This document shows, piece by piece, positions 1-64,000 of a stretch of DNA of 64,000 nucleotides (positions within the stretch are counted from its first letter, which is position 1; every line of letters begins with the position of its first letter). The position numbers and the translations under genes were made by a program. The stretch lies in NCBI GenBank assembly GCA_044238605.1, contig JBIICY010000008.1, positions 6,507-70,506 on the forward strand, given 5' to 3'. The notes beneath the pieces are model-generated. The model searched no databases. It was not told the origin of the DNA and was given only the letters and a program-made list of their open reading frames with translations. This DNA is from Patescibacteria group bacterium. GTDB taxonomy: Bacteria; Bacteroidota; Ignavibacteria; Kapaibacteriales; Kapaibacteriaceae.

Positions 1-192
1 CGTGATCATGAGCGGCAGCTTGAGCGTTCTGCCCAGAAACTGCGTCTGCGTAGAGATCTCTGCAAGATCGATCTCGGGAAGTGCGTTGTAGACGAACTCC
101 CAGTCATCAAAGGACGTCCCTTTGCGACGAAACCGTACGTCTTCCTGCAGCGCTATGCGCACATGATCTTCTTTGCGAGAATGAACAGACAT
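1..192 (-). CDS. fni: Type 2 (FMN-dependent) isopentenyl-diphosphate delta-isomerase, N-terminal part, runs off the window edge
   Basis: Manual translation from ATG 192: MSVHSRKEDHVRIALQEDVRFRRKGTSFDDWEFVYNALPEIDLAEISTQTQFLGRTLKLPLMIT. RKxxH and ALPE motifs are typical of IDI-2. Not in the ORF track. Confidence 0.9.
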   Translation of the reverse strand, partial: MSVHSRKEDHVRIALQEDVRFRRKGTSFDDWEFVYNALPEIDLAEISTQTQFLGRTLKLPLMIT

Positions 193-203
193 GCAAACCT
201 TGG

Positions 204-1226
204 TTATCGTCGAACAACAAACCGCTCGCCAGCTAACTGCGTCACGAACCCTAAAAGTTCAAACTCCAGCAGCTTACTACGTGCACTGGCTACATCACAT
301 GCAAACATCGCGCAAAACTCATCAAGGTAATGAGGCGCCCCATCATCGATAGACTGCAGCTCTACCGGCAGTCGCGCTATAGGCAACAGACCTGCCTGCG
401 GCACAACCGTAACCGACGAACTCGAGAGCAGCATTTCTGCCTTGCCTGAAGCGCACAGTGCATTGCAGCCCTCGCTTCTAGCCGACGTGATAGGACCAGG
501 CACGGCATAGAGCGGTTTACCCTGCTGCAGAGCAAACTCTGCCGTGATAAGTGCTCCGCCCCTTGACTTACTCTCAATAACAACCACAGCATCAGAGAGT
601 GCCGCGATGATCCTGTTTCGAGCGGGAAAGGCAGGGGGCAGGGCAGCAACCCCACACGGATGCTCAGAGACCACTGCTCCGTGTCCACTCGAAATGCGTC
701 GCGCCAAATCGCTTGCTGTTTTCGGCGTAATGCGATCGATACCACTGGCAATCACTGCAATGGTGGGCGTATTGTTCTGGATGGCAGCCTCGTGTGCGAT
801 CGTATCGACGCCGTTAGCTAAACCGCTCACGATAACCGTCCCGCTGCGTGCCCAGTCTGCCACGAGCATTCTTGTTACCGGCAACCCATACTGATGCGTA
901 CACTGACGTGTGCCCACAACCCCTACGCTGTGCATTGCAGCATCGGGCAACGTGCCTGCAACAAACAAGACCGACGGCGGATTTGCTATCTGCCGAAGAC
1001 GCGACGGATATGCAGCGTCAACGATCGTAACGATCGTTACATCATGCTTGGAGCACCGCTCGCGCTGCTCATCACACAGGCGCTCTAGATCGGAGGGCAT
1101 TGCCCCCAGCATAGCGAGCGCATCCTGCAGCACATCGCATGCATGCGCAAGCCGAATGATTTCATCGTTGGTAACCCCGCCCAGAAGACGCAGCGCAAGA
1201 ACATCATCAGAAGTCAACATCAGCAT
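204..1226 (-). CDS. dprA: DNA-processing protein DprA (Smf)
   Basis: YPSRLRQIANPP, VVGTR, IVSGLANGVD, FPARNRIIAALS, GGALITA motifs; C-terminal winged-helix-like segment. Confidence 0.95.
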   Translation of the reverse strand: MLMLTSDDVLALRLLGGVTNDEIIRLAHACDVLQDALAMLGAMPSDLERLCDEQRERCSKHDVTIVTIVDAAYPSRLRQIANPPSVLFVAGTLPDAAMHSVGVVGTRQCTHQYGLPVTRMLVADWARSGTVIVSGLANGVDTIAHEAAIQNNTPTIAVIASGIDRITPKTASDLARRISSGHGAVVSEHPCGVAALPPAFPARNRIIAALSDAVVVIESKSRGGALITAEFALQQGKPLYAVPGPITSARSEGCNALCASGKAEMLLSSSSVTVVPQAGLLPIARLPVELQSIDDGAPHYLDEFCAMFACDVASARSKLLEFELLGFVTQLAGERFVVRR

Positions 1227-1344
1227 TCCCTTTTATGTCATAGTGCCTCGAAAGGCAGGGAATGTGAAGAGGGACGGGAAGCACCTTCTCACCTTCTTCT
1301 CTGCGGGCCCCTTGCTCGAAGTGCTTCGATAACAACCCAAAGCC

Positions 1345-1352
1345 TATCTTTG
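1345..1352 (+). promoter_or_regulatory. Bacteroidota-type -7 promoter element (TATCTTTG)
   Basis: Exact match to TAnnTTTG, 35 nt upstream of the ATG at 1388. Confidence 0.6.
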
Positions 1353-1387
1353 CCGCGAAGCAACGCTCCAACAAAAATCGGTTAATC

Positions 1388-2059
1388 ATGAAGTCCCTCG
1401 TTCTGTTCTTCGCTACAGCTCTATTTCTTGCATCCTGCTCCGACCCAGTTGAGCCAACACCTACTGCGCCTATTGTGCCTGGTGTTGGGTCAACATTCTC
1501 GTATGCAACGTACAATACGAACGAGCGTGGAGAGAAGATCACTGGCACTGATGGCCAGTTTGTAACGACTGTTGTTGCGAATAATTCCACAGTTAGTGGC
1601 AACAGTGGGGTGTGGTCAATCGCTGGACCTAACACCGATACGATGTGCTTCAACATTGATACGTACAAAGACCTTGGCTTTCGTACGAACACAGTTGGCG
1701 AGACGTATTTCGATACAACCTGGGTGCGGTTGGCAATTGAGACCGGCGTTGAAGGAACAGTATCTACGAGCGAAAGTTTGAATGGGGTTCGAACGGTAAA
1801 GTCTGTCACGTGTCAGCCAGGTGGCTTACTCTCGTTTACGATTGCTGGCAAGACGATAGTTACACACTCGTTCAAGATCACGTACTCGATCGTACAAACC
1901 ACAAACAATGTAGAGACCTCTAACGTGTCTCGCGCCGTTGCTGTATGGTATGCTCCATCGCTCGGTACGTTCGTCAGGCGTACAACGCTCCCACAAACAT
2001 GGCTTGGGAAGCAGATCAGTGGTCAGGTCGAAGAACTAACTGGATTTACGCTGAAGTAG
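1388..2059 (+). CDS. Hypothetical beta-rich lipoprotein
   Basis: Signal peptide with lipobox LASC; Thr/Val-rich beta-strand composition. Confidence 0.8.
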   Translation: MKSLVLFFATALFLASCSDPVEPTPTAPIVPGVGSTFSYATYNTNERGEKITGTDGQFVTTVVANNSTVSGNSGVWSIAGPNTDTMCFNIDTYKDLGFRTNTVGETYFDTTWVRLAIETGVEGTVSTSESLNGVRTVKSVTCQPGGLLSFTIAGKTIVTHSFKITYSIVQTTNNVETSNVSRAVAVWYAPSLGTFVRRTTLPQTWLGKQISGQVEELTGFTLK

Positions 2060-2298
2060 GATTGTTCCTCGATTTATTCTTCGGCTTCGCGAAGTGAGGC
2101 AACGTTCGGCTGTTCCTGGACTCTCGTGAGGAATGCCGCCTGGCCATCAGTGCCGGCGTAGTATCGGTACTGCCTGCATCCACAACTCTGGTCTGGGCTC
2201 TTTTGATGCGCGTAAACAGCAGGATGCTGGAGGTTACAAGCAACAGCTATGAGATAACGCTTACGACGAGTACGGCTTCGATCCTCTGATGTATCCTC

Positions 2299-5292
2299 TT
2301 AACTCATGAGCTTGTTTATCGCGCGCTGCAGCGCTGGACGCAGGTCTTCTGGGAAGGGGCTGATGAGCCGCGTTAGATGCTTCCGCAGGTCTTCTGCGAA
2401 CTGACGCAGCTTCGGCAGTATCTCGCTGATCAAGATGGCATCTGTGGGAAGCTCAATGTGCACCTTGCCGAGTCCTGCAAGCAGGGCTATGCATTCGGCT
2501 TCTTCCTGTGATTCACAGTCGAGCACAACGTCCGGACGTGCCCCTTTCCATGTTCGTACTCTCCACCCAAACATTGTTCCGTCCACTTCGGCACGCGTGA
2601 TGCCAGATTCGAGCACAACTTCCCGACGGTTTGCTGCAGGCAGCTGGTTGATGTAGGGGACGTACCAGGTCTTCAGTGGACGCAGCTTGTGGTCGCGCTC
2701 GAGTTCGTGGAGTAGGGTGTTTGTGAGGTGACGCACGTTCGATGGACGTGACCACCATGCGTAGGCAAAACGGTAGATCCAGCGTTGCTCTTCGTCAGTG
2801 AGGCCAAAGACATCCTGCATAAGAAGGACGTCTAGTTTTCGGCGGTCACGGCGGACAGTTTCCGGACGAATTGTATCGGAAGAACTTGCGCCAAACTCGT
2901 CCGCTAAGGTTGCAATTGCACGTCGCGTTAGCTGCTGTAGCGATGGGTCTGCAATTACCGAGAGAACAGCATCATCCGGGATTGGAAACTCCTGCGTATC
3001 GCGCACGGTGATATCAGCCACGTTGTCGGTAAGCCGCATAAGCTGACTAAAGAACAACCCTAGTGTGGAGTTCATCCATAAGGCCACGGCATCGCGCTGT
3101 GTGATGTTTGCAAGCGTAACGCCAATGAATGCATCCGTTGCATAGGCATCTATGGAGTTAACGTGCACAATCCACCGTCGGTGCTGCTGCTTCGGGATGA
3201 TAAGGTGTGCGATCGACGGAGTAGGCACATGCCACCATACGCTGCGATTACGTATGCTTGGGCGCAGGTGAACACCGTCGCGCTCGGCACGCTCAATGCG
3301 TGTGAGTACGTTGGTACCCTGCATGGCATTGCGGTCTTCGGGCAGCAGCAGCAGACGTCTGTCTGATCGTGGAATGCCCATGATCGACTCTATATCATCA
3401 GCCGATGTAAGGATCGTTGCGTCTACCGTTGTTCCATTCCCGCGAGTGCGCTGCCAATACTCTGACTCAAGATTATCTGTAGCGATATCGTGCGTATCAG
3501 GTGCAAAGATCTCGTTCGCGCCTGTGCGCAAGCCCCCTCCTACATCTGCAATCGATGATAGGGGGCGCATGCGGTGCAGTGTTTTTCGGAGTACAGAAGA
3601 GAGCACATCAGGCGGAATCAGGTAATCTTCCCATGACCCGGCATCGGTGAGGTTGGACTGCGGAATCATCCGCACAACTGCTTCGTCGTTTACCTTGCCT
3701 CTGTCCGATGCATCTAGATAAGCAATGAAGGCATCGAGAGATTTCAGTCGCGCCTGCTCAAGGTCGCGTGATGCTTTCGATGAAGGGAAGAAAGCGGCAA
3801 TCGGTCTGCGCAGATATACAAAGCGTGCCAAGTGACGGTGATGCTCTACTTCGGTCTTGCGGGCTACGATGCAGCATACTCCTGCATCCGGCTCGGCAAG
3901 GGCCTCTACGTCGCTCATGATTACCCACTCGATAGCATATCCAGCAGCTAAGGCCTGACGCATGGCGGTGTAGCGATCATCGTGCAGAGATGAAAGGGGC
4001 AGAAACAGTACCACGCATCCGTCAGCCGCAATGGGCATGCGTTCCAGCAACAGCCGCAGACGATGCCGTTCTGTAACGTCTGCACTGGTAGCTACAACAA
4101 GATCCCATTGTCTGCGTGCTGCACGAGTTTCTCGCAGAATCTGTACGTCTGCCGCAACGTCGAGTTTCCCTGATGCCCGCAGCACGATAGCACGCTCGTC
4201 TTCGCTGTTACGCGCATACACGCGGGCTTCGCACGGTGTGCTCTGCGCCATCAGCATCTGCCGAACACTTGCCAAACCCTGGGTCTGACCGATCTCGAGC
4301 ATGGAGATACGCTCGGGCGCATGATCGCGCACGTGTACTACCGCACGTAGGGCAAGGTCGAGCGCATCGATCGTTGGAACCGATGTACGAGAAATACGCG
4401 CACATCTCTGCAGGATTGCATCAACGGCGCGGTGGAGTTCGTGATCTGTTAAGCGCTCTGGATCGAACCGGTGCAGGAAGTGGATCAGATCCGCAAGCGT
4501 CATCCGAAAAACTTCCTGCCTGTCTGGCAGCACGCGGACGTTTGCTACGCTGTGTGGAAGCATAGCGTAGCCTTTGCGCCGGGCTTGACGGAAGTACGCA
4601 CCCACAAGGTCCAGCATAAGGTCCGAGCTGCGCGTCCCATAGGGTATTGCCAGTCTGTCAAACGCATCACGATTTCGCACGTGCATCAGCACATAGGCCA
4701 GAATGCTCGTGCCCAATCGTAGTGTGTATTCGCGTTGTTCGGCTGTAGGTTCTGTGCACGATGTAAGGTCATCAAACATCGACAGCACACGTTCCGAGAA
4801 AAATGCAGAGGCATCGCGCACTTGCTGTTGCTGGGGTATGGAGGACTCGATCGTAAGCCAGTTTACAGCATGTGATAGGGCGGCAACGAGCGACAGCTGC
4901 ACGCCAGATGCCTTGGTGTCTTCAGCGGTGCGCACATCCGCCCCCTGCTGCCAGCCAACGACTTGTTCTTCGTCGGGCAGCCGCTTGGTAACAGCATCTG
5001 TGCGGTAGGTAACAACCCTACGAATATTCGTGAGGATGAAGTAGGGGCTCTGCACACGCGAGGCAACAGAGCGCAGTTTGTCCCGCGGAACATCGTCGAA
5101 CGGACTCTCCGTGGGCTGAATGGCATCAACAACTGCCAGCACCGTTCCATCTGCATGCTTGAGCATGAGAAAGGCGCCTTCGACACTCGTGAACTCTTCG
5201 ATGGTAAGACGCTTAGATGCATCAGCTGTAAGCTGCTGCAGACACGATGTAAGCGTAGAACGCAGGATGTGGGATGTTTGGGCAGGCGACAT
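2299..5292 (-). CDS. Type IIG (Eco57I-like) restriction-modification-like protein with degenerate catalytic motifs
   Basis: Domain order is nuclease-like N-terminus (PYFILTNIRRVVTY), N6-MTase fold, then TaqI-C-like recognition domain (PLSSIADVGGGLRTGANEIF, WMNSTL). Motif I position reads LEIGQTQG and motif IV position reads WDLVVATSAD. Confidence 0.75.
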   Translation of the reverse strand: MSPAQTSHILRSTLTSCLQQLTADASKRLTIEEFTSVEGAFLMLKHADGTVLAVVDAIQPTESPFDDVPRDKLRSVASRVQSPYFILTNIRRVVTYRTDAVTKRLPDEEQVVGWQQGADVRTAEDTKASGVQLSLVAALSHAVNWLTIESSIPQQQQVRDASAFFSERVLSMFDDLTSCTEPTAEQREYTLRLGTSILAYVLMHVRNRDAFDRLAIPYGTRSSDLMLDLVGAYFRQARRKGYAMLPHSVANVRVLPDRQEVFRMTLADLIHFLHRFDPERLTDHELHRAVDAILQRCARISRTSVPTIDALDLALRAVVHVRDHAPERISMLEIGQTQGLASVRQMLMAQSTPCEARVYARNSEDERAIVLRASGKLDVAADVQILRETRAARRQWDLVVATSADVTERHRLRLLLERMPIAADGCVVLFLPLSSLHDDRYTAMRQALAAGYAIEWVIMSDVEALAEPDAGVCCIVARKTEVEHHRHLARFVYLRRPIAAFFPSSKASRDLEQARLKSLDAFIAYLDASDRGKVNDEAVVRMIPQSNLTDAGSWEDYLIPPDVLSSVLRKTLHRMRPLSSIADVGGGLRTGANEIFAPDTHDIATDNLESEYWQRTRGNGTTVDATILTSADDIESIMGIPRSDRRLLLLPEDRNAMQGTNVLTRIERAERDGVHLRPSIRNRSVWWHVPTPSIAHLIIPKQQHRRWIVHVNSIDAYATDAFIGVTLANITQRDAVALWMNSTLGLFFSQLMRLTDNVADITVRDTQEFPIPDDAVLSVIADPSLQQLTRRAIATLADEFGASSSDTIRPETVRRDRRKLDVLLMQDVFGLTDEEQRWIYRFAYAWWSRPSNVRHLTNTLLHELERDHKLRPLKTWYVPYINQLPAANRREVVLESGITRAEVDGTMFGWRVRTWKGARPDVVLDCESQEEAECIALLAGLGKVHIELPTDAILISEILPKLRQFAEDLRKHLTRLISPFPEDLRPALQRAINKLMS

Positions 5293-5293
5293 T

Positions 5294-6643
5294 CTATCTG
5301 CGGACTAACGATGTTACACGTGTGATCAGTTCCTGTGCTTCGTCTTGCGTTGGAGCTTCAGCAATCACGCGAGCTATAGGCTCAGTATTCGATGCACGCA
5401 CCTGCACCCATCGATCGGCCATGCCAATAAACACTCCGTCGAGGGTGGAGATCTCGGCGTCTGGAAATGCCAACATAATGTCGGTAAATGAAGCTGCTAA
5501 TGCCTCGCGGCTCTCAAGCTCAAACTTGGTCTTGATCATTGCATACGATGGCAGCTCTGCGCATGCCTGGGACATAGTTAGGCTATGGGAGCGGAGATAC
5601 GACGAGATAACGCCAAGACCCACTAGACTGTCGCGTCCAGAATGACATGCCGGATAGATCACGCCGCCAGAGCCCTCACCGCCGATAACGGCGCCCACTG
5701 ATTGCATCTTGCGTACAACGTTGATCTCACCTACGGGAGCGCGATGGCAGGTAACACCGTACGAGGCTGCTACGTCGTCCACAACGCGTGTGGTAGAAAA
5801 GTTTACGACTACATCACCCCGTTCACCGCTGTCGAGAACTGCTTTTGTAGCCAGAGCTATCGTGCGTTCTTCGCCAACCGGCATGCCGTGTTCATCAAAT
5901 AAGACGAGTCGGTCTCCATCTGGATCTATGGCCACACCGAACGCAGCATTGTGCTGACGTACAGCTTCTCCAAGCTGCGTCAGGTTCTCGGTAAGGGGCT
6001 CGGGTGTATGGGGGAATATTCCGGATCCATCGCAGAAGAGCCGAACAACCTCGTAGCCCATTCGCTCAAGCAGCATAGGTGCGCTTACAGAGGCAGAGCA
6101 GTTAACGGCATCTACCACTACGCGCTGTGCATCAGAGCGTGGGGCAGAGCGCACAGCCGGGATGTCGCAGACGCGGTCTACATGAAACATGTCGGCATCG
6201 TGCCGAAACACAACATGCCCATGCTGCTGGTTTGGAGATAACGAATCTGGCGCAGGAGTATCAGCTGCAGCCCACAGCCGTGCGTTTGCTTCTGCATCCA
6301 GGAAGACGCCGCCGGCGTCGAGAAACTTCAGTCCGTTCCATGGCGCAGGATTATGCGATGCAGTAATCGCAATGCCGCCTAAGGCATCTGTGTGTTCGGT
6401 GATAAGCTGTACGGTGGGTGTTGTGGCAACGTTGAGCACCACAACTGGACGTCCGCATGCGCGCAGCGTACCAACAACGATGTCCTGCATCCACGCCCCG
6501 CTCGGACGTCCGTCTCTGCCAACTACGATAGCCCCCTGAGGGAGAATCGCGTGAAATGCCCACGCATACTGGGCCACAAGCGTTGGCGTTAGGTCGTTGC
6601 CGAGTGTTGCGCGAAGTCCGGAGATGGATCGAATACAGGCCAT
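5294..6643 (-). CDS. glmM: Phosphoglucosamine mutase
   Basis: SISGLRA N-terminus, TASHNP phosphoserine motif, DPDGDR metal loop, GGEGSGG; start moved to ATG 6643. Confidence 0.9.
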   Translation of the reverse strand: MACIRSISGLRATLGNDLTPTLVAQYAWAFHAILPQGAIVVGRDGRPSGAWMQDIVVGTLRACGRPVVVLNVATTPTVQLITEHTDALGGIAITASHNPAPWNGLKFLDAGGVFLDAEANARLWAAADTPAPDSLSPNQQHGHVVFRHDADMFHVDRVCDIPAVRSAPRSDAQRVVVDAVNCSASVSAPMLLERMGYEVVRLFCDGSGIFPHTPEPLTENLTQLGEAVRQHNAAFGVAIDPDGDRLVLFDEHGMPVGEERTIALATKAVLDSGERGDVVVNFSTTRVVDDVAASYGVTCHRAPVGEINVVRKMQSVGAVIGGEGSGGVIYPACHSGRDSLVGLGVISSYLRSHSLTMSQACAELPSYAMIKTKFELESREALAASFTDIMLAFPDAEISTLDGVFIGMADRWVQVRASNTEPIARVIAEAPTQDEAQELITRVTSLVRR

Positions 6644-6648
6644 AATGC

Positions 6649-8049
6649 TCAGTGTTGTGGTGCTGTGCCGCAGAGTGCTTCGATATCTGCAGCAGTACGT
6701 GCAAGAGTTGCAGAGAGGTTTACAGGACCTTCTGCAGTGATGAGAATATCGTCCTCGATGCGCACCCCGATGTTCCACCATCGTTTGTCGCATGCCGAGC
6801 CGGCTGGAATATAAATGCCAGGCTCAACAGTAATAACAGAGTTTACCTGAAGGGGTCCGCCCGTACCAGGATCATGCACATCGAGTCCCAGATAATGGGA
6901 TGTACCGTGCATGAAGTACTGCTTTACATCAGCAAGATCCTTGATGACGCCCAGCTTGAGCAGTCCGTCGGCGATTACGGTTGTAGCTGCTGCGTGCGGC
7001 GCGCGAAAGGGTGCTCCGGCAACGGACGCGGCAATGCCGGCATCCTGCGCTGCCAGAACGAGATCGTAGATCTGACGCTGTTCATTAGTGAACTTGCCCG
7101 AGAGCGGAAACGTGCGTGTGATGTCTGCCGTATACCCGTGATACTCCGCACCGCAGTCTGCCAGCACGAGGTCGTTCATCGTTGTTGCGCGTCTGTTAGC
7201 TGTGTAGTGCAGAATGCATGCATTGTAGTTGGACCCAACGATCGATGGATATCCTACGTCTTCCGCTCCTCCGCGTTTGAAGCCATACTCCATAAGAGCT
7301 TCGAGCTCGTATTCCTTCATGCCCGGGCGGGCGCCGCGCATGGTTGTGCGGTGACCCTCCATAGAGATCTCGATGGCTTTGCGGAGCAGACGTAGCTCTG
7401 AGGTGTCTTTTACTTCCCGCATCGCGCGCAGAATAGACATCGGCGTCTTGAGGATGATGGATGCGTTGCGTTCCTTGACCCATTTCTTGAGCTCTGCATC
7501 GGCATAGAGGTTCTTGCCGGCAAGGGGCACCTGGAGCGACTTTGTTGGAAGCGTTGAGTAGTGCAGGGTGTCGAGGCGCTGCAACAGTGAGTCGAGAACT
7601 ACTTTTAAATCTGTTGCAACCACCGCCGTGTCTACGCCCAGATACTGCATTGCTTCAGTAGGACCCATACTCACGCCCTGCCATACTTCGCGGTCCTGAT
7701 TGCGCTTTGGAATGAACAGCACTTCCGTGTACGTGCGATCTCCCAACTGAATGCCACCGGGTGCGAGCAGGAGTGTTGTACCGGGAGTCTGACATCCAGT
7801 AAGATAGAGCATGTCTGAACTTTGACGGTACTCGTAGTCTACATCGTTTTGTCTGTTGCGCACATCGGCAGAAAACACGATGGCCGCAGACCGCTGCGTA
7901 AGCGATGCTGCCACTCGCGCCCTGCGTTCTTTGTAGACGTGCGGCAACGGTAGGTCTGTGTCAAACACCTCGAAAGGAAATGTCTGTGCCGGGGCATGCA
8001 AGCCCCCTACAACTGCTGCGAGCAAGGCAGCGACAAGTATGCGTGTCAT
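6649..8049 (-). CDS. pepP: Xaa-Pro aminopeptidase (aminopeptidase P, M24B) with signal peptide
   Basis: YEYRQSSD AMP_N domain, LHY, DCGAE..ADITRT, HGTSHYLGLDVHD, TVEPGIY, RIEDD; start ATG 8049. Confidence 0.9.
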   Translation of the reverse strand: MTRILVAALLAAVVGGLHAPAQTFPFEVFDTDLPLPHVYKERRARVAASLTQRSAAIVFSADVRNRQNDVDYEYRQSSDMLYLTGCQTPGTTLLLAPGGIQLGDRTYTEVLFIPKRNQDREVWQGVSMGPTEAMQYLGVDTAVVATDLKVVLDSLLQRLDTLHYSTLPTKSLQVPLAGKNLYADAELKKWVKERNASIILKTPMSILRAMREVKDTSELRLLRKAIEISMEGHRTTMRGARPGMKEYELEALMEYGFKRGGAEDVGYPSIVGSNYNACILHYTANRRATTMNDLVLADCGAEYHGYTADITRTFPLSGKFTNEQRQIYDLVLAAQDAGIAASVAGAPFRAPHAAATTVIADGLLKLGVIKDLADVKQYFMHGTSHYLGLDVHDPGTGGPLQVNSVITVEPGIYIPAGSACDKRWWNIGVRIEDDILITAEGPVNLSATLARTAADIEALCGTAPQH

Positions 8050-8080
8050 GGGGCGCAAATTAGGCACGAAGTCCCCCAAG

Positions 8081-8812
8081 TCACACCGCCACACACAGTG
8101 TTGCTGCGTCTACTCTTCGGGCTCCAGCTTCGATAAGAGCAGTTGCACAGGCATTGAGTGTAGAGCCGGTTGTGAGTACATCGTCGATAAGCAGGATGTG
8201 GGTGTTCAGAATGCTATCGGGATTCGGCACTGTGAAGATCCCGCTTACGTTCGAACGGCGGTCTGCGTCGGACTTTGTGGTTTGAGATTCCGTGTATCGG
8301 TTGCGGACGATGCTGTCAGAGTTGAGCATCGGTAGCCCACTTCGCTCGCAGAAGCCCTTAGCAATAAGCTCGGTCTGATTGTAACCCCGCTCTCTTCGCC
8401 GGGCAGGGTGGATGGGCACGGGGCAGACCAGGGTTTCTGGGTCTAGCGCAGACTGCATGCAATGTTCAGCGAGAATACGTCCAAGCGCAACGGCAAGGTG
8501 CGTGCGACCGCCGTATTTGATGGCGTAGATCGCATTGTCGATGGTAGACGTCTGCGACAGCGCCCAAAGTGCAGAGAATTGGGAGATCATCAGATCGTCC
8601 GCCTGGACGTGACGCTGGATGAGCAGCTCGATATCAATAGGACGCGGAGCCGGCTGATGAAACAGCAGTGCCGTGTCCGTTACACCAGGTGCATAGGTAG
8701 GGGCGGTAGAAAGACGCTCGCCCGTAAGCAGACAATGCTCGGGGTAGAGTGTGGAAGCCAGAGCACGGCAAGTATTACGTGCATGCTGGACCACCATGTC
8801 CAGAATGCACAT
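8081..8812 (-). CDS. comF: ComF family protein (PRTase fold)
   Basis: PVPIHPARRRERGYNQ and LLIDDVLTTGSTL motifs; true start may be a few codons downstream. Confidence 0.9.
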   Translation of the reverse strand: MCILDMVVQHARNTCRALASTLYPEHCLLTGERLSTAPTYAPGVTDTALLFHQPAPRPIDIELLIQRHVQADDLMISQFSALWALSQTSTIDNAIYAIKYGGRTHLAVALGRILAEHCMQSALDPETLVCPVPIHPARRRERGYNQTELIAKGFCERSGLPMLNSDSIVRNRYTESQTTKSDADRRSNVSGIFTVPNPDSILNTHILLIDDVLTTGSTLNACATALIEAGARRVDAATLCVAV

Positions 8813-8821
8813 GGAGTTACC

Positions 8822-9886
8822 TTACGGTGTAAGAACAAACTGTAGGCGCTCTTCGATCTCGCGTGGCAGTACTGGCTTAAGCTTATCTGGCAGGAGATAC
8901 GAAGACAGTGCTGGGATATCATTGAAGATGCGCTGACGCATCGCGGTCTGCATGAGGTATTCGTGACCGCTAGATCCGCCTGTACCTACACGCATGCCGA
9001 TCATCCTGCTTACCATCATTGTGTGACGGTACCGCCATAGAGCCACCAGTCTGTCGAGTTCTACGATAGCTTCGAGAAATCGGAATGGGGCTTGCAGCAA
9101 CGGACGATCCTGATACGCCGTAATGAATAGTACCGCCAGCGAGGCATTAAGTGACATTCTGCGTTTGCCCTCGGCTACGAGCTGATCGTATGATTCCTTG
9201 TTGAGCAAAGCCATAAGGCTTTCTTCATTGCGGTCTATCTGCGCTAGTGCCTCTGTTGGATCGGTGTTCTCTGCTTCACTGAGGATACGAACTTCTTTGC
9301 GGTCGTTGTCCAGCATCTCGCGTGCGGACTTGGTAAACGACGATAGAATTCCGAAGTCTCCCATCTGCAGAAATGGGATACGGGCAAGCCAGTTTTCGAT
9401 CACAGAAAAGAGTGTTGATCCAGCCGTCGCGGTTTCAAGCTCCTGCCGGTGTTCTGGAGTAAGAGCTTCTGTGTAGTGCTTTAGTACTCGCTGGTCTTCC
9501 TGCAGGCCAAGTTTACGTTCCAGGATGCGCCATTGCAGAGATTGAAATCCACTCGCTGGATTCAGATACGCTCGGAAGTTCATGAACTGCATCGGCGTCA
9601 TCGTTTCCATGATGGAAAACTGATTGCACAAAAGGTCCATGATCTTGTTTACTCGCTCAATGCGAGTTGCACACAGATGAATTGCTGATTCTGCAACAAC
9701 TGGTTTATCCAGTAGGTCAATTACCGAGTTTACTTCGAACAGCACTTGCTTGAACCACAGCTCAAAGGCCTGGTGCGTGATGATGAAGAGCATTTCCTCA
9801 TGAGCGTGGTCGTTTGCCTTATCGCTCTCCAGTTCCTGTGCATTCAGGATCTTGTCCAGTCCGAGGTAATCTGCGTAGTATACCAT
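8822..9886 (-). CDS. kynA: Tryptophan 2,3-dioxygenase
   Basis: YADYLGLD, HEEMLFIITHQAFELWFKQ, PASGFQSLQ, WRYRH..RMIG..GTGGSSG motifs. Confidence 0.95.
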   Translation of the reverse strand: MVYYADYLGLDKILNAQELESDKANDHAHEEMLFIITHQAFELWFKQVLFEVNSVIDLLDKPVVAESAIHLCATRIERVNKIMDLLCNQFSIMETMTPMQFMNFRAYLNPASGFQSLQWRILERKLGLQEDQRVLKHYTEALTPEHRQELETATAGSTLFSVIENWLARIPFLQMGDFGILSSFTKSAREMLDNDRKEVRILSEAENTDPTEALAQIDRNEESLMALLNKESYDQLVAEGKRRMSLNASLAVLFITAYQDRPLLQAPFRFLEAIVELDRLVALWRYRHTMMVSRMIGMRVGTGGSSGHEYLMQTAMRQRIFNDIPALSSYLLPDKLKPVLPREIEERLQFVLTP

Positions 9887-9903
9887 GATGTCAGCTTGTG
9901 CGT

Positions 9904-10533
9904 TTAGAATTGTTCAGATGTGCGGAACACTGCCGTGCGGGCGATCATATCATGCAGGGCCTGCTTTTTAGCCGAGAGCACGATCAAGCAACCGATCAAG
10001 ATAACCACTTCTACCAGCGACGACGCACTTGTGATGCCTCGTGCAACGATGTCTGCTACCGGAAGCACGGCAATGAGCTTAAGAATTCTGTCGGAGATTT
10101 TGATCACGGTGCGCATGGCAATGATGCTTGGCTCAGCAACAGCCCCGTCTTCGCGTCCGATACGCAGCTTCAGTATCCGCTTTCCGATGGATGCACCTGT
10201 AAAGGCTTCGATAGACCAATACAGAATGGGACTGATAAACCCTGCATAGAGCATCGAGACAAGGTAGGGGAGTGCTTCATTCATCACATCACGTGGGAAG
10301 CCAAATGCCTTCATGCTGGCTAGTAGCTCCTTCAGCGACTCCTTAATGAACTCCGTCTGTCCGGGTTGAATGGAGCTGATGATGAGCACAAGGGTAATCG
10401 TAACAAACCACAATCCAACTTGGTCGATAGCCCATGCGCCAAGGCGCAGACCAAAACCAACGCGTTTGTCTTCGATGGTTGGCTGGTACGACGTAAATGG
10501 ATTTGTCGAAGGGGGCTGTGGTATCTCGCTCAT
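9904..10533 (-). CDS. RDD family membrane protein
   Basis: GFGLRLGAWAID, GASIGKRILKLRI, KQALHDMIART motifs. Confidence 0.9.
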   Translation of the reverse strand: MSEIPQPPSTNPFTSYQPTIEDKRVGFGLRLGAWAIDQVGLWFVTITLVLIISSIQPGQTEFIKESLKELLASMKAFGFPRDVMNEALPYLVSMLYAGFISPILYWSIEAFTGASIGKRILKLRIGREDGAVAEPSIIAMRTVIKISDRILKLIAVLPVADIVARGITSASSLVEVVILIGCLIVLSAKKQALHDMIARTAVFRTSEQF

Positions 10534-10542
10534 CTGATGTTC

Positions 10543-12381
10543 CTAGGAGATTGCCTTAAGGATGCGGACTGCAATATCATATTTCTTGAACGGAGGCATC
10601 AGGTAGACGCCGTTGATGCGGTTGCGCACGGATGATAAAAACTCAACAGCGATCTGGATGCCGATATCGGTTGCTTCTTCGGTGGACGCGGCGCCTTCCA
10701 TGCGCTCGCGTACCCACTGCGGGATGTTCATGCCGGGTACTTCGTAATGCAGGAACTCTGCATGCCGTATCGTGCGAAGCGGAATGATGCCAAGCATGAA
10801 TCTGATATCAATATCCTTTGTGCGGGCTAAAAATGTATCGAGAAGCTCTGCATCAAAGATGGGCTGTGAAAAGGCAACATGAGCCCCTTGCTCAGCCTTC
10901 ATAGCAAGTCGGTCGATTTCGCGCTCTAGGTCATCTGCTGCCGGGTTAACAGCGCACGAGATGCAGAAACCAGTAGATGCACCTAGCGGATTCCCCATCA
11001 GGTCTTGTCCGGTATTCATATGGCCTAGCGCTCGTATGAGTCCGATAGAGTCTACATCGTAAACACTTGTGGCTGACGGAAAATCGCCAATGTGGGTTGG
11101 GTCACCGGTAACAGCAAGGATATTCCGCACTCCCATCTCATGGGCACCGATGAGTTCTGCCTGCAGAGCTACCATGTTGCGGTCTCGGCACGCAAGGTGC
11201 GCAATGCACTCCATAGATGTTTGCTCATGCACGAGCTTGGAGATTGCGATGGGGCTCATGCGAAGTCGCGCGCGGGCGCCATCACTGATGTTGACGGCAT
11301 CGATGCCGTGCTGCTCAAGATAGCGGGCACCTTCAACAACGCTCGACATATCAAGTCCACGCGGCACGTCTAGTTCAACCGTCGTTACAAACCGTTCGTT
11401 GATGCGCTCATGAAAGGTTGTCGGTGCTGCCTTGCTCTGCTCCTGTGATTCTGCACGCTTGGAGGCTTTAACAACAATGGGTACAGACCCAACAGGTACA
11501 TCTTTGACAGCATCAGCGATAGCCTTGATGTGTGCTAGGTCTGCGCCGCCGTCTGCACCAATGATACATGCTCCATGCTCTACGAGTCTGCGCGTAGCCG
11601 CGGCAACGTATGATGGTTCTGCGTTGTATATCGGAAATCCATCGATGATCGTTGGGATCCCTACATCAGGAATTGCGACAAGGGGCTTCTCGGCAACACG
11701 AAGCGACTCGATAATGCCTAACATTCGCTGAGGTCCAACCGTGCCGTTAGAGCCGATGGCGTCTACACCATGTTGAGTAAGGCGTTCTGCAACAGCACTC
11801 GGGAATGAGCCCGAGAGTACTGATCCGTCTTCGGGAAAGGACTTTAGCGCAAGGAGCGGAATTGATGCGCTGAGGGAGCGCACAGACTCAATGGCGATCT
11901 CGAGTTCGTCTACGTTGATAAACGACTTTAGCATGATGCCATCGACCGAAGCGGCAAGCAGCGCTGCTGCGTGTTCGGTAAAGCATGCACGCAGGTCTGA
12001 TGGCTCAAGCGGACCCAGCGGACGCATCATACGTCCGCTCGGACCAACAACGCCGATTACCCGAGCGCGAGACCCAGCGGCTGCGCGCGCCAGCCACGCC
12101 CCTTTTCGATTGATCTCCAGAACGCGGGCGCTGAGCATCGATGATTCCAGCGCATAGCGATTAGCATGCAGTGTATTTGTCTGCAGAAGCGTAGAGCCGG
12201 CATCGACAAAGTCATGATGGATGCGCTCAACAACAACGGGTGACGTCAGATTGTACCTATCGCTCGGCCGTTCGGAGAGTCCGCGCTTGGCCAGTTCGAT
12301 CTGCATCGAACCGTCGGTAACGAGCACTCCTTGTGAGAGCCATTCTGAGAGTGATGCGCCGTCGGAGACGTGACTACTCAT
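10543..12381 (-). CDS. YitJ-like homocysteine S-methyltransferase / methylenetetrahydrofolate reductase fusion; HMT domain lacks Zn ligands
   Basis: N-terminal HMT barrel (DGSM, H..FVDAGS..LQTNT) plus C-terminal MTHFR (ELDVPRG, HLACRDRN, AVTGDP, SQPIFD). Confidence 0.88.
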   Translation of the reverse strand: MSSHVSDGASLSEWLSQGVLVTDGSMQIELAKRGLSERPSDRYNLTSPVVVERIHHDFVDAGSTLLQTNTLHANRYALESSMLSARVLEINRKGAWLARAAAGSRARVIGVVGPSGRMMRPLGPLEPSDLRACFTEHAAALLAASVDGIMLKSFINVDELEIAIESVRSLSASIPLLALKSFPEDGSVLSGSFPSAVAERLTQHGVDAIGSNGTVGPQRMLGIIESLRVAEKPLVAIPDVGIPTIIDGFPIYNAEPSYVAAATRRLVEHGACIIGADGGADLAHIKAIADAVKDVPVGSVPIVVKASKRAESQEQSKAAPTTFHERINERFVTTVELDVPRGLDMSSVVEGARYLEQHGIDAVNISDGARARLRMSPIAISKLVHEQTSMECIAHLACRDRNMVALQAELIGAHEMGVRNILAVTGDPTHIGDFPSATSVYDVDSIGLIRALGHMNTGQDLMGNPLGASTGFCISCAVNPAADDLEREIDRLAMKAEQGAHVAFSQPIFDAELLDTFLARTKDIDIRFMLGIIPLRTIRHAEFLHYEVPGMNIPQWVRERMEGAASTEEATDIGIQIAVEFLSSVRNRINGVYLMPPFKKYDIAVRILKAIS

Positions 12382-12836
12382 GCGGACGTTCCTGTTGGTG
12401 CGTCGTCAAGTGACATCGCCGTGGTTGGCTTCCACCACAGGTAGGCGCACATGGCAATCATGGCGCTGTTCTTGGCAACCTTGAGCCAGCTAACTTCTTC
12501 GCCGCCCTGTGATCCGAAACATCCGCAATCAATCTTGAGTCCGAGAACAACAGCGTATGCAACAGCCAACGTGAACATTACCAGCATTGCTCCGCAGATC
12601 AGTGCGCTTGCGCGCACGCGGAATCCAGCAACAAGGGCGATGCCCACTACAATTTCAAGCCACGCAATAACGAGCGCGTAGCCGTTCACCAGCCACGAGG
12701 GCATAAGACCGTAGTGAGCGATTGACGTTGCAAAGGCAAGGGGCTCGATGATCTTGGGAACAGCGGCATACACAAAGTATCCGCCAATGAACACGCGCAG
12801 TGCAAGACCAAGCCAGGGATAGAGCTGCGTTAGCAC
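12378..12836 (-). CDS. MauE/DoxX family redox-associated membrane protein
   Basis: Four TM segments with the IDCGCFG motif. Confidence 0.9.
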   Translation of the reverse strand: MLTQLYPWLGLALRVFIGGYFVYAAVPKIIEPLAFATSIAHYGLMPSWLVNGYALVIAWLEIVVGIALVAGFRVRASALICGAMLVMFTLAVAYAVVLGLKIDCGCFGSQGGEEVSWLKVAKNSAMIAMCAYLWWKPTTAMSLDDAPTGTSA

Positions 12837-12837
12837 G

Positions 12838-13089
12838 TTAGAAGACCCATGTTGAGATGAATATCCAGAGAATCATGAACAGCACGATGCTGTTAAGTAC
12901 GAATCCAAGTCTGTAGAGAAAGCGTCCACCTTTGAGATCCCGTTGAGCAGGCACGGATAACTCTCCGGCAAATTGCAGATGACGGTCAATGTGGCGCGCC
13001 CAGATGGCGGCAACAAGTCCCACGCCCCAAACGATGGAGAGAAACACACTGGCATAGCCAAGCCACACAACCTTAGTGTGCTGCTTCAT
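12838..13089 (-). CDS. Small membrane protein (DUF4190-like)
   Basis: Two hydrophobic segments; fills the gap between co-oriented genes with tight coupling. Confidence 0.65.
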   Translation of the reverse strand: MKQHTKVVWLGYASVFLSIVWGVGLVAAIWARHIDRHLQFAGELSVPAQRDLKGGRFLYRLGFVLNSIVLFMILWIFISTWVF

Positions 13090-15548
13090 CAGTCCAGCTT
13101 TTCCTCTAGTGCAAGTTTGATCTGCATCGTAAGGTCGTCATAGTGAGCTTGCGTCATTGCATCTGCTGTGCGAGCCCCTTGCAGCTTCTTGAGCATAGAC
13201 TTCAGACGCGCGCGGCAGATAGCACGCACATCAGTGCTGTAGGTGCTTGGTCCACGCATGAAGATCATAAATCCATCGCCGGAAGAGGCAGGCTTTGATG
13301 ACTTGTCGATCAGCTCTTGTACCAAGGTGCGCTGCAATGCTCGACGATAAAAGTCGGAAGGGGCCTTTGTTGCAAGCTCAGTAAAGATCGATGTTTCGAC
13401 ATCGTCGAAGAGTTCAGTCACAGTGTAGGCTTCTGCACCAAAACGTGTTTGCTGATCGAGCAAGCGTGTAAGCTTGTCCGAAGAGATCACCGTGCGTAGC
13501 ATACGCGTCTGTAGCGATGAAAGTCTTTGTGCAACGTCGGTAGGCGTGAGCAGTTGCGCAATGCGCTCATCGAGAAGCCACATTGGAGTAGTGAAGACGT
13601 TGTCGCGCAGGAAGGCAACGGCTTCGCGCTGACGTGACTTTGCAACGATCGAGAACTGAGGTCCTTTTGATCCATGCACCTTACGCTCGATAACTACGCC
13701 ACCCGGAATGTTGGCCACATGCCCCATCTCTCGAGACCACTGTCCGATAAGATCGTCGTAGGCATCAGAGAGCATGCGGAAGTCATCGCCCGGCTTGTAG
13801 GTCGCATCATACACATAACCCATTGCACGCTTGAGGTTGGCAATACCATAAGCGCCCGCCTTGATGGCATCATCACCAAGGTCTTCTGTCTGCGCTGTTG
13901 GGTCCATCACCATCCACTGCTGCGCGCCAAAGCGCAGGTACGGATCTTTTTCTGCTTCTGTTGCCCATGCGCGCAGGGTGTCGAGTTCTTCGTCTGACGT
14001 CTTGGCGCTGATGATCGGACGGTATCCCCACTTTACGGCCCAGTTATCATACGGACCAACCTTTGGCATCACGTCTACATCATCACCTGGCTGGGCAATG
14101 TAGTTGTAGCGTGCATAGTCCATGATGGTTGGCGCGGTGCCGTACTTGGCACAGAAGGTCTTTGAGCGTAATGAATCTACCGGGTAAGCGCTGGATGCTT
14201 TCATGTTGTGAGGCATGCCGATGGTATGTCCAAACTCGTGTGCGGCAACAAACGAGATCAGCTCGCCCATGAGTGAATCGGAGTAGGGAAGCACGCGCGA
14301 CTTTGGATCGCTCACTGCCTGGGCAAAGAACCAGCCCGTCTGCAGCTTCATGATGTTGTGGAACCAACCAATGTCTGACTCAATGATCTCGCCCGTGCGT
14401 GGATCATGAATGTTTGGACCATACGCATTCTCAATCGGCGATGGGTAGTAGCGGATAACGCTATAACGCGCATCTTCCGGAGAGAAGTCAGGATCCTGCT
14501 CCGGTGTAGGGGGCTCGAGGCACTGTACAGCATTCTTGAAACCTGCTTGTTCAAAGGCCGGGTTCCATGCTTCAACGCCTTTCTTGAGCCACTTGCGCCA
14601 TTGCACCGGCGTTGCAGGGTCGATGTAATACGTAATCGGCTTAATCGGTTCTACCAATTCGCCTCTTAGGAATGCTGCGGTGTCCTTTGGTTCGAGGCGC
14701 CAGCGCAGAATGTACTCGCGGTTAACGGCCTCTGGTTCTGGACGTGAGAAGTCCGTCTGGTCTAGCGAGAAGAATCCCACACGTGGGTCTGCAAGACGCG
14801 GCATCATTGGTTTTTCGGGCAGCATTACCATGGAGTGGTGCATGGTAAACGACATCGTCTTTGATGCCGAATTCTGCGACGGATTCTCGGATGAGAATGT
14901 AACGACGTTTTCTACTTCAACATTCGTCGGAAAGCTCTTGATGTACTCCACATATGAGCGGTCTCTGTCGAGTCCACCAATCTTGTACTGTGATCGAATA
15001 CTACGATTCGGCGTCAGGATACCTACATCGCCCACGAACATGTCGGTTACATCGATCACAACACTCGACGAATCCTTGTTGTATGCCTGGATCGGAAATG
15101 CCTTGATGATCTCTTCGAAGTTGGCATTCTTCACTGCGCGCGAAATCGGCGTTGAATCACTGGCAACGTTTACATACGAAATCGTGCGAAGCAGGATCTT
15201 GTCGTACTTACGCTCCCAACGCACTACTTCGGTGTTGCTTTCCTCACCGCCATATCCTACTTGTGGCGTCTTAGCGATGCGGCTCACAAGCAGCAACTCT
15301 TTGCCCAACATAGACTTCGGAATCTCATAGAAGAACTTCTCGTCGATGCGGTGCACAACGAACATGCCCGAATCCGAAACGGCCTCCTTGGTGATCACCT
15401 TATCGTAGGCCTTGATCTTTTTGTCCTTGTCTTTCTCTCCAGGTTTTTCTCCGCCAGCCATCGTCTGTTGGCTTGGCGTGCTCGATCCGCAACCAAAAAG
15501 AAATGCTGCAGCAAGCGAAATCGCGAGTAGGGGGCGTGTGGTGGTCAT
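13089..15548 (-). CDS. Zinc-dependent metalloprotease lipoprotein (EcxA-like, DUF5117/DUF4953 type)
   Basis: Lipobox LFGC, HEFGHTIGMPHN zincin motif, IMDY Met-turn, DPRTGEII; start ATG 15548. Confidence 0.92.
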   Translation of the reverse strand: MTTTRPLLAISLAAAFLFGCGSSTPSQQTMAGGEKPGEKDKDKKIKAYDKVITKEAVSDSGMFVVHRIDEKFFYEIPKSMLGKELLLVSRIAKTPQVGYGGEESNTEVVRWERKYDKILLRTISYVNVASDSTPISRAVKNANFEEIIKAFPIQAYNKDSSSVVIDVTDMFVGDVGILTPNRSIRSQYKIGGLDRDRSYVEYIKSFPTNVEVENVVTFSSENPSQNSASKTMSFTMHHSMVMLPEKPMMPRLADPRVGFFSLDQTDFSRPEPEAVNREYILRWRLEPKDTAAFLRGELVEPIKPITYYIDPATPVQWRKWLKKGVEAWNPAFEQAGFKNAVQCLEPPTPEQDPDFSPEDARYSVIRYYPSPIENAYGPNIHDPRTGEIIESDIGWFHNIMKLQTGWFFAQAVSDPKSRVLPYSDSLMGELISFVAAHEFGHTIGMPHNMKASSAYPVDSLRSKTFCAKYGTAPTIMDYARYNYIAQPGDDVDVMPKVGPYDNWAVKWGYRPIISAKTSDEELDTLRAWATEAEKDPYLRFGAQQWMVMDPTAQTEDLGDDAIKAGAYGIANLKRAMGYVYDATYKPGDDFRMLSDAYDDLIGQWSREMGHVANIPGGVVIERKVHGSKGPQFSIVAKSRQREAVAFLRDNVFTTPMWLLDERIAQLLTPTDVAQRLSSLQTRMLRTVISSDKLTRLLDQQTRFGAEAYTVTELFDDVETSIFTELATKAPSDFYRRALQRTLVQELIDKSSKPASSGDGFMIFMRGPSTYSTDVRAICRARLKSMLKKLQGARTADAMTQAHYDDLTMQIKLALEEKLD

Positions 15549-15630
15549 GTGCGTGTAAATGCCGTGAAACGTAAGCCACAAAAGTACGGCATAACACGGT
15601 AGGGGCGAGACGGGGGGGAGACGAGGGGAC

Positions 15631-15704
15631 TGGTTAATGGGTACGGGTTACGGATTACTGGGTACTGGGTGCGGGTTACGGATTACGGATTACTGGGTAC
15701 TGGG
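15631..15704. repeat. Heptamer tandem array (TGGGTAC/GGGTTAC/GGATTAC), about 10 units
   Basis: tggttaa tgggtac gggttac ggattac tgggtac tgggtgc gggttac ggattac ggattac tgggtac tggg. Confidence 0.9.
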
Positions 15705-15717
15705 GGCGTGGCTATTC

Positions 15718-15898
15718 GTCATCCCAGCGAAAGAGCGTCACCCTCGCGAAAGCAGGGGTCCCTCGCACCAAACGTAGGTCCCTCGCACCTGCGGTGCTCG
15801 GGATGACGCGGCGCGCAGCAGAGGGTAGAAGGTGGAGCTCAAGCATAAACAAGCAAAATCGGTGCGTCATCCCGAGCCGCTTTAGCGGCGAGGGACCT
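15718..15898. repeat. Cluster of REP-like palindromic units (GTCATCCC...GGGATGAC family)
   Basis: 15776-15809 and 15864-15898 are inverted copies, each with an internal hairpin; extra half-units at 15718 and 15737; direct repeat ggtccctcgcacc at 15757 and 15777. Confidence 0.8.
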
Positions 15899-15948
15899 TG
15901 CTGCTTGCTGCTCGCTGCTCGCTGTTCGCTGCTCGCTGCTCGCTGCTC
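15899..15948. repeat. Heptamer tandem array (CGCTGCT)n, 7 units
   Basis: tgctgct tgctgct cgctgct cgctgtt cgctgct cgctgct cgctgct; reverse complement of the array at 63028-63095. Confidence 0.9.
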
Positions 15949-16077
15949 AAAAAGAGATGCCCGGCCAGCTGGGGAGGGGGAGTGCTGTGCTCGGGCATCT
16001 GTGGTGATCGTGTGGCTTTGTGCTTGGGGGGGCAGGATCTAGGGGATCAGCCACACGTCATATATGAGGGGACAGGT
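15949..16077 (-). ncRNA. Candidate small RNA: two stem-loops with C-rich loops ending in an intrinsic terminator
   Basis: Perfect 9-bp stems 16009-16017/16049-16057 and 15955-15963/15992-16000, then a U-run on the minus strand; ECF-like promoter directly upstream. The 5' end is estimated. Confidence 0.55.
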
Positions 16078-16082
16078 TCACA

Positions 16083-16108
16083 GACGTAGCGTTTTGAAAA
16101 TTGTTACA
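16083..16108 (-). promoter_or_regulatory. ECF-sigma-type promoter TGTAAC-N16-CGTC
   Basis: Minus strand reads tgtaac aattttcaaaacgcta cgtc, matching the AAC/CGT ECF consensus. Confidence 0.5.
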
Positions 16109-16125
16109 TCCTATCTTTGCCCCCA

Positions 16126-16881
16126 ATGATACCTCGTAACGGACTCTGTGTTGGACTGGACCTCGATCTTGAGAAGCTGCCAGCCCCCTATCAAAAGCAA
16201 GTTGTTGATTTGCAACGGTTTGGGTGTGATGTTGTGGACGCAACGCGGGGTGCTGCCTCGTGTTACAAGCTTAATCTCGCCTTCTACGAGCAGTACGGAC
16301 GTGAGGGAATTGACGCATTGTATGCCATTCGCGAGCACATTGGGGATGCTTATGTAATCGCTGATGCAAAGCGCGGGGATATCGGCAATACATCGGCTGC
16401 GTATGCAAAGGCCGTGTTCGACGATCTAAAGGCCGATGCCGTTACGGTGTCGCCGTATATGGGACGCGACTCTGTAGGACCATTCCTCGATGTTCCAGGG
16501 AAGATGGTCTATGTTCTGGCACTCACATCTAACCCTGGCTCGCACGATTTTCAACGTCGGCTTGTTGGCGATACGCCCCTTTACGAACTCGTGATGAATA
16601 CCGTGCTCTCATGGCCGCGCAGCGGTGATGTTGGCTTTGTTGTTGGTGCAACGAATGCTGCAGAGCTGTCGATGCTGCGAACGAAGTTCCCCGATGCTCC
16701 GTTGCTGATTCCAGGCATTGGTACCCAAGGTGGAGACACGCAGGAGACCCTTACAGCAAATGCTATGGGTCCGGCAGTGTTTAATGTTTCTCGCGGACTC
16801 CTCTATGCCGATGGATCGGAAAGCTGCATGGAGACAATCCAGCGTCTGGCCAAGACCTACAGCGCACAAATGCAATTCTGA
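16126..16881 (+). CDS. pyrF: Orotidine-5'-phosphate decarboxylase
   Basis: LCVGLD, YKLNLAFYE, DAKRGDIGNT, LTSNPGS, LLIPGIGTQGG motifs. Confidence 0.96.
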   Translation: MIPRNGLCVGLDLDLEKLPAPYQKQVVDLQRFGCDVVDATRGAASCYKLNLAFYEQYGREGIDALYAIREHIGDAYVIADAKRGDIGNTSAAYAKAVFDDLKADAVTVSPYMGRDSVGPFLDVPGKMVYVLALTSNPGSHDFQRRLVGDTPLYELVMNTVLSWPRSGDVGFVVGATNAAELSMLRTKFPDAPLLIPGIGTQGGDTQETLTANAMGPAVFNVSRGLLYADGSESCMETIQRLAKTYSAQMQF

Positions 16882-16930
16882 TATGTCACGTTCTGCGTGA
16901 TGAATCGCACAGTGTATCGGAGGATACACT

Positions 16931-17851
16931 ATGCGTCTTGATGCATTTCCAGAACGAGTGCTGCAGCATGCAGTACATCGTGCGCTTTCAGATGGGCGCC
17001 GCCGCTGGCGGGTAACGAACGGACAATACATCCAGGTGCTTTCGCCCGGCACTCTCAACGTCCACGAAGGTCCAGACTTTGCCAACATGGCATTACTCTG
17101 CGAGGGGGCTGTTACCGTTGCCTCGGGGGAGTTTCATGTGCATGGTTCGGACTGGTTTGCACACGGACATGGCAGTGATCCACGCTACCGTGATGTTGCC
17201 GTGCACATCGTGCTGGATAATGACAGACCTGTAGACAACCTTCGCTGGACGCTGGTTGTGCCGATGTCGGACGTGCTGAAGTGTATCCGCTCTGCTCCCC
17301 AACCATTTGTGCCGTCTGCCAACCACGTTGATGAACTTCAGCAGGCCGCCATTGCCCGGCTAAAGCGTCACATTGACAATGCCCGCATCGTTATTGCAAG
17401 ACTTGGCATGAGGGAGGCTCTGCGAGCGCTTACCGACGAGTGGTTCGGACGCATGGCGATGAGGAAACATCATCCCGTTTCTGCCGATATCCAGCGTCAG
17501 CTGCGTCAGGCAGTTGCCCACTCGCCCCTTGGCCAGCTTGCGCTCACCATCCATGAACGTGCTCCAGAAAGTCTTCTCGAAGCCATTCGTGTTGCAGAGC
17601 TTCAGCGCATTGCTCTCGAGGGCAGATCTCTACGGCGCGAACTCCTCATGAACGTGATCTTCCCATGCTGTTGTGCCGTTGCACCAAATGCCAGCCTGGT
17701 TGCGCTGCTGCAGTGGTTCTGGTCTGCCCCGTCAATTCATCACTATGCGGCGTTGCGCCGTCGCTTCCCGGGTTTTGATCAAACCTACATGTGGCAGCAG
17801 CAGGGACTGCTCGAGTATGTGCGCTGGTATTCGCCAGTGTATGCGTCATAA
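16931..17851 (+). CDS. DUF2851 family protein
   Basis: PGTLNVHEGPDF, EFHVHGSDWFAHGHGSDPRY..V..HIV, C-terminal QQGLLE. Confidence 0.85.
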   Translation: MRLDAFPERVLQHAVHRALSDGRRRWRVTNGQYIQVLSPGTLNVHEGPDFANMALLCEGAVTVASGEFHVHGSDWFAHGHGSDPRYRDVAVHIVLDNDRPVDNLRWTLVVPMSDVLKCIRSAPQPFVPSANHVDELQQAAIARLKRHIDNARIVIARLGMREALRALTDEWFGRMAMRKHHPVSADIQRQLRQAVAHSPLGQLALTIHERAPESLLEAIRVAELQRIALEGRSLRRELLMNVIFPCCCAVAPNASLVALLQWFWSAPSIHHYAALRRRFPGFDQTYMWQQQGLLEYVRWYSPVYAS

Positions 17852-17877
17852 GAGCAGGGAAACGTATTTTGCGCCCC

Positions 17878-18888
17878 ATGATTACGACACTTATTACTGG
17901 CGCCAACGGCGAAATCGGACACAGTCTCCTCGAGACGCTTTCTTCACAACCAGATCGTAAGATCATCGCACTTGACCTTGCGCCCCTTGGCGAGGCTCTT
18001 GCAAAGCATGTGCACGTAAGTGTGCAGGGCGATGTGTCTGATCCGAATGTTGTTGCTCAGCTCGAGCAGCACGATATCGACGAGATCTATCACCTTGCGG
18101 CGCTGCTTTCGACAAGCTCTGAGAAGAACCCCGAGCGTGCGCACAATGTGAACGTGAATGGCACGATGGGCCTTCTGATGATGGCACGCCGCATCGGTAC
18201 GCGCACGGGCAAGGCTGTGAAGTTCTTGTTCCCGAGCACGATCGCCGTCTACGGCATGAAGAGCATCGAAGAGAAGAACAATGCTGGTGCGGTTACAGAG
18301 TTTGAACACCTGCAGCCAACAACGATGTATGGCATCAACAAAGTGTACTGCGAACAGCTCGGTGCGTACATGAGCGACCGGTTTGGTCAGCTCACAGACG
18401 AGCGCGGCGCAAAAGTTCTCGACTTCCGCGCACTACGTTTTCCAGGTCTCATCTCGGCCACGACTGTTCCGACAGGGGGCACAAGTGATTACGCACCGGA
18501 GATGATCCACGCCGCAGCGCAGGGCAAAGCCTATGCATGTTTTGTCCGTCCAGATGCGCGCATCCCATTCATGGCAATGCCTGATGGCGTAAAGGCGCTG
18601 TTAGATCTTGCAGCAGCACCAATGGAAAACCTAACGCAGCGCGTGTACAACATTGGAGCATTCTCGCCATCAGCAGAAGAGATTGCTGTAAAGGTGAAAG
18701 AGGCATTCCCATCGGCCGAGATCACCTATGCGCCGCATCCGCAGCGTCAGGCAATTGTTGATTCGTGGTGCGGGGATGTAAACGACTCAGCTGCACGCAA
18801 TGATTGGGGATGGACGCCAGACTACGACATGGACAGGGCATTCAACGAATACCTGATCCCGATCATCTCTAAGGTGTATGCAGGATAA
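17878..18888 (+). CDS. NAD-dependent epimerase/dehydratase family; likely SDR-type L-threonine 3-dehydrogenase
   Basis: [21 protein letters not shown] (YxxxK), RFPGLIS, GGTSDYA; start ATG 17878. Confidence 0.85.
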
Positions 18889-20887
18889 TCGCACGCCGAA
18901 TCGACTCGCGAGCGAACAATCGCCGTATCTGCTTCAGCATGCTTACAACCCTGTGGATTGGTATCCATGGGGTGACGAAGCATTCGAGCGGGCACGTACA
19001 GAGAATAAGCCAATCTTTGTAAGCATTGGCTACGCTACATGCCACTGGTGTCATGTAATGGAGCGCGAGTCGTTCGAAGACGATGCCGTTGCCGAGTATC
19101 TGAACAACAACTTCATCAGCATCAAGGTAGACCGTGAAGAACGTCCAGACGTTGATGCGATGTGCATGGATGTGTGTCAGACATTAACAGGACACGGCGG
19201 CTGGCCCCTTACCATCATTATGGATGCTGAGAAGCGTCCGTTCTTTGCCGGCACATATTTCCCTCGCTATTCCGTTGGGAACCGCCTAGGATTTCTCGAC
19301 GTGCTCGCGCGCCTCAAAGAAGTCTGGGTGCTCGATCATCAGAAGGTGGTTGAGACAGCATCGATGATCGTGCAGGCACTGCGCGATCAGGCCCAGGCCA
19401 GTTTCGTGGGCGATGTTCCCATGAACGTCTTCGAGGTCGTAGCAGACCATCACAAGCGTACGTTCGATGAAACGTTCGGCGGGTTTGGTTCTCAGCCAAA
19501 GTTCCCATCACCTCATCATCTGCTGTTGCTGCTGCGCATTGCTCACAGGACAAACGACAAGGGACTGCTGAGCATGGTATGCTCTACACTTGACGCTTGG
19601 CGATCAGGGGGCATCTACGATCAGGTAGGGTTTGGCATGCACCGCTACAGCACAGACCGTGAGTGGAAGGTGCCACACTTTGAGAAGATGCTCTACGACC
19701 AGGCCATGGCAATGATGGCTTACACCGAAGCCTGGCAGATGACGCGGGATAGTGTCTACGAAACAGTCGTGATGGAGATTGCGCAGTTTCTCATGCGCGA
19801 GATGACGAGTGAGGAAGGGGCGTTTTATTCGGCTCAGGACGCCGACTCCGAGGGCGAGGAAGGCAAGTACTATGTGTGGACGCATGACGAACTGCATGGG
19901 ATGTCGGATGCTCTCAAAACGCTACTGAACGTGCGTATCGACGGAAACTTCCATGACGAAGCGTCGGGCCATCCCATGCCATCGAACATTTTGCATGTGC
20001 GCCCAACGAATCTGAGAGAGCTGCTCAACAATGAAGAATGGCGAATGCTGCGTCCGCAGCTTCTGCAGCAGCGCCTCACAAGGGTGCGTCCACTTACCGA
20101 TGACAAAGTCCTGGCCGACTGGAACGGCCTGATGATCGGGGCGCTGGCCAAGGCAGCACGGGCCTTCGATAACGACATTCTGCTCGACATGGCCGTTGCG
20201 GCGTATGCGGCATTTGCTCAGCCCCTTGCATGCCATCGGATGCGGAATGGAGATATAGCTGTAGACCCAATGCTTGACGATGTAGCGGCAATGGGGTGGG
20301 CAGCATGCGAGCTGTATCAGACAACCGGCGCAAGTGGGTATCTGGTTGATGCATGTCAAAGTGCCGACCGCATACTACACGAGTTTGCAGATGAGAACGG
20401 GGCGCTGTACACTGTAAACGAGCATGTGAAGGACATTCCTGTTCGACAAAAGAACGGCTTTGATAGTGCCTATCCATCAGGCAACAGCATGGCCGCGATG
20501 CTCTTCTCCGCCCTTGGATCGATATGCAATGAGCCCCGGTACCGTGAAGCCGCGCGAACATGCGTGCAGACATATGGTGCTCAGCTTGGTCAGTTCGGGC
20601 CGGGATACTGCATGCTTCTGTGTGCGTGGGACGGTATTGCAAGCGATCCAAAGGAAATTGCCCTCAACGGCAGCCTCGATGAGCAACCCTTCAACGAGCT
20701 CGTCCGCGAGTATACATCTGCCTATGAGCCGTCCGCAGTCTTTGTTCATCTGCCCCAAGACGATGTTGCACGGGAGCTTTTAGCAAAGGCGGCCTATCCG
20801 TTCGATACAGCACCGCCAAACAGCATCCTGGTCTGCAGTGGTTATACGTGCGATCTCCCTCGGGTAGTGCCGAATAACCCAGCATGA
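18878..20887 (+). CDS. Thioredoxin domain-containing protein YyaL (DUF255/SSP411)
   Basis: [45 protein letters not shown]. Confidence 0.95.
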
Positions 20888-20912
20888 TGCTGGAGTCCGT
20901 ACTTTTGCATCC

Positions 20913-21794
20913 ATGGCAGTTCTGATCGACGGAAATTCACTCGCAGCGCAGATCCGCGAAGAGGTACGTGAAGAAGTTAACGCACTTACCAGCACGCGTG
21001 GAATAACACCTGGACTCAATCTCTTGCTTGTTGGCGAAGATCCGGCAAGTGCGGTCTATGTGCGCAATAAGGGAAAGGACTGCGAAAAGGTTGGCATACA
21101 ATCAACAATCCTCAGGCTGCCCGAAACAGCATCAGAACAAGAAGTGCTTGATGTGGTTCACGCATGGAATGCCGACAGCTCGGTTCACGGGATCCTGGTT
21201 CAGCTGCCACTGCCGAAACATATCAATGAACATCGCGTGATAAATGCGATATCGCCGTTGAAGGATGTGGATGGATTCCATCCCGAAAGCGCCGGTAAGG
21301 TGATGATCGGGCTTGATGGATTTATTCCGTGCACTCCGCATGGCGTTCTGGAAATGCTGCGCCGGTACAACATTGAAACATCAGGCAAGCATGCCGTGAT
21401 TGTTGGACGTAGCAATATCGTAGGCAAGCCCCTTGCAATACTTCTTGCGCAAAAGAGAACACCTGGTAATGCCACGGTTACGATATGTCATACCGGAACG
21501 CCAGACATCGCGCAGTATACGCGCACGGCAGATATTCTGATCAGCGCAGTTGGACATCACGGCGTGATTACAAAGGACCACGTTAAGCCCGGTGCTGTGG
21601 TAATCGATGTTGGTATCAACCGGATAACCCTGCCCGACGGTACCACGAAGCTCGTTGGTGATGTGCTCTTTGATGAAGTAGAACCAATCGCTCAGGCAAT
21701 CACCCCAGTGCCCGGAGGTGTTGGCCCAATGACGCGTGCAATGCTGCTGCGTAACACGCTCAAGGCCGCACAGGCAGTAGGGGGCCAGCTGTGA
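20913..21794 (+). CDS. folD: Methylenetetrahydrofolate dehydrogenase/cyclohydrolase
   Basis: YVRNK, GILVQLPLP, KDVDGFHP, PCTP, GRSNIVGKP, PGGVGPMT. Confidence 0.97.
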   Translation: MAVLIDGNSLAAQIREEVREEVNALTSTRGITPGLNLLLVGEDPASAVYVRNKGKDCEKVGIQSTILRLPETASEQEVLDVVHAWNADSSVHGILVQLPLPKHINEHRVINAISPLKDVDGFHPESAGKVMIGLDGFIPCTPHGVLEMLRRYNIETSGKHAVIVGRSNIVGKPLAILLAQKRTPGNATVTICHTGTPDIAQYTRTADILISAVGHHGVITKDHVKPGAVVIDVGINRITLPDGTTKLVGDVLFDEVEPIAQAITPVPGGVGPMTRAMLLRNTLKAAQAVGGQL

Positions 21795-22549
21795 AACGTC
21801 AGCAACTCGAAGTCCTGCATCACGATTCAGACATCGTGGTTGTCAATAAACCGTCCGGACTTCTCTCGATTCCGGACCGTTATGATGCAACACTGCCGAG
21901 CGTAAAGACCCTTGTGCGCGAAAGGTTCGGTACGTCCTACCCTGTGCACCGCCTCGACCGTGAAACATCGGGGGTGCTGGTAGTCGCGCTCAACCCTGAT
22001 TCGCACCGAGCGCTTAATACGCAGTTTGAGCAGCACACGGTGCGCAAGACCTACCTTGCTATCGTTTCTGGTATCGTAGATCGCGACACGATAGACATTG
22101 ACATCCCGATCATGCCCGATCCACGCCGAAAGGGGCTGATGAAGCCGTCTGCACGCGGGAAGGAAGCACGCACAATTCTGCGAGTGATAGAGAAGTTTCG
22201 ACTTGCCACACTTGTAGAGTGTGACCTCATCACCGGACGCCAGCATCAGATCCGTGTGCACTGTTCAGCTATCGGACATCCTCTCTTGGTCGATGCCGAT
22301 TACGGCACGTCAAAGGCGTTCATGCTTTCGTCGATCAAACGCAAATTCAATCTTGCCAAGGGGCAAGATGAACGTCCGATCATCGACAGGTTAACCCTGC
22401 ATGCAGCAAAGCTCTCATTTGTCCATCCAACAAGTGGGGAAGAGATGAACTTTAGTGCTGAACCACCGAAGGACTTCAACGCTACACTTCAGGTCCTGCG
22501 TAAGTATGCCGCCCCATATGCCTCGGCATTCGATGCCGAGTTCTTCTAA
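21791..22549 (+). CDS. RluA family pseudouridine synthase
   Basis: NKPSGL, VHRLDRETSG, TGRQHQIRVH, LHA motifs. Confidence 0.93.
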   Translation: MKRQQLEVLHHDSDIVVVNKPSGLLSIPDRYDATLPSVKTLVRERFGTSYPVHRLDRETSGVLVVALNPDSHRALNTQFEQHTVRKTYLAIVSGIVDRDTIDIDIPIMPDPRRKGLMKPSARGKEARTILRVIEKFRLATLVECDLITGRQHQIRVHCSAIGHPLLVDADYGTSKAFMLSSIKRKFNLAKGQDERPIIDRLTLHAAKLSFVHPTSGEEMNFSAEPPKDFNATLQVLRKYAAPYASAFDAEFF

Positions 22550-22552
22550 GCT

Positions 22553-24022
22553 GTGTACCGCGTCGCACGATACGTTGTCTATTCGCTTCTGCTCCTCCTC
22601 GCCTTCCGGCAGGATGTCTATATCGCCAACAACCCACTGCAGGAAGACGGCTATTACTCGTTAACTGTTGCCAGAAATCTGGCACGTGGAAACGGATACA
22701 CCATCGACGGCTCAATGCCTACGAGCGGCTTTCAGCCCCTGGTGACCACTGTTAGCTCTCTTTGCTTTATGGCCTCAGGCGGTGACCGCATAGGTGGCCT
22801 CCGACTCTATCTGGTGCTCTCTCTTATCGTGCATGCTCTATGTGCATGGGTGTTCGCGCGGGTTGTTTCGCAGCTTGTGCCAGATAAAGGCATCGTTCCA
22901 TGGTTGCCAGCAGTGGAGCTTTGGTATCTGGTATCGCTCTACATGTTTACGCTGCATTTCAACGGACTTGAAACAGGCGTGCTACTCCTGGGATACGGAC
23001 TCCTTGTTCTGCACCTGCTTTCCATGCCTGCCTCGCCAAAACGTGCATGGGCGCTTACGCTTGGCGTGCTGCTCGGACTCATGATCCTAACGCGTATCGA
23101 TGTGCTGGTGCCTGCCTCGGTGCTTCTGCTCTGGCTGCTACTGCGAGAGCCATCCGTGCGCAAGGGTGATATTCTCCTTGCCGCCATAGCAACCGGGTTG
23201 ATCATTTTACCGTGGTTTGCCTATATCTACACCACCTTTGGCACCATTATGCCATCTGGAGGTGCAGCTCAGTCATCGATGGTCTTTACAGCCGAACGCG
23301 TGGAGCAGGCCTTCATGAACATCGCCGAGGCGCTCGTACCATTTGCGTTTATGCGCTTCCATCTCTTCTCAAGCTTTTGGGGCGAGGTAGCACGACTTGT
23401 GCTGTTCGTTGCGCTTGTGCCGGTGATGTGGGGTGCTGCGAAGTACGTCCGTAGTATGATATCTACTCAGGCACGGGGCAGTTTGGGAGTGTTCTTCATC
23501 GGCATCATTGCGATGTGCTTGTATTACGTGCTCACAAACTTTGCCACATGGCACTATACGAGGTACTTCGCCCCACTCGCTTACGGTATAACTCTGCTGG
23601 TGGTAGTGGCATTCATTAACAGCCCCCTACACCATCGCATCAAACACCTCGTTGTTGCCGGGTACGCACTTCTGTTCCTGGGAGTTGTAGGCTCCATGCT
23701 GCTCGGGAAAGGGGCTGGTAACGAAATGGTGGTAGATCAGCTAGCCCTGGTTCAACGGTTCGTGCCATCAGCCGATGAGGTAGCGTCAGGTCAGACCGGT
23801 ACGCTGGGCTATATGCGCGACCATGTTCTGAACATCGACGGAAAGGTCAATCACGAAGCACTAATGCGTCTTGGAGCAATTCCCGAGTATTTGGCCGAGC
23901 GAAACGTGCGCTGGTTCTGTGATGAACCCGAGCTGATCGAGAAATTTTTGGGTCATGATTGGCCGCGGCACGGATGGCGTATTATCGGTCAAAAAGGTAA
24001 CTTTGTTTTGTTGCGCAGATAA
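22553..24022 (+). CDS. Multi-pass membrane protein, probable GT-C fold glycosyltransferase
   Basis: EDGYY..VARNLA..G..DG..T.GFQPL loop after TM1, NGLET motif, more than 10 TM segments. Confidence 0.7.
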   Translation: MYRVARYVVYSLLLLLAFRQDVYIANNPLQEDGYYSLTVARNLARGNGYTIDGSMPTSGFQPLVTTVSSLCFMASGGDRIGGLRLYLVLSLIVHALCAWVFARVVSQLVPDKGIVPWLPAVELWYLVSLYMFTLHFNGLETGVLLLGYGLLVLHLLSMPASPKRAWALTLGVLLGLMILTRIDVLVPASVLLLWLLLREPSVRKGDILLAAIATGLIILPWFAYIYTTFGTIMPSGGAAQSSMVFTAERVEQAFMNIAEALVPFAFMRFHLFSSFWGEVARLVLFVALVPVMWGAAKYVRSMISTQARGSLGVFFIGIIAMCLYYVLTNFATWHYTRYFAPLAYGITLLVVVAFINSPLHHRIKHLVVAGYALLFLGVVGSMLLGKGAGNEMVVDQLALVQRFVPSADEVASGQTGTLGYMRDHVLNIDGKVNHEALMRLGAIPEYLAERNVRWFCDEPELIEKFLGHDWPRHGWRIIGQKGNFVLLRR

Positions 24023-24061
24023 CGAACGCATCACACTACTAACCAACCATCTCCTAGACTC

Positions 24062-24610
24062 ATGATTGTTGTACTCTTTGGTGCCCCTGGCGTGGGCAAG
24101 GGAACTCAGGCTGTTATTCTTGCTCAAAAGCTCGGCATTGCGCATCTGAGCACAGGAGATGCTTTCAGGGCTGCAATCAAGAATCAGACACCCGTTGGCA
24201 TGATGGCGAAGGGATATGTAGACGCCGGCGACCTTGTCCCGGATGATGTGGTAGCCCGTATCGTGGAAGAAGCCATGAATGGTGATGAGTTTGCCAAAGG
24301 CTGCATTCTAGACGGATTTCCTCGCACACGTGCGCAGGCAGACGCACTGCAGGCATTACTGGCAACAAAGGGGCAGGCTGTGGACAAGGTTGTGAACCTT
24401 GAGGTGGACGACGAGACCATCATCGCGCGACTGTTACAGCGTGGCCGTGCTGATGACCAAGAGGATATTATCCGCAACCGCCTGTCAGTGTATAACGCGG
24501 AAACTGCACCGCTCCTTGAATATTACAGCGACCTTGGCCTGCTAACCAGTGTTGACGGAATAGGCGAGGTAGAAGACGTCTCTGGCCGTATTGTAAACGT
24601 CTTGAAGTAA
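24062..24610 (+). CDS. adk: Adenylate kinase (short LID type)
   Basis: GAPGVGKGTQ P-loop, LDGFPRT, RGRADD. Confidence 0.96.
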   Translation: MIVVLFGAPGVGKGTQAVILAQKLGIAHLSTGDAFRAAIKNQTPVGMMAKGYVDAGDLVPDDVVARIVEEAMNGDEFAKGCILDGFPRTRAQADALQALLATKGQAVDKVVNLEVDDETIIARLLQRGRADDQEDIIRNRLSVYNAETAPLLEYYSDLGLLTSVDGIGEVEDVSGRIVNVLK

Positions 24611-24612
24611 AC

Positions 24613-24632
24613 TTTTCCACAATTGTGGAATA
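24613..24632. promoter_or_regulatory. Palindromic operator made of two DnaA-box-like 9-mers
   Basis: TTTTCCACA-AT-TGTGGAATA, 10 nt upstream of a TAACTTTG promoter element (24643-24650). Confidence 0.4.
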
Positions 24633-24700
24633 CTTTTTGATGTAACTTTGGCGAGTTGGAATCAACTCATAGGGACCGAATGAACATCGAAAGGTTCATA

Positions 24701-26119
24701 ATGAATAAGCACACGTTAACAGTTTCCGTGTTGCTCGCAGTTCTTGTTGCCATCATGGCCCCAATGAACGCACAAACGCGTAAGGGTGATATATCTGCTT
24801 CCGCTAGCTATTCAGCGCTGTTCTACCGTGGTGATTTTGTGTCCGACCGTGCCGGAGATGGCGGGCTGTTTACGCTGTCCTACAACACATCTGACCGATT
24901 CTGGATTGAAGGTCGAATTGGATTTGGCGCCTATCATTGGCAGACAAACCCCACACTGATCAAAAAGTTTGCAGATTATTACGGCCCATCTGCCGCACTT
25001 GGAGGCGTGTACCCGGGTTCTACGGTTAAGATTGAATCTCAGAATCAGGCCAGTCTTACGGCATTAGATGTAACATTTGGCTACGTTCTTGTGCAGAATA
25101 CGTCGTTTGTACCGTTCGTCACCGGCGGCTTTGGTCTTGTGAGCTTTCGTCCATCCAACACCTCCGGCGGTGAGTCGCTGCCGAACTACCAGAACGGCGT
25201 CTATCCATCCTCGGTGGCATGTATCCCACTCGGTGTGGGAGTGCTTGTTCCCATTGCCGACCAGCTGTCTCTGTCTGCAAGGTACGATCACCGGTTTGTG
25301 TTCTCGGGCTACCTGGATGACTATGAAGTCCGTGGTGCCAACGATGGCCTCTCGGCACTCTCTATCGGATTGTCCTACAGATTTAGCGATCGCGCCGAGC
25401 AAGGGGGTAAGGGGCAGTACTGGTGCGAACAATGCTCAACTTGGTACGATGTGAACAACTGTGCGATCTGCGCAACCCAGAATTGTGAGATCTGCAAACA
25501 GCGTAAAGCTCATCAGGACGATCTAGCTGATAGCCAACAGCCAGCTGTTCCTACACAGCAGCAAGTTCAACCCCAGCAGCAAGTTCAACCCCAGCAGCCT
25601 ATACAACCCGAGCCACCAGCACCAGAGGTGGCCCCAGAACCGGAGCCCGCGCCTGCTCCAGCGCCTGCTCCTGCTCCTGCTTCTGCAAAGGAGCAGCCCA
25701 TGCGTGAGGCTGGCTCCAGTAAGAAGCTCAATGCGCAGGGTATCCGATTCAACGTTAACTCCGATGTGATCGATTTTACCGATCCAACAACGAAGACACG
25801 CATGGATGAAATGCTGGATTACCTCACACAGGATTGCGATGATCTCGAAGTGCTTGTTGAGGGCCATGCTTCGGTAGACGGACCAGCAAAACGCAATCAG
25901 GAATTGTCGGCGTTACGAGCCCGGGCAGTGGCAAAGTGGCTGCTCGAAAACGGTGTTCCTTCTGAACGCATAAAGGGTGCAATTGGGTATGGATCTTCTA
26001 TGCCGAAAGTGTCGGACCCGCTACCTTCCGTTGCTCGTAAAATGACAAAACAACAGCTCGAAGCCATTCGCGAACAAAATAGACGCATTGAATTGTCTGT
26101 TCTAAAAGATTGCGAATAA
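24701..26119 (+). CDS. OmpA family protein: N-terminal beta-barrel, Cys-rich and Pro/Gln linker, C-terminal peptidoglycan-binding domain
   Basis: Signal peptide; barrel ending LSIGLSYRF; VEGHAS..N..LS..RA..V..L and NRRIE OmpA_C motifs. Confidence 0.88.
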   Translation: MNKHTLTVSVLLAVLVAIMAPMNAQTRKGDISASASYSALFYRGDFVSDRAGDGGLFTLSYNTSDRFWIEGRIGFGAYHWQTNPTLIKKFADYYGPSAALGGVYPGSTVKIESQNQASLTALDVTFGYVLVQNTSFVPFVTGGFGLVSFRPSNTSGGESLPNYQNGVYPSSVACIPLGVGVLVPIADQLSLSARYDHRFVFSGYLDDYEVRGANDGLSALSIGLSYRFSDRAEQGGKGQYWCEQCSTWYDVNNCAICATQNCEICKQRKAHQDDLADSQQPAVPTQQQVQPQQQVQPQQPIQPEPPAPEVAPEPEPAPAPAPAPAPASAKEQPMREAGSSKKLNAQGIRFNVNSDVIDFTDPTTKTRMDEMLDYLTQDCDDLEVLVEGHASVDGPAKRNQELSALRARAVAKWLLENGVPSERIKGAIGYGSSMPKVSDPLPSVARKMTKQQLEAIREQNRRIELSVLKDCE

Positions 26120-26179
26120 AGGCACTTAGAGTTCTATGAACGACAATTCATAGAATATTCATAGGTAATTGTGGAAAAC

Positions 26180-26235
26180 TCCCCAATTTGCGGCCCCTTC
26201 GATCGTCCGAAGGGGTCCCGACTTGGGGATTTTTC
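26180..26235 (+). terminator. Long hairpin plus T-run after the OmpA gene
   Basis: tccccaa..gccccttcg-atcgtc-cgaaggggt..ttgggga-ttttt. Confidence 0.55.
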
Positions 26236-26306
26236 ATTCTTGGTGGCAGTGTAGGGTGACTGCACACTGAGTCAATGCTTCTGGACAACTACAGGAGGAT
26301 TACCCT

Positions 26307-26993
26307 ATGAAGAAGATACTTTCTCTCGGCGTGTTCGCTCGCATAGCGATCTTCGTTGTTGTTGTTGTGCTTGTTATGTCGGTTAGTTTGTTGGTTCAGG
26401 CACACGACGCTCCTACACCGGTTGTTGAAGCTGCTGAAGTTGTAACACCGGAACCAGCACCAGTTGTTGAACAGCTTGAGATGTCCGACGTTCCGGATGG
26501 CCTCGCTTCGTGGTATGGTGCAGATTTTCACGGGCGGCGCACAGCCAGTGGCGCGCGCTACGACATGAACGAACTTACCGCAGCACACAAGACGCTTCCA
26601 TTTGGAACACTGCTGCGCGTCGTAAATGAGCAAACCGGTAAGGCCGTGCTCGTAGAAGTAACAGACAGGGGGCCGTTCGTAAAGCGCCGCGTTGTAGACT
26701 TATCGCGTGCAGCTGCCAAGTTCCTGAACGTGTCGGTAAGCCCCGTTGCCGTTGATGCGATCCGCAAGGACGACGTTCTGCGGTTCTATGAGAACAACGA
26801 TTCTACCTATATGGTCTTTTCCAGTGACTTCAAGCCCCTTGCCGTTCGCAGGCAGGCATTGTCCATGATCGGACAGCCGGGCTCCCTTACGTCAACTGTT
26901 GGGTCCCTCAACACCGGCGAGCAGGTCCTTGTTAGCGTCAACCAGAAGGGCCGCCTAACATACAGCCGCGTACAGGTCGATACAGTTCTCTAG
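26307..26993 (+). CDS. rlpA: Septal ring lytic transglycosylase RlpA family protein
   Basis: GLASWYG..FHGRRTASG, TAAHKTLPFGT, DRGPF, DLSRAAA; AGGAGG RBS. Confidence 0.92.
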   Translation: MKKILSLGVFARIAIFVVVVVLVMSVSLLVQAHDAPTPVVEAAEVVTPEPAPVVEQLEMSDVPDGLASWYGADFHGRRTASGARYDMNELTAAHKTLPFGTLLRVVNEQTGKAVLVEVTDRGPFVKRRVVDLSRAAAKFLNVSVSPVAVDAIRKDDVLRFYENNDSTYMVFSSDFKPLAVRRQALSMIGQPGSLTSTVGSLNTGEQVLVSVNQKGRLTYSRVQVDTVL

Positions 26994-27082
26994 TTTTGCT
27001 CCTGAAATATTTTGCCAGTCTGAAACCTTTGGTGTGCAAAGGTTGTCGTAATAGGCGAACATCTTTTTTGGAGTATACCCGC

Positions 27083-27814
27083 ATGCGTTTGATCGTTGCA
27101 ACCATAGCTCTGCTTGTTGTTGGAGCTACATCGTCTTTTGCCATAGACCTCGAAGAAGTAATCTCGAAGGCTAATGCTGCCCGTGGCGGCGAAAAGGCAA
27201 TCAAGGCAATCTCGACAGTTGTGAAAGAAGGCACAATGTCGATGGCGCAGGGAATGGAATTGAATTTCACCGAGACCACCAAGCGTCCAAGCAAGTTCCG
27301 CATGGATATGAGCTTCCAAGGCATGGCTATTGTGCAGGCCTTCGACGGTACAACGGCCTGGAGTCTGAATCCGATGAACGGCGGAAAGCCGGAAAAGGCG
27401 GGCGCTGAAGAAGTGAAGAAGATGGTTGAGCAGGCCGACATGGACGGCGAGCTCATCGATTGGAAGAAGAAGGGCTATAAGCTTGAACTTGTTGGAACAG
27501 AAGATATCGACGGCTCAACAGCCTATAAGATCAAGTCGACAAAGGATGATGAAACGTCATTTATCTATATCGATGCAGTTACGTGGTTTCTGGCCAAGAT
27601 CGACAAGAAGATGAGCATGATGGGTCAGGAAGCCGAAGTCGAGATGGTGTTCTCGAACTATCAGGACGTGAACGGCGTGCAAATGCCAATGCTTGTAGAG
27701 ATCCGCTCTGATGGACAAACGATGGTGTCCATGTCGTATGCAAGCATCAAGGCCAACACAGACGTGCCGGATGCGCGCTTCGCATTCCCAAGCGAAGACG
27801 GAAACAAGAAGTAA
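27083..27814 (+). CDS. Outer-membrane lipoprotein-sorting (LolA-like) family protein
   Basis: Signal peptide; ARGG..A...I motif, AFDGTTAW, FSNYQDVNGV.MP. Confidence 0.7.
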   Translation: MRLIVATIALLVVGATSSFAIDLEEVISKANAARGGEKAIKAISTVVKEGTMSMAQGMELNFTETTKRPSKFRMDMSFQGMAIVQAFDGTTAWSLNPMNGGKPEKAGAEEVKKMVEQADMDGELIDWKKKGYKLELVGTEDIDGSTAYKIKSTKDDETSFIYIDAVTWFLAKIDKKMSMMGQEAEVEMVFSNYQDVNGVQMPMLVEIRSDGQTMVSMSYASIKANTDVPDARFAFPSEDGNKK

Positions 27815-27841
27815 CCCTCTGCCCTAACTAGGGAACATCTC

Positions 27842-30800
27842 ATGAAACACAGTGCAATGCTCTGCACCGTAGTGCTCTTCTACGGTGCCCTGCAGATCTC
27901 TGCCCAGCAGACATTTACCGGCGGCATGCTGGGCGCGATACGCCCACGGTCTATTGGTCCGGCCACTATGAGCGGACGTGTGAGCGATATTGCCGTTGTT
28001 AACGCCGATCCCAAGATCATCTATGTCGGCGCTGCCGGCGGAGGTATCTGGAAGTCGATCAACGGAGGTGTCAGTTTTACGCCCATCTTCGACGACTACC
28101 CGCAGTCCATTGGAGCGCTATGCATTGATCAGAAGCGTCCGGATACTATGTGGGTCGGAACGGGTGAGTCCTGGACGCGCAACAGTGTTTCTTACGGCAA
28201 GGGGCTCTACAGAACAACAGACGCCGGAAGTACGTGGACGTCTGCAGGGCTGGACTCAACAGAGCGCATCTCAATGGTGGCGATTCATCCAAAGGATCCA
28301 TCAATTGTGTTTGTCGCAGCGCCAGGACCGTTGTTTCACGATAGCCCGCACAGAGGACTCTACCGCACTACCGATTTTGGAAAGACATGGACGAATGTAC
28401 TTCCGGGTGACGCTAGAACGGGATGCACAGACGTGTTGATCCATCCGAAGAATCCCAAAGTAATGCTGGCTTCGATGTGGACGTTTCGCCGAACGCCGTA
28501 TTCGTTTTCGTCTGGCGGTCCAGCAGGCGGTATCTATCGTAGCACCGATGGCGGGACAACCTGGAGTAAGGTTACCTCCGGGCTACCTCAAGGGGATATG
28601 GGACGTGTGGCACTTGCACGATCACCGAAGAACCCTGAACTAATCTTTGCCAGCGTTGAGGCAAAAGAGTCCGGCATGTATGTCAGCACCGACGGCGGAA
28701 AGACGTGGACTCGGAGATACACAGGTTCTGCCGTTGACATCCGTCCGTTCTATTTCTCCCGCATCGTATGCGACCCCAACAATGACAGCGTGTTCTACAA
28801 GTGCGGCATCCAACTATTCCGCAGCGACGATCAGGCTGGGTCATTTAGCCAGACAGCAACCAGCGCGCATAGCGACCATCATGCCATTTGGGTTGACCCG
28901 AAAAATTCTGACCATATCATCCTCGGCACCGACGGCGGTGTGTACGAGTCGTTCAACAAAGGCAAGTCTGTACGCTACTTCGGTAACCTGCCTCTTGGTC
29001 AGTTCTATCATGTAGCTACCGATAACCGCATGCCGTTCAACGTCTATGGTGGGCTTCAAGATAACGGCTCATGGATGGGGCCGTCGTCAAAGCCCGGTGG
29101 CATTGCCAATGGTGATTGGAAATTCGTCGGAGGTGGAGACGGGTTCTATGTAGTCCCCGACAGGGGCAACCCCGACATCGTTACGTGGGAGTCGCAGGGC
29201 GGTAACATCGTGCGCAACAATCTTGCAACTGGAGAAGACAAGACGATTGCCCCCAAGCCCGATGATGGATCGCTCAAGCTGAGGTACAACTGGAATGCCC
29301 CTATCGTGCGCGGCAACAGAGCAGGTGTGCTCTTTGTAGCATCTCAATACGTGTACAAGAGCACCAACGCTGGAGAGGATTGGAAACGGATATCACCAGA
29401 CCTTACGACGAATGATCCCTCAAAGCTGGGTCAGGACGACAATGGCGGCCTAACTCTTGATAACTCATCAGCAGAAAATCATTGCACAGTCTTTACCGTT
29501 GCAGAGTCACCACTCGACTCGATGATCATTTGGGCTGGCACCGATGATGGGAACCTGCAAGTAACGCGCGATGGCGGAACAACGTGGACAAACGTTGCAC
29601 GCAATCTCCGCGATGTTCCGAAAGGAGCATGGGTAACAAGCCTTGAGCCGTCGGTGCGTCAGGCAGGCGTGTGCTTTGCAACGCTTGATAACCACATGTA
29701 TGGAGATATGAAGCCCTACATCGTGCGTACTACAGATTTTGGTGCTACATGGACCGTTGTTTCTACCCAGGAGATCACCGGCTACGCGCACGTTGTGCGC
29801 CAGGACCACGGCAACCCTAGCCTATTGTTTGCAGGCACGGAAGACGGACTCTTCATGAGCTTTTCGGCTGGGGCATCGTGGCTCCATGTTGTAAACAATT
29901 TCCCACCGGTAGCTGTTCGCGACCTCGAGCTGCAGGACCAGGAGAATGCTCTTGCCATTGCAACGCATGGACGCAGTTTGTACGTGCTGGACAATATCGA
30001 CGTCCTACGTGGAATCAATGTTTCACGTGAACAGCCCCCTGTAACGGTAATCCCACCAAAGCCATCGGTTCGGCGCTACTCGCCCTCGGGTAGCACTTGG
30101 TTCGGTGGCGATGCTGATTTTGTTGGTCAGTCGAAGAGTCAATCAAACCAGCTATGGTACATCCTGCGTGATAAGCATGTGAAGGGGGCTTTCGTTATCA
30201 GGCTAAAAGACTCTTCCGGATCGGTGATTCGCACATTTCCCGCTTCTGGCCGAAAGGGTGTGAACAGCGTAGAACTTCCGCTCTCGTATCAAGCGCCGAT
30301 TGCTCCGAAGTCTCAGGTAGGGGGCGCATTCGGCACGTTCTCGGGTCCGCTTCTTCCAGCCGGCACCTACACCATCGAGCTCGACAAGGCCGGCCAGATC
30401 ACAACCACAACCATCAAGGTTGTGCCAGACACAACGCTCGGGCACTCGGCAGAGGACACGCGTCTGCAGTACGAGCTTGTACAGAACATGTACAGCGTCT
30501 ACGAAGATTTGGCAGTAACAACCGAACGGTTGCAATCAGTTATTCAGTCCATAGAACGTGCAGACTCCGTTGCCCGAGACACAGCGGTACTTGCCGAGCT
30601 GATCTCACTGAACAAGACGCTTGTGAACACGAAGCAGGGGGCCGTTACAGGCGAAGAGCAATTGCGGGAGAAGCTCGCATCACTCTATGGCGAAGTCAAC
30701 GGATATCTTGGAAGACCCGGTAGTATGGAGCAAGTTCTCTTTGAGCAGATTCGCAGGCGGGTCATTGATGCACGTGATCAGTGTGAGAAACTCGTTGCCG

Positions 30801-30862
30801 GTCGCCTTAGCGAAACCCGCGAGCAAACGTACGGGCGTCTGAAGGGGCAGGCAAAGAAGTAG
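27842..30862 (+). CDS. Secreted BNR/Asp-box (VPS10-like) beta-propeller glycosyl hydrolase-like protein
   Basis: RSIGPA.MSGR, many SxDGGxTW Asp boxes, GGLQDNGSW. Confidence 0.88.
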   Translation: MKHSAMLCTVVLFYGALQISAQQTFTGGMLGAIRPRSIGPATMSGRVSDIAVVNADPKIIYVGAAGGGIWKSINGGVSFTPIFDDYPQSIGALCIDQKRPDTMWVGTGESWTRNSVSYGKGLYRTTDAGSTWTSAGLDSTERISMVAIHPKDPSIVFVAAPGPLFHDSPHRGLYRTTDFGKTWTNVLPGDARTGCTDVLIHPKNPKVMLASMWTFRRTPYSFSSGGPAGGIYRSTDGGTTWSKVTSGLPQGDMGRVALARSPKNPELIFASVEAKESGMYVSTDGGKTWTRRYTGSAVDIRPFYFSRIVCDPNNDSVFYKCGIQLFRSDDQAGSFSQTATSAHSDHHAIWVDPKNSDHIILGTDGGVYESFNKGKSVRYFGNLPLGQFYHVATDNRMPFNVYGGLQDNGSWMGPSSKPGGIANGDWKFVGGGDGFYVVPDRGNPDIVTWESQGGNIVRNNLATGEDKTIAPKPDDGSLKLRYNWNAPIVRGNRAGVLFVASQYVYKSTNAGEDWKRISPDLTTNDPSKLGQDDNGGLTLDNSSAENHCTVFTVAESPLDSMIIWAGTDDGNLQVTRDGGTTWTNVARNLRDVPKGAWVTSLEPSVRQAGVCFATLDNHMYGDMKPYIVRTTDFGATWTVVSTQEITGYAHVVRQDHGNPSLLFAGTEDGLFMSFSAGASWLHVVNNFPPVAVRDLELQDQENALAIATHGRSLYVLDNIDVLRGINVSREQPPVTVIPPKPSVRRYSPSGSTWFGGDADFVGQSKSQSNQLWYILRDKHVKGAFVIRLKDSSGSVIRTFPASGRKGVNSVELPLSYQAPIAPKSQVGGAFGTFSGPLLPAGTYTIELDKAGQITTTTIKVVPDTTLGHSAEDTRLQYELVQNMYSVYEDLAVTTERLQSVIQSIERADSVARDTAVLAELISLNKTLVNTKQGAVTGEEQLREKLASLYGEVNGYLGRPGSMEQVLFEQIRRRVIDARDQCEKLVAGRLSETREQTYGRLKGQAKK

Positions 30863-30928
30863 GGATCTGGAGATGGAGAATGGCGTATTTTTGCATTCCT
30901 AATTCATCAATACGTCGGAACGCTTGGT

Positions 30929-32425
30929 ATGAAACGCCACCTCCTGCTCTTTGTTTCGCTCACAGCTGCTGCAGTTCTCACTCAGGGCTTTCAATGCTCG
31001 TCGTCACAGATGACAATTGCAAAGAAGGCAATGCAGACCAAGGACTATGTGAAGGCAAAGTCGGCCCTGCGTGGTGCGTTGGCAGAGACACCTTCTGCAT
31101 GTGATGCCTATGCCATGCTTGGCGATGCGCATGATTCGCTAAACGAGCAGGACTCGATGCTCGCGGCGTACAAGTCCGCGCTTTCGTGCAGCACGCTTAA
31201 CCCGCGTCTTCGTGATGCAATTACCGTATCGCTGTATAATAAGTACGCAGCTTCATACAACGAAGGCATTGCCAAGTACAACGAGTATGCAACATCGCAG
31301 AGTACAGAGTCGCTCAAGCAATCACGCGCGGCGCTCACCACAGCGGTAGCCGTGCGGCCCGAGTATACAGAACCACTCATGCTGCTTGGCGAAGTAAACG
31401 AGCGTCTTGGTGATACCGCACAAGCTGTTGCTACCTATACCCAATGGTGGAATGCAGAGCGCGGAGGATATGAGGCCATCGCTACGAAGAATATCGCTAT
31501 GGGCTCCACGCGGGCAAGCATCATTAAAGCGCTTGGTACGCCCCTTGCCACGAAAATGGATTCAGTTGAAGGTGGTGTGCTCTACCGTGATGCCTTTACG
31601 CTGAATGCCAAGCAGATCATTGTTAGCTCGTTCGCCGAGGGAAGTAATGAAGCAGTGCTCGAGGGTTGGACCTTCGATCCACCGGCTACACTTACGGACG
31701 TTGAGAAGTGGCGTGCTCGCATGGCCAATGTTCAGCCGTTGAAAAACCTTGCATACATCGCGTACAACTCGGGCAAGTACGAAGACGCGCTCCTCTGGGC
31801 CAATGCTGTGATGCGTGCCAAGCCTTCTGATCAGGAGCTCTCGGCACTGCGCGCACAGGCGCTGCAGCTCTCCGGCAAAGCCGATGAAGCCTCAAAAGAA
31901 CTCCAGGACCAGATCGCTAAGGACCCGTCAAACGTCAACGCCCGCGTGCAGTACGCCACGATGCTGTCCAGTGCTGAGAAGTACGAAGAGGCAATTGCCC
32001 AGTACAAGGAGATCATCAACCTCGATGCAAAGAATGAGATTGCGCTGTTCGATTACGGTGCAGCCTGCAAGAATTTTGCAAGTCTTAAACAGCGCGCAGA
32101 GCTTGAAAAGCAAGAGAACAACAAGAAGTATGTCGCAGATACGACATACATGCAGCTGTTGTCTGATGCAGCGAAGGCATTTGAGCAGCTTCGCAGAGTA
32201 AGCGCCAAGTACCGGAACGATTACGTCGTGATTTCTGAACTTGCCAACGTGTACGAAGTCCGAAAAGATGCCACCAAGGTTAAGTCACTGATCATGGAAC
32301 TCGAAGCACTCGAGGACGTCTACAGCAGCAATAAAGATTATTACCGAACCATGGAAGGTCTCTATGGTCGCAACAAAATGCTTGATAAAATGAAGCAAGC
32401 AAACGAGAAAGGATCGAAACTTTAA
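30929..32425 (+). CDS. Tetratricopeptide repeat protein, probable lipoprotein
   Basis: Signal peptide ending GFQC; repeated helical TPR patterns; TATTTTTG promoter element at 30886. Confidence 0.85.
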   Translation: MKRHLLLFVSLTAAAVLTQGFQCSSSQMTIAKKAMQTKDYVKAKSALRGALAETPSACDAYAMLGDAHDSLNEQDSMLAAYKSALSCSTLNPRLRDAITVSLYNKYAASYNEGIAKYNEYATSQSTESLKQSRAALTTAVAVRPEYTEPLMLLGEVNERLGDTAQAVATYTQWWNAERGGYEAIATKNIAMGSTRASIIKALGTPLATKMDSVEGGVLYRDAFTLNAKQIIVSSFAEGSNEAVLEGWTFDPPATLTDVEKWRARMANVQPLKNLAYIAYNSGKYEDALLWANAVMRAKPSDQELSALRAQALQLSGKADEASKELQDQIAKDPSNVNARVQYATMLSSAEKYEEAIAQYKEIINLDAKNEIALFDYGAACKNFASLKQRAELEKQENNKKYVADTTYMQLLSDAAKAFEQLRRVSAKYRNDYVVISELANVYEVRKDATKVKSLIMELEALEDVYSSNKDYYRTMEGLYGRNKMLDKMKQANEKGSKL

Positions 32426-32733
32426 TGGCAAACGAGCAGAACGAACAACAGCAAATGACGATCGAGCTGGGCGAGAAGGAAGCCGAAGGGATATACTCCA
32501 ACTTGGCCATCATTTCTCACTCTCCAGCAGAGTTCGTTGTTGATTTTACCCGCATTCTACCTGGGGTTCCAAAGGCTCGCGTTCATGCGCGTATTGTTAT
32601 GACGCCGCAGCATGCAAAGCTCCTGTTGCATGCCCTTGCTGATAACATCGGTAAATATGAAAATCAATATGGTGAGATCGTGGTGGACGGACAAAACAAT
32701 CCATTTCCACCGGGTGTGACGAATATCAACTGA
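32425..32733 (+). CDS. DUF3467 domain protein
   Basis: AEGIYSNLAIISHSPAEFVVDF, RIVMTPQHAK. Confidence 0.92.
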   Translation: MANEQNEQQQMTIELGEKEAEGIYSNLAIISHSPAEFVVDFTRILPGVPKARVHARIVMTPQHAKLLLHALADNIGKYENQYGEIVVDGQNNPFPPGVTNIN

Positions 32734-32792
32734 TAGTTTGTATATTTGCCGTCCACATTTAACCAAAAGAATCAAACAGTCGCGGTGAAGTC

Positions 32793-32939
32793 ATGAAGCG
32801 TACCTATCAACCAAGTAAGCGCCGTCGTGTAAACACACACGGTTTCCGTGCACGTATGGCCACGAAGAACGGTCGCAAGGTTCTTGCACGTCGTCGTGCA
32901 AAAGGCCGTGCCCGCATCTCCGTGAGCTTTGCACGCTAA
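32793..32939 (+). CDS. rpmH: 50S ribosomal protein L34
   Basis: Manual translation [48 protein letters not shown]; below the ORF track cutoff; TATATTTG promoter element at 32741. Confidence 0.98.
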
Positions 32940-32957
32940 TACAGGGTTCCTTCCGCA

Positions 32958-33323
32958 ATGGTCGTTCGGCCACTGAAGGGATACCGTTCCTTTGAAGAAG
33001 TACTGCGGTCTGGACGTCGAGTGACGTCCGGACCGCTTTTGTTAGCAATACTGCCCAACCAGCCGGATGAGGCTCAGGCATATCTCGGGGTAGGTGTACC
33101 AAAACGCGTTGCACGCAAGGCCGTTGTTCGCAACAGGATCAAGAGACTCATGCGCGTTGCAATGCGTTCTGCCTATCAGCGTCACGAGGTCGAGCTCTCA
33201 GGCAGGCGCATCGTATGCCTGTGGCGTCAGGGCACAGAGCATCCGGCGGCGATTCACTTATCGGCCGTAGAGCACCATGTAGAGCTGGGAATGCAGAAAC
33301 TTACACGAAGGGGCTCTCGATGA
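32958..33323 (+). CDS. rnpA: Ribonuclease P protein component
   Basis: [13 protein letters not shown] motif; lies directly after rpmH. Confidence 0.93.
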
Positions 33324-33541
33324 TATCCTGGATATTCATCAAGATGATCAGGGTCTATCAGCTTGTTCTTTCGCCATTGCTGCCGTCGGCGTGTAGATTT
33401 ACGCCAACATGTTCGCACTACGCTATCGATGCACTTCGCATTCACGGGGCTATTCGTGGCTCCTATCTAGCTGTAAGGAGAATCGGACGATGTCATCCGC
33501 TTCATCCTGGGGGATTTGATCCTGTTCCGCCAAAACACTAA
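33320..33541 (+). CDS. yidD: Membrane protein insertion efficiency factor YidD
   Basis: [24 protein letters not shown]; ATG overlaps the rnpA stop (ATGA). Confidence 0.95.
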
Positions 33542-33584
33542 ACAACGTTAACAACACACTCACGTTTTTTGACCTACGCTCACT

Positions 33585-35435
33585 ATGGATAAACGCTCAC
33601 TCCTTGCTGTTGTCATGATCACGATGCTTATGGCATTTTGGATGTTCATGCAGCAACGTCCAGCAGACCCACAGCCGGCAAAGCCTGCGTCTACTCAGAC
33701 ATCATCAGCCCCTTCTGCGCTGGCTAATGCTGAACGAAATGGTCCGCCTGTGCAGTTCATGCCGGCACCGCAGCGAAGTGTTGTTGTGGTAACAGACCTT
33801 TACACCATCCGTTTTACATCAGACGGGGCAATGGTGCGTTCATGGGTACTCAATAACTACAAGCCATATTACAAGGACCTTGTCCCGGGCGCTAAGGTAG
33901 ATCTTATCCAGCCTGGTGTGCGCGAGTTTGGTTTCTCGTTCTTAGTTGTGCCAGACACGCTAAGCTCCCGCAGACCAATTGATACACTGCAAGCGCGAGA
34001 AATTCCATTTACGTTCAACACAGCATCCGATACGATTCGCGTACCTAAGGGGGCTTCGGCTTCGCTTACGGCAACTGCTACCACACCGTTTGGTGGGCAA
34101 ATCACGCGTACGTACAATTTTGTTGCTGGTGCCTATGATGTAACGTCGCGCATAACGATGAGTGGGATGCAGCGTGTATACCATCGTCGCACAACAGCAA
34201 TGCACGTTGAATGGAAGCACGGCCTGCGCTACCAGGAGGGAAGCAGCGTTGACGAATCAAACAACGCAGTCGGCATGATCTCTGAAGGGGGCTCAGTAAC
34301 AGAAATCGATGCTTCCGACTTTAGTCAGCCTGCCGGCGACACATCGAAGTCTGCCATTGATTTTCTTGCAACTCGCTCGAAGTATTTCACCGTTGCGATG
34401 CTCCCACAAAAGGGCTTTACCGGGAAGGCAAGTGTGTTTGGTGTTCGCTACGGTGCTCCCAACGAAGGAGTTATTGAAAAGTATACTCTGGGTGTAGACG
34501 TGCCGATGGTAAATGGCGACGTCGACTATACAACACGTCTATATGTCGGGCCGATGCAGTATGACACACTTGAGCAGTACGGCCTTACATCCATCATGAA
34601 CTTTGGCTGGAAGTGGATCGTAAAGCCTATCGGCGAGTACTTCATGCTGCCGACCTTCAAATTCATCCACAATGTGATCCCGAACTACGGCATTGCCATT
34701 ATCCTGTTTGCTCTGCTCATGAAGGTGCTGCTCTATCCGCTCAGCACCGGCCAGATGGAATCAGCCAGAAAGATGCAACTCGTTGCGCCCCTTCTCAATG
34801 AAGTACGGATGCGGCATCCGGACGACATGCAGAAGCAGCAGCAGGAAACGATGAAGATCTACAGCGAGTACGGGATCAACCCTGCAGGGGGCTGTCTACC
34901 GCTGGTGCTTCAGATGCCATTCTTGTACGCGCTCTATGCTGTGCTGAACCTTAACATTGAACTGCGTCAAGAGGGATTTCTCCCGGTTTGGCTCACAGAT
35001 CTTAGTATTCCCGACGTAATCGTTGCCCTGCCGTTCAAGTTGCCGTTGTTTAACATCGATCAGTTCTCAGGACTTGCACTTCTTATGGGTGCAACGATGT
35101 TCATTCAGCAGAAGCAGGCCGTTACAGATCCACGCCAGAAGGCCATGGTGTATATGATGCCGGTGATGCTGACGCTGATGTTCTCATCGCTGCCATCTGG
35201 ACTGAATCTGTATTACTTCGTTTTCAACGTAGTTGCGATTGGTCAGACAATTTGGCAGAAAAAGTTCTCCAAGAACCAGCTCACACTGGCAGATCTCAAG
35301 AAAATGCCTAAAAAGGAGAGCTGGATGCAACGGAAAATGCGCGAAGCTCAAGAAATGGCAGCTGCTCAAGGGCGTTCTATTCCTGGCCAGCCTATGCAGC
35401 GTCCAACAAAGCAAGGGAAACAAGGCAAGAAGTAG
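33585..35435 (+). CDS. yidC: Membrane protein insertase YidC
   Basis: NYGIAII, GINPAGGCLP..LQMP, PSGLNLY motifs; conserved operon position. Confidence 0.96.
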   Translation: MDKRSLLAVVMITMLMAFWMFMQQRPADPQPAKPASTQTSSAPSALANAERNGPPVQFMPAPQRSVVVVTDLYTIRFTSDGAMVRSWVLNNYKPYYKDLVPGAKVDLIQPGVREFGFSFLVVPDTLSSRRPIDTLQAREIPFTFNTASDTIRVPKGASASLTATATTPFGGQITRTYNFVAGAYDVTSRITMSGMQRVYHRRTTAMHVEWKHGLRYQEGSSVDESNNAVGMISEGGSVTEIDASDFSQPAGDTSKSAIDFLATRSKYFTVAMLPQKGFTGKASVFGVRYGAPNEGVIEKYTLGVDVPMVNGDVDYTTRLYVGPMQYDTLEQYGLTSIMNFGWKWIVKPIGEYFMLPTFKFIHNVIPNYGIAIILFALLMKVLLYPLSTGQMESARKMQLVAPLLNEVRMRHPDDMQKQQQETMKIYSEYGINPAGGCLPLVLQMPFLYALYAVLNLNIELRQEGFLPVWLTDLSIPDVIVALPFKLPLFNIDQFSGLALLMGATMFIQQKQAVTDPRQKAMVYMMPVMLTLMFSSLPSGLNLYYFVFNVVAIGQTIWQKKFSKNQLTLADLKKMPKKESWMQRKMREAQEMAAAQGRSIPGQPMQRPTKQGKQGKK

Positions 35436-35558
35436 GGGGCGCTATGTGGACAGTTTTTTGTGAAAAACTGTGCTAGAAACTCTACTCTCGTCGTATTTTC
35501 AGAGCAGTTTTTAACAAGTCTTTTCTACATCAAATTTTCACTACATCAGGAGACGTGT

Positions 35559-37967
35559 ATGAACACACGTGCACTCATTCGCTCGGCGGCATTCAGCCTC
35601 TTGGCGGCACTGTGTGTGGTCAGCGCTAGCGCGCAGAACACATACGACCGTTTGTCGATTCTTGAGGAATTCACAAGCGCAACCTGTCCTCCTTGCGTAC
35701 CTGTAGGGGTAATGCTCAAGGACGTCATCATGCCGAGCAACAATGTTGTTTCGGTCCGCTTCCACATGAACTGGCCAGCTCCAAACGATCCATGGAATTT
35801 GGACAATCCTACGGATAACGACAGCCGTCGTCAGTACTATGCCGTTTCTGGTATTCCTGATGGCTATTTGAACGGTAAGAAGGTAGCTCTGAGTGCTGCA
35901 GCTACGTTGACTGCAGCAATCAAGGCAGATAACGCAAAGAAGAGCCCGATCAAGCTCACTGTATCAGAAGCCAAGACAACAGATGGTGGTAACGTAACTG
36001 TAAAGATCAATACAAATATTGATCTCAAGACACACAGGCTCCACGTTGCCGTTGTTACATATCATGCTGTGATCGAAAATCTTCCACAGACGCTTGCAAA
36101 CAGCAATGGCGAAACAGAGTTCGATGATGCGATGAACAAGATGCTCCCTAACGCTGGTGGAACATCTCTCTCGATGTCTGCGAACGAGGAAAAGACGTTC
36201 AACTTTACGTATAACAAGAAGACTGGTCTTACATGGCCAGACGGCATGCAGTACATCGTGTGCTACGTTCAGAATACGTCTACAAAGGAAGTTCTCAATG
36301 CAGGAACAAACCTTGTTGTGTTCCAACCTGTCGTTGAAGTTGAAGGCACAAAGTGGGAATACATCGGGCGTAGTGCCTCGAAGACCCAGACAATCAAGGT
36401 TACAAATCCAACAACAAGCGAGCTGCCAGTAGCATTTACCATCGCAAACGCTGATGCTCTTGCTTCTGCTGGCTGGTCTGTTTCGATGGATAAGGACATC
36501 ATTTCTCTGAAGCCTGGAACATCTACAACGGTAACGGTAACAACAACAAGCGGATCACGCGCTTTCTTCGGCGGTATCGACTTTGTTGCTACACCGCAGA
36601 ATGTTGCTGGTATTGCCAAGGAAGGCAAAGCACAGTTCGGCTACCTCACAGAGGGTGCAAAGATTGTTGTATGGTCTGGAATCTCGGAAGGCAATGTTGG
36701 CAACTACATCCCAGCTCTTGAATCATCATATGGTCAAGAAGTTGTGTTTGTTCCAGCAGCAGATGAAATCCTTCAAGCATTCAACCCTACATCATTTGAT
36801 GTTGGTGTCTTCTCTCTCAGCATCGACGGACGTTTCTTGATCCCAGGCGTTGCTCAGTTGGCCCAGATGATGTCAAAGGCAGGCAAGGGCGTTTTCGTTA
36901 GCGCACCTATGGGTCTTGGCGTAGCCACGTACCCAGACAACCAGTCATCACCAGGATATCCAGAAGCAAATGCATGGCTCACAGGCACGCTTGGGCTCAA
37001 CCTTAGTGGATCAACTCAGCGCTACACTGGAAACACGCTCACACCGTTCGCTGTTACTGGAGTTGCTGGCGATGAAGTTGGTCTAGGTGGAACATGGAAC
37101 TGTAACCGCCCAACGAACAACTGGCCGTTCTACTGCCAGATCACAGACATCATGTCAATCAAGAACGGTTCTAACTCGATCGGTTGGGCTTACACAGAGA
37201 ACAACAAGGCAAACATCGTTGGTATCCGTTGCGCGAATCCTGGCGACGGTCGCGTAGTGTTCTCTTCATTCGGTGTTGAGCACAGCAATGATCAGAACGC
37301 TCGCAAGAGCCTGATGGAGCGCATCATCAAGTATTTGATGCCAGCTGGCGAACGTCCAGAGATCAGCATCAATGTTGCATCTGTAGACTTTGGCTATGTC
37401 AAGGTTGACGAGAAGCTCGAAAAGGCATTCGTTATCACGAATACTGGTAAGGCAGATCTTGTGATCAGCGAGATCGATCTCACTGGTGCTGACGTAACGG
37501 AATTCGACATCACAGACGGCCGTGCAGATGCGAACAACAAGATCACTGTTGCTCCAAATGGCAAGCACACTGTGAAGGCTCAATTCTGGCCATCAAAGGA
37601 AAAGGCATATACAGCTGCAATCTCAATCAAGAGCAATGCTGGCGATAAGACGATTCAGCTTCGTGGTACGAGTGTTACAACTAGCGTAGAAACAGATGTA
37701 GTAAGCGAGACAGGTTCAATCGGCATGACACTTGCTGGTTCAAACCCTGTTACAGCTTCTACTGCAATCCGCGTTCGTGCAAACGAAAACGTTACGCTCA
37801 CAGTTGTTAATGCTGCTGGCGAAACAGTTGCAACAGTCTTTAACGGCGTTGTAAGTGGTATCGAAACAGTATCACTCGGTTCGCTCAATGTAGCAGCTGG
37901 TACATACAATGTTGTAGCTACAAACGGCACAGATCGTGCAGTTCTTTCGATCGTAGTTGTGCGTTAA
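35559..37967 (+). CDS. Omp28-related secreted protein with thioredoxin-like CxxC, Ig-like (choice-of-anchor D type) domain and T9SS-like C-terminus
   Basis: LEEFTSATCPPC, HMNWP..NDP, VDFG.V...F.ITNTG.ADL.I, C-terminal GTY.V...; AGGAG RBS. Confidence 0.8.
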   Translation: MNTRALIRSAAFSLLAALCVVSASAQNTYDRLSILEEFTSATCPPCVPVGVMLKDVIMPSNNVVSVRFHMNWPAPNDPWNLDNPTDNDSRRQYYAVSGIPDGYLNGKKVALSAAATLTAAIKADNAKKSPIKLTVSEAKTTDGGNVTVKINTNIDLKTHRLHVAVVTYHAVIENLPQTLANSNGETEFDDAMNKMLPNAGGTSLSMSANEEKTFNFTYNKKTGLTWPDGMQYIVCYVQNTSTKEVLNAGTNLVVFQPVVEVEGTKWEYIGRSASKTQTIKVTNPTTSELPVAFTIANADALASAGWSVSMDKDIISLKPGTSTTVTVTTTSGSRAFFGGIDFVATPQNVAGIAKEGKAQFGYLTEGAKIVVWSGISEGNVGNYIPALESSYGQEVVFVPAADEILQAFNPTSFDVGVFSLSIDGRFLIPGVAQLAQMMSKAGKGVFVSAPMGLGVATYPDNQSSPGYPEANAWLTGTLGLNLSGSTQRYTGNTLTPFAVTGVAGDEVGLGGTWNCNRPTNNWPFYCQITDIMSIKNGSNSIGWAYTENNKANIVGIRCANPGDGRVVFSSFGVEHSNDQNARKSLMERIIKYLMPAGERPEISINVASVDFGYVKVDEKLEKAFVITNTGKADLVISEIDLTGADVTEFDITDGRADANNKITVAPNGKHTVKAQFWPSKEKAYTAAISIKSNAGDKTIQLRGTSVTTSVETDVVSETGSIGMTLAGSNPVTASTAIRVRANENVTLTVVNAAGETVATVFNGVVSGIETVSLGSLNVAAGTYNVVATNGTDRAVLSIVVVR

Positions 37968-38001
37968 GCGCTTCAACAGTCGATTACGTCTTCGACATAA
38001 C

Positions 38002-38043
38002 AAGAAGGCGCATCGGGTATCCCCGAAGCGCCTTTGTTTTTTT
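38002..38043 (+). terminator. Rho-independent terminator between convergent genes
   Basis: aaggcgc-atcggg..cccga-agcgcctt followed by a T-run. Confidence 0.8.
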
Positions 38044-38064
38044 AATCAAGTACCTAGGATGCGT

Positions 38065-39378
38065 CTATCGTCCAGCTCTGCGGTATTCGTACTTCGGATT
38101 TCCTGGCAGCGTAGAGCGCAGACGAAAGTCGCCGAAACCAGACGGATCCTCAAATGTGACAACAACGCCGTTAGGATACGTCCACCGAGAAAACACTGTA
38201 AGCCTGTTTTGTCCAAGCAACCGCTCAACTGTTAGAGGCTCCCCGTAGATGATGTACACACGTCCCATATCAGTAAGCCACCCTTCGTTGTACGACCTAA
38301 ACCTCTCGTTGGCAACCTCAATACGACCGTAGTACTCTTCCAGCGCCTCATTCTTGGCGCTGTTTGGTGTGGGGTCTATCGACTTCCAAAAGTTCTCGAA
38401 TCGCGTTAAGCGTTCACCGTCCGTACTAGCTGCCAAAAGCGAGTCAATCGTGTCTTGTCCAGTTACATAGATCAGCTGCTTGATTGCCTTTCGTAGATCC
38501 TTCAGGAGTTCACCAGCCATAGACTGGGGAACATGGTAAGACCGGCTTGTGGATGCCAGCACGTCTGCTGTGTCAACTGCGCCATCTGCATTAACGGGAT
38601 GAGCACGTATCGCAAGAGTGTACTCTCCCGGGATCAGTCTTCCCGCGAGCACTATTGGCACAAACGCCTGCGTTGCTTGCCCCGTAGGACGCATTGGCTC
38701 GGCGCTTCCGGATGCGAGTGCGCGCATATCTGAGCTTGAGATATCCCACGTAAAACCGACGAGGCTGCGAATTGATGACGTATAGTATTCGAAGAATGCA
38801 AAGAGTCGTTGATCATTCGACCACATCTGTTCGCCGATGTAGGGGATAATCGTATACCTATTGCCTCGTTGTTCGATTTCACTAAGGTACAGAATCGAAC
38901 TCAGGGCATCTGCTTCAGCATTGAGATCATACACTGTTTGGCGTTGTTCAGCAGAGTAGGTCTTCTGTCCAAACACATCGCGAGCCTGTACATCGATTAC
39001 ATAGATGCCAGCAGGCAGCGTAAATCGCCGTTGTGTGTTATCAGATTTGCCTGTTTTTCCGCGCACAACGGTATAGCTCGATTCAACGATCGTCTTCGTG
39101 AGAGATGTGTCTATGTATGTTGTACCAACGGTATCGCGTATGCGGATGCGGAGAGTGTATTCACCCACGAAGGAACCATCATACGGGGTGAACTGAAGAT
39201 GCTCATACGGCATTGCCACATACACATCCAGTAGGGGATTGGCTGCCGGCCCCCTTCCTTTGAGGGATACCGCGTCGAGTTTAAGCACCGACAGTTGGTC
39301 CGTATACATCCATGCTGGTGCAGCGTTATGGACAGGTGGAGTCAATAGTCCGAGTGCTGCTGTAATGGGGAGGATCAT
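38065..39378 (-). CDS. GWxTD domain-containing protein
   Basis: FWKSIDPTP, EEYYGRIEVANERF, EGWLTDMGRVYIIYGEP; start moved to ATG 39378. Confidence 0.9.
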   Translation of the reverse strand: MILPITAALGLLTPPVHNAAPAWMYTDQLSVLKLDAVSLKGRGPAANPLLDVYVAMPYEHLQFTPYDGSFVGEYTLRIRIRDTVGTTYIDTSLTKTIVESSYTVVRGKTGKSDNTQRRFTLPAGIYVIDVQARDVFGQKTYSAEQRQTVYDLNAEADALSSILYLSEIEQRGNRYTIIPYIGEQMWSNDQRLFAFFEYYTSSIRSLVGFTWDISSSDMRALASGSAEPMRPTGQATQAFVPIVLAGRLIPGEYTLAIRAHPVNADGAVDTADVLASTSRSYHVPQSMAGELLKDLRKAIKQLIYVTGQDTIDSLLAASTDGERLTRFENFWKSIDPTPNSAKNEALEEYYGRIEVANERFRSYNEGWLTDMGRVYIIYGEPLTVERLLGQNRLTVFSRWTYPNGVVVTFEDPSGFGDFRLRSTLPGNPKYEYRRAGR

Positions 39379-39391
39379 GGTGTACTCTTCA

Positions 39392-40675
39392 CTATACGTT
39401 GACCTGTAATTTCCAGACTTCCCGCGTTTCGCGCGCCAGACGTTCTCGGTCATCAGGATGTGCCAACCTGATGAGCATCTGTGCTCGCTCGCGCAAAGAC
39501 GTGCCGTGAAGATAGGCCACGCCATACTCAGTGACAAGGTAGTGCACATGAGCGCGTGTTGATACCACGCCTGCGCCGGGTTTAAGCAGTGTTGTAATCC
39601 TGCTGATGCCGCTCGAGGTTCGCGAAGGCAGGGCGATGATGGGTCTGCCACCTTCAGCTCGTGCAGCGCCACGCATAAAATCAACCTGTCCGCCAACACC
39701 TGAATACGGCGCCGGCCCAATCGAGTCGGCGCACACTTGCCCGGTAACATCAACTTCGATAGCGCTGTTGATGGCCGTCATCTTTGGATTTCTCTGAATA
39801 TTGGCTGGGTTGTTAACGTACGCAACATCAAGCATTGATATCATGGGATTGTCGTCGATAAAATCGTAGACCTTCTTTGACCCCATCACAAATGTTGCCA
39901 CGATCTTATTGGGGTGAATCGTCTTTTGCGATCCGTTCACAACGTTGTTCTCGATCAGCGGCAGAAGGCCGTCGCTGAACATCTCTGTATGTATGCCCAG
40001 GTTCTTATGCGAATGCAGCTGATGCAGCACAGCATCGGGAATTGCACCAATGCCCATCTGCAGCGTAGCCCCGTCATCAACAAGAGATGCCACGTGTTTG
40101 CCAATAGCTGTTTCGACATCACCAAGCACTGGAGGCTGGACCTCAAAGATTGGTTCATCCACCTCTATCATGTAGGTAAGCTTATCCTGATGGATGAGTG
40201 CATCACCGTGTGTTCTCGGCATCCTGGGATTGACTTGTGCAATCACAATGCTGGCAGAGTGTAGGGCCTCATGCGCAGCCTCGACGGTTACTCCGAGTGA
40301 ACAGAACCCGTGCTGGTCAGGGGGCGAGACATTGATCAATGCAACATCAACGGGGATCGTTCTTGATCGAAACAACTGTGGGATTTCTGATAGAAACACA
40401 GGTGCATAATCTGCTCTACCTTCCTGAACGGCCTTGCGCATGTTGCCGCCGATAAAGAGACATGTTACGCGGAAGCTCTCGGCATACACTGGGTCTGCAT
40501 ATGGTGCCGGACCCTCAGTATGGAGATGAATGATGCGTACATCACGCAAACGCTCTGCCTGACGCACGAGCTCGTGGATAAGCGTCTGTGGTGCTGCGGC
40601 AACACTGTGGATGTAGAGACTATGGCCAGACTGTATCGACGCGATAGCTTCTGAAACACGAACTACTCTGCCCAT
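39392..40675 (-). CDS. Acetyl-CoA hydrolase/transferase family (4-hydroxybutyrate CoA-transferase-like)
   Basis: LQMGIGAIPDA, GIHTEMFSDG, SGVGGQVDF, VTEYGVA. Confidence 0.93.
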   Translation of the reverse strand: MGRVVRVSEAIASIQSGHSLYIHSVAAAPQTLIHELVRQAERLRDVRIIHLHTEGPAPYADPVYAESFRVTCLFIGGNMRKAVQEGRADYAPVFLSEIPQLFRSRTIPVDVALINVSPPDQHGFCSLGVTVEAAHEALHSASIVIAQVNPRMPRTHGDALIHQDKLTYMIEVDEPIFEVQPPVLGDVETAIGKHVASLVDDGATLQMGIGAIPDAVLHQLHSHKNLGIHTEMFSDGLLPLIENNVVNGSQKTIHPNKIVATFVMGSKKVYDFIDDNPMISMLDVAYVNNPANIQRNPKMTAINSAIEVDVTGQVCADSIGPAPYSGVGGQVDFMRGAARAEGGRPIIALPSRTSSGISRITTLLKPGAGVVSTRAHVHYLVTEYGVAYLHGTSLRERAQMLIRLAHPDDRERLARETREVWKLQVNV

Positions 40676-40703
40676 TGATTCTCCTGTAGGTATGCCAAGT
40701 GCA

Positions 40704-40727
40704 CAAAGTTACTCTTTGGTATTTTTG
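40704..40727. promoter_or_regulatory. Back-to-back divergent TAnnTTTG promoter elements
   Basis: TAACTTTG on minus (40704-40711) and TATTTTTG on plus (40720-40727) between divergent genes. Confidence 0.6.
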
Positions 40728-40750
40728 CACGACTATCTGGAGACCATCGC

Positions 40751-42784
40751 ATGGAAGTAAAGAACATCGTTTTTGTGATCATTCTTGCCGCAGCCTTCGG
40801 CATTTTTTCCCGCAGTGCTATGCGCCTTATCGCATGGCTCAATGTAGGAAAGCCGGATAACAGGTTTGATCGCATTGGAGAGCGCATCAAGACTACACTT
40901 GTTGTAGGTATTGGTCAAAGCAAGATCCTACGTGACAAAGTAGCAGGGCCGATTCACGCGGGGATTTTCTGGGGCTTTCTGATCCTGTTGTTCTCTGTTA
41001 TCGAAATGATCCTTGATGGATTCCATGAAGGATGGTCGCTGAATATTCTCGGACCGATCTATAGCGTGGTCTCAATCCTGACAGATGTTTTTTGCCTTCT
41101 TATCATCGTTGGTACGATGATGTCGCTATGGCGCAGGTACGTTACAAAAGTTAAACGCCTGCAGGTAGAGCATGAGAAAGTTGAAGCCGGGATGATTCTA
41201 CTAACGATATTTACTATCGTGAGCTCGCTGTTTATCGAGAATGCGCTTCGCGGTCAAATGCCATCGGGCGACTACTCATGGGCAGTGCGCCCTGTGAGCG
41301 GTCCGTTTGGCCATGCATTGGCTGGCATGTTGGGTAGCGGTGGCACGCACATCGTGTATGAGATTGCATGGTGGATGCACTGCGTGTTGATTCTGTCGTT
41401 TATGAACTACCTGCCGTACTCGAAACACCTGCACGTTCTAACGTCTATACCAAACGTCTTCCTGGGTCCGTTAGCCCCTTCCAATGCAATGCAGCCAATC
41501 GACTTTGAAGAAGAGGGCGTTGAAAAATTTGGTGTTGTTGATATTGAAGATCTCTCTTGGAAGTCGTTGCTTGACGGGTACACATGTACGCATTGCGGAC
41601 GCTGCACAAGCGTGTGTCCGGCAAACCAGACGGGCAAGGTGCTCGATCCTCGTGGAGTGATCATTGCGATTCATGACCGTACGATGGACAAAGCGCCGTT
41701 GATCCTCAAAAAGCAGAATAACGAAGAGCTTACAACCGATGAGCAGGCCGTGTGGGACAAGAAGCTCATCGGCGACTACGTGAATCCCGATGCCTTGTGG
41801 GCGTGTACAACATGCGGTGCATGTATGCAGGAATGTCCAGTGAACATTGAACACGTACCAGCGATCGTTGGTATGCGTAGGTCAATGGTGATGATGGAGT
41901 CGATGTTCAACGATGAGTCGGCACTGCTTCCGGATATCTACGGCAACATGGAAAACAACTCTGTGCCATGGGGCGGCTTCGGACAGGCCGATCGTGCAAA
42001 CTGGGCAGACGGAATGGGAATCAAAACGGCCGCAGAAGATTCGTCGATGGAAGTGCTCTTCTGGGTTGGATGTGCTGGATCCTATGACGAACGTGCAAAG
42101 AAGACCACCAAGGCCTTCGCAGAGTTGATGCAGATCGCCGGAGTTGATTTCCGTATCCTGGGAACAGAAGAGAACTGCACAGGTGATGTTGCGCGCAGAA
42201 CTGGTAACGAGTACCTGGCAGACATGCTTACCAAGACCAACGTAGAAACCTTCCAGCGCTATAATGTCACGAAGATCGTAGCCACCTGTCCGCACTGCTT
42301 TAACTCGTTAAAGAATGAGTATCCGCAGTATGGATTCTCTGCTGAGATCCTTCACCACACGCAGTTCATACAGGAGCTTATCGCAAGTGGTAGGTTGGTG
42401 ATCGACCGATCATCCGCATCATCAGAGGCGATCACGTATCATGACTCGTGCTATCTCGGGCGATACAACAACGAGTTTGAGGCGCCACGAGCGGCCATAG
42501 AAAACGTACCTGGCCTTACAATCCTCGAGCCCGCACGATCAGGCGACAGGGGGCTGTGCTGCGGTGCTGGCGGCGGACGCATGTTCATGGAAGAGCATGT
42601 TGGAGACCGTGTGAACATTACGCGTACCAATGAGCTCCTTGCTACCGGAGCGGAAACGATCGCTGTTAACTGTCCGTTCTGTGCCACGATGATTACCGAT
42701 GGCGTCAAGGCCGCTGAGAAGACCGACACTGTAGTTGTTCGCGACGTAGCAGAGATTCTGCTGGACCACGTACGGTCCAACTAA
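40751..42784 (+). CDS. Membrane-bound Fe-S oxidoreductase (FadF / HdrD-like CCG domains)
   Basis: N-terminal TM domain, CTHCGRCTSVCP and CTTCGACMQECP, YHDSCYLGR, CCGAGGG. Confidence 0.9.
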   Translation: MEVKNIVFVIILAAAFGIFSRSAMRLIAWLNVGKPDNRFDRIGERIKTTLVVGIGQSKILRDKVAGPIHAGIFWGFLILLFSVIEMILDGFHEGWSLNILGPIYSVVSILTDVFCLLIIVGTMMSLWRRYVTKVKRLQVEHEKVEAGMILLTIFTIVSSLFIENALRGQMPSGDYSWAVRPVSGPFGHALAGMLGSGGTHIVYEIAWWMHCVLILSFMNYLPYSKHLHVLTSIPNVFLGPLAPSNAMQPIDFEEEGVEKFGVVDIEDLSWKSLLDGYTCTHCGRCTSVCPANQTGKVLDPRGVIIAIHDRTMDKAPLILKKQNNEELTTDEQAVWDKKLIGDYVNPDALWACTTCGACMQECPVNIEHVPAIVGMRRSMVMMESMFNDESALLPDIYGNMENNSVPWGGFGQADRANWADGMGIKTAAEDSSMEVLFWVGCAGSYDERAKKTTKAFAELMQIAGVDFRILGTEENCTGDVARRTGNEYLADMLTKTNVETFQRYNVTKIVATCPHCFNSLKNEYPQYGFSAEILHHTQFIQELIASGRLVIDRSSASSEAITYHDSCYLGRYNNEFEAPRAAIENVPGLTILEPARSGDRGLCCGAGGGRMFMEEHVGDRVNITRTNELLATGAETIAVNCPFCATMITDGVKAAEKTDTVVVRDVAEILLDHVRSN

Positions 42785-42793
42785 GGGTCGACG

Positions 42794-44074
42794 TTAGATC
42801 ACACGTGCACTCATGCCGAATTGCTTTGCCAGCAGTTCGGTAAGGTGCGCGCGGTTATGCGAAGCAATGACGTCTTCGTTAGGCTTTGGCATACGGCCCT
42901 GTTTCCACGCTGTATACATTTCGACGATGCTTGTTGCTATCGCGTCAACGTCGTCGGGCTCTGTGATCCATGCAGCCCCATATCGCTGAGCATCTTTGCG
43001 AAGTATGCCGTCGGGAACGCTTACCAGAAGCGGTTTACGCGATGCCATGTATTCGTAGAGCTTTGCACTGGAGATCGTATCGGCGTTGCGCGTGTTACCA
43101 ACCATCATCCAGAGCGCATCACTCGAGAGTAGATGCCGTACTGAGTCGCCGTGCTCACAGTATCCATGATCGGTGATCAATGCATCAATGCGGTACTTCT
43201 TTGCTGCCTTCTTGTATTCATCGCGGAGCAGACCAACAAACTGCAGGTCCAGCTTGATTGTTGGATTCTCGGTGATAACCTTCTTTACCGCCTTGAAAAA
43301 AGGGATCGGGGATACAACATCGTAGAAGATACCTGCATAGGTCAAACGAAATGCAGAATCTTCACGAGGAAAGGGGCTTACCTGCACAAAGTCTGCAGGA
43401 TCATAACCGTGCGGAATGATGGCAACTTCGTCTGAGCGCAGAAAGTTATAGCGCGCAATGAGATGCTCTTTGATGCGACGGTTCGTAACGGTAACACGAG
43501 AAGCAACAGAGAGCACTTCGCGTTCAAGCTGCTGATGTTTGTTTGAGTGCCACAGCGTTGGGTAGAAGTGAAACTGATTGCCTACCCATAAGTCACGATA
43601 GTCCACAATCAGCGGAATACCTGTTTCCTTGCTTAGCGTGGCAGCGGCCATCATTGAGGAAAACGGCGGACCGCTCACAAAGATCGCTTCATACTCATAC
43701 TGCTGTACAAGGTCGCGTGCAACAGCAAGCGCCTGTTGTGCCCAGGCCTTCTTATTGTCGGGAATAAAGAACGTGTCGCTTAGCCGTCGGAGGATCTTGC
43801 GAACAAACTCACGGGGCATTTTGATCGTGCCCTGATCTTTGAGCAGGCTATTGGGGTCTTTCCCCTCTGTGCGATAAATCAGTATGTCACGATCCTCAAG
43901 ATCGGTGAGCAGTGATTCATCGTGCGCATAATACGCTGTTGGGCCCGTTGTAATCACATGCGGCTGCCATCCCACGTCGGGAAGGTACTTCATGAACTTA
44001 CTAACACGCTGAACACCGCTAAGTCCCATTGGAGGGAAGTAGTAGGCAAAAACAAGAACGCGTTGATTCGACAT
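42794..44074 (-). CDS. Glycosyltransferase family 4
   Basis: YYFPP..GVQR, SGPPFS, DYRDLW, KLYEYMA. Confidence 0.9.
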   Translation of the reverse strand: MSNQRVLVFAYYFPPMGLSGVQRVSKFMKYLPDVGWQPHVITTGPTAYYAHDESLLTDLEDRDILIYRTEGKDPNSLLKDQGTIKMPREFVRKILRRLSDTFFIPDNKKAWAQQALAVARDLVQQYEYEAIFVSGPPFSSMMAAATLSKETGIPLIVDYRDLWVGNQFHFYPTLWHSNKHQQLEREVLSVASRVTVTNRRIKEHLIARYNFLRSDEVAIIPHGYDPADFVQVSPFPREDSAFRLTYAGIFYDVVSPIPFFKAVKKVITENPTIKLDLQFVGLLRDEYKKAAKKYRIDALITDHGYCEHGDSVRHLLSSDALWMMVGNTRNADTISSAKLYEYMASRKPLLVSVPDGILRKDAQRYGAAWITEPDDVDAIATSIVEMYTAWKQGRMPKPNEDVIASHNRAHLTELLAKQFGMSARVI

Positions 44075-44080
44075 AATGGG

Positions 44081-45187
44081 TTAGACGATCACCAATTCTC
44101 GTGGAGCAGTGGTCAAGATCTGCGCACCCTTAGGAGTTACCACAACATCGTCTTCGATGCGCATCCCGAACTTGCCCGGCAGATAGATTCCTGGTTCGAT
44201 AGTAACGACGCAGTTCGTCGGAATCTGTTCATGCTTGTTGGTGTACGAAACGCGTGGATGCTCGTGGACTTCGTATCCAAGGCCGTGGCCAAGCGAGTGA
44301 CGGAAGTAGTCGCCATATCCTGCACGAGAAATAACGTTGCGTGCAGCGGCATCCAGTTCGGCACCGGTCACACCCGAAACAGCTGCATCAAGAGCCGTCA
44401 TGTGGGCATCATAGAGAACTGAAAAAACGTCGATGACAGCTTTTTTCGGTGTATCAACACAGAACGTTCTTGTCATATCACTGTAGAGACCGTCAACACA
44501 GCATCCAAAGTCCACAGTGATCACATCGCCCTTCTTGATCTTCGCATCACTGGCGCGTCCGTGCGGCATAGCACTGCGAGCCCCTGCCACAACGATGATG
44601 TCGAAGGCGTCTTTCTCAGATCCCAGCTCGCGTGTTGTTGTAGCAAGGAATGTTGCGATCTGACGTTCGGTCATTCCTGGACGCACCATACCCAGCATGC
44701 GCTCATAAGCTGTGCTAGTAATCTGGGCCGCAGCTGCGATGCTCTTGATCTCGGAACTGCTCTTCGCAAGCAACAGGCCATCGATAAAGCCCGGGATATC
44801 AACAAGTTTTGATCCCTTCAATGCCTTCTTCATTCCGAGGTATCCGGCATGACTATGACGTCCCGAGTCGAAGCCAACGTTCTTCCAGGTCTTGTTGATC
44901 TGCTGAGCGGCAACAAGACTCCACGGATCGCGATTGATATAGACCTTGAGTCCGTCCAGCTTGTGCAGCTCTTTCTGCACCTGTACTTCGTACAGATCGT
45001 TTGTAAAGAAGTGTATGTTCTTCTTTGTCACGATAGCCATAGCATACGACCCCGAAAATCCAGTCAGGTATCTCAGGCTCGGCGTATGGGCTATGACGTA
45101 TGCATCGACCTTGTGAGCTGCAAGCCCCTTACGGATTGATGCTAGGCGCTCTGTGGCAGCGTTGAATTGGGCTCTGGAGGTGGCCAT
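44081..45187 (-). CDS. Xaa-Pro peptidase (M24B, cytoplasmic)
   Basis: RYLTGFSGS, SDMTRT, HSLGHGLG.EVHE, TIEPGIY, RIEDD. Confidence 0.92.
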   Translation of the reverse strand: MATSRAQFNAATERLASIRKGLAAHKVDAYVIAHTPSLRYLTGFSGSYAMAIVTKKNIHFFTNDLYEVQVQKELHKLDGLKVYINRDPWSLVAAQQINKTWKNVGFDSGRHSHAGYLGMKKALKGSKLVDIPGFIDGLLLAKSSSEIKSIAAAAQITSTAYERMLGMVRPGMTERQIATFLATTTRELGSEKDAFDIIVVAGARSAMPHGRASDAKIKKGDVITVDFGCCVDGLYSDMTRTFCVDTPKKAVIDVFSVLYDAHMTALDAAVSGVTGAELDAAARNVISRAGYGDYFRHSLGHGLGYEVHEHPRVSYTNKHEQIPTNCVVTIEPGIYLPGKFGMRIEDDVVVTPKGAQILTTAPRELVIV

Positions 45188-45189
45188 AG

Positions 45190-46702
<1,513 letters not shown>

Positions 46703-46725
46703 TCCACATCGATATAATTGTTGTG

Positions 46726-47145
46726 TTAGGCCGACTCGCGCTGAAGCCTGCTTGCGCGAAGACGAGCCTCGGCCCAATGAATCTCATTAAGAGACTGGGT
46801 ACGTGACTGACGGTCTCCGGTACTAGAAGCATCACGGGCACTGGCAAGATCTGCCTCGGCGTCTTCTGCATTGATCTGCGAAGCAGGCACAAACTCCTGA
46901 ACAACGATGTTCACATTGTTCTTGAGCACTTCGATAAAGCCTTCGCGTGCGGCGTAGTAACTAACGTTATGGTTCTCGTCTTCGATCTTCATAACGCCGA
47001 TGTCGAGCGATGAAATGATCGGGGCGTGGTTGTACCAAACCTGAAACGGACTATGCGTGCCGGGCACAGCAACCGAAAGTGCCTTGCCCTCGAACGCCGT
47101 TTGGCTTGGAGTTACGATGCTGATGGAAAGTATGCGGTCTGCCAT
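46726..47145 (-). CDS. atpC: ATP synthase F1 epsilon subunit
   Basis: SIVTPS, HAPIISSL, GFIEV; follows atpD; start ATG 47145. Confidence 0.92.
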   Translation of the reverse strand: MADRILSISIVTPSQTAFEGKALSVAVPGTHSPFQVWYNHAPIISSLDIGVMKIEDENHNVSYYAAREGFIEVLKNNVNIVVQEFVPASQINAEDAEADLASARDASSTGDRQSRTQSLNEIHWAEARLRASRLQRESA

Positions 47146-47149
47146 ACGA

Positions 47150-48652
<1,503 letters not shown>

Positions 48653-48719
48653 CTAGGCGTTCCCATGACGTCTGAAATGGTAAATTTGTGACTCTAGTTT
48701 TCCCCATACACCACAAAAA

Positions 48720-49901
48720 ATGAGTCGCCCCATGACGTATATCATCTCGGCTGCCCGCACTCCTATTGGTTCATTGCTCGGATCACTGAGCGATTTCTCA
48801 GCCCCGCAGCTTGGCGCAGTGGCAATTTCGGCTGCTCTTGAACGCAGTGGCGTTCCGGGCGAAGCAGTGAGCGAAGTGATCATGGGCAACGTGCTCGCTG
48901 GTGGCGTTGGACAGGCCCCCGCACGCCAGGCAGTGATCTTTGCCGGTTTGCCGAAGAGTGTTCCGGCGATGACGATTAACAAGGTCTGTGGTTCGGGACT
49001 GAAGTCGGTGATGTTGGCCGATCAGGCAATTCGATGCGGCGATGCAGATATCGTGATCGCTGGCGGACAAGAGTCGATGACCAACGCGCCCCATGCGATG
49101 CTTGATTCACGTAAGGGTGTAAAGTTTGGCAATGCCCGCATGGTAGACCTGATGCAGTGGGACGGCTTGTGGGATGTCTATAATCAGGTTCCGATGGGAG
49201 ACGCAGCCGAAGTATGTGCCTCGGAATGCGGCATCACTCGCGATATGCAGGATGAGTTTACTATTGAGTCCTACAAGCGCGCGCAGCAAGCTCAGGCAGA
49301 CGGTGTCTTTGCCGATGAGATCGCGCCCGTAACAGTAAAGACTCGCAAAGGCGATGTAATCGTTGACACAGACGAAGAGCCAACCAAGGTACAGTTCGAC
49401 AAGATCCCGGCACTAAAGCCGGTGTTCAAGAAGGACGGAACAGTGACGGCTGCAAATGCATCAACGATCAACGATGGTGCTGCGGCACTTGTCCTTGCTT
49501 CGGAAAAGGCTGTAGCAGAGCACGGTCTCAAGCCAATGGCCCGCATTCTGGGCCAGGCTTCGTTTGCGCAGGATCCGATCTGGTTCACCACTGCGCCGGT
49601 TGATGCCATCAAGAGGGCGGTTGAGAAGGCCGGAATAACGGTAGAAGATATTGACCTCTTCGAGATCAACGAGGCTTTTGCTGTTGTTACGCTTGCCGCA
49701 CAGCAGCAGCTGTCGATTCCACGAGAAAAGGTGAATGTACATGGCGGCGCCGTTGCTCTCGGTCATCCTATCGGTGCCTCAGGTGCGCGCGTGCTCACAA
49801 CTTTGCTCTACGCGCTGAAGCGTCATGGAAAACGCTACGGACTCGCTACACTCTGCATCGGTGGCGGTGAAGCGAGCGCAGTGGTTGTAGAGGCACTATA
49901 A
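48720..49901 (+). CDS. Acetyl-CoA C-acyltransferase (thiolase)
   Basis: NKVCGSG, NEAFA, GHPIGASG, LCIGGG. Confidence 0.96.
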   Translation: MSRPMTYIISAARTPIGSLLGSLSDFSAPQLGAVAISAALERSGVPGEAVSEVIMGNVLAGGVGQAPARQAVIFAGLPKSVPAMTINKVCGSGLKSVMLADQAIRCGDADIVIAGGQESMTNAPHAMLDSRKGVKFGNARMVDLMQWDGLWDVYNQVPMGDAAEVCASECGITRDMQDEFTIESYKRAQQAQADGVFADEIAPVTVKTRKGDVIVDTDEEPTKVQFDKIPALKPVFKKDGTVTAANASTINDGAAALVLASEKAVAEHGLKPMARILGQASFAQDPIWFTTAPVDAIKRAVEKAGITVEDIDLFEINEAFAVVTLAAQQQLSIPREKVNVHGGAVALGHPIGASGARVLTTLLYALKRHGKRYGLATLCIGGGEASAVVVEAL

Positions 49902-49961
49902 GGCTGTGCTCTGAATACATTCTAGAACGACAACGAACATTTTCATTGAGGTAATCACAAC

Positions 49962-51344
49962 ATGAGTAATCGCACAATAACGCTGATCGAGGGAGATGGA
50001 ATTGGTCCGGAAATTTGCGACAGCGTCGTTCGCGTCTTTGAAGCCGCAGGCGTGCCAATCCAGTGGGAACGGGCACTTGCAGGACTCGGAGCAATAGAAG
50101 CCACTGGACAAGGAGTTCCAGAAGCAACATTTGAAAGCATCAAGCGCAATGGTATTGCGATCAAGGGGCCAACAACCACGCCAGTTGCCGGTGGACACAA
50201 ATCGGTGAACGTAACTATCCGCAAGGCCCTGGAGCTCTATGCTAACGTGCGTCTTGCAAAGTCGATGCCAGCCGTAGAAACACGATTTTCGAATGTAGAC
50301 ATTCTTATTGTTCGCGAAAACATCGAAGACACCTATGCGGGCATCGAGCACTTTCAAACCGCTAACGTTGCGCAGTGCTTAAAGCTTATTACCCGTCAGG
50401 GCTGCGAAGCAGTTATCCGCTACACGTTCGAAGAAGCGCGTAAGCTTGGACGTAAGCGTGTAACATGCGTGCACAAGGCAAACATTCACAAGATCACAGA
50501 TGGTCTCTGGCTTGAAGTGTTCCATGAAGTAGCTGCAGAATACCCTGAGATCGCATCCGATGATATCATCGTAGACAACTGCTGCATGCAGCTCGTGGCC
50601 CGTCCGGAACAGTTCGACGTTCTGGTACTTCCGAACCTTTATGGTGATATCGTGAGTGACCTTTGCGCCGGTATCGTTGGTGGTTTGGGTGTGGCGCCTG
50701 GTGGTAACATCGGCAAGACATGTGCCGTCTTCGAAGCTGTTCACGGTTCGGCACCCGACATTGCAGGGAAGGGGCTGGCCAATCCAACAGCTATTCTGAT
50801 TTCGTCAATCCAGATGCTCCAGCATATGGGATACATCGGCTATGCGCAAGCTATCGAGCAAGCCATGACGGCCACACTTGCAAGTGGTGTGAAGACACGC
50901 GACCTCGGCGGTACGGCTTCTACCTCGGAATACACCGATGCAATCATTGCGAACCTCCCAACGGTAACTAATACAGAATCGGTAGCAACTGCCGCAGCGG
51001 CAGAATCCAAGCCCCTTAGCCACAAGTCAATGTCGAGCTGGGACTGCGTTGGACTTGATGTATTTGTTCATCACGACGGACTTCCAGCAATGCCGCAGCA
51101 GGTGGGCGGGTTTACACTACGCCTGATGTCGAACCGTGGTACCAAGGTGTGGCCTGGTCCAACACCGGATATCCTGATGGTCGATCATTTCCGCTGCAGA
51201 TATGTTGCCGAAGCTCCGATTACCCGTCAGGATGCGCTTGGTGTTCTTACAGAGCTTACAGCAGCAAATGTTGAATGGCTGCATGTGGAGCTTCTGTGGA
51301 ACGATGCAGGTGAGGCAAAGTATACTAAGGCACAAGGCGAGTAA
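49962..51344 (+). CDS. icd: Isocitrate dehydrogenase with C-terminal extension domain
   Basis: GDGIGPEI, SVNVTIRK, HKANI, PNLYGDIVSD, EAVHGSAPDIAG; C-terminal SNRGTKVWP...DHFRCR...KAQGE. Confidence 0.88.
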   Translation: MSNRTITLIEGDGIGPEICDSVVRVFEAAGVPIQWERALAGLGAIEATGQGVPEATFESIKRNGIAIKGPTTTPVAGGHKSVNVTIRKALELYANVRLAKSMPAVETRFSNVDILIVRENIEDTYAGIEHFQTANVAQCLKLITRQGCEAVIRYTFEEARKLGRKRVTCVHKANIHKITDGLWLEVFHEVAAEYPEIASDDIIVDNCCMQLVARPEQFDVLVLPNLYGDIVSDLCAGIVGGLGVAPGGNIGKTCAVFEAVHGSAPDIAGKGLANPTAILISSIQMLQHMGYIGYAQAIEQAMTATLASGVKTRDLGGTASTSEYTDAIIANLPTVTNTESVATAAAAESKPLSHKSMSSWDCVGLDVFVHHDGLPAMPQQVGGFTLRLMSNRGTKVWPGPTPDILMVDHFRCRYVAEAPITRQDALGVLTELTAANVEWLHVELLWNDAGEAKYTKAQGE

Positions 51345-51381
51345 TCGTCCTGAGCCGTTCTGAATACGTACGGCATGTTGC

Positions 51382-54300
51382 ATGACAATTGAAGAACACA
51401 ACAGCACTCCGACCGTAGACCAGCGCAGACCAATGCGCCGGTTTGCGGTCGCGTTGCTTCGTACTGTGTTTAACATTGCAATGTGCCTGGTGATCTTGGC
51501 CGCCGGAGCGGTATTGTTCGTGCAGACCGATACCGGTCGTAGGTTTCTCACAAAACAGATTCTCAGCATTGTGAACTCCCAGATCAACGGGACCTTCACT
51601 TGCGATGATGTTCAGATTGACGTGTTCCGCGGAATCGTTATCAAGCGTCCGCATCTAACCGTCATGGGCTCCACGCTGCTTGATGCCCAAGAGCTCCGCG
51701 TTGCATATGACATTGCCGCACTGGTGGGGCACACCACGGCCGTGAATCAGTTATCACTTGTGCGTCCCACGATCAATCTGGTCCGTGGAAAAGACGGCGT
51801 ATGGAATTTCTCGCGCATCAGCTCTTCCAGCGACACAACGCCATCAAGTCCATCCAACCTTTTGCTCAGGCTTCGCGATGTGTCGATCGTGGATGGTACG
51901 ATTAACGTTCGAGACCAGACCGTATCGCGCGCCCCGATGCACGTGTTCGACCCCAGTCATCTTGCATTGCGCAATGTGCAGGTGAAGCTCTCTACGCTTC
52001 TTGATCTTGGAAAGCACGAATACGAAGTGGTGATTCACGACCTTTCGCTTCGCGACGAGCTCTCTCCGCAGTTGAACATACAGCATGCATCGTGCGCCGT
52101 TCGACTTTGGTCAGGGGGCGTGCGAATTGCCGCTCTTACACTCGAGATGCCGAATACGTCGATCGCCCTTAAGGGCGAGATGCTCGGTGTTAATCTTGAG
52201 AAGGATGGTCTATCTGCTGATGTGCTGCGCTCACATCCGCTTTGGGCGCACGTGGACGCTCGGTCGGTCTACGGACCAGACATCCGCTATGTGCTACCGT
52301 TCCTGGATGTTCGAGAGTCGTATTCGTTGGATAGCGATGTACTCTACTCCGGCGATCGCGTCTACATCAGCAACATGAACCTCCATGCAGGCAGTGCCAA
52401 ACTCAAAGGGAGTGTTGACATCACCGGTCTGGATGGAAGCTCGCCGCTATTCCTGCATGTTCTGCTTCATGATTCACATGCTAGGTATGCAGAAGTTCGG
52501 CAGAGAATGCAGTTCTTGTCGCTTCCAGACCTTGCATTTATTGGAGCGACGCATGTAAGGCATGTCGAAATGAAGGGGCATCCGTCCGACTCATTATGGT
52601 TTGCCATAAACGGACGCGACGACATGGGAGAGATTCAAGGCGAGATGACGCTGCACCTCAATACATCTCCCATGGCCTATAGCTTGTTTGCCGATGTCCG
52701 AAACGGCAACCTTGCCCGCATCGATCCATCGTTCGGCACATGCGACCTAAACGGCAGGGTAGAGATTCGCGGAAGAGGATTTACACTGGCTGAGCTGCAA
52801 GGCTCATACAGTGTAGATCTTCAGCGATCAACCATTGCCGATCGGCTGGTTCGCTCCGGAACAATTCGAATCTCAGCCGAAGAAGAAGGCATCACGAACA
52901 TCGACACACTGCGCGTTGATGTAACTCCGATATCGATAGATCCCGATGAAGCTGCCTATGATGACATGCTGCGGCAAGTGTTCGCTGTCTCCGGTACGAT
53001 CGATGCTCGCAGCAGTGAGCTGGCATACAAGCTCCAGACTGAAATGGAGGGTCTTGATTTCAGCAGGTTGTTTGAGAGCTCTTCCCTACCAACCGGTTTT
53101 TCTGGGGTTCTACAGATTGATGCAAAGGGGCTTACGCTTGACGACGTGTTGGGTACTGTGCGCGCCAGAGTGACGGAATTCTCACTCGAAGACCGCGCAC
53201 TGTTGCCATTTACGCTGGATCTTTCCAGCAGTCTTGTAAATGGAATTCGGAGCCTGAATATCACAGCCCCCTTCGCACAGATAGCCCTTACTGGTGAGTA
53301 TACACCATCGAGGTTGATCAGATCGATTTCGGAGGTAACGCCGCTAATCGCCGCAACAGCAATGAAGCGGGTGCGGCCATTCACGGAAACTAATGACGCA
53401 GTAGTTGAGTATCGTAAGCTGGATGTTGGGCCGCTTAACGTTGCGTTCGACGTAAAACTTGTCGATGCTTCGCCCTTCAATATCTTCCTGAAGCAGTCTA
53501 CATTTTCAACCCGATCATCAGTAAGAGGCAGGCTGGTAGCAGATTCAACTCGCATTGAGCTCTTTGCTGATGACGTGGCCATCACCGATTTTCTTATGCG
53601 TGCCGATTCGACGGCAATCTTTGCAGACCCATGCACAGCCAAAGCCGAGCTACGCTATAGCATACGTGATTCTGTTCCTGCAGTAGAGTTTATCGATCTC
53701 TCTGCCGAGTGTCGCCGCAAAATCGTTGTCAACGACAATACATTCTCCACTCCAAAGATCGTTGTCCGCGGAAACGACTCGGCACTCTACACGAGCGTTA
53801 GCGGCAATACAAATGGCATTGACGCCCATGTTGGGCTAACATCAATCTATCGCAATGGACAGATAACACTTCTGATCGATACAATAGCTACAACAATCAA
53901 CAAGCAAAAGAAACTTGAATGGGTTTCCCTGCATGACGCCAAGGTGCACGTGCGGAATCAAACATTCGATGTTACGGGGCTTGCACTTCGGCGAAGAGAT
54001 GGCGAGGTTGTGTCGGTTGAAGGGGTGTGTTCACTCGAACAATTCTCCAACCTCCATTTGCAGGTTACGGACTTCAACCTGCGTGATGTAAGCAGATTCG
54101 TAGATCTAGAAGAGGGACATCCGCTAACGTTTCTTGACGGTCGCATAGCAGACCTAGACATGTATGTCAACGGCTCGTGGGAGAACCCTGTTGCATCAAT
54201 GCGAATGCGCGCTGAAGATATCGAGTATAATCACGAGCTTATCGGCTCGCTCAGCGCATCCGTGCGCTATGCAAACAAAGACATCATTGGTAAGCTCAGC

Positions 54301-55998
54301 ATCGCAAACAAGCGCATCCAAAATGCACCGAACACACTCTCGATCGATGTGCGCCACCTACCGTTCGATCTTGGACTTCGAAATGTACAGCAGCGTATCG
54401 TGAACGGCGGAGTGATTGATATTGATCTCAAGGCTACTCAGCTTGCACTTGCAGCAGTAGAGCCATTTCTGCCAGCTGTAGAGCGCGTGCAGGGCGTCGC
54501 GAACGGCATGGTGACCATGCGCGGTACACTTCCCGAGAACCTTGAACTTGGCGGATCCGCAGTGTTTAAAAATGCCACGTTCCTAGCATCGCCAACCAAC
54601 ATCGTATACCGTGCAGAAGGATCGCTGCATCTTGAAGGATCAAAGCTTCATCTCGATACGATCCGTGTGCGGAACCTGGATCGAGATCGCAGAGGTGGGG
54701 CGGCTCTTGCAAACGGAGTTGTTACGTTTGATGGATTGTCTGTTTCACGTGTTGACTTTAACGTGATCTCAAAGGGCATCCTGATCATGAACAAAGGCTC
54801 GCAGGTGCGCAATCCTAAGGTCTTTGGAGATATCGTTGTTGCCAGCGGTTCTAACAAACCGATCATGTTCTATGGTCCACTCGATGCTCCAGTTCTCTCT
54901 GGCGACGTCGATGTGCTCTATGCTGATGTGATCTTCCCTCAAGATCGAGCAGGCTCGAAGGTAAAGTACTCGGCCTTTACCTACCAGCGCACAAAGGAGC
55001 GTTCTGCATCGGCACGGTCTGTGCTAGACACAACAGCTGTGCGCAGGGTGTCGGACACATCCGCAGTTGCTGATCGAATGACTGCAGCAGAAATGGTAAC
55101 CGATGTTATTAAGTCAACAACTGCATCATTCTCGGATATTCTCCGGTTTAACGTAAACATCTATCTGCGTGGCAGAACGCTAATGACGATGGTGCTTGGC
55201 TTTGCCGAAATTCTCATCGCAGATCTCGAGCCTGTAGATGTTTCAAAGCCCCTTGTCATAACCGGGAGATTCGTAGATAACTCCACGAACATGACCGGAC
55301 GTGTGCGGGTGCGAGAAGGTGCATCGACGTATAAGTTCTACAAGCCGTTTTCAACGAGTGGCACGTTAGACTTTACACAAGGCGGTCTTGGCAATCCTAC
55401 CTTGGACCTCAAAGCCGTGTATAATGGTAGGCGCATGAATGCCCAGACCAACGAACCGGAGGCCTATCAAGTGGTGATTGACATCTCCGGTACCAAACAG
55501 CGTCCAATCGCTCGGTGGTCATACTATCGTAACCAGCGTAAACAGGAAGGCGACTCTGCAAAGGTCACTGGTGATGCACTTATGATGCTGCTGCTGGGCC
55601 GCACGCAGGACGAGTTGACATCGACCGGACAGGGCAATCTCGTAAACGAAGTAAACGCCTCGCTCTCTGCTGTAGCAACGAGTGCACTTGGCGATTTGCT
55701 CAGTGGGGTAGGGGGCTTGGTGCAGTCTGTGCAGATGGACCTCGGAGCAGACATGTCCCAAACCCAGCTCACTGTATCGGGTCAGCTCTTCAGCGATGTT
55801 GTCTACCGTCTCACCGGACAAGTAAGCGACTTTGCAGGCAACAGCACCATCACCGTAACTGTTCCGTTTACGGTGTTGAATAACGCCGATGCAATGCGCT
55901 ACTTCAACCTTGATATCTCCCGGTCGGTCAACAACACTGGAAACATCACGCGTTTCCAGCGCTTATGGGAGATCAAGCTTGGTGCACGTCTGCCGTAA
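51382..55998 (+). CDS. tamB: Translocation/assembly module TamB (AsmA-like) protein
   Basis: N-terminal TM anchor, AsmA-like start (NLVRGKDGVWNF), long beta-rich body, C-terminal NPTLDL.A.Y...ISGT..P. Confidence 0.75.
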   Translation: MTIEEHNSTPTVDQRRPMRRFAVALLRTVFNIAMCLVILAAGAVLFVQTDTGRRFLTKQILSIVNSQINGTFTCDDVQIDVFRGIVIKRPHLTVMGSTLLDAQELRVAYDIAALVGHTTAVNQLSLVRPTINLVRGKDGVWNFSRISSSSDTTPSSPSNLLLRLRDVSIVDGTINVRDQTVSRAPMHVFDPSHLALRNVQVKLSTLLDLGKHEYEVVIHDLSLRDELSPQLNIQHASCAVRLWSGGVRIAALTLEMPNTSIALKGEMLGVNLEKDGLSADVLRSHPLWAHVDARSVYGPDIRYVLPFLDVRESYSLDSDVLYSGDRVYISNMNLHAGSAKLKGSVDITGLDGSSPLFLHVLLHDSHARYAEVRQRMQFLSLPDLAFIGATHVRHVEMKGHPSDSLWFAINGRDDMGEIQGEMTLHLNTSPMAYSLFADVRNGNLARIDPSFGTCDLNGRVEIRGRGFTLAELQGSYSVDLQRSTIADRLVRSGTIRISAEEEGITNIDTLRVDVTPISIDPDEAAYDDMLRQVFAVSGTIDARSSELAYKLQTEMEGLDFSRLFESSSLPTGFSGVLQIDAKGLTLDDVLGTVRARVTEFSLEDRALLPFTLDLSSSLVNGIRSLNITAPFAQIALTGEYTPSRLIRSISEVTPLIAATAMKRVRPFTETNDAVVEYRKLDVGPLNVAFDVKLVDASPFNIFLKQSTFSTRSSVRGRLVADSTRIELFADDVAITDFLMRADSTAIFADPCTAKAELRYSIRDSVPAVEFIDLSAECRRKIVVNDNTFSTPKIVVRGNDSALYTSVSGNTNGIDAHVGLTSIYRNGQITLLIDTIATTINKQKKLEWVSLHDAKVHVRNQTFDVTGLALRRRDGEVVSVEGVCSLEQFSNLHLQVTDFNLRDVSRFVDLEEGHPLTFLDGRIADLDMYVNGSWENPVASMRMRAEDIEYNHELIGSLSASVRYANKDIIGKLSIANKRIQNAPNTLSIDVRHLPFDLGLRNVQQRIVNGGVIDIDLKATQLALAAVEPFLPAVERVQGVANGMVTMRGTLPENLELGGSAVFKNATFLASPTNIVYRAEGSLHLEGSKLHLDTIRVRNLDRDRRGGAALANGVVTFDGLSVSRVDFNVISKGILIMNKGSQVRNPKVFGDIVVASGSNKPIMFYGPLDAPVLSGDVDVLYADVIFPQDRAGSKVKYSAFTYQRTKERSASARSVLDTTAVRRVSDTSAVADRMTAAEMVTDVIKSTTASFSDILRFNVNIYLRGRTLMTMVLGFAEILIADLEPVDVSKPLVITGRFVDNSTNMTGRVRVREGASTYKFYKPFSTSGTLDFTQGGLGNPTLDLKAVYNGRRMNAQTNEPEAYQVVIDISGTKQRPIARWSYYRNQRKQEGDSAKVTGDALMMLLLGRTQDELTSTGQGNLVNEVNASLSAVATSALGDLLSGVGGLVQSVQMDLGADMSQTQLTVSGQLFSDVVYRLTGQVSDFAGNSTITVTVPFTVLNNADAMRYFNLDISRSVNNTGNITRFQRLWEIKLGARLP

Positions 55999-56006
55999 CG
56001 GAACCG

Positions 56007-57158
56007 TTACAGTTCCTTGAGCAGTTCGCGAGCGATAACGATGTGCTGAATCTCAGAGGTGCCTTCGTAGATCTCCGTGATCTTCGCATCGCGCAGATAG
56101 CGTTCAACCAGATACTCACGCACATAACCGTAGCCGCCGTGAACCTGAATTGCTTCAAGAGCATTGTGCACAGCAGTTTGTGATGCAAGGAGCTTTGCCT
56201 GGGCCGCTGCCTTGATGTAGTTCTGATGCTGGTCCTTGAGATACGCTGCGCGGTAAGTAAGCATACGGGCAGCTTCGAGGCGTGTTGCCATGTCTGCCAA
56301 CTTGAGCTGAATTGCCTGAAGGTCTGCAATAGGCTTACCGAACGCCTTGCGCTGTGTTGAGTACACGATCGCAGCATCTGTTGCACCCTTGGCAATACCA
56401 AGCGCTTGCGCAGCAATACCGATACGACCACCGTTCAGAGACTCCATAGCGATCTTAAAGCCCATGCCTACGCCGCCCAAGATTTGATCATCCGGGACGA
56501 ACACGTTTGTAAGACCGATCGAGCACGTATCACTGGAGCGGATACCGAGCTTGTCTTCCTTGAGTCCAGGCTCGAAGCCGGGAGCGCTGCGCTCTACAAT
56601 GAAACATGTAATGCCCTTGTGACGCAGTTCGCGATTGGTTTGCGCCATCACGAGATACGTGCTGGCTGTTGTACCATTGGTGATCCAGTTCTTTGTTCCG
56701 TTGAGCACCCATCCGCCGTCTACTTTTTCTGCAGTTGTGTTTTGTGACGTAGCATCGGAACCTGCCTCAGGTTCACTAAGACAGAATGCGCCGTGGACCT
56801 GTCCTGTTGCTAGCGGACGCAGCCACTTCTCTTTTTGCTCGTCTGTACCGTATGACTCGAGTCCCCAGCAGACAAGCGAGTTGTTCACCGACATCACAAC
56901 ACCAACCGATGCATCAACGGCCGAGATCTCTTCCATCGCAATCACGTAGCTGAGTGCGTCCAGGCCAGAGCCGCCCCATTCAGGCGAAACCATCATTCCG
57001 AGAAATCCGAGCTCGCCGAGCTTCTTGATGATATCAGTCGGGAATTCACCAGACTTATCGCGCTCGATCGATGTTGGTGCTACTTCATCCTTCGCAAACT
57101 GGCGTGCAGTTTCGCGAATCATTTCGTGTGTTTCAGAGAATTGTAGGTTGAAGCTCAT
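56007..57158 (-). CDS. Short/branched-chain acyl-CoA dehydrogenase
   Basis: FCLSEPEAGSD, NGTKNWITNG, QVHGGYGY, EIYEGTSEIQ; TAATTTTG promoter element at 57221-57228. Confidence 0.95.
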   Translation of the reverse strand: MSFNLQFSETHEMIRETARQFAKDEVAPTSIERDKSGEFPTDIIKKLGELGFLGMMVSPEWGGSGLDALSYVIAMEEISAVDASVGVVMSVNNSLVCWGLESYGTDEQKEKWLRPLATGQVHGAFCLSEPEAGSDATSQNTTAEKVDGGWVLNGTKNWITNGTTASTYLVMAQTNRELRHKGITCFIVERSAPGFEPGLKEDKLGIRSSDTCSIGLTNVFVPDDQILGGVGMGFKIAMESLNGGRIGIAAQALGIAKGATDAAIVYSTQRKAFGKPIADLQAIQLKLADMATRLEAARMLTYRAAYLKDQHQNYIKAAAQAKLLASQTAVHNALEAIQVHGGYGYVREYLVERYLRDAKITEIYEGTSEIQHIVIARELLKEL

Positions 57159-57225
57159 AGTTCGAACTCAATGGTGGTTGAGAGAAAAAGGGCAGACACA
57201 GCCTGCCGAAAACGTGGGCGCAAAA

Positions 57226-58338
57226 TTACAAAACACAAGCACGGGAAACAGAGCCAAGTATCACACGGCCGTCTGCACCTGTAACGCTCGGAACATTTCC
57301 TGGACGTCCAGACAGTGTGAGAAAGCCTAGGTAGGCAAACGCCATGGCTTCTTTCTCCTGCCAGTGTAGATGCTCAACAAGTTTGGCAGTAGAATGGTTC
57401 TCTTCGAGCAGAGCTGCTATACGTTCCATCAGGAAGGAATTCTGCGAGCCCCCTCCGGAGACGAGTACCTGCTGGGCATTTGGTGCATATCGGGTTACGT
57501 GATCTGCAATAGACCATGCTGTAAGCTCGGTCATAGTTGTGACAACATCTTCGAGGGGGCTCGATGGGTGCGAATACTTCGTTATCAGCCGTTTTGCCTC
57601 CTGGAGGGTGAAGAGCTCACGTCCAGTAGACTTTGGCGGCTCTGCGGCGAAGTATGGCATGGTCTTCATCTCGGCCAGCATAGGCGTAATCACGCGTCCA
57701 GCGCGCGCGATTGATCCATCATGGTCATACTTCTTACCGAACGTTAGTATGGATCCTGCATCGATCCACACATTTCCCGGCCCGGTATCAAATGCAAGAA
57801 GGCTATCGAGGCTTCCGCTTGCGGGCAACAGTGTGATGTTGGCCATCCCTCCAATATTGAGAGCAATGCGGTTTTGCGTGTCGTCGGTAAGAGTTGCATG
57901 GTCAAAGACAGGAACCAGAGGAGCCCCCTGACCACCCCGTGCTACATCTGCCGAGCGAAAATCACTCACGACAGGTCTTTTCAGCAACGCGCTCAGTGCA
58001 GAGCCATTGCCGATCTGCCATGTTGAATGCGGTGGGTTGTGCCAGATTGTCTGACCATGAATTGCAATCGCTTCGGCACTACATCCGCACAACTTCTCGA
58101 GCTCTAGAACGGCGTCTGCGTATTCGCGGGCCAACATAAATGCAAGATTCGACAGATCGCCAAGAGCGCTCGAAGATTGGAGAAGCTGATGGAGCAAATC
58201 ATGGGTATCGGGAGAGAAGGGTACGCTGTGAAATGCAAGAAGGGACACCGCATCACGGTCTCCCTTCTGTTCAATGTCACATAGTGCTACGTCGATTGCA
58301 TCAAGCGACGTGCCCGTCATAACACCTGCTACACGCAT
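57226..58338 (-). CDS. anmK: Anhydro-N-acetylmuramic acid kinase
   Basis: GVMTGTSLDAID, HGQTIWH, GGQGAPLVP, NIGGMAN, DTGPGN, KEAMAFA. Confidence 0.95.
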   Translation of the reverse strand: MRVAGVMTGTSLDAIDVALCDIEQKGDRDAVSLLAFHSVPFSPDTHDLLHQLLQSSSALGDLSNLAFMLAREYADAVLELEKLCGCSAEAIAIHGQTIWHNPPHSTWQIGNGSALSALLKRPVVSDFRSADVARGGQGAPLVPVFDHATLTDDTQNRIALNIGGMANITLLPASGSLDSLLAFDTGPGNVWIDAGSILTFGKKYDHDGSIARAGRVITPMLAEMKTMPYFAAEPPKSTGRELFTLQEAKRLITKYSHPSSPLEDVVTTMTELTAWSIADHVTRYAPNAQQVLVSGGGSQNSFLMERIAALLEENHSTAKLVEHLHWQEKEAMAFAYLGFLTLSGRPGNVPSVTGADGRVILGSVSRACVL

Positions 58339-58871
58339 CAGGGCGTAACAAGCAGTTCTGATCGACGAGCCTCTCCAGAGTCTTTACCAAGGTTAATCAG
58401 CTGTGGCTTTGACTCCGAAACCTTGTCTTGAATGTACATGAGCGCCTTAATCAACGCTTCCGGACGCGGAGGGCAACCCGATACGTACGCATCTACAGGT
58501 AGAAACTGGTCAATACCTTGAACTACAGGGTACGAACGGAACATGCCACCAGTAGATGTACATACGCCCATTGCGATGCACCACTTTGGATCGGGCATTT
58601 GATCCCATACCTTCTTTACAACCCAGGCCATTTTGTACGTTACCGTACCGGCAACGATCATAAGGTCTGCCTGACGCGGCGAAAACGAAAATCGCTCAGA
58701 GCCGAAACGGGCTGAGTCTGAGCGCGGTCCGCCAAACGCCATCATCTCGATAGCGCAGCATGAAATGCCCATCGGCATTGGCCACATGGAATTCTTCTGT
58801 GCCCATGTGATAAGAGATTCGACACGTGTCGTAACGAATCCGTCGCGGGCGATCTGCTCGTTCAATCCCAT
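58338..58871 (-). CDS. nuoB: NADH-quinone oxidoreductase subunit B
   Basis: [26 protein letters not shown]. Confidence 0.96.
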
Positions 58872-59227
58872 TTAAGTGCACCTTTCTTTAGAACGTAGAG
58901 GTAACCGCTAAACAAGAGAACCATGAAAAGAATCATGGCAACAAGACCTGTGTTCCCTTGAAAATCCTTGAACGCAACTGCCCATGGATACATAAACACC
59001 ACTTCGATGTCGAAGAGGATAAACATCATCGCAACGAGGTAGAACTTTACGGTAAAACGCTCGCGGGCACTCTTGATTGGCTCCATACCAGACTCATATG
59101 TGGTGAGCTTGGAACGGGTGCTGCGTTTCGGACCGAGATTCTCTGCAAGGAAGATGTTGCTTACGCCAAAGATCAGACCGATGGCGATCATGATCATAAG
59201 CGGTATGTAGTTGACGACTGGATCCAT
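58862..59227 (-). CDS. nuoA: NADH-quinone oxidoreductase subunit A
   Basis: [36 protein letters not shown]. Confidence 0.96.
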
Positions 59228-59294
59228 ACTTCAGAGCTCCGTTGAATTCGGGAACAAAGATAACATTTCTCCGGCTCGGAGTAGTTTCGTGGTT

Positions 59295-59948
59295 ATGAAC
59301 AAAATTCTAACGTTCGAATGCGGTCCGGTTGCAACGAACTGCTATCTGGTAGGAAGCGACGAAACTTCGCTGGCCTTTCTAATCGATGCTCCTAAAGATT
59401 GCATTGCACCAGTTCTTGCCGCCTTGGAACTCAACGGCTGGACCTTGGTTGATATCCTGCTCACACATACACACTGGGACCACACAGCAGACTGCGCCCA
59501 CCTGCAAAGCAGAACGGGAGCACGCGTAGTTGTCCATCACGACGATATCTACCGCCTTACCGATCCCATGGCCCACACAATTTGGCCACTCCCGTTTACG
59601 ATACCTCCCGTTACCGTGTTCGAAACACTTACCGGAGAAGGCGGAACGCTGGAGATCCTTAACAGAACAGCGTCACTTGCATGGGTTCATACCCCAGGTC
59701 ATACCGAAGGGGGCGTGTGTTTCCTTGATGAACGCCAACATCGTGCGTACGTGGGAGATACCCTGTTTGCCGGCAGCATTGGACGTGCAGACTTGCCTGG
59801 TGGCGATATGGAAACTCTGTGTACTTCGATCAAACAAGAGCTGTTTTGCCTGCCGGATGAAGTGATGGTGTACCCCGGTCATGGCCCGATAACAATGATT
59901 GGCGATGAGAAGATGTTCAACCCGTTTGTTGGGCTTCATGCATCATGA
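59295..59948 (+). CDS. MBL-fold metallo-hydrolase (glyoxalase II-like)
   Basis: THTHWDH, TPGHT, GDTLF.GSIGRADL, PGHG; start ATG 59295. Confidence 0.92.
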   Translation: MNKILTFECGPVATNCYLVGSDETSLAFLIDAPKDCIAPVLAALELNGWTLVDILLTHTHWDHTADCAHLQSRTGARVVVHHDDIYRLTDPMAHTIWPLPFTIPPVTVFETLTGEGGTLEILNRTASLAWVHTPGHTEGGVCFLDERQHRAYVGDTLFAGSIGRADLPGGDMETLCTSIKQELFCLPDEVMVYPGHGPITMIGDEKMFNPFVGLHAS

Positions 59949-60481
59949 AAAACGTTTCATTCTTCCTTCATGCAGGCGACACTCAACGACATCTAGTTTC
60001 GCATGTCACATTCGTGATATGCGCGTTCATGCTCACAGCATGCTACTCGTTTCGTGGGGGGTCGGTTCCAGATCACATCGCCACAATGTCTATTGCATCG
60101 GTGATCGATCGCAGTGGCTTTGGCGACCCTACGTTTCGTGAGTTCTGTACTGAAACACTGATCCGCAGATTCCGAAGTGACAACACCGTTCAACTGGTCG
60201 AAGAAAACGGTGATGCGCGGATCTCCACGATTCTTACGAGAGTACAGGATCAAATCGCCGCTCTTCAATCGGGCGATGTAGAAGGAACTCGGCGCATCAC
60301 AGTTGCAGTAGAAGTAGAATACTTCGATGCAGTAAAAAACAAGCTGGTTTGGAAGCGCACGTTCGAAAACTCTGATGTCTACAACGTGAGCGATCCCACA
60401 GAAGGCCGAAGGGCTGCGGCTGAGCGCTCGCTCAAACGCATTGCCGATGACATTCTTCTGGCAGTTGTCTCAGACTGGTAA
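59945..60481 (+). CDS. LptE family lipoprotein
   Basis: Lipobox LTAC, CYSFRGGSVP, C-terminal W; the true start may be downstream of 59945. Confidence 0.75.
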   Translation: MKNVSFFLHAGDTQRHLVSHVTFVICAFMLTACYSFRGGSVPDHIATMSIASVIDRSGFGDPTFREFCTETLIRRFRSDNTVQLVEENGDARISTILTRVQDQIAALQSGDVEGTRRITVAVEVEYFDAVKNKLVWKRTFENSDVYNVSDPTEGRRAAAERSLKRIADDILLAVVSDW

Positions 60482-60541
60482 ACGGTGATCAATATCTGAC
60501 ATTCACGTCGGTTCGATTCACCCTTATACTGCAGTTCTTCC

Positions 60542-62026
60542 ATGGAAGACATCCTTCTTGCCGTCTATTTTTTGTCGTTGTGCGTACTATTCGCCTTCGG
60601 ACTTCATGGCCTTGTGATGATCTACTACTATCACAAGACGCAGAAGGTAACCCACCAGGAGCCGGCTGTAGCTTCAGACAACCTGCCAGTTGTTACGATC
60701 CAGCTACCGTTCTATAACGAACTGTACGTGGTAGACCGTCTCGTTGAAGCAGTTTGTGAGATCGACTATCCAAAGGACAAGCTGGAGATCCAGCTGCTGG
60801 ATGATTCAACAGATGAAACAGTGGACATCTCGCGCAGTCTGGCTGAACGGTTCCGTGCCCAAGGGTTTGATATCAAGCACATCCACCGCACTAACCGTCA
60901 GGGATACAAAGCCGGAGCCCTCAAGGAAGGTCTTGCCACGGCACGCGGTGAGTTCGTTGCCATCTTCGATGCAGACTTTATTCCGAAGTCAGACTTCCTC
61001 CGTAAAACGATACCATACTTTGTAGACAGCAAAGTAGGGATGGTGCAGACGCGCTGGGAGCACCTGAATGAAGATTACTCGTACCTCACGAAGGCGCAGG
61101 CGCTTGCACTTGACGGACACTTCGTTATCGAACAGCAGATCCGACACAAGGCTGGGTTCTTCATCAACTTTAACGGTACAGCCGGCATTTGGCGCAAGAG
61201 CACAATCGAAGATGCAGGCAACTGGCACAGCGATACGCTCGCCGAAGACCTAGACCTTTCCTACCGCGCTCAACTTCGTGGATGGCGCTTTGTGTTCCTG
61301 AACGGGGTTACATCTCCTGCAGAACTCCCGGCCGATATCAACTCGCTCAAGACGCAGCAGTTCCGCTGGACGAAGGGGGCTGTTGAAACAGCGAAGAAGC
61401 TTCTGCCGTCTGTTTGGAAGAGTGGACTCTCCCTGAAGCACAAGCTCGAGTGCACCGTACACCTCACGAGCAACATTGTGTTCCCATTCATCATGATGGT
61501 TGCGTTTCTCAACGTACCAATCGTTGTGATCAAGAATACTGCTGAATCAAACCCCAATCAGATGTTTGGTCTGATGTCATATGCAGACTTCTATAGCATC
61601 ATGTCCATCTTCGTTTTGGCAAGCATCTCAACATTCTTGTTCTACATGTATGCTCAGCGTGCCATTCACATGGATTGGCAGCGTCGGCTGCTGCTCTTCC
61701 CGGTGTTTATGGCCGGGTCTATGGGGCTTGCGGTGAACAACACACGTGCTGTTATCGAGGCTATCATCGGAAAGAAGACGGAGTTTAAGCGCACTCCAAA
61801 GTATGCCATCAAACAGACAAACGATGATTGGAAAAAGAAGCGCTATGTGCAGAAGAAGGTTAGCTGGATCGTGATTGTTGAGCTCGCTTTTGCAGCATAT
61901 TTTGTTTTTGGTATTGCGAATTCCTTCCGTTACGCTGAAATTGCAGCTATACCGTTCCAGTTGATGTTCCTGTTTGGATTCGGTACTGTTGGAGTTCTTT
62001 CACTGCGTCACGCCTTAAGCCGATAA
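60542..62026 (+). CDS. Processive GT2 glycosyltransferase (cellulose-synthase-like)
   Basis: QLPFYNE, LDDS, KAGAL, FDADF, AEDLDL, QQFRW (D,D,D,QxxRW). Confidence 0.92.
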   Translation: MEDILLAVYFLSLCVLFAFGLHGLVMIYYYHKTQKVTHQEPAVASDNLPVVTIQLPFYNELYVVDRLVEAVCEIDYPKDKLEIQLLDDSTDETVDISRSLAERFRAQGFDIKHIHRTNRQGYKAGALKEGLATARGEFVAIFDADFIPKSDFLRKTIPYFVDSKVGMVQTRWEHLNEDYSYLTKAQALALDGHFVIEQQIRHKAGFFINFNGTAGIWRKSTIEDAGNWHSDTLAEDLDLSYRAQLRGWRFVFLNGVTSPAELPADINSLKTQQFRWTKGAVETAKKLLPSVWKSGLSLKHKLECTVHLTSNIVFPFIMMVAFLNVPIVVIKNTAESNPNQMFGLMSYADFYSIMSIFVLASISTFLFYMYAQRAIHMDWQRRLLLFPVFMAGSMGLAVNNTRAVIEAIIGKKTEFKRTPKYAIKQTNDDWKKKRYVQKKVSWIVIVELAFAAYFVFGIANSFRYAEIAAIPFQLMFLFGFGTVGVLSLRHALSR

Positions 62027-62036
62027 CACACCTACT

Positions 62037-63032
62037 ATGAAACTCTGTACATTCCTCAGCGCCGATGCCGAACGCATCGGCGTTCTCGTTAACAACCGTG
62101 TTGTTGATATGTGTCTTGCTCATGCAACTGCACTTATGAGTGGCGCACAACTTCAGTTTGGTGTCTGTACTGCTAACATAGTTGAGTTCCTTCAGCTCGG
62201 TGAAGCCGGCATGAAAGAGCTGCGGGATGTTATCTCGTGGTACAGCGCTCAGCCAGAATCAGTTCAGGCTGGTCTGTCGCATCCAGCAGAAGGACTTCAT
62301 GTACTCTCTCCTGTCCCACGCCCAACCTCAATGCGCGATGGCTATGCGTTTCGTCAGCACGTAGAGGCCGCACGGCGCAACCGTGGACTCGAGATGATCC
62401 CCGAGTTCGACGAGATCCCAATTTTCTATTTCACAAATCACCAGGCTGTATTCGGTCCGGGTGATGTGCACGTGCAGGATCTTCATTGTCAGCAGTTAGA
62501 CTTCGAACTCGAATGCGCCATTGTGATCGGGAAGAAGGGACGCAACATCAAGGCCTCTGAGGCCGACTCGTACATTGCCGGACTAATGGTGATGAACGAC
62601 TGGAGCGCCCGCGTGCTCCAGATGCAGGAAATGAAGCTTAATCTTGGTCCTGCCAAGGGAAAAGACTTTGCCACTACACTCGGACCATGGCTTGTAACAC
62701 TGGACGAGCTGGCAGACGTAACAACTACAACGCCGGTAGGGAATCATTACGACCTTGCAATGAAGTGCGTGATCAACGGTCAGGACGTATCTGTTGGCAA
62801 CGTCAAAGACATGTCGTGGACATTTGCCCAGATCATTGAGCGCGCCAGCTATGGCGTTACGCTCTATCCAGGCGATGTTATCGGTAGCGGCACATGCGGC
62901 ACAGGGTGCTTCCTTGAGCTCAACGGCAGCAAGGTCTACGATCCAGCATGGTGGCTTAAGCCCGGAGATGTTGTAACGTGCTCGATTGATAGGCTTGGCG
63001 ATCTGACGAATACGATTGTGTTGGATAAGTAG
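62037..63032 (+). CDS. Fumarylacetoacetate hydrolase family protein
   Basis: RDGYAFRQHV, LDFELE, NDWSAR, KGKDFAT, GDVIGSGT. Confidence 0.93.
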   Translation: MKLCTFLSADAERIGVLVNNRVVDMCLAHATALMSGAQLQFGVCTANIVEFLQLGEAGMKELRDVISWYSAQPESVQAGLSHPAEGLHVLSPVPRPTSMRDGYAFRQHVEAARRNRGLEMIPEFDEIPIFYFTNHQAVFGPGDVHVQDLHCQQLDFELECAIVIGKKGRNIKASEADSYIAGLMVMNDWSARVLQMQEMKLNLGPAKGKDFATTLGPWLVTLDELADVTTTTPVGNHYDLAMKCVINGQDVSVGNVKDMSWTFAQIIERASYGVTLYPGDVIGSGTCGTGCFLELNGSKVYDPAWWLKPGDVVTCSIDRLGDLTNTIVLDK

Positions 63033-63095
63033 CGAGTAGCAAGCAGCGAGCAGCGAACAGCGAGCAGCGAGCAGCGAGTAGCGAGTAGCGAGTAG
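63028..63095. repeat. Heptamer tandem array (AGCAGCG/AGTAGCG)n, about 10 units
   Basis: agtagcg agtagca agcagcg agcagcg aacagcg agcagcg agcagcg agtagcg agtagcg agtag; the first unit contains the FAH stop codon. Confidence 0.9.
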
Positions 63096-63102
63096 AGGGG
63101 TC

Positions 63103-63128
63103 TGTAACCTTCTGGGCGGAATCTGGTC
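63103..63128 (+). promoter_or_regulatory. ECF-sigma-type promoter TGTAAC-N16-GGTC
   Basis: tgtaac cttctgggcggaatct ggtc, 39 nt upstream of ATG 63168. Confidence 0.45.
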
Positions 63129-63167
63129 ATAGTTAGAGTAATCCAACCAGTCAGGTAGGGCGTGTAT

Positions 63168-64000
63168 ATGCGTTTGCTATTGTTATCGATTATTGTTTTC
63201 TGTTCCAGCAGCTACTCTGTATTGCAAGCACAACAGCCGGAGTGGCTGTTTAAGAACCACAAGTACCACCGGTTGAAGACGGGATCTTCGTTTATCAGTG
63301 TTGATAACACGAGATCTACGTTGCTCTTTGATGGCGGACCCTACGACACATATGCTACGAGCGATGGAGGAAAATCGTGGCGGACCATCTTCGATACAAA
63401 GATGTTCTTCATCGATGTAGCCAGTAACTGGACGATTGACCGCTCTGGACGCTGGTACTACAACGGCCGGCTCTACATGAAGCTTCCGGTTAATCTTGTG
63501 TCGGACGATGCGGGAGCTACAATGAGGTTCCTCATCAGAGACACAGCAGAGCTTGGATTCTATGGCAGATGGGAGGATATTCCATATCACATCCCACCAA
63601 ACTCTGTTGCATTTGATATGACCACAAGGGACGAACCGCACAGGGGAGTGTATCTCTCATGTGATGGCGGCATTTCTCCATGGGTCAAATCCTCCGGTCC
63701 TGGCCGCGGCAATACAGCCTATATAAGCTCAATGCACATGAAGCCAATCCGCGCTGGCGTGTTTGGTCTAGCTGATTCACTCTGGAACACCGTAGAAGTT
63801 GATGCCTGCACGGGTATCAAGACTTCAACAACGATCGATGCTCGATCAAGGTGGGTCCAGTTGTCCAATGGCACGATCATCAGGCTAACGTTGCAGAAAA
63901 ATGCGATCGGTATACGCAGGCCTGGTAGCACCGAGTTTACATACGATACTGTCGCAACTGTTACAGGCGACACCACACGCTATCGTATCGCTACCACGTA
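63168..64000 (+). CDS. Secreted BNR/Asp-box repeat protein, partial (runs off the window edge)
   Basis: Manual translation MRLLLLSIIVFCSSSYSVLQAQQPEW..., with Asp boxes TSDGGKSW, SDDAGATM and SCDGG; open to the end of the window. Not in the ORF track. Confidence 0.8.
   Translation, partial: MRLLLLSIIVFCSSSYSVLQAQQPEWLFKNHKYHRLKTGSSFISVDNTRSTLLFDGGPYDTYATSDGGKSWRTIFDTKMFFIDVASNWTIDRSGRWYYNGRLYMKLPVNLVSDDAGATMRFLIRDTAELGFYGRWEDIPYHIPPNSVAFDMTTRDEPHRGVYLSCDGGISPWVKSSGPGRGNTAYISSMHMKPIRAGVFGLADSLWNTVEVDACTGIKTSTTIDARSRWVQLSNGTIIRLTLQKNAIGIRRPGSTEFTYDTVATVTGDTTRYRIATT

Follow-up and report, generated by a model that had tools for sequence, protein, structure and literature searches.

A full-length Type IIG restriction-modification descendant without canonical catalytic motifs, kept beside a glmM-like gene in one Kapabacteria-like family, as a putative DNA-recognition protein

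Why would bacteria keep, beside a housekeeping gene, a complete relative of a Type IIG restriction-modification (RM) enzyme in which the canonical motifs of both activities are missing, when RM enzymes are selfish, mobile, fast-turnover defence genes? The question is raised by an open reading frame (ORF), P0001, at positions 2299..5292 of the window (the whole 64,000-nt stretch of DNA analysed here), for which a full-length but catalytically dead Type IIG protein had been predicted. ORF translation of the window bears out an uninterrupted frame of 997 codons; it lies on the minus strand, which had been left unstated, with its stop codon at 2299-2301. All eight strings on which the original prediction relied occur in the translation: VLAVVDAIQP (residues 51-60), RTSVPT (302-307), LEIGQTQG (332-339) and WDLVVATSAD (396-405), as well as ARFVYLRRP, WEDYLIPP, GLRTGANEIF and WMNSTL.

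Type IIG ancestry and domain architecture

P0001 gave no Pfam match at E≤0.01, though a precomputed Pfam table lists PF22837 (M_Eco57I_C) for the pseudoenzyme family. A phmmer search with P0001 against PDB sequences returned 0 matches, and the PADLOC profile MTase_II matched residues 528-752 (E 1.8e-17), covering only profile positions 233-454 of 539. When the family profile was aligned by hhalign to 19 NPPY-bearing relatives (proteins of approximately 1150 aa that carry the Pfam domains Eco57I, N6_Mtase and M_Eco57I_C), the match extended over 952 columns (probability 100, E 1.2e-74). The AlphaFold2 model of P0001 (pLDDT 89.4, pTM 0.80) found the Type IIG enzyme BpuSI (PDB 3s1s) as its top Foldseek match, with E 9.1e-21 over 968 columns, and VIA aligned 709 residues of the two structures (Z 17.1, rmsd 13.9, model residues 10-851). 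That the structure should match those of Type IIG enzymes had been set beforehand as a test of the prediction, and both profile and fold identify P0001 as a full-length Type IIG descendant.

Compared with the Type IIG (IIC) enzymes considered here, i.e., those of the BpuSI kind as well as the Eco57I/MmeI-type enzymes, DrdV and the Type ISP enzyme LlaGI, P0001 has the same domain order over the whole chain: nuclease-like, helical, gamma-class N6-adenine methyltransferase (MTase) fold and TaqI-like target-recognition domain (TRD), all on the minus strand. The N-terminal PD-(D/E)xK-nuclease-like domain, from which the catalytic motif is absent, occupies 4903..5292 (approximately residues 1-130), the BpuSI alignment beginning at model residue 10. 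It is followed at 4393..4902 (approximately residues 131-300) by a helical domain resembling the one at the N-terminus of HsdM-type methylase subunits, which is supported by a VIA alignment to 2okc_A (Z 18.6, rmsd 4.0, 359 aligned, model residues 163-564) and also by the secondary structure of the AlphaFold2 model. From about residue 300 the model aligns in VIA with M.BseCI (Z 18.0), CamA (Z 17.4) and M.TaqI (Z 14.5-14.7); this part comprises a Rossmann-type methyltransferase-like domain lacking the N6-adenine MTase motifs, at 3793..4392 (approximately residues 301-500), and a TRD of the TaqI/CamA/M.BseCI kind with the helices that follow it, at 2803..3792 (approximately residues 501-830). The C-terminal domain (2302..2802, residues 831-997), a helix and a four-strand sheet common to the active-looking relatives, was modelled well when folded alone (AlphaFold2 pLDDT 88.0); neither Foldseek against the PDB (best E 0.19) nor VIA among 48,161 chains (best Z 5.1 over 54 residues) gave it a convincing match.

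Large gamma-class methyltransferases with a TRD also occur outside the Type IIG enzymes. Foldseek matched the P0001 model to BREX PglX/BrxX (PDB 9ewz) with E 3.2e-09, and the two share a similar fold. However, PglX carries catalytic MTase motifs and is located in a BREX operon (PMC12707154), whereas P0001 has neither these motifs nor a BREX neighbourhood and does not belong to that group.

Lost catalytic motifs and the altered motif I turn

According to the original prediction, every catalytic or cofactor motif of P0001 is altered and the recognition-side scaffold is retained. We counted the motifs in 63 family sequences and 20 active-looking relatives, and found that the loss is shared by the orthologues. 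At the nuclease site the relatives read PD...(I/L)E(F/x)KxP and the family reads G(T/S/A)F...(D/E/x)A(I/V/L)xP; accordingly [DE]xKxP occurs within the first 110 residues of 20/20 relatives and of 0/63 family members. In P0001 the place of the ExK motif is taken by VLAVVDAIQP (5113..5142, minus strand), in which position 56 is variable (D in 30 and E in 9 of 49 family sequences) and position 58 is one of I, V, L, T and M, its five commonest residues, in 47/49. The NPPY-type motif, present at the catalytic site of all 20 relatives and kept in 53/55 large outgroup matches, is found there in 0/63 family sequences, three of which carry an unrelated DPPH near residue 700. WDLVVATSAD (4078..4107, minus strand) covers strand 4 and the position at which the NPPY catalytic loop would be expected, hhalign pairing the family's WDLVVATS with FDxxVGNPPY of the relatives. 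The segment from motif I to strand 4 is shorter in the family than in the relatives. A DPxCGxG motif I (pattern D[PL][AST]CG.G) was likewise seen in 0/63 family sequences, and a GQYFT-like motif X in 1/63 of them as against 19/20 relatives.

The substitutions thus hold against the NPPY-bearing relatives, but the prediction went too far for motif I, which is altered rather than eroded. The turn that stands in its place, LEIGQTQGLASVR (4261..4299, minus strand, residues 332-344), is near-invariant: E333 and G335 are present in 49/49 family sequences, G339 in 48/49 and R344 in 47/49, and the pattern E.G.[STAH].[GS] was recovered from 61/63, the other two being fragments. P306 is found in 49/49. 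Because the family shows little or no variation at the ExGx(S/T)xG turn and at P306, a ligand pocket or an unorthodox activity is conceivable. In one variant, the Rossmann domain would bind SAM, SAH or another nucleotide and couple this to DNA binding without methyl transfer. Besides these conserved residues, the low dN/dS of the MTase-like domain (0.039) and a homocysteine methyltransferase/MTHFR gene in the same gene string speak in its favour. The family profile also gives marginal matches in the PDB, to the SAM-dependent O-methyltransferases 2gpy and 5zw3 at LEIGTAIGYSAIR; they align with motif I of these enzymes, but their E-values (0.43 and 0.65) are not significant. Moreover, the acid of the relatives' GxD after strand 2 is replaced by A, P or T in the family, the P0065/P0066 subclade has lost approximately 45 residues (the beta2-beta3 unit) of the Rossmann domain but has retained the TRD, and the glycines of the beta1-helix turn may be kept for folding alone. 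Hence, we consider such a sensor unlikely. A broader proposal, in which a whole Type IIG enzyme was co-opted when the family arose, as a sequence-specific chromosomal DNA reader, regulator or DNA-handling factor that is gated by a metabolite (SAM or SAH, for instance) in the former cofactor pocket and co-expressed with cell-envelope and DNA-processing genes, appears less probable still.

An unorthodox activity could also mean that P0001 acts on nucleic acid or some other substrate, modifying or cutting it through non-canonical residues. All domains are strongly constrained, and many Arg, Asp and Glu residues are invariant in the family, as would suit such an enzyme. However, the loop that replaces NPPY (positions 401-405) is conserved only to 37-61% and is the least conserved part of its domain, that domain is partly deleted in one subclade, and no acidic/lysine triad takes the place of PD-ExK. 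We therefore give a cryptic enzyme very little weight.

Loss of this kind has a precedent in DndH, whose gamma-group DAM domain with a nested TRD is inactive, its SAM loop and [SDN]PP[FYW] motif being eroded, and for which binding of sites without their modification has been proposed (PMC10853773). Both proteins keep a gamma-class MTase fold without its catalytic motif together with a TRD. According to the same source, however, DndH is a component of a defence system, with an active REase domain and fusion to HerA/FtsK-type modules (PMC10853773), whereas in P0001 the nuclease motif is absent too, no other Pfam domain is found and the neighbours are housekeeping genes. In addition, the motif I turn of P0001 is altered yet conserved, unlike the SAM loop of DndH. 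As P0001 has no active REase, no HerA/FtsK-type modules and no Dnd or other defence neighbourhood, we do not regard it as a DndH-type protein.

Inheritance, neighbourhood and selection

One intact copy of the gene was found in 48/50 sampled genomes of one Kapabacteria-like family, across 8/8 genera, and it was found in 0/150 genomes of ten sister families. In the FastTree tree the 20 family rows form one side of a single branch (support 100, stem 1.24). Close relatives with an intact NPPY, which the original prediction had named as evidence against itself, did not turn up: among proteins that carry NPPY, the nearest reach no more than 27% identity. The gene evolves under purifying selection, as had been anticipated for a domesticated protein, with dN/dS 0.042 at dS 0.18 (0.061 for glmM) and values of 0.017 to 0.088 across all five regions. 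Since no stops occur in the gene among the matches listed and dN/dS is close to 0.04, far from 1, slow decay is excluded. The allied idea, that the protein persists as a scaffold no longer bound to DNA, agrees with the dispensability of part of the Rossmann domain in one subclade but leaves the conservation of the TRD, the most conserved part, unexplained; decay and scaffold taken together are in our estimate highly improbable.

Upstream, the glmM-like phosphoglucosamine mutase gene (5294..6793, minus strand) ends 1 nt before the P0001 ATG, the junction reading TAG-A-ATG, exactly as predicted. Its product is a PGM/PMM-family mutase, but the name glmM given to it earlier is approximate, because its best match (Arch_GlmM, 425.9 bits) falls slightly below the cut-off of 439; its orthologues align from about residue 50. 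RNA-library contigs overlie parts of the P0001 gene in 4/4 runs, patchily, and one spans the glmM junction; these contigs carry no strand information, may include DNA carry-over and say nothing on expression level. P0001 and glmM are probably on one transcript. In the same four runs no contig covered the dprA stretch at 335-1336. Scans of window positions 1-7000 for Rfam families, tRNAs, promoters and terminators returned nothing, and pattern counts were close to shuffled expectation.

Among 14 orthologous loci, the family gene follows glmM on the same strand in every case, in agreement with the synteny expected of a domesticated gene. Type IIG genes are patchy and mobile, whereas this one is a syntenic core gene inherited vertically. 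Considering that one whole bacterial family keeps the gene intact beside the same housekeeping gene, the protein has probably been repurposed. Could it then serve defence in a new way, either as a decoy or sensor that mimics an RM enzyme for phage anti-restriction proteins, or by occupying sites in a dominant-negative manner against invading RM elements? [quoted passage not shown] On the other hand, defence genes typically show a patchy distribution and spread horizontally (PMC12707154). The P0001 gene occurs as one copy at a conserved locus in nearly all members of its family, its G+C matches that of the surrounding DNA, and neither an effector or toxin gene nor any other defence gene was found adjacent to it. 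As a single-copy syntenic core gene without an effector neighbour fits poorly with a decoy or sensor, we hold this role to be very improbable.

The genes farther upstream on the same strand encode a Xaa-Pro aminopeptidase, a ComF-family PRTase, a Trp 2,3-dioxygenase, an RDD protein, HcyMT/MTHFR and MauE. The co-oriented run of the original prediction is therefore real, but its comF is a ComF-family PRTase only, with TIGR00201 (85.4 bits) below its cut-off. The dprA gene, in contrast, is securely identified (204..1226, minus strand; TIGR00732 218.6 bits, cut-off 191.15), approximately 1 kb downstream of P0001 and on the same strand, as had been claimed. A factor of natural transformation that recognises or handles incoming DNA with DprA and ComF would be consistent with the ComF-family gene three genes upstream and with dprA following the family gene within approximately 300 bp in 10/14 loci. 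However, the rest of the gene string consists of mixed, unrelated housekeeping genes, dprA lies 1.7-7.9 kb from the family gene in 3/14 loci, and in this window an opposite-strand gene separates the two. This gene is a lipoprotein-like ORF (1388..2059, plus strand; N-terminus MKSLVLFFATALFLASC), which was not seen at that place in the 10 loci where dprA follows directly; in 3/4 runs RNA-library contigs start at 1370, near it. Linkage to dprA is thus looser than to glmM and interrupted in this window, which makes the DprA/ComF link weak. Furthermore, glmM and dprA are unlinked in 5/5 sister-family genomes, so that the glmM-gene-dprA neighbourhood is a peculiarity of the lineage, and the genome holds no over-represented uptake-sequence-like word, the top 10-12-mers (approximately 150 copies) being tandem arrays. 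Hence, a transformation factor seems to us a very unlikely explanation, and the decoy and competence ideas are both weakened. We had also considered insertion of the gene into an ancestral glmM-dprA junction; since the two genes are unlinked in these sister-family genomes, nothing can be inferred about it.

A putative DNA-recognition protein

The distribution of constraint within the protein points to another role. Mean pairwise identity in the pseudoenzyme family is 0.49-0.53 for the TRD and 0.45 for the MTase domain, whereas in the active-looking relatives it is 0.34 and 0.55, respectively, Type IIG TRDs being diversified. Judged from these alignments, constraint is shifted, the recognition domain now being the best-conserved part of the family, with a dN/dS of 0.017; the recognition-side scaffold is thus kept, as had been predicted. 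Of the functions suggested for the protein, sequence-specific DNA binding agrees best with this conservation of the TRD. A function of the TRD alone would be insufficient, because the constraint on the nuclease-like and MTase-like domains (dN/dS 0.04-0.07) matches that on the rest of the protein.

Taken as a whole, the data are best explained by a domesticated Type IIG descendant that acts as a non-catalytic DNA-recognition protein; we consider this moderately likely, the DNA binding itself being deduced from conservation and fold. The domesticated pseudoenzyme kept under selection that was originally proposed has passed those tests of fold, relatives and dN/dS that could be run. The protein descends from a single-chain Type IIG enzyme made up of four modules (nuclease, helical, gamma-class N6-adenine methyltransferase, TRD), and the canonical PD-ExK motif and the NPPY loop were lost a single time, before the Kapabacteria-like family diversified. 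Strong purifying selection has since maintained the gene as a core gene with one copy and conserved synteny, and the conserved TRD, carried on the old MTase/helical scaffold, may bind a fixed sequence or structure of the cell's own chromosome, the bound DNA being neither cut nor methylated.

Retention of an RM-derived protein in the core genome for a cellular role is also a feature of orphan DNA methyltransferases, among which a m5C methyltransferase of H. pylori is reportedly kept as a core gene. Those proteins are active and act by methylation, whereas P0001 has no catalytic loop. Here a complete RM enzyme, and not just a methylase, has lost the canonical motifs of both activities, and throughout a family of freshwater bacteria its gene is inherited vertically, at one place and with a constraint like that of housekeeping genes; our literature search found no paper on this pseudoenzyme family. 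If the specific DNA binding is true, the programmable TRD of a Type IIG enzyme would be recruitable for host functions, and the protein would be a naturally occurring 'dead' RM scaffold, in spirit a counterpart of dCas9.

In the 2.55-Mb genome, k-mer statistics with Markov correction revealed no DUS/USS-like word and no candidate target word. The commonest 10-12-mers, with approximately 120-175 copies, belong to 7-bp tandem arrays and to terminator-like AAGGGGCTT words. One of the arrays, GGGACTA, contains GGGAC, which we take to be the BpuSI recognition site. We rejected the heptamer arrays as the target of the protein, since they do not track the presence of the gene: three-fold GGGACTA occurs in 2/50 family genomes, as compared with 48/50 for the gene, and three-fold CAGCGAR in 10/50, including one (G019) that gave no gene match.

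Ancestry of P0001 and loss of its catalytic motifs

The gene studied here, X, is a stop-free frame of 997 residues on the minus strand of the window (2299..5292), and its product, P0001, contains all eight peptide strings quoted in the original prediction. P0001 alone matched no Pfam or NCBIfam model and no PDB sequence, and the PADLOC MTase_II model covered residues 528-752 (E 1.8e-17) with the recognition-domain half of its profile only. A word-indexed protein search retrieved 59 proteins out of 7,998 candidates, of which 55 are orthologues of about 1000 aa (38-99% identity; some named Candidatus Kapabacteria, Ignavibacteria or Bacteroidota bacterium) and four are distant (24-27% identity, about 1030-1170 aa), with significant Pfam Eco57I, N6_Mtase and MmeI_Mtase matches in each of the three rescanned; an exhaustive search gave 401 proteins at E<=0.001, just 17 of them at E<=1e-30. 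Profile A2, built from 49 of the 63 family sequences (near-duplicates, fragments and the deletion-bearing P0065 and P0066 make up the other 14), was aligned by hhalign to A3, a profile of 19 active-looking, NPPY-bearing relatives; the match (probability 100, E 1.2e-74) spans 952 columns and runs colinearly between the two termini.

The AlphaFold2 model from A2 (pLDDT 89.4, pTM 0.80) found as its best Foldseek match in the PDB the Type IIG enzyme BpuSI (3s1s; E 9.1e-21, 968 columns), followed by CamA, M.BseCI, PacII, DrdV, BrxX and MmeI. VIA-align matched HsdM 2okc (Z 18.6; model residues 163-564, 359 aligned, rmsd 4.0), M.BseCI (Z 18.0; 305-831, 455 aligned, rmsd 12.9), CamA (Z 17.4; 285-831, 470 aligned, rmsd 13.3), BpuSI (Z 17.1; 10-851, 709 aligned, rmsd 13.9) and M.TaqI (Z 14.2-14.7; 304-779, about 337 aligned), which supports the domain map predicted for P0001. 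Because both programs match BpuSI, the Type IIG ancestry originally proposed is not opposed by the lack of a structural counterpart.

In A1, an alignment of 13 family members and four distant relatives, the nuclease PD…ExK motif, PD…(I/L)ExKxP in the relatives, reads G(T/S/A)F…xA(I/V/L)xP in the family; GQYFT of motif X is replaced by xxVPT, DPxCGAGTF of motif I by LExGx(S/T)xG(L) and, with the family side taken from hhalign, GNPPY of motif IV by WD(L/V)V(V/C)(A/I)(T/S)x. In a census that covered all 63 family members and, for comparison, 20 active-looking sequences, an NPPY-type motif was present at the catalytic site in 0/63 and 20/20, D[PL][AST]CG.G in 0/63 and 13/20, a GQYFT-like motif in 1/63 and 19/20, and [DE]xKxP within the first 110 residues in 0/63 and 20/20, respectively; an unrelated DPPH lies near residue 700 in three family sequences. 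Among outgroup matches of at least 850 aa, 53/55 carry the NPPY-type motif and the remaining two DPACGGG. By these counts the loss is complete, family-wide and, among the relatives found, limited to the P0001 family. A1, hhalign and the census bear out the loss of the nuclease and NPPY motifs, and no close relative with an intact NPPY was found. FastTree, run on 20/63 family and 45/59 large outgroup sequences with a program warning of long-branch effects, placed the family on one side of a branch (support 100, stem 1.24 substitutions per column), consistent with one ancient loss.

The statement that every cofactor motif is altered holds for the DPxCGxG-type motif I, but the turn at this position is nearly invariant: ExGx[STAH]x[GS] occurs in 61/63 sequences, the other two being fragments, and in A2 E333 and G335 are conserved in 49/49, G339 in 48/49 and R344 in 47/49, as is P306 of former motif X (49/49). 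The only PDB matches of the family profile, which are not significant, are the SAM-dependent O-methyltransferases 2gpy (E 0.43) and 5zw3 (E 0.65), whose motif I reads LEIGTAIGYSAIR. In contrast, the loop in place of NPPY is just 37-61% conserved in A2, the acid after strand 2 (GxD in relatives) is absent from the family in A1 and A2, and in P0065 and P0066, both matching genomes of genus g14, a stretch of about 45 residues corresponding to the beta2-beta3 unit is missing, while the motif I turn and the whole target-recognition domain (TRD) are retained. Hence, ligand binding may persist in most members but cannot, on this pattern, be a universal function.

Distribution, selection and gene order

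Among 201 genomes drawn evenly from the order, X was matched at E<=1e-50 in 48/50 genomes and 8/8 genera of its own family (the window's genome not counted; the two others are 97% and 82% complete), with no stop codons among the matches listed, and in 0/150 genomes of ten other families. Weak TRD-only matches in other families sit in frames of about 1141-1248 aa and appear to be ordinary RM-type genes. For the closest orthologue (dS 0.18), the sole unsaturated pair of four, Nei-Gojobori dN/dS was 0.042 overall (N-terminal 0.071, helical 0.019, MTase-like 0.039, TRD 0.017, C-terminal 0.088) and 0.061 for the adjoining glmM, which speaks against neutral evolution of this copy. Mean pairwise identity in the family is 0.45 for the MTase-like domain, 0.49 for the TRD and 0.53 for the following helices, an order inverted relative to the active-looking group (0.55, 0.34 and 0.42).

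In 14/14 loci picked from all eight genera, X comes after a co-oriented glmM-like gene, within a conserved string MauE-HcyMT/MTHFR-RDD-TDO-ComF-PepP-GlmM-X. In the window the junction is TAG-A-ATG, the 1-nt spacing noted originally. The upstream PGM/PMM-family gene (5294..6793, minus) has all four Pfam domains, and its top NCBIfam match, Arch_GlmM, scores 425.9 bits, slightly below the 439 cut-off. As listed it overlaps the aminopeptidase ORF end by 145 nt (6649-6793); because its orthologues align from about residue 50 only, the true start is probably just past the aminopeptidase stop. Genes for Xaa-Pro aminopeptidase, a ComF-family protein, tryptophan 2,3-dioxygenase, an RDD protein, a homocysteine methyltransferase/MTHFR fusion and MauE follow farther upstream (minus), and DprA (204..1226; TIGR00732, above cut-off) lies about 1 kb downstream, as had been described. 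G+C along X (0.54-0.58) is similar to that of its surroundings.

The stretch occurs in 20 public runs, all labelled lake water metagenome, six of them RNA libraries. In the four RNA runs mapped to window 1-10000 (contigs of at least 95% identity), contigs cover parts of X in 4/4, and one (5228-5444) spans the glmM/X junction with 65 and 151 letters either side; since contigs lack strand information and DNA may be present in RNA libraries, this gives weak support to co-transcription.

Possible roles of the family

We herein show that the canonical catalytic motifs for both nuclease and methyltransferase disappeared once from a complete Type IIG enzyme, which has since behaved like a housekeeping gene passed on vertically; the motif loss, distribution, glmM synteny and low dN/dS bear out a domesticated pseudoenzyme kept under selection. 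We infer that the family would act as a non-catalytic DNA reader via its conserved TRD. The closest described analogue occurs in DndH, whose eroded gamma-DAM+TRD module has been proposed to bind sites instead of modifying them (passages of PMC10853773); unlike in the P0001 family, the module there belongs to a defence protein whose nuclease is active. In the literature searched (search listings and passages of PMC10853773 and PMC12707154), we found no published description of the P0001 family.

A role as phage decoy or sensor is weakened, since there is no effector neighbour and the core-gene behaviour of the family contrasts with RM genes, which passages of PMC12707154 describe as patchy and horizontally mobile. 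A competence role with DprA and ComF, whose sole basis is the gene neighbourhood, is likewise weakened, because dprA is linked more loosely than glmM (at most about 300 bp after X in 10/14 loci, 1.7-7.9 kb off in three, and unseen in the 3.4 kb before the contig end in one), an opposite-strand gene intervenes in this window, and an uptake-sequence-like word was not found in the genome. Outside the family, glmM and dprA sit at unrelated places in 5/5 genomes, which represent five sister families. The intervening ORF (1388-2059, plus; 223 aa, lipoprotein-type signal …FLASC) has no Pfam or NCBIfam match, sits in a G+C dip (0.49) and coincides with the deepest RNA-library contigs, which start at 1370 in 3/4 runs; it looks like a lineage-specific insertion and is probably expressed.

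Repeats and other genome features

Tandem 7-bp arrays of CAGCGAR type (TRF period 7) lie at 15900-15948 (7.0 copies) and 63031-63092 (8.9 copies), and resemble the short tandemly repeated heptamers of some cyanobacteria. Such arrays with three or more units number about 50 in the genome, alongside about 12 GGGACTA arrays, often next to GGTACTA or TAGCGAG variants; CAGCGAR x3 occurs in 10/50 own-family and 0/150 sister-family genomes, and GGGACTA x3 in 2/50 of the family. As candidate targets of P0001 the arrays are rejected, their spread not following that of X (48/50). Shortly upstream of the first array, an imperfect 28/35-bp tandem repeat with many GGTTAC/GGGTAC units (15625-15704) lies in the intergenic region after a DUF4953 met-zincin gene. 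Genome-wide, the palindrome GTCGAC is strongly under-represented, with 516 occurrences against 948 expected (z -17), possibly a trace of restriction pressure, whether past or present. A 565-aa frame on contig C2 encodes a separate N6_Mtase (PF02384, 253.9 bits).
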